Source of the DNA: Orbicella franksi
Lineage: Eukaryota
Assembly: GCA_964199315.1 (NCBI GenBank)
Contig: OZ116705.1
Location: 3,658,001 to 3,722,000, forward strand
Direction: 5' to 3'
DNA: 64,000 nucleotides
The notes under the pieces were generated by a model. That model did not search any database, had not been told where the DNA came from, and saw only the letters and a list, made by a program, of their open reading frames with translations. This document shows, in pieces, positions 1 through 64,000 of this stretch; within the stretch, counting starts at the first letter, position 1, and every line of letters starts with the position of its first letter. Both the position numbers and the translations under genes were made by a program.

Positions 1-3000
1 ACGTCTTCGAGCCACACACTGGTAGCATCGTGCATTAGACTTGACCTGTAGTGTTCAGCTGTTACTAATACCGTCGGTGACCTGGAAAACTTTCCCTAAG
101 AAAAAGAAAAGAAAACAAAGTAGGTTGACTAGTCATAGAAACATTGGCTTCTTGGACTAGGAGATCACTTCAGAGTTGGAAACGCTGCGTTTGAATGTTT
201 TCAATATATTTCAGAAAGCTAACAACCAAAACAGGTCAGTTACCTTAGAAAAGGCGACCGTTTGACAACTAGTTCCAGTCCACCATCTAGAGAACGTTTC
301 CTCCCCTGATATTCCTCCAGGGGGTGCACCTTGGTAGGCGACCCAGTCAATTGTGGCAAAGCTATCTGAGGGGTAGTCATTCCTGCCAGCTCGAGTAACA
401 CAGGCTGTAAACTGAGTGCTGTTAACACTTTCAACCCAAGGTGTGGCGGCCTCGTGCACCACGCTCGCATCAGAGTAATTAAAATGATTCACAGAGAGCT
501 GCACGTATATCTTCTTCAGAGGATAAAATATAAAAGGATCAAATTTGATAACTTCGCACTGATCTTCTGCCCAAGAGGGAGTGTTTTTGAAATTGTGTCT
601 TCCTCTCTGAACTGGAAAACCTACCAGGGAACAGAACGGAATAGCAAAAAAATACTGCATATGCTTCCACATGTACATTCAATTTATAATTCGAGTCTCC
701 CTGTTAACCATGCAGTCAGTTCTTCTGTCTATCCATTCTTCCCGCTGTAGATTGCACTTAATTTGTGTAAACAATAGTTCAAGTAAACAATAGAGTTAAA
801 CACTTCTTCTACTAAAATTATAGTTGCACTATTCCATGAACTAAACAAGCTTCCAAACACATAACAAGAAAACAAAATAGTTTCCATTACCTGTGCAGCT
901 TCCAGGATGGTACTTGGTGTAATTTGCACGTCGTGTACATATGTCTTTTTGCAGCAAACACAGGTTATCAAAAGTGAGGCCGTTAGAGCCGCATACTTGC
1001 TCTTCGTATGACGGGCAATTTTCTTCACAAATGCAGTCATGCTTGGTAGGAGTATAGGCTTTGCAGAAACTGTGGTATGTGCAGATAATATCCCTACATG
1101 GATCAAGGTCTGAAAATACAGAAGAAATAAAATAATTAGCTCAAGGGATTACGGTTCTTTCATAGACTAGGAAAGGATTGACGACATGAATGAGTACAAC
1201 GATGAATGGATGCACAATTTGTTTTTCCTTTTGGTTGCTGTTGTTGGTGCCTTAAAAAAAAAAAAAAAAAAAAAAATTATATAGAGCTATATATTGGATC
1301 AAAACAGAACAGAACTGTGTCTTTGTTCCTGTCGCCAGGTGGGAGGTGCTAAACTGATCAATGCTGACTTGTAGAAACATCTAATATAATGATGTAAAAG
1401 AATGCTGAATAGATTAACCTCGGGATGGACAAAAATAGTGTTAGGTTTTCTGAAAGAACAAGAAACAAAAACAAAACAAAACAAAAAAGGTTTTCTGACG
1501 TATGCGGAGAGATTACAGATTGTGGTAATATGACAACAGTGCTATGTATTCAGTGGCGGATCTAAGGGAAGGGCCCGGGTGCCCCTCTCCCCTTAACTTG
1601 GGTAGAAAAGAAGAAATCACAGAAGGAAGAAAAGCCGGCATGAGAAGCAAAATACCCCCCCCCCCCCCCTGCCCCTTAGTTCAAGGTCTGGATCCACCAC
1701 TGGTATTATTTAAGTTTCTACACATCAACATCCGTTGGTATGGGGCGAGGGTGGTTCAGATATAATAACACGGGGTGAGGGTGGTTCAGATAATAACACT
1801 TTTTACTCCAAGAAGGAAAATGCACGTTTCCATAGTTACCTCCGATTACCAGAAAGTTGACGATAACATCCGTTCTCTGGCCATTGTGCCCCGCGCTGTC
1901 CTTGATGCAAACTCGGCTGTGGGTTTTGTTCACTACCTGCGAAGGAACAAAGAAATTTTTAAAAGATACAGCAGAGACGCCAGAATGATGTTTGGACAAA
2001 TATGAATATGCGTGGGGGAAAATGAGATTTCATATTCCATCAGTATTTAGGAACAAACCATGCAACTATCTACAATATTGTATAAAAGTTGAAACTTCAA
2101 TGAGGTGTTAATCTAGTTGTCCGTGACATGCGTTAAAATGGTTTTCTACTGTTTCTTTTAAGTGTATGAAGAAACTGTACCTCCAGCCAATTTGCTAGAG
2201 GACCTTTGTGAGAGCAAGCTATGTTGGCACTGTTACTGTCTCCATTGAGGACTGTTGCAAGTACTACGGGCGGCTTAAAAAATGGCTCTTTAAACTTGAT
2301 AGTCTACAAAAGAAGTTGAAATTTACGATTAAGATGTGTTCTGATTCTGCCTGATGTATACCCAGATGTCTCAGAATGTAAATAAGGCTTGTTGTTGTAT
2401 TCATTATTAAAAGCATATGGAAATGAAATGGACAACTAATTACAAACATAAAGCGATTGTGCTCCGCCATTTGCAAAAGAAACTGGTGCCATAAATTCAC
2501 GTTGAGGCTTCTGAAACATTGAAGATCTTTCCAGTAGTAAAGGCTGTATATATTGTGATTACCTGGAACTATAATTTTATCTTCTTCTTAAACGATAATT
2601 ATTATCTGTAATGTTATCGACTTGTCGCCTTTTTATAGCTTTGTTAGTCCACTCTAATTTTCAACATGAACTCCAAAGCTACTGATATTAAACAAAATAC
2701 ACTTACCATACACAAAGCATAATTATTTTCTGCAGCTGGTACCTCGCTCTTGAGAAACACAAGCTTATGTGACTCTTTAGCTGCCCACGAGGATGAATAA
2801 TTCTCGTACGCCAACCAGTTCTAAGGATTAAATTAAGATAAAGACCGTACCTCAATAACGTCTCTGAAATTTCTCGCATATGATTAGTTGAAAAATCAAA
2901 TGAAATGGGTCTTAACGCGCAAGTTCCTATTCAATGAACATTAGTAATGAAATCATTTTCATGAATTAATCACTTACCACTACAATTTTGTTGTGCCCAC

Positions 3001-3964
3001 CATCTAATGCCCTTGACTCTCGCAAGCAAACCTCGAACTGGCTCATGGTAACATTTTCCATCCAAACATGCATGGCATCCTGTTTTTGTTTTTTGGTTCC
3101 ATGTTGGACAGTGACCTGAACTGTAGGAATCGTCGAAAAGGCCTAATGGGTGAAATGAAAAATTATGCATCTAAATACAATATGAAAACCAGTTAGCACT
3201 TGTTCTCCTGGAAACAGCTTGATAATCAACAAAATTTAAGTAGTAACCTTGCAGGGAATGGAAATGAATTGCCAGAAATATTTAACCGAACCGTTATTGG
3301 CGAAATTAACAATTGCATTCGTAACAAGGTGCTGTTAGGAAATTGCTCCCACTGTCCTAGTTTGGGATATTCGTGTCGAGCATATCTTCGATGCCTGAGA
3401 AAACTTGACAATATGATGTAAAAAATGATGAGTGGTCTCAATATCACAAATGCGTCGAAGTCCAATAAAAGCAAGAGAGCTAAGGTATTCTATTTTGCCC
3501 AAACCGATGCGGCCTTTACAATTTTGGCAACCCTTTAATTTTAGTTTGGATACATGCAGTCAGACGAAAACAACTCTTTTTCTTTACGAAGCAGCCAAGT
3601 TTTTTTACTCTTACCTTGGGAAAAATCACTTTTTTGCATTGCGTTCCAGTCGTAAATAAGCTAAAACTAGCCGATCCATCGTAAACTCCTGATTGGGAAC
3701 CTTGGAAAGCAAACCAATCGATGCTGGTGTTACCTCCGTTACCTTGGCCACCGAGCACCAGACAGGCCTTGAAACCGCTTGTTGTCACGTCTTCCACCCA
3801 AATAAAAGACGTATCGTGGACTTTCGACGGAATTTCTCCGTGATTGGCTGAGATATACACTCGCACAGGTGATCCTTTGGTAAAACTCTTGCTGAAGGAC
3901 ACATCTTCGCAATAGAGGCCACTGTTTCCCTTCTGTGGAATATGAACTTTACCCCACTGGGCAC
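1..3964 (-). CDS. Paralog A of the mosaic H-type-lectin-like/Kazal gene (3' part lies outside the window)
   Basis: Exons reconstructed by hand with GT-AG ends and matching phases: 3964-3615, 3142-2978, 2820-2707, 2303-2181, 1936-1840, 1109-891 (follistatin/Kazal), 620-244, 95-<1. All are open and the same length as the matching exons of the copy at 33526-37556. Confidence 0.87.
1551..1702. mobile_element. 152-bp MITE in an intron of paralog A
   Basis: TIRs CAGTGGCGGATC / GATCCACCACTG; GTATT duplicated at 1546-1550 and 1703-1707; the paralogous site at 35091-35095 is empty with a single GTATT. Confidence 0.9.
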
Positions 3965-5159
3965 CTGAGAAACAGTTTTAAAAAACGGGATTTAATCAGT
4001 CAAACCAATGGGAAATCATTTATGAAATTAGACTGATCTTCATTGTGGCGATTAAAAGTTCAAGCTTCAAATTAAACTGCGTTTGATTTCGCAGAAAAAT
4101 TGCGCTACATTTACTTCGGGAGTGTCAAAATATGTCTTCCTCATAATCCGCTCAAAAACAATTGTGATCGAATGGTTAACATCTAAGCGGTCTAAGCCGT
4201 TCAGAACAGCAAGTAAAATAAAATTAATAAAACTTAGATCACCTGAATTTCACTCGGAACAAAGAAAAACATGGGATATCAAAGTCACAGCTTAAAATTC
4301 TTTTGATGGGGACAAAGGTTTGATTTGAGGAAAGCGTAAGCGAGTTTTATTTCTCTAAGCAAGAGCCATGCAGTATACTCGAAAGCATCTCACACAGTTT
4401 AACGTAGTTATGTGCAACAATTGCTTCAGGATGTACAATAACGGGCAAGTGAGCAAAGAAATGCGACTGATGTCACTTTCGCGCAAGGTCGTGCATCAAC
4501 TCATGATCTGTCTCATGCTTATTTTCCTTTTGTGCTGACAAGTGATTTAAATCTGGCATGTTACACAGTGCGACAGGGTAGATGACCTCAAATCAAAGTC
4601 ATTTCTTGTCTCGCGGAAATCGGAATGATCTCCACTGTGCTGAGTAAATTTACTTGTGAACTGGCTATCAAGATGGTTTAGGATCACCGAAGCTTTACGA
4701 AGTGTCTTGTTGTGAGTTGAAATCTTCAACTTCAAATTCAAAGGATATTCAGTCAAGGAAATGAGATTTCCTCTGTTGGCAAAATTTGTGACTAATCGTT
4801 AATCCTTTTTGCAACAAATGAATTCATTCACCAAATTACTTACTTCCACGGAAAGTAGTACAGAAAAATGAAAACTTTCTTGCAATTGGGTGGCTTAGAA
4901 AAGAGCTCCTCTTGACTAAACTAACTCATGATCCTGGGAACGCATGAGCTCAATCGCTTCTTAGCGCTTTTCTTTATGGCTTATCTTGCTCTCATTCACT
5001 GACAAAACAAATCGCCCCTCAATGTGTCGAGGGCAAAAATAGAGAGACTTTCTTGTTTTAAAATCAGTGAGGTCTCCAGTTTTCCCCAATTTTCATTCAA
5101 AATAAAAGGGACTCAGGGTTTGATTACTAAATCAAATATTCGCTTATCGTTGGATTCAC

Positions 5160-5208
5160 CATAAACTTCAGCGAATCGAAGGTACTTGAGGTTACTTAGC
5201 CATAACAT
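5160..5208 (-). CDS. Candidate first coding exon of paralog A (MLWLSNLKYLRFAEVYG)
   Basis: ATG at 5208 and phase-1 donor G|GTGAAT, matching the phase-1 acceptor at 3964; same position and length as 38785-38833. The hydrophobic core is weak for a signal peptide. Confidence 0.4.
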
Positions 5209-8200
5209 TGTTATAGTGAGAGTCCATAATTGTGCAAGATAAAGGATTTACGTTGGCAATAAGACCCTCGCGTTCATCCAACATTTTGAAAGAGTTAAGT
5301 GAATGGAATATAAGGTTTTATATGAAATGTATACGTGGTAGTCAAGATATTTCTGATAGAGGGCGCCCTAAAACCCCAAACTGATAAATTATTCAGAATC
5401 CTTCTTCACTCTACTTTGTATTCCAAACTTTTGACGCACGAACTTTTCGCGATCGAGCAATAGGTGTGGCTTTCAAATACCAATGCAATTGCAATTTGCA
5501 AGTCAGAAACTCTAAATAACTGAGTTAAAATTTAAAACATTAGTCCTCTTATTTGCCATAGAAATCAATAAAATAATATAAATAAGTTGTATTGTTATCA
5601 GTTCGGTAAAAATTCACTTAGTATCCGACGACTCTGGGGGTGTGTTCTGTCTCGGAAAAAAATGCCACAGTATTTTGTAGATTCTGCTGACAATCCCACG
5701 GAGGAAATGGAAAATTTATTTTGAAAATCTGCTGCCATACGAAATTCTTACACGGTTTGGTTACTTCCCGATTATTTTCAATAAATGTGTGATGAATTGA
5801 ATTGTATGATGAGTTCCGTTAAATTAATTAAACAGCAGTTTCCACCATTTCATGATCAAGGCATGTGCGCTGATAGTCTTTCTGAGCACCGCACTAACTA
5901 GACTTGTATTAAGCTTCAAGGCATCAGTATAGGTAATTCGGTTATGGAAATGTAATGTGGAATGCACGAATTTGAGCCAAGGGAGGATCTTCTGGAAGTT
6001 GTCAGAAGGTTCTCATTTGCTACTTCATAGCATTGCATTGTGTCCTAAGTCTAGGATCCTCTCAGCCGCCGGCATGAGTATGAGATAAAGTATGTATATT
6101 TCGTCTCTTTATGGTTAATAGCGAAGTCCCGCATTTCGGTGCAAAAGCTCACTCATAAAATAAATTGCATCTGAGTGTGACACGGACCAAAAATGAAAAG
6201 CGAGTCCTCCTTATTTTGAAATGTAGTCTGTAGCTTTCCCCAATTTCGTTCGAAACGAAAGCGGCTAAAGTTTTGATTACTAAATCAATTGTTTCAACAT
6301 AAACATCCGCGAAGCAAGAGTACTTGGCATTTGAGGCAAGGGAACTTGAAGTTTCCAACTGAAGAAGAAACAGACCAAAGTTTATTTTTTTTTAGGCTGT
6401 TTCATTTTGAGTTTCTTCAGTCAAGAATGTTGTTGTTGGACGAGGTGATAATATTGTGTCAGAGCGTGTTTTTGGAAATACAGCGTTTCAAGTGTTTCAG
6501 CGTAAGTCAGACGCACAAAGACAATGAACTATTGACAAAGTAAATAGTCACCGATAATCTTTAAATCAACTTTGACAGTAATAGTAATAAAAAAAGTAAT
6601 AATAATAAAAAAAGAAGGATAAAAATTGACGCATTTCGAATTTAGCATGAATATCAGATGAGGTTCTCTCGATTCGATTACTGAGATTCTTTTTTTGTCT
6701 GTTTGTTCAGTTTATTCGTTTGTGGCAAATAAACTGCTGTATATATTTTTTAATTTGGTTGTTAGAATGTGTTCCGTAAGGGAGGAGCGAGTTTTAAGCT
6801 GGAGGCGGATCTTCTGCAAATTCTCAGAAGTTTAAATCGTCTACTTTTTAGTGCCTGTTACTCTTAATTCCAGAGACAGGGTCAGCCTGGGTTTTAGATA
6901 TACTAGGTATACAGGGATGTGGGGGTTAATTCCAGTATACGGTATCTTTAACGCTGAAATATGTTTAGTTCGTTTTACATCTCTGTTAACGCTTGTAAAA
7001 AGTTTAGGTTTCTTTTCACCGAACGACTATTTAGCATATTTGGGAATAACTTCTTCGTATAGCGCACATTTTTTTTTCTAATTTATTCACTTTTTTGACG
7101 GGTAATTTAATTCAATGCATATCATACGGTTGACCTCTCCGCCTTCGCCAATTACTTCCCACAACACTGTTGGAATGTCTTCCAGCTTAAACTCATAATG
7201 TTCGCAAACACAAGCTGATTTCATCTTGTGTCAATGTTTCTGAGCTAATCAGAAGCCTTCTCGTCAAAGCTAGTCCAGCATAATGGCACGTCTCTTGTGG
7301 ATGCGTTACAAAATCAAGGAGACGCCTACTAACGTGATTTGTGAATTCTGCTCAGGTCAAATAAGTTAATTGTTCAAGATAAAACCTGTCTCAGAACAAA
7401 ATACTCAGCTCTGAATTCTTATACAACTTTGATGTAAGGCGACTAAAACAGCTTGCAAAAAGTCAAACGGTTAAAGTATTGTTTTCGATTGTGCCATTTC
7501 AAGTGATTTGCCTTGGCATGAAGAAAAAGGTTTTTCAGAGTCACTAAGTGGTTAACAGTTATTTTGGTTACCGGAAACAATTTTACTTTTTGCTAAAGAA
7601 AATAATGTATACCCTGGTACATGTAGAAGAAAATCATTGCACAAAAGAATTAAGATAAATAAATGCATCTAGATCAACAGAGCAGCTGTTGCCATAGTGC
7701 CACGAAATTCTTAAAAACAACGAACATTTATTTTATCGCTGTTTTACAGCCTTAGTAATGACAACATAGTTCAAATGATCCGTGGTTTCATTTTGTTTGA
7801 CAATGTCGCACAAGAAGACGAAACATGTTACCAAAGAATTCACGACAATTTGACAATCTAGTTCAACGTAGTTTTCCGTTGAAGAGTGGAAGCACAATCC
7901 AATGGAGGAGATGCAATTATGTTCAGTGAATAGATTCGCTTGAACAAAGAGAGGAAAATAGTTATGCAAAAACTCACTGGAATAGCTTTGAAAGGGCCTT
8001 CAGACGTCAGGGAAACATAAGTAGTGCACAGAAGAGTCCACGTAAGTTGTTCTCATTGAATGTGTTTTCCATATTCGGACTGTTATAAACGATCGTTACA
8101 TTCACGATGCAAACCCTTATATTTGCACAGTGTAACACAACTGAGTGTAATTCATTGACATGTTCACGGCTCCCAAAGGGATTGGCAGACCTCTGAAAAC

Positions 8201-8349
8201 ATCTACCAAATGAGGATCGCTAAACTAATCATTCTAACAGGTAACCTGTGAAAACTCATGTTCGATTTACAATCGTATAAATTCCATCATTAGTCATCCG
8301 ACAGACGAAACACGCCTCGCTGAACGGGGATCATTTTCATATGGATATT

Positions 8350-8780
8350 TGGTGAAAATTCAGCCGGGCTTAAACCTCAACCTCCCTCAGTTACAGGCGT
8401 CTTCCAGTGAAAACCAACTCACCCACGCTGAAACTCAGCTTCGCTTTTACAGTCGTCTAAATTTGGCTAAAGAAACTCGCCTACCCTGAAACCCCTGCCT
8501 CGCTTTCACAAGCTACTAAATTCCAGTGAAAACTGACTCACTCACGCTAAAACCACAGCCTCGCTTTTAGTAAAAACGGTGAAATTTTCCCTCCCTGAAA
8601 CCTCAACCTCGCTTTTACAAGCACCTATATCCATATCCCTGTGGAACGCCACCCATGCTATATAACCTCAGTTTCGCTTTTACAAGGGTCTAAATCCCGG
8701 TGAAAACTCAACCTCATGCTGAAAGCTCAGCCTTGCTTTTAGTTCAGGTGAAAAATCATCCACGATGAAAACTCAGTCTC
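8350..8780. repeat. Degenerate tandem array, unit about 55-60 bp
   Basis: Recurring GTGAAAAC...CACGCTGAAACCTCAGCCTCGCTTTTACAAG-like units, about 7 copies. Confidence 0.7.
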
Positions 8781-10235
8781 GACATACAGGAATTAAAGTT
8801 TATAGCCTTCGTGTTACCGCAGCCACACCCCAAGGAAAAATGGGAGGCTCATTGACGTCCCTTAAAAGACTCAACCTGGCGAGAGGTTCCCTAATTCCGT
8901 GGGATGCCTGTGGCAGGCCACGGTGAGGTTTGCCCAGCGTTCCTTTTCATCGTCGACGCAAATCGACAAAAATGACAATCAATCAATCAATCAATCAATT
9001 AATCAATAACCTTTATTTATGCTCGAAACGTCACTGCTGGAGCTATTTTGGAAGCGTGATGACCTAAGTTTGACAGGAGTAATATTACTGTAATTTTACT
9101 CGGATCACTCGCTTTCTAGATTCTAGATCGACCATAGCAACGTGTTCAGTAAAAGAACAGAAGGTGAGACATTTCAGAAGGTCGTTTTGTTGCATTAGCC
9201 TTAATTGTTCGTTGTTTCGACTTTGTGTATTGAATTGAACTGTGAAAATTGCATAGAGCTCGCTGATCATCGTTCGGTGTGTCGCATCGAACCATGCAAC
9301 GAGTCCACTTTCACTCGGTCTACGTGCCAAATGAACCAACGAGTTTAGCAATTTGAACCTGCGTGTCTAACGCTTAGTCCAAACAAAAAGTTTAAAGCAA
9401 CTTTGACACACGATATTCATTGAATCAGTGTATTCACAACTCAAGGCGTCCATAACGGAAACAACATCGAGACTAGCCATTTCAAAAATTGCCTCAAATA
9501 TTTGTTGGTTTGCAATTGAATATATTTTAAGCGTCGAGAGTTTTTACTCTATCGACACTTTCACAGTTCAATCCATGAGTCGACAATTATGCTATGTGTA
9601 TGTTTAAGACTTGGTGCATTCTTGCTGACATTGAGCTTTCCTGTTTACCAGAAGAGACATAGTGTAAATAGTGTTTGCGAGGAGGCTTATTCCAGTCCGC
9701 GATGCTTATTTTATTTTCAATGTTCCGCAGTTGATATTTATAGATACAAAGGGAAATATTTAATTTTTTAAAGGAAGAATTCCTCATACTCCTCATGGAA
9801 GCTTTAATCTTTAATAAACAAGCACATATTATCAGTTGGAATATACCACTTCGTACCAAAGAAACAAATAATGTCACCGCTAGAGGTGGACTGCCACAAC
9901 CGGGCACAAACTACCGAAGTCAGCATTTCATAACCTATTGCTTAACTTACCCAGGAAAGTGTTCTTGTCCAGTAGACTGTTTTCTTGAACTTAACTATGC
10001 AATCTTTAAAGATTTTGTGAGACATGTTAAACGAAGCGAATGTTTTTGAAATCCTACTTGAGGCATGTTTTGAGTTAGCAAATTTATATTCTTCAGAAAT
10101 TGATATGGCAGCCATTCGAGAACCAGTGTAATCTTATTTAAGGCAACATCGCAACTCATTTGCTACTATGTCTGATCATGCTGTCTTTAGTGAGATATTT
10201 ACCTTGAATACAGTTCTGCGTGATGGTGCAAGATT

Positions 10236-10490
10236 ACAATATTTAGAGAGGAAGCCACATCAGCCCTACCCGGTTTTCATGCGGGTCCTTTATCCTAGTC
10301 AAATTGGAATTTGGAGATGTTGGTTTTTGTAAAGGGTGGAAAACTGGAGAACCCGACGCGGAGAAAAACCCTCGGAGTAAGGAGAGAACCAAACAACAAA
10401 CTCAACCCACATATGGCCCGGGACGGAATCGAATTCGGGCCACATTGGTGAGAGGCGGTCGCTCCCACCACTGCTCCATCCCTGGCCCTG
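10236..10490 (-). mobile_element. tRNA-derived SINE
   Basis: Minus strand reads GGAGCAGTGG (A box) ... ATTCGATTCC (B box), followed by a body homologous to 43930-44180. Confidence 0.8.
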
Positions 10491-12879
10491 CTTCCCAAAA
10501 ACTATACGAAAAAAAAATATATATATATATTCTGTAGTATCTTCTCTCTTTCGGTTGTTTATTTACCTTTAGTAACATTTATACACTGCAGTTGTGTAAT
10601 TTAATTTTGACTCGGTTTATGTCTCTTTAATCTAAGGACGATAAATGTATTGTTACTCTCCTCACCAAATAACTTCTTTTTATGAAATTTGCTTAGAAGA
10701 TAATAACAGTGCCTATGATTTATTTTGCTATATTTTTAATCATTTTTTAAAATAAATTTGTTTTCTTTCTTTACCCTCACGACTAGATCAACACATCGCT
10801 GGAATAACTCCGGAGAAAAGAAGTGTTTCCATAGTGCAGTCCTTGCATTATCTCGCTTTTTTTTTTTTTTTTTTTCAGATTTGTTACTAAAATCGAAGAA
10901 AATTCTGTCTGACTAAACTAGTTTATTTTACATGTACATGTTCCTTATTCTAAGTCAGAATTCCTCTGTTACGGACAAGGACTGAGAGAGGTGAAAAGTA
11001 AATGGTGTACCAAAATGACAGCAAATTTGACTTAATTTCGATTTCGAAAATTAATTTTAAAATTGCATTTAGTGAGAATCAATTTTATTTTCGCAGAAGT
11101 CCTTTGGGCGATTGTAAATAAAACCAAATTGAGGTAGATCTGTCCTTGTAAAGTCTTGTGTACTTTTGGGAAGCACACCTGCTAAATGAGCTTCATATCA
11201 CTCCCCACTGTTTTCGGAAACGAGCGATGTAATAATCTGCGCCCTTTGTCGTGCATGTAACATGTTGAAGCTGGAGTCCTTTTAATTAACTCTTTGTTTT
11301 AATATCGTCGCAGAAAATGTCGGGCAAAGCTATTACTTCCATAAATACAATTTCTGTAATAAACAGTTAATAACTCATCAGTACCTCTCATCGCAGGAGA
11401 TTGCACTACGGATAATACCTAGTAATTAACACAAAGTTGATTTACTGTCAGAATTGAACACTTACTCAAGCTATTTGTTTACTGAAAGGCTTTAACAGTA
11501 AACGCTGTTAACAGAGTTTTTCGCGCCGACTATCGCTACAGACTTAGTCTGTATAGCCAGTCCACTTTAGGCAAGCGTGGGTACTTAAAAAGGCGGCCCT
11601 CAACTTGTCTATATAACATGACCTCTTTTGTTGCTAAAATTCTCGTTATTGACTTCTTCTCGCGTGGAAATAGTACAGGCGAGGGCTAATAACTCCAACT
11701 TATTTAACTTTCCCTAATCTCGTATAGCGAATATTTTCTTTGATAAAGGCAGGAACAACATCTTGTCTTTTTTTGCTTCTTTATTCTTCTGATATCCTGG
11801 AATCCGAACGAAACTGAACGTCCTCAAGGCATGTGAAAATTTACTTGGTTACCGCAACTTGTTACTTTTGAAGCATCGATACCATGCCGGAGATTACTAG
11901 CCCTCGCGCTATTAGTGGAATAGGTCACGTGACTTAAGAAGGAGTTTAATAACTTCTTAATCACAGATACCATCATAACAGACAGAGAGGGAACACAGAA
12001 ACTGTTAAAAAATTTCGATAGACAAACGTTTTTAAATGTGTTCCTCAACCTTCCCAGTTTACAAAATACATTTTGTGACGTTATAGAAAAGGCGATGTCG
12101 CGTGATACCAACAAACACTTTCGTTTGATGAACATAGTCAAATGTACATCATACTAGATCGTTCGAACGGTAGAGTTAGTTTTACTGATCACCCAACACT
12201 TTCCAAATTAATGGTTCCGAACAAGGAAGATTAAAATCGAGGATAGCAGTGATAACTGATACAGACTGCAAATTGTTTGCGCATTTCTTTCCAACTCGTC
12301 CTCAAGTAAAACGTTAAGGCAAAAGAGGCGCTACTTCTTTTCTTCAAGAGAAAAAAAGAAATTTATCTTACCTCCGACACCACTGAGCATCAGGCAACAA
12401 ACCAGCAGAAACACGTTATTCCTTGCAGAGAACATTTCGGCTTGATGTTCAGTTCTAAGTGATCACTATTCCTTGGAGTGAATAATCTAACGTGGAACGT
12501 TTAAACCTGATATATTTATAGTGGTAGAAATACGATAGCAGGATATCAAACACCCGCCGTCGAACACTGCGTGTGCTCGTACAAGGAAATCATATTGCTT
12601 AGTGTTTCAGCGATAAAAAAAAACAAACTAAATACATGTACCGGACTTTTTCGAGGTCAAAGAGCGACTCTGCAATAACAAACATAGCTAAAACGACAAA
12701 TTAATTGCGTACTAAGTAAACGTGAACAATCAACAATGCAGAAACCAGCCTTGCTTCGTTAGAAACAGCAATGTTTGAGATTTTACTTAATATGTTTTGA
12801 TATCGAGTGGAAAAAAAGACCGCTAGACTTTTGAACGCATCTAGTTACAAGTAGGGTTACGATAATAACCTGTTGTTTT

Positions 12880-25962: not shown

Positions 25963-26007
25963 TTCTTCGTCTTCTTCTTCTTCTTCTTCTTTTTTTTTTT
26001 TTTTTTT
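25928..26007. repeat. (TTC)n plus poly-T microsatellite
   Basis: Seen directly in the sequence. Confidence 0.9.
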
Positions 26008-28106
26008 AATGACTGAATTGTTGCATGAGCAACTACTGAAAATAAAACTGTGATAATCGTATTAATTCTTAATATTGGCAATCGGCTTTGAAGGGGTCTT
26101 TTCGGCGAAACGTCGCAGGAGTGACAAACGGACACGGTTTGAAGTGAAAAGGGCCACGCGTACTCAAGGATTTGATTGATTGTTTTGTGAGTCAGTCGCA
26201 CTTTTTAGCAATCAAATAAAGTCAATTGTTACTGATTATCATTCAGTGTGTGCCATTTTGACTCACTTAATAGTAGTACTTTAAATCCGCGAGGTCGAAA
26301 TCAAACTTTTCGCTAAAGGATGACAATCCTCTGTTTGCGACAACGACTGAGATTAAAGTTATTTCTACACTGGTGTTCGTTAACTGCCAGCCATGTGTGA
26401 CACTCAAAACAAGGGATTAGCAAAGCAAAGCACGAAACGCGAGGCTAAAGCAGAAAATCGAAGGTGTATTTAATTTTCGGTCTTGCGGGTTCATTTGTTG
26501 CAGTAAGGAGTTCGAGTAAACAAGACACGTACCAAGAAATAATAAACACACCAACCGCTTTCTTTATTACTTTACGGCTAAGTAACTACTTTTTTTACAG
26601 CGGTTATTCCCAAGTTAGTTGTATTAACACGGTATTAAGATATTAAGCAAGCCACCGAATGGCAACTTCAACGGCAACAGCAACGAGCAAAAGCCCTGAA
26701 AGTTGGTTACATTCTTAGTTGTTCTCTTCAAAATTTATTGGTGGTGCTGCTGATGCGAACCTGGTGAAATCATGCGTGCACCACATCTGTAAGGGGTTTA
26801 CTGACTTAACATATTCAGCTGAAAGCAGTTCTTAGTCAGCTAAGCAGACTAAACAGATCTCGGGAAATTGGGAAGATTGGTTCGCAGAACGACACTTACA
26901 AGTGATCGATGTCGTCTTTGTCGTTGCCATGGTAACCTTGAAACCCTTTTACTCCGGATTTGTTTCATTGACTTGTACAACGCGAAGTCAATTCCTTGAA
27001 ACAACGGCTTTTACTTTCATAATCGGTGATAAACAAAAAATTGTTGCATATGTGATGTAGGCTACTGTAGCTTTAAACTTTTGAAAAGGGAAACGTAAGA
27101 TATATTGATTTCACTATGGCCATTTAGCGGAAAGCTACTAATGACATACCTAATTGCTAAGTGTAAGTAGAAGCTTGGTAAAAACTGAATGGTATACGTA
27201 AATCAACAAATATAATTAATGCACATGGAAATCAAGCCGTCTGACGGTTTTAAGCTTAAGTGCTTCTTAAGATAATTTATCTGAAGCTATCGTAGCGATA
27301 TTATTAGTTAGTTATAACAAGTATTTCTTATTTTATTATTTATTATTTCCGGTAGGAATTAAAAAAAAAAAAAGAAAGAAAGAAACACTGTCTAGCCAAT
27401 ATTATTTGGAAGTTCCTATTCTTACAAGACAAAACTGACGGGATCAGACAGTAGTTGATTATCCCGAACTTAAAAATGATAATAAAACAACAACGAGGAC
27501 GACAAAAAGAAACAAAACAGACGGAAAAAACAAACAACGATACAAACAAGAGCTAAGAATTACGGTAAATCCCCGAAATATTGACATTAGCAATCTGTAA
27601 TTTTAGGATATTCTCACGGCACGGTTTTGTTTTCCGGGGGCAATTTTCAATTTAAAGTTTCGCCTACTTCGCTTATTTCCCTATCATGTTCTTTTAAAAA
27701 TGGATAAATCTCATTATTTTCCAAAAACAAAAAAAAGGAGTTAAAACATGAAAAACCTGTTAGAAAGTAGAAACTGTAGGAAATCCACTACTCCACCATC
27801 TCATTGGATAGTCTTTTACTGTTATCAAGCCATCTACAGAGTCAACGACTGAGGAATCGCCAATAATTGTGATATAAAACAAAAGTAAAGTCATCAATAT
27901 ATTAACGCAAATTATGTGTCTCTATCCTGTAAATCATAGAGTTGAAAATGTTTAATCAGCGATTCAAGTTGAGCCATCTCAGGTTAAGTGTGACGAAATT
28001 ATAATTTCATCACTCATAACGAAATCTAATTTTCTAATTTTTGAAAATTCCCATGAAAAAAAAGAAAGGAATATGAAAAGAAAGTTTCCGCTTCGTTCCA
28101 AGTCAC

Positions 28107-28750
28107 CTAGATGCTACAGACCACTCCTGCATCGTCCTTATGGTTGCAGTGGTTATTTCCCCATCCATCATGAGGACAGTTAAGTAGCGACGACTCTCCT
28201 CCCCCACAGTGGACATGATTCATCCAGATACGGCCAGAAGAAGTATGACCAAATACTGCGTCGTAAGTAGGGTAGCTTGCACCGGTAAAGCCCAACTGAC
28301 GACAAACCACGTCCGCCTCTTTCATATCCCAGCCGTTGTCACACACCGTTCCCCACTGTCCGTAGACGTACACTTCAACACGACCAAAGTGGAGACCTCC
28401 GTCCGCCAGACGAACGCCAGAAGATCCATAAGAGCACTCCACACTGGCATCTTGGCTGTGAGTGCAGTCTTCGCTGCCCCATCCACGGTGCCTGCATTCA
28501 TGCATATGGGCCTCACTCCCTGAGCATCCAACGTCATCCATCCAAATTGGATCAGCTCCTTGACCATGGTGGGCACCGCTGTATGCATGTCGAGCGCCGC
28601 GAGCGAAGCCAAGTTGCCTGCAGAAGACGTTAGCATCATTTATATCCCATGCGTCATCGCAGATTGTGCCCCACTTACCATCGTAAAAGATTTCAACTCT
28701 TCCCTCAGGTGACGGTATTGGTGAACTGTTGTTTAAACGGATAGATCCTC
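28107..28750 (-). CDS. Terminal exon with two group-A-type SRCR domains
   Basis: [33 protein letters not shown]...[10 protein letters not shown]...DASVEC, then [19 protein letters not shown]...DAGVVC, then stop. Confidence 0.95.
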
Positions 28751-31700
28751 CTGTAATGACTAATCATAAAAGACAAAAATAGACCGGATTTCCATTGAGT
28801 GTCGTTAAACCAAAACCACAGTACTCACTCTAGCCAGTCAGATATTATACCGAAATTTAGGTCAACCAATCAGAAATGGGAGCAAATGAACCCAGATGAC
28901 TCAAGGCACCGTAAAATACGAGCGAGTTCACTATTGGCTTTTGTTTAACCTCTGCCTGGGCTGACAAAAAAAGCGCGAATTAATTTTCAATCACTTGTAG
29001 AGGCCGGCAACCTAACTCTTTTTGAGAAAGCCCTAAAATTGTTTTTACATAATTATTTTATAATCCATTTTTTTAGATTTTTAGCAGTTAATTGTATTTG
29101 TAAATTATTTGCAATGGAGTCTTAGTATTAACTTTTAATATATATTTTATTTTAGGGAGTATTTTACATAGGGTCCGCCTCCTTAAACTCCCTTTGAGGG
29201 TGTCTTTTATATTTTATTCTTTTAACCCCTGAATAAAGTCTTGAATATGTTTATGTATGTATGTTAGCGTGGAGATGTAGGGCGAAAGGCAAATTTTAAC
29301 AACCTTATGAAAACCGGTCTAAGTAAATGATGTACACAAACAGTATCAAACAGAGTACAGCAATGCTCAAGTGATGAAAATAAACACACACGTAAGCTCA
29401 AATCTTAATTTTGTCTCGCGTACCAAATCGACAACAGCCTTTATTCTCTAAGACAATACGAAAGAGTTCTCAAATAAAATGTCCCAACGTTCAAACAGGA
29501 GTGTTTTTTCTTTTTTCTTTTTTTTTTTTTTTTTTTCTTTTTATGCGCGTACCCAATTATCGGTCATAATTATTGAAAAAATAGGCGCAGCACACTAGTC
29601 ATCATAAAAAGTGCTTAGTTGTTTTAGACATATATATTTTTCCATTAAATTGCAACGCATCCTACCTCGGTATTTTGCACGAAAGCCCTTGTATTGTTTA
29701 TTTTGGGCGGCATCGGTTGTAAACCTCACGTAAAGGTTCTTTGATGAGCTGATGACAGGAAGAGGTCGCTTGGATCCACTAAATTTTCCAATCTCCGGAG
29801 AGGAAAGTGATGTGCCATCATATACAGTTAGGTAATCGTCATATAACTCGGTGTCAAAACGATCGAATGTAAGTTCCACCCATGCATTTGAAGTTATTTT
29901 CCACTGACAATCCATACTGTTTTCGTACCACTGTCCACGCTTATTTGACTGTATAATGCCATCTATTGTAGTTAACTCAACCGTCTTATTTGGACAGGTG
30001 CTGGTAGAGTTCACCACGGGTGCTGTTAAATTAATGACAAATAAGAACAATTTACTTCAAACAGTTACTATTATCAAAATCCGTTGTTTATAGTTTCACA
30101 AACACATACAATCGCTTGTACGGCATGCACAAAGATTAAAAGTAAAACACAATCTATGATATTCATATAAAAAAAAAGGCTTAGAACAGTTCAGATAGCA
30201 TTTTTGCATTGTCTAGACCTATAAACTCGTCATTTAACTTCAAGGTTAAACACATTTTCTCTTAAATCGTCCACATGGTGAGAAAATTACAAGAGTTCCC
30301 GGCTTGGTCTAATCAGCGAGTTTCCAATTACACAACGATTAGAATTGGCCAAAACATTTTCCTTTTTTTGTTTGGACATACATTTACTTTAATCTACAAT
30401 TTTATAATCCCCCTCAATTTGCTTGTTTGTTTGTTGATGATGATGATGATAACGATGATTTCACCAATGTAATACAACTGCTTTGGGCACTCACCGCCAC
30501 AATATTGTTTGCCGTCGCCTCCGTAGCTTGCGTTACATCTGCAATCGTAGTAGCCAGGAATATTCACACACTGGGCTAATTTGTGGCACGAATAAAGACC
30601 CAACTTACACTCGTCTATATCTGTTTCGATAGAGAAATTTTAAAAAAAAGTTCTTCATTGTGCTAAAATAATACGTTTGCTACAAATTATAATGAAAATG
30701 AATGATTCTATTTATTAGGAATTCCAACGACTTCCATATATATGATGTCAATTCATAACTGAAATAAATAAAATAAATAGGATTTTGCAATGGCACATCC
30801 CACGGAGAAGCTCTTCGTCAAATGTTTTCAGATCGAATTGGATTTTAGAAGCGTGGTTTTCCCGCTAAGAGAAGACAATGTAAAAAAAAAAAACAACAAG
30901 TGTCAGTTTCATCATGGTTTTGCAGCATTTCTGTTTCTAAGAAAACTGTTATATTGTTCATAATTATTTCAGCCACCAGTCAAATCCTAGTTGGGATAAG
31001 AAGATCAGTTGTGATAGTGGTTGCTAGTTAATTTGTTAAATTTGGCTTGACGCTATTTATCACACAATTTCCCAGCTTGTTAAGTGATTTCTACACTACT
31101 TAACTGTCCAAAACAAGTATTTTCTTATGTTAAAGGAAAGCTGTACGAACCCGAACAATTGCCAGCTGCATTCTGCAGATATCCACTATCACACAGACAA
31201 GTGTAAGAACCATCATTGTTCACACAAGATGAACCTTGTGGACAGTTGTAGCCGAAGAGTTTGCATTCATCGTAATCTGTAATGAAAAGAAAAATACTAA
31301 TACGTATTTCCTTTTATATGGTGGAGATGAAAAAGGGGTTATTTTTAGTGTTAAAAATCATCACTATTGTAAACAAACGCGCAATGTTGAAACAGGCATT
31401 TATGATGAGAAGTTGTTCAGTCTGGGCTTTCGTGCGATAATCCGGTTAAATGGGTACACAGCAGTAATCATTGCTTCCAACCTATTATCTCATCTGATGG
31501 ACTCGATTAAAAACGTTAACTCACTAATCAATCCTCGATTTTGAAGCAAACCGTTTCCTCCTTAAGGACGCTTCAAGATGCCGATGGCTCATCATACGTT
31601 GCTGCAGCATCACCACACACCTTCTGAGAAAACAATGAAGACAATTGCAAGAAAACAAGAAAGGTATTTTTAAACTTACCTTTCTTACAAGTAAATCTGT

Positions 31701-34700
31701 GGCAGTCCGTGCAATTGACATCATTCCATTCATAGTCATGACCTTTAAGAAAACCCAGAGTATGCACGCAATCCTGATTGGCAAAGTTGTTTGGTTGATA
31801 TTTTGCCCAGTGATGGAAGTCAGTATTTGTTCCGTCGGTCCACACAAACTTTCCTTCTGTGTTGATATCAGACAGGCCCAACCAAGACTTTTCTCCGCCG
31901 TGTAAACTTTGAACAAACACATTTTCTTCTTGACTGTGGATACTAGGAAGATTAGCTCCTTGAATAGCGCATGTTCCCTGACTGAGGCTCCATGAACTGC
32001 AGGGAGCAACTTTTCTGTAGCAGTATCCTCTAAAGTAAAACCAGTCTTTTTCGCAAATGTCTGTTATAGAACAAAATGCATGATAAATTTAGCTCATACA
32101 TTGATATATTCATCATTTATCAATGAACTCCACCAATACCACATGCTCATGTTCGTTTGTTTCGCTGTACATTTATTCAGTCCAGCATTGAGTTATTGAG
32201 TCGCTATATATTTCGAATTTTGAAAATCCGGATTTGCTTGCTTTTTTTCAATTGTTGTTTTCAAAACAACAATCTATGTAAAACTAACATTTTTGCATAC
32301 CACCTCAAATACGTCAATTTAAGCACCTGCAGGTGCAAATTATTCTCACAGAACTTTAAACTGCAGGAAATAGATGGGCGCTTACCTGATACCACTGCAT
32401 ATGACACTGTGATGGGATCGAAGCGTTTAACAAAGAGTTCTTTGGCACAAATGCGAAATCCAGATTTGGTGATAAACTTGAAGAAAGAGGAAACAAACAA
32501 GAAGAATTCTGATACACGAGCTGTTATAAATGATTGCCCGTTAGTTATGTAATGCCCTTATCTAAGCAAACTGACAAAATGGAGGGGCATGTTTCATCCA
32601 AGCCGCTGTCTGCCGGTGGTGTTTTTATTAGTTATTTAAGTCAGATTATTGCCCAGACACAGGACCTTGGAGAAATATTAAACTTGTTATTGTACTTATC
32701 AATAATCTTGGAAATGTCCAATTTATTTTTTTTTTCCCTTAGGCATATTCAGTTCTTTTTTGTACCTCAATCCAGCTTACGATTCCGTTACACTCTGCGG
32801 CTGAGTTTCCACCACTGGTAGAATGTTTGGCTGTCACCAGCACTGTCGGGGGCTTGGGGTATGTCCAAGCAAACTTTAAATCCTGTTTATCATTTCAAAA
32901 AGAGCAAAGAAAGTTAATTAATCCTTAATGAAAGCCACTCGCGCCTACCTCCCCAACTCCAAGTTTAACCAATATATAATGCTTACCTTGCAAAAGGCGT
33001 AGTTGTACCTCTCTAAAGGTGGAACGTCGTTTGGAAAGTCGACCTCTTGGTGTTCTTTAAACAATGGCCGATGAAGGTTTTCGAAGGCCAACCAGTTCTG
33101 CAACAATGCAAGTACAAATTAATGGAAAAGCGTTACCACGTGTGGAAGTAAATATTAAATGATGCTTATACAGTACTGTTTCTTGGTAGTGTTAGTGCTC
33201 AATGATTGATTGACTGACTGACTGACCGACCGACCGACCGAATGAATGAATGAACGAACGAACGAACAAACGAACGTACGAATGAATGAATGAATGAATG
33301 AAAGAATGAATGAATGAATGAATGAATGAATGACCGACTGACTGACTGACTGACTGCTGACTGACTGACTGACTGAATGACTGACTGACTGACTGACTGA
33401 CTGACTGAATGAATGAATGAATGAATGAATGAATGAATGAATGAATGAATGATAAGACCAGACCAGACTAAGTTAAAGTATTGCATTACATGACAATGAA
33501 TTATGCCAAATTTAACAATACATACCACTGAGATATCGTCATGAACTCCAGCAAAGTTTTGTAGTTCCCGGAGACAGATCTTAAAGGAACTCGCTGACAC
33601 GTCTTCGAGCCACACACTGGTAGCATCGTGCATTAGACTTGACCTGTAGTGTTCAGCTGTTACTAATACCGTCGGTGACCTGGAAAACTTTCCCTAAGAA
33701 AAAGAAAAGAAAACAAAGTAGGTTGACTAGTCTTAGAACATTGGCTTCTTGGACTGGGAAATCACTTAAGAGTTGGAAATGCTGGGTTTGAATGTTTTCA
33801 ATATGTTTCAGAAAGCTAACAACCAAAACAGGCCAGTTACCTTAGAAAAGGCGACCGTTTGACAGCTAGTTCCAGTCCACCATCTAGAGAACATTTCTTC
33901 CCCTGCTATTCCTCCAGGGGGCGCACCTTGGTAGGCGACCCAGTCAATTGTGGCAAAGCTATCTGAGGGGTAGTCATTCCTGCCAGCTCGAGTAACACAG
34001 GCTGTAAACTGAGTGCTGTTAACACTTTCAACCCAAGGTGTGGCGGCCTCGTGCACCACGCTCGCATCAGAGTAATTAAAATGGTTCACAGAGAGCTGCA
34101 CGTATATCTTCTTCAGAGGATAAAATATAAAAGGATCAAATTTAATAACTTCGCACTGATCTTCTGCCCAAGAGGGAGTGTTTTTGAAATTGTGTCTTCC
34201 TCTCTGAACTGGAAAACCTACGAGAGAACAGAACGGAATAGCAAAAAAATACGACATGTGCTTCCACGTGTACATTCAATTTATAATTCGAGTCTCCCTG
34301 TTAACCATGCAGTCAGTTCTTCTGCCTATCCATTCTTCCCACTGTAGACTGCACTTAATTTGTGTAAACAATAGTTCAAGTAAACAATAAAGTTTCACAC
34401 CTCTTATACTAAACTTATACTTATACCATTCCATGAACTAAACAAGCTTCCAAAACAAAAAGCAAAAAGAAAAGAAACTAAATACTTCCCATTACCTGTG
34501 CAGCTTCCAGGATGGTACTTGGTGTAATTTGCACGTCGTTTACATATGTCTTTTTGCAGCAAACACAGGTTGTCAAAAGTGAGACCGTTAGAGCCGCATA
34601 CTTGCTCTTCGTATGACGGGCAATTTTCTTCACAAATGCATTTATGCTCGGTAGGAGTGTAGGCTTTGCAGAAACTGTGGTATGTGCAGATAATATCCCT

Positions 34701-37556
34701 ACATGGATCAAGGTCTGAAAGTACAGAAGAAATAAAATAATTAGCTTAAGGGATTACGGTTCTTTCATAGACTAGGAAAGGATTGACTACATGAATGAGT
34801 ACATATGTGAATGGATGCACAGTTTGTTTTTCTTGTTGTTGTTGTTGTTGGTGCCTTAAAAAACCTTTATAGCTATATATTAGCAGGATCAAAACAGAAC
34901 AGAACTGTGTTTTTGTTCCTTTCGCCAGGTGGGAAATGTTAAACTGATCAATGTTGACTTGTAGAAACACCCAATATATTGATGTAAGAAAATGCTGAAT
35001 AGATTAACGGAGGGATGGACAAAAGTAGTGTTAGGTATTCTGACGTAAGTGGAGAGATTACACGTTGTGGTACTGTGGCAACAGTGCTCTGTATTATTTT
35101 AATTTTCTACACATCAACATACGTTGGTATGGGGTGAGGGTGGTTCGGATAACAATACTGGGTAAGGGTGGTTCAGATAATAACACGGGTTGAGGGTGGT
35201 TCAGAGAATAACACTTTTACCACCAAGAAGGAAGATGCACGTTTCCATAGTTACCTCCGATAACTAGAAAGTTGACGATTACATCTGTTCTCTGGCCATT
35301 GTATCCCGCGCTGTCTTTGATGCAAACTCGGCTGTGGGTTTTGTTCACTACCTGCGAGAGAACAAAAAAATTTTAAGACATACAGTAGATACGCCATAAT
35401 GATCTTTGAACAAATATCAATATGCGAGGGGGAAAATAAGATTTCAAAGTCCATCAATATTTATGAACAAACCATGCAACCATCGACAATGTTGTGTAAA
35501 AATTGAAATTATTAATGAGGTGTTAATCTAGTTGTCCGTGAAATGTGTTAAAATTGTTTTCTACTGTTTCTGTTAAGTGTATGAAGAAACTGTACCTCCA
35601 GCCAATTTGCCAAAGGACCCTTGTGAGAGCAAGCTATGTTGGCATTGTTACTGTTTCCATTGAGGACTGTTGCAAGTACCACGGGCGGCTTAAAAAATGG
35701 CTCTTTAAACTTGATAGTCTACAAAAGAAGTTGAAATTTAACATCAAGATACGCTCTGATTCTGCCTGATATATACCCCGATGCTTCAGAATGTTAAAGA
35801 TTTATGGCCATGTAAATACGGCTTGCTGTTGTATTCATTATTAAAAGCATATGGAAATGAAATGGACAACTCACTACAAACATAAAGCGATTGTGCTCCG
35901 CCATTCGCGACAGAAACTGGTGCCATAAATTCACGTTTAGGTTTCTGAAACATTGAAGATCTTTCCAGTAGTGAAGCCTGTATATATTGTGTTTACTTGG
36001 AACTATAATTTTATCTCCCTCGTAAACGATAATCAGTAGTTATCATTATCTGTAATGTGATCAACTTGTAATAATCATACAATGCCCTTGATTGTCGCCT
36101 TTTTATAGCTTTGTTGTCTCACTCTGATGTTCAACATGAACTCCAAAGTTATTGATATTAAACAAAATATACTTACCATGCACAAAGCATAATTATTTTC
36201 TGCAGCTGGTACCTCACTCTTGAGAAATACTAGCTTATGTGACTCTTTAGCTTCCCACGAGGATGAATAATTCTCGTACGCCAACCAGTTCTGAAGGATT
36301 AAATAAAATAAAGACCTCAATAACTTTAAAATCATTTCTCGTATATGATTAGATGAAAAATCAAATCAAATGGGTCTTAACGGGCAAGTGTCTATTCAAT
36401 AAGTGAGAGCAAAGGTAGATATCTAAGGCTGGGTACTTTAGATGTCTGTAATCACCCTTTCCTTTGTTTAAACATTAGTAATGAAATCATTTTCATGAAT
36501 TCATCACTTACCACTACAATTTTGTTGTGCCCGCCATCTAATGCCCTTGATTCTCGCAAGCAAACCTCGAACTGGTTGATGGTAACATTTTCCATCCAAA
36601 CATGCATGGCATCCTGCTTTTGCTTTTTGGTTCCATGTTGGACAGTGACCTGAACTGTAGGAATCGTCGAAAAGGCCTAATGGTGAAACGAAAAAGTATG
36701 CTTCTAAATACAATATGAAAACCAATTAGCACTTCCTCTCCTGGAAACAGCTTCATGATCACTGAACAAAGTATAAGTAGTAATCCTGCAGGGAATGGAA
36801 ATGAATTGCCAGAAATATTTAGCCGAACTGTTATTGGCAAAATTCACAATTGCACCTGTAACAAGGAACCTGTTAGGAAATTGCTCCCACTGTCCTAGTT
36901 TGGGATATTCGTGTTAAGCATGTCTTCGATGCCAGAGAAAACTTGACAATACGATGTAAAAAAATGATGACTGGTTCCAATATCACAAATGCGTCGAAGT
37001 CCAATAAAAACAAGAGAGCTAAGGTATTCTATTTTGCCCAAACCGATGCGGCCTTTAAAACTTTGGTAACCCGTTAATTTTAGTTTGGATACATGCAGCC
37101 AGGCGAAAACAACTCTTTGTTTTTTTTTTTACTTTTCCTGTGCATTAATAAATTACGAAGCAGCCAAGTTTTTTTTTTTTTCTTTTCTTTTCTTTTTTAA
37201 TCTTACCTTGGGAAATTTCACTTTTTTGCATTGCGTTCCAGTGGTAAATAAGCTAAAACTAGCCGATCCATCGTAAACTCCTGATTGGGAACCTTGGAAA
37301 GCAAACCAATCGATGCTGGTGTTACCTCCGTTACCTTGGCCACCGAGCACCAGACAGGCCTTGAATCCGCTTGTTGTCACGTCTTCCACCCAAATAAAAG
37401 ACGTATCGTGGACTTTCGACGGAATTTCTCCGTGATTGGCTGAGATGTACACTCGCACAGGTGATCCTTTGGTGAAACTCTTGCTGAAAGACACATCTTC
37501 GCAATAGAGGCCACTGTTTCCCTTCTGTGGAATATGAACTTTACCCCACTGGGCAC
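28107..37556 (-). CDS. Paralog B: mosaic, probably secreted protein with 3x H-lectin-like, follistatin/Kazal, 3x H-lectin-like, CTL, EGF_CA, CUB, SRCR, SRCR (about 1162 aa with the candidate first exon)
   Basis: Exons 37556-37207, 36676-36512, 36290-36177, 35718-35596, 35351-35255, 34714-34496, 34217-33841, 33693-33526, 33097-32987, 32882-32766, 32476-32386, 32060-31680, 30620-30495, 30022-29666, 28750-28107. All are GT-AG, phases chain without a break, there are no internal stops, and TAG ends at 28107. Confidence 0.92.
28790..28990. mobile_element. Intronic interspersed repeat
   Basis: TTTCCATTGAGTGTCGTTAAACCAAAACC...CCAATCAG...ATTGGCTTTTG resembles an abundant coral repeat (from recall). 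Confidence 0.45.
29666..30022 (-). CDS. CUB domain exon (phase 1-1)
   Basis: [17 protein letters not shown]...[11 protein letters not shown]...[18 protein letters not shown]...LYVRFTTD...GFRAKY. Confidence 0.93.
30495..30620 (-). CDS. Calcium-binding EGF exon (phase 1-1)
   Basis: [41 protein letters not shown], with six Cys and the DIDEC consensus. Confidence 0.93.
31680..32060 (-). CDS. C-type lectin domain exon (phase 1-1)
   Basis: [13 protein letters not shown]...WLGLSD...WTDG...QPNN..DCV...WNDVNC...FTC. Confidence 0.93.
32386..34217 (-). CDS. Second five-exon cassette: three H-type-lectin-like domains
   Basis: Repeated pattern C-x-x-V-x-F...F-x2-3-P-x-V-x-V...W-[VL]-E-x-V-[ST]-x3-F-x-x-C...W-x-A, recognised by eye as H_lectin-like. 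Confidence 0.75.
33203..33452. repeat. Compound tetranucleotide microsatellite (ATTG/ACTG/ACCG/AATG/AACG)
   Basis: Seen directly; intronic. Confidence 0.95.
34496..34714 (-). CDS. Follistatin-N plus Kazal module exon (phase 1-1)
   Basis: [14 protein letters not shown]...[33 protein letters not shown]...HPGSC, with ten Cys. Confidence 0.92.
35255..37556 (-). CDS. First five-exon cassette: three H-type-lectin-like domains
   Basis: Same motif pattern and same exon phases (1-0, 0-0, 0-0, 0-0, 0-1) as 32386-34217. Confidence 0.75.
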
Positions 37557-38784
37557 CTGAGAAAACAGTTTAAATAAACCGGGTTTAATCACTCAAACCA
37601 ATGAGAAATCATTTATGATGAAATTAGACTGATCTTCATTGTGGAGATTAAAAGTTCAAACTTCAAAATGCGTTTGATTCGCAGAAAAGTTGCGCTACTT
37701 CGGGAGTGTCAAAATATTTCCATAAACTGCTCAAAAATAATTCTGATCCGAATGGTCAACATCCGAAGTAGTCCAAGATTCAAAACAGCAAGTAAAATAA
37801 AATAAAAACTTAGATCAGCTGAATTTCACTCGTAACAAAAAAAACATGATATCAAAGTCACAGCTTAAAATTCTTTTGATTGAGGAAGAGGTTTGATTTA
37901 AGGGAAGCGTTAGCGGGTTTTATTCCTCTATTATAGCTAAAGCCATGCAATCCACTCGAAAGCGTGTCGCACAGTATAACGTGGTCATGCACCAAGTGCT
38001 CCAGGATGTACAATAGCTGCCAGGTGATCAAAGAAATGCGACTGATGTCACTTTAGTGCGAGGACGTGCATCAACTCATGATCAGTCTCATGCTTATTTT
38101 CCTTTTGTGCTGACAAGTGATTTAAATCTGGCATGTTACACAGTGCGACAGGGTAGATGACCTCAGATCAAAGTCATTCCGTGTCTCACGAAAATCGAAA
38201 TGATCCCCAGCGTGCTAAGTAAATTTACTTGTGAACTGGTTATTAAGATGGTTTAGGATCACCCGAACCATGCTTGTTTTTTTACGGAGTGTCGTCATGT
38301 GTTGTGAGTTGACGTCTTCAGCTTCAAATTCAAAAGATATTCAGTCAAGGAGGTTCCCCTCTCTTGGCAAAATTTGTGACTTATCGTTCTAGTATCCTTT
38401 TAGCAACAAATGACTTCATTTACCAAATGACTTACTTCTAAGGAAAGATGCGGAGAATAATGAAAACTTGTTTGCAATCGAGTGGCTTGGAAAATTGTTC
38501 CTCTTGACTTAAACTAAATCATGATCCTGAGAACGCATAAGCTCAATCGGTGTAAAACTCACCTTTATCTGGCAAAGCTTCCCTTTTTAGCGCTTTTCTT
38601 TATGGTTTATCAAGCTCCTCCTTCACTCACCAAACAAATCGCATCTCAATGTGTCGAGAGCAAAAATAGAGACTTTCTGGTTTTAAAAACAAAGAGGTGC
38701 CTTGTTTTCCCCAATTTCCATTCAAAATAAAAAGGACTCGAGGTTTGATTACTAAATCAAATATTCGCTTCTCGTTGGACTCAC

Positions 38785-38833
38785 CGTTAACTTCAGCGAC
38801 TCGAAGGTACTTGAGGTTACTTAGCCATAACAT
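38785..38833 (-). CDS. Candidate first coding exon of paralog B (MLWLSNLKYLRVAEVNG)
   Basis: Consensus phase-1 donor G|GTGAGT fitting the phase-1 acceptor at 37556; conserved in paralog A. The true start may lie further upstream. Confidence 0.45.

Positions 38834-64000: not shown

What the first reader, a model, noticed from the sequence alone, without database searches (positions are those of the whole stretch)
28107..38833. Mosaic secreted protein with 3+3 H-type-lectin-like domains: candidate single-chain pseudo-hexameric lectin and pattern-recognition hub
Seen: phase-consistent splicing gives two blocks of three homologous, roughly 90-100 aa, two-Cys beta-type repeats separated by a follistatin/Kazal module, followed by CTL, EGF_CA, CUB and two SRCR domains, with no transmembrane or obvious GPI tail. 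Established: H-type lectins (Helix pomatia agglutinin, discoidins, octocoral SLL-2) bind Gal/GalNAc at interfaces between protomers of a trimer; HPA and SLL-2 are hexamers, and SLL-2 acts on symbiotic dinoflagellates. CTL and SRCR are microbe-binding modules. Inference: each block of three diverged repeats may fold as an intramolecular trimer, giving a hexamer-like lectin with non-equivalent sites fused to three other recognition modules, suited to mucus or symbiont/microbe recognition. I do not recognise this architecture as a named family.
Basis: partly seen in the sequence, partly recalled or inferred. Interest (0 to 1): 0.85.

Follow-up and report, generated by a model that had tools for sequence, protein, structure and literature searches.

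The report
LePin-family coral lectin gene
This is an expressed coral gene for a secreted member of the published LePin lectin family (the family whose Xenia member binds symbiotic algae), and structure prediction supports the idea that each of its two triplets of H-type-lectin domains folds into one compact three-fold body.

Summary
The domain chain is real. A 17-exon minus-strand gene (41359 to 28107) encodes about 1214 aa: signal peptide, 3 H-lectin-like domains, follistatin/Kazal, 3 H-lectin-like domains, C-type lectin, 2 EGF_CA, CUB, 2 SRCR, with no membrane anchor.

RNA data show 12 of the 16 introns, including the links from H-lectin block 2 to CTL to EGF. An Oculina protein is collinear at 79% identity to the stop codon.

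Two corrections. The first coding exon is at 41359-41290, not 38833. There are two EGF_CA domains, not one.

This is the LePin family (Hu et al. 2020, 2023). It has more than 130 exon-level matches in this genome, and the C-terminal heads vary between paralogs.

The pseudo-trimer idea is supported by prediction on the Oculina ortholog. Block 1 gives pLDDT 91 and pTM 0.90. Its whole-body PDB matches are single-chain C1q, TNF and adiponectin trimers and the PCSK9 C-terminal domain. Its single-domain matches include HPA, SLL-2 and discoidin I, at Z about 5.

Packing of the two blocks into a "hexamer" has only weak support (pTM 0.73; ipSAE 0.35, best control 0.02). Glycan binding was not tested.

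This is a new member of a known kind, with a testable structural hypothesis.

The parts
41290..41359 (-). Exon 1: ATG at 41359 and the signal peptide (MAFTAKEGALLLVCCCLAFSGVKG)
   Evidence: The loose end of RNA contigs and reads at the exon-2 acceptor matches 41292-41321 exactly. GT donor. It is the only hydrophobic segment in the protein.
37207..37556 (-). Exon 2: H-lectin-like domain D1 plus the N-terminal half of D2
   Evidence: RNA contigs span it and join it to exon 3 (records 6 and 9). Pfam H_lectin 19.7 bits, below the gathering score.
36512..36676 (-). Exon 3: core of D2
   Evidence: RNA joints on both sides. Pfam H_lectin 17.5 bits.
36177..36290 (-). Exon 4: end of D2 and start of D3
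   Evidence: RNA joints 36290|36512 and 35718|36177.
35596..35718 (-). Exon 5: middle of D3
   Evidence: RNA joints. Pfam H_lectin 13.6 bits.
35255..35351 (-). Exon 6: end of D3
   Evidence: RNA joints 35348|35593 (cut +3) and 34714|35255.
34496..34714 (-). Exon 7: follistatin/Kazal module between the two triplets
   Evidence: Kazal_2 E 5e-10. In the ortholog's model, Foldseek matches the FS domains of FSTL1, hevin, follistatin and SPARC. RNA joints.
33841..34217 (-). Exon 8: D4 plus the N-terminal half of D5
   Evidence: RNA joint 34215|34494 (cut +2). 37% identical to exon 2. The donor at 33841 is inferred from phase and from the ortholog.
33526..33693 (-). Exon 9: core of D5
   Evidence: RNA joint 33097|33526. 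The acceptor at 33693 is inferred.
32987..33097 (-). Exon 10: end of D5 and start of D6
   Evidence: RNA joints.
32766..32882 (-). Exon 11: middle of D6
   Evidence: RNA joints.
32386..32476 (-). Exon 12: end of D6
   Evidence: RNA joints 32476|32766 and 32060|32386.
31680..32060 (-). Exon 13: C-type lectin domain
   Evidence: Lectin_C E 1.4e-18. It is joined to exon 12 by an RNA joint and to exon 14 by a loose end.
31151..31276 (-). Exon 14: first calcium-binding EGF domain
   Evidence: EGF_CA E 7.6e-11. The RNA loose end at 31680 matches 31247-31276 with one mismatch.
30495..30620 (-). Exon 15: second calcium-binding EGF domain
   Evidence: EGF_CA E 1e-7. The boundaries are inferred from phase 1, GT-AG sites and the ortholog.
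29666..30022 (-). Exon 16: CUB domain
   Evidence: CUB E 2.5e-20. The boundaries are inferred.
28107..28759 (-). Exon 17: two SRCR domains and the stop codon (28107-28109)
   Evidence: SRCR E 3e-65, two stretches. The acceptor at 28759 was chosen because it reproduces the ortholog's 'YRVLTGGSIR' junction.

Best explanation
This is a transcribed scleractinian gene for a secreted, soluble, LePin-family pattern-recognition protein of about 1214 aa.

Shown.
- The exon chain: signal peptide, 3 H-lectin domains, FS/Kazal, 3 H-lectin domains, CTL, 2 cbEGF, CUB, 2 SRCR.
- Expression of the gene.
- Homology to a large anthozoan family that includes Xenia LePin.

Predicted.
- Each run of three H-type-lectin domains folds into one rigid pseudo-three-fold body. 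In effect it is a single-chain version of the homotrimer that HPA, SLL-2 and discoidin form. The two bodies are bridged by the follistatin-like module and may touch each other.

Inferred.
- As in H-type lectin trimers, glycan sites would lie at the three non-identical inter-domain interfaces of each body.
- Together with the CTL and the CUB-SRCR tail, this would give multivalent binding of microbial or algal surfaces in mucus or the gastric cavity, as shown experimentally for Xenia LePin.
- Across paralogs the N-terminal 3+Kazal+3 core, followed in most listed members by CTL and EGF, is constant. The C-terminal head (here CUB-SRCR) is exchanged at phase-1 introns.
For: Gene model and expression.
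- RNA joints and loose ends support 12 of 16 introns.
- All sites are GT-AG and the frame stays open.
- Oculina P0237 is 79% identical over aa 28-1211 and has the same tail.

Family.
- The exon profile finds 471 cluster representatives at E<=1e-3 among 1.84 billion proteins.
- Named members come from many anthozoans: Oculina, Porites, Pocillopora, Stylophora, Acropora, Montipora, Orbicella, Nematostella, Actinia, Exaiptasia, Dendronephthya and Paramuricea. One is from the sponge Oscarella.
- Members carry precomputed Pfam H_lectin, and most also Kazal, Lectin_C and EGF.
- The three published Xenia LePin antibody peptides map in the same order, at 60-73% identity, onto octocoral members. On this protein they map to aa 223-232, 617-624 and 790-799.

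H-lectin identity.
- Pfam H_lectin scores 62-78 bits in homologues.
- For model domain D2, VIA-align gives HPA 2ccv Z 5.2 / rmsd 2.6 / 83 aligned, discoidin I 2w94 Z 4.8, and SLL-2 3wmp Z 4.7.

Pseudo-trimer.
- AF2 on block 1 of P0237 gives pLDDT 91.3 and pTM 0.90.
- The whole-block matches (model residues 1-282) are single-chain C1q, Cbln1, APRIL-BAFF and adiponectin trimers, the PCSK9 C-terminal domain and monomeric herpesvirus dUTPases.
- The same three-domain body recurs in AFDB and ESM Atlas models of bacterial, archaeal and fungal H_lectin proteins, at TM 0.65-0.75 over about 250-300 residues.
- Stand-alone triple H_lectin proteins of about 275-355 aa exist on bacteria-like contigs.

Secretion.
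- Only the N-terminus is hydrophobic.

Function of the family.
- Xenia LePin is secreted and binds algae, and RNAi reduces new alga-containing cells.
- Multiple LePin paralogs are expressed in Stylophora transitional alga-hosting cells, whose profile the authors link to phagocytic uptake of symbionts.
Against: - The structures were predicted on the Oculina ortholog (about 80% identical), not on the window's own spliced protein.
- No coordinates or PAE were available, so three-fold packing is inferred from pTM and from the kind of structures matched.
- All VIA Z-scores are under 8, the range the tool warns may reflect only a common arrangement.
- Foldseek against PDB found no H-lectin.
- Profile searches of PDB sequences found none either.
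- The window's own exon translations stay below the Pfam gathering score.
- HPA-type sugar-binding residues were not mapped.
- In the tree, octocoral sequences form their own clade. This gene is therefore a paralog or co-ortholog of LePin, not its one-to-one ortholog, and LePin's algal role may not transfer.
- Block 1 to block 2 contact has only weak support.
Confidence: 0.7

Rival explanations
1. The two H-lectin-like pseudo-trimers are a non-lectin structural core: a rigid stalk or an oligomerisation or docking platform. Ligand recognition is then done by the CTL domain and the exchangeable C-terminal head, here CUB-SRCR.
For: - The 3+Kazal+3 core is the constant part of the family, while the C-terminal heads vary: FReD, D8C, TLDc, F5/8C, CUB-SRCR, olfactomedin and pentraxin. 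In many immune receptor families the variable part is the one that recognises ligands.
- The resemblance to solved H-lectins is remote. No PDB sequence hit was found and structural Z is about 5.
- The binding residues were not verified.
Against: - Xenia LePin has no extra head beyond CTL and EGF, yet it binds algae.
- The H_lectin Pfam signal is retained in all family members.
- Strong conservation of polar and aromatic residues in D2 and D5 (D, W, E, R, E, H, W) is compatible with a binding site as well as with packing.
Confidence: 0.2
2. The six domains are independent beads on a string, and they form canonical H-lectin trimers only between three separate polypeptide chains.
For: - All solved H-type lectins are homotrimers of single domains (established knowledge; HPA, SLL-2 and discoidin entries).
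- No coordinates were inspected here.
Against: - pTM 0.90 for the three-domain block and 0.73 for all seven domains. These values are far above what would be expected for freely jointed domains.
- Linkers between the last strand of one domain and the first strand of the next are only about 5 residues.
- The triplet recurs as a unit of three or six domains across phyla, and as stand-alone proteins of about 280 aa.
Confidence: 0.07
3. The architecture is a gene-model artefact: the CTL-EGF-CUB-SRCR exons belong to a separate downstream gene.
Against: - RNA joints link D6 to CTL, and a loose end links CTL to EGF1.
- The phase-1 GT-AG chain stays open to the stop codon.
- At least ten annotated proteins from Oculina, Pocillopora, Montipora and metagenomes are collinear through CUB and both SRCR domains.
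- RNA contigs hold 0.44 of the sampled words of 28100-38099. Exons make up about 0.36 of that stretch.
Confidence: 0.03

Closest known systems
LePin (Xenia sp. Xe_002591; Hu et al. Nature 2020, PMC7332420; bioRxiv 10.1101/2022.12.13.520278) and LePin-like proteins of anthozoans
   Same: - Signal peptide and no transmembrane segment.
- H_lectin domains on both sides of a Kazal module, followed by a C-type lectin and EGF domains.
- The published LePin peptides map in the same order onto this protein.
- Membership of a large anthozoan paralog family.
   Different: - This paralog carries an extra CUB + 2 SRCR tail.
- It sits in a scleractinian subfamily, apart from the octocoral clade that would hold LePin.
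- Binding to algae has not been shown for it.
- The passages of the LePin papers read here list H_lectin domains but do not describe a 3+3 count or pseudo-trimers. The full texts were not read.
H-type lectins with solved structures: Helix pomatia agglutinin (2ccv), octocoral SLL-2 (3wmp), Dictyostelium discoidin I (2w94); Pfam PF09458
   Same: - Six-stranded beta-sandwich domain of about 90-100 aa.
- Pfam H_lectin match in the family.
- Structural superposition of about 83 residues at rmsd 2.6-3.0 and 17-19% identity.
- A three-fold assembly.
   Different: - Here the three protomers are three diverged domains of one chain (23-34% identical to each other within a block), so any sites would be non-equivalent.
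- No sequence-level hit to the solved proteins.
- Sugar-binding residues were not checked.
Single-chain or natural pseudo-trimers of beta-sandwich domains: PCSK9 C-terminal domain, monomeric herpesvirus dUTPases, engineered single-chain C1q, adiponectin and TNF-family trimers
   Same: These are the best whole-body structural matches to the predicted triplet, with 171-209 residues aligned across model residues 1-282.
   Different: There is no sequence relationship, the domain folds differ (jelly rolls), and Z is only 3.7-5.5. This is an analogy of arrangement, not homology.
DMBT1 / CUZD1-type secreted SRCR-CUB scavenger proteins
   Same: The C-terminal CUB + SRCR modules are secreted and are candidate microbe-binding modules. 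One related coral fragment is auto-named DMBT1.
   Different: DMBT1 has no H_lectin, Kazal or CTL part and has many more SRCR repeats plus a ZP domain (established knowledge). Here CUB-SRCR is only one of many alternative tails on the LePin core.

Membership tests
LePin / LePin-like family | N-terminal signal peptide and no transmembrane segment (secreted) | tested here: met
   Exon 1 encodes a hydrophobic leader. A Kyte-Doolittle scan finds no other hydrophobic window, and the C-terminus is ...DDAGVVCSI.
LePin / LePin-like family | Domain set H_lectin + Kazal + C-type lectin + EGF in that order (the criterion used by Hu et al.) | tested here: met
   Kazal_2, Lectin_C and EGF_CA all exceed their gathering scores on exon translations. 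H_lectin passes on the 79% identical ortholog.
LePin / LePin-like family | Sequence homology to Xenia LePin | tested here: inconclusive
   The full LePin sequence was not obtainable. Its three published peptides map in the same order onto octocoral family members at 60-73% identity. They also map onto this protein at 62-80% over 8-10 residues each.
LePin / LePin-like family | One-to-one orthology with Xenia LePin | tested here: not met
   In the tree of the D1-D6 region, octocoral sequences form their own clade. This gene lies in an 18-row clade of scleractinian and unnamed metagenome sequences (support 100) with mostly CUB-SRCR tails.
LePin / LePin-like family | Binds Symbiodiniaceae and promotes their uptake | not testable with these tools
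   This is known only for Xenia LePin, by RNAi and antibody staining.
H-type lectin (Pfam PF09458) | Pfam H_lectin match at or above the gathering score (24 bits) on the window's own translations | tested here: not met
   The exon pieces score 19.7, 17.5 and 13.6 bits. The best-matching domain, D2, is split between two exons, and the spliced protein could not be submitted.
H-type lectin (Pfam PF09458) | Pfam H_lectin match in full-length orthologs and paralogs | tested here: met
   P0237 62.4 bits, P0001 68, P0054 78 and P0004 57. PF09458 is precomputed for nearly all of the 120 listed homologues.
H-type lectin (Pfam PF09458) | Six-stranded beta-sandwich that superposes on HPA, SLL-2 and discoidin | tested here: met
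   Each domain has six strands. VIA gives HPA Z 5.2 / rmsd 2.6 / 83 of 99 residues, discoidin I Z 4.8 and SLL-2 Z 4.7, all within the top 10 of 48,161 chains. The Z-scores are modest. Foldseek missed these entries.
H-type lectin (Pfam PF09458) | Three-fold assembly of the domains | tested here: inconclusive
   This rests on prediction only. The triplet gives pTM 0.90, and its whole-body matches are single-chain trimers or pseudo-trimers. No coordinates were inspected and there is no experiment.
H-type lectin (Pfam PF09458) | Conserved Gal/GalNAc-binding residues at protomer interfaces | not tested
   No residue-level alignment to HPA or SLL-2 could be obtained. PDB sequence searches gave no hit.

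The most novel reading that the evidence does not exclude
The conserved N-terminal core of the whole LePin family is a single-chain pseudo-hexameric H-type lectin. It would consist of two pseudo-trimers clamped by a follistatin-like domain, giving up to six non-equivalent inter-domain glycan sites. Corals would then use this core as a constant platform and graft alternative recognition heads onto it by phase-1 exon shuffling: CUB-SRCR, fibrinogen, D8C, TLDc, F5/8C, olfactomedin and pentraxin. The result would be a diversified repertoire of secreted receptors for symbionts and microbes.
Probability: 0.3. Interest if true: 0.7.

Novelty: new member of a known kind. Interest (0 to 1): 0.5.

Why it matters
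LePin is one of the few coral proteins with experimental evidence for a role in recognising symbiotic algae. How it binds them is unknown.

If its H-lectin domains form two single-chain pseudo-trimers, the binding sites are built between non-identical domains and can diverge independently. That gives a concrete structural hypothesis for symbiont specificity. It also defines constructs to test: each triplet of about 280 aa expressed alone.

The size of the family in this genome and the swapping of C-terminal heads suggest a diversified repertoire of secreted receptors. This helps explain why a single "LePin ortholog" is hard to name in stony corals.

Tried and rejected
Searches that found nothing useful.
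- Profile and single-sequence searches of PDB sequences with the exon profile, with a 54-sequence D2/D5 profile, and with a canonical H_lectin domain gave no H-lectin hit.
- Foldseek against PDB with the 643-aa and 282-aa models found only FS/Kazal domains and weak PCSK9 rows. VIA-align was needed to see HPA, SLL-2 and discoidin.
- The Xenia LePin sequence was not among the proteins fetched, so only its three published peptides could be mapped.
- No literature on tandem or pseudo-trimeric H-type lectins was found in the open library.

Complex prediction on block 1 against block 2.
- ipSAE 0.35 against a best control of 0.02. The runs agree in at least 69% of contacts and the partner's pLDDT is at least 78. 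The verdict was 'weak support'.
- The mark was reached by 51 of 78 solved complexes and 2 of 108 mismatched pairs. A pass at 0.60 or under was seen in only 5 of those 78 solved complexes and in all 4 mismatches that passed.
- The alignments I supplied were not used.

Rejected or unresolved.
No RNA joint lands there, and the real upstream exon is at 41.3 kb.
- The signal-peptide exon of the tandem paralog was not found in the window by similarity.
- Long ORFs elsewhere in the window have no Pfam hit.
- Sugar-binding residues were not mapped, because no residue-level alignment was available.


Full report
WHAT IS THERE

The finding lies on the minus strand. Stop-free segments in 28.1-37.6 kb translate to six homologous two-Cys segments, a Kazal module, a C-type lectin, two EGF_CA, a CUB and two SRCR domains.

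I laid RNA contigs and raw RNA-seq reads from coral runs on 31600-37599. This gave nine explicit CT..AC (minus-strand GT-AG) joints plus one joint read from contig pieces. It also gave two loose ends.

- The loose end at the acceptor of the first H-lectin exon matches 41292-41321 exactly.
- The loose end at the CTL donor matches the first EGF exon at 31247-31276.

After shifting the ambiguous cuts, every intron is GT-AG and the frame is open from ATG 41359 to the stop at 28107-28109. The model has 17 exons and about 1214 aa.

Twelve of the 16 introns are seen in RNA. The other four are supported by reading phase and by Oculina patagonica protein P0237 (LOC144665190), which is collinear at 79% identity from aa 28 to the last residue.

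The signal peptide MAFTAKEGALLLVCCCLAFSGVKG is encoded at 41359-41290. It is the only hydrophobic stretch, so the protein should be secreted and soluble.

The two triplets are built from matching five-exon cassettes: 350/165/114/123/97 nt and 377/168/111/117/91 nt. Internal introns are phase 0 and module boundaries are phase 1.

ARE THE REPEATS H-TYPE LECTIN DOMAINS?

On the window's own exon translations, Pfam H_lectin scores 19.7, 17.5 and 13.6 bits. All are under the gathering score of 24. The best-matching domain, D2, is split between exons.

In full-length relatives the model passes clearly: P0237 62.4 bits, P0001 68, P0054 78 and P0004 57. PF09458 is precomputed for almost all of the 120 listed homologues.

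Sequence searches of PDB chains found no H-lectin, even with family profiles. Foldseek found none either.

VIA-align of the predicted triplet against 48,161 PDB representatives placed three H-type lectins within the top ten for domain D2:
- HPA 2ccv: Z 5.2, rmsd 2.6, 83 of 99 residues, 17% identity.
- Discoidin I 2w94: Z 4.8.
- SLL-2 3wmp: Z 4.7.

The same list also holds trimeric phage tailspike and pyocin fibre tip domains.

Each domain is a six-stranded sandwich. The Z-scores are modest, but the convergence of three independent H-lectin entries with the Pfam evidence makes membership of the H_lectin superfamily secure. Nothing here shows that it binds sugar.

THE FAMILY HAS A NAME

A profile of the two single-exon units found 471 cluster representatives at E<=1e-3 among 1.84 billion proteins.

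A word-indexed search with the Oculina homologue returned 184 proteins at E<=1e-10. The named ones are anthozoan, and the sources call nearly all of them 'uncharacterized'.

- It is a marker of the endosymbiotic cell type in the soft coral Xenia (PMC7332420).
- Its authors define LePin-like proteins by H_lectin + Kazal + CLECT + EGF.

The three antibody peptides printed in that paper map in the same order onto octocoral family members at 60-73% identity. On this protein they map to aa 223-232 (D3), 617-624 (D6) and 790-799 (the CTL/EGF junction).

Two 2026 preprints already report LePin homologues with diverse architectures in Palythoa, and multiple LePin paralogs expressed in transitional alga-hosting cells of Stylophora.

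PLACE IN THE FAMILY

This genome holds at least 133 exon-level matches to the profile. They lie in large tandem arrays, for example C8 29.8-30.5 Mb, C2 28.8-29.0 Mb, C13 about 10 Mb and C3 30.9-32.3 Mb. One is a tandem paralog at window 1-3965 whose exons are 90-98% identical at the protein level.

A maximum-likelihood tree of the D1-D6 region (78 rows) gives three results.
- The window's protein groups with two Oculina CUB-SRCR proteins and one from Pocillopora (support 100). This group lies inside an 18-row clade of scleractinian and unnamed metagenome sequences.
- Octocoral sequences form a separate clade. The gene is therefore a LePin paralog or co-ortholog, not its one-to-one ortholog.
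- C-terminal heads change at least 37 times on the tree, against a minimum possible of 16. The heads are CUB-SRCR, FReD, D8C, TLDc, F5/8C, olfactomedin, pentraxin, Ig-COLFI and PHR.

So the core of 3 H_lectin + FS/Kazal + 3 H_lectin, followed in most listed members by CTL and EGF, is constant, and the tail is shuffled.

THE PSEUDO-TRIMER AND PSEUDO-HEXAMER IDEA

Spliced sequences cannot be passed by reference. I therefore modelled the Oculina ortholog P0237, which is about 80% identical.

Results of the predictions:
- Block 1 alone (282 aa, 118-row alignment): mean pLDDT 91.3 and pTM 0.90.
- All six domains plus the FS module (643 aa, 77 rows): pLDDT 87.2 and pTM 0.73.

A pTM of 0.90 for three domains joined by linkers of about five residues means one rigid body.

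The PDB chains that align across the whole body (model residues 1-282, 171-209 residues aligned, Z 3.7-5.5) are almost all trimers written as one chain:
- single-chain C1q head;
- Cbln1 C1q trimer;
- single-chain APRIL-BAFF-BAFF;
- single-chain adiponectin;
- the pseudo-three-fold C-terminal domain of PCSK9;
- the monomeric, trimer-mimicking dUTPases and dUTPase-like proteins of herpesviruses.

Independent predicted models show the same three-domain body.
- AFDB cluster representatives named 'H-type lectin domain-containing protein', and other entries of unlisted origin, match at TM 0.65-0.72 over the whole query.
- ESM Atlas clusters from Bacteroidota, Pseudomonadota, Bathyarchaeota and fungi match at TM 0.71-0.75.
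- Stand-alone triple H_lectin proteins of 275-355 aa sit in bacteria-like gene neighbourhoods: Wzy_C and TetR, or ComEC, MgsA and FliN.

The triplet thus behaves as an evolutionary and structural unit.

I rate the intramolecular pseudo-trimer at about 0.75. The caveats are that I saw no coordinates or PAE, and that all Z-scores are under 8.

The 'hexamer' part is weaker.
- pTM 0.73 is higher than two independent bodies would be expected to give.
- The two blocks folded as separate chains scored ipSAE 0.35 against a best control of 0.02. The runs agreed in at least 69% of contacts and the partner's pLDDT was at least 78.
- The tool grades this 'weak support'. The mark was reached by 51 of 78 solved complexes and 2 of 108 mismatched pairs. 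Passes at 0.60 or under were seen in only 5 of those 78 solved complexes and in all 4 mismatches that passed.

The module between the blocks is follistatin-like: FSTL1, hevin, SPARC and follistatin FS domains at prob 1.00. It resembles these more than a classical free Kazal inhibitor.

HOW IT MOST LIKELY WORKS

Shown: a secreted mosaic protein that is transcribed and belongs to the LePin family.

Predicted: two rigid single-chain H-lectin pseudo-trimers.

Inferred:
- Glycan sites lie at the non-identical inter-domain interfaces.
- These, with the CTL and the CUB-SRCR tail, give multivalent recognition of algal or microbial surfaces.
- The function is analogous to Xenia LePin.

The main rival is that the conserved core is a scaffold and the variable head does the recognising.

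VERDICT

The structural hypothesis is supported by prediction and appears not to be in the open literature searched. The gene itself is a new member of a known, named family. Interest 0.5.

Noticed in passing
window 1-3965 (minus strand): A tandem paralog of the same gene. Its exons for D1 to D5 are 90-98% identical at the protein level to the gene studied. Its 3' part runs off the window, and no copy of the signal-peptide exon was found by similarity.
   Followed up: partly
window 43472-43832 (plus strand): SRCR-like coding remnants lie in two different frames (for example ...WETECDDERDTNDANVVCRQL... and ...NNVHCQGEEASLLEC...). They look like a frameshifted SRCR pseudo-exon about 2 kb upstream of the gene's first exon.
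   Followed up: partly
window 33240-33452: A (GAAT)n microsatellite of about 53 copies lies inside the intron between exons 9 and 10. It produces the long spurious 'SFIHSFIH' ORFs, and reads are cut there.
   Followed up: yes
window 36737-37130 and 34859-35225: RNA-run contigs cover these intronic stretches at notable depth in run X4 (161 and 13). They may be a repeat or transposon, another transcript, or DNA carry-over.
   Followed up: no
window 37274/37324 and 32766/32798: Raw reads of run X24 have loose ends inside exon 2 and at exon 11. The cause could be reads from close paralogs or alternative isoforms.
   Followed up: no
G000 contigs C8 29.8-30.5 Mb, C2 28.8-29.0 Mb, C13 9.9-10.1 Mb, C3 30.9-32.3 Mb: Large tandem arrays of LePin-like exon pairs, with at least 133 matches genome-wide. 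Several on C13, C14 and C9 contain in-frame TAG stops, which suggests pseudogenes.
   Followed up: partly
P0099, P0297 (locus L013), P0096, P0102: Stand-alone triple H_lectin proteins of 275-355 aa sit on bacteria-like metagenome contigs, next to Wzy_C and TetR, or ComEC, MgsA and FliN. The single-chain triplet therefore does not seem to be a cnidarian invention.
   Followed up: partly
family tree of A2 region: Near-identical N-terminal cores in Oculina carry different C-terminal heads (CUB-SRCR, FReD, olfactomedin or Ig-COLFI). This implies recent head swapping, although some cases could be annotation artefacts.
   Followed up: partly
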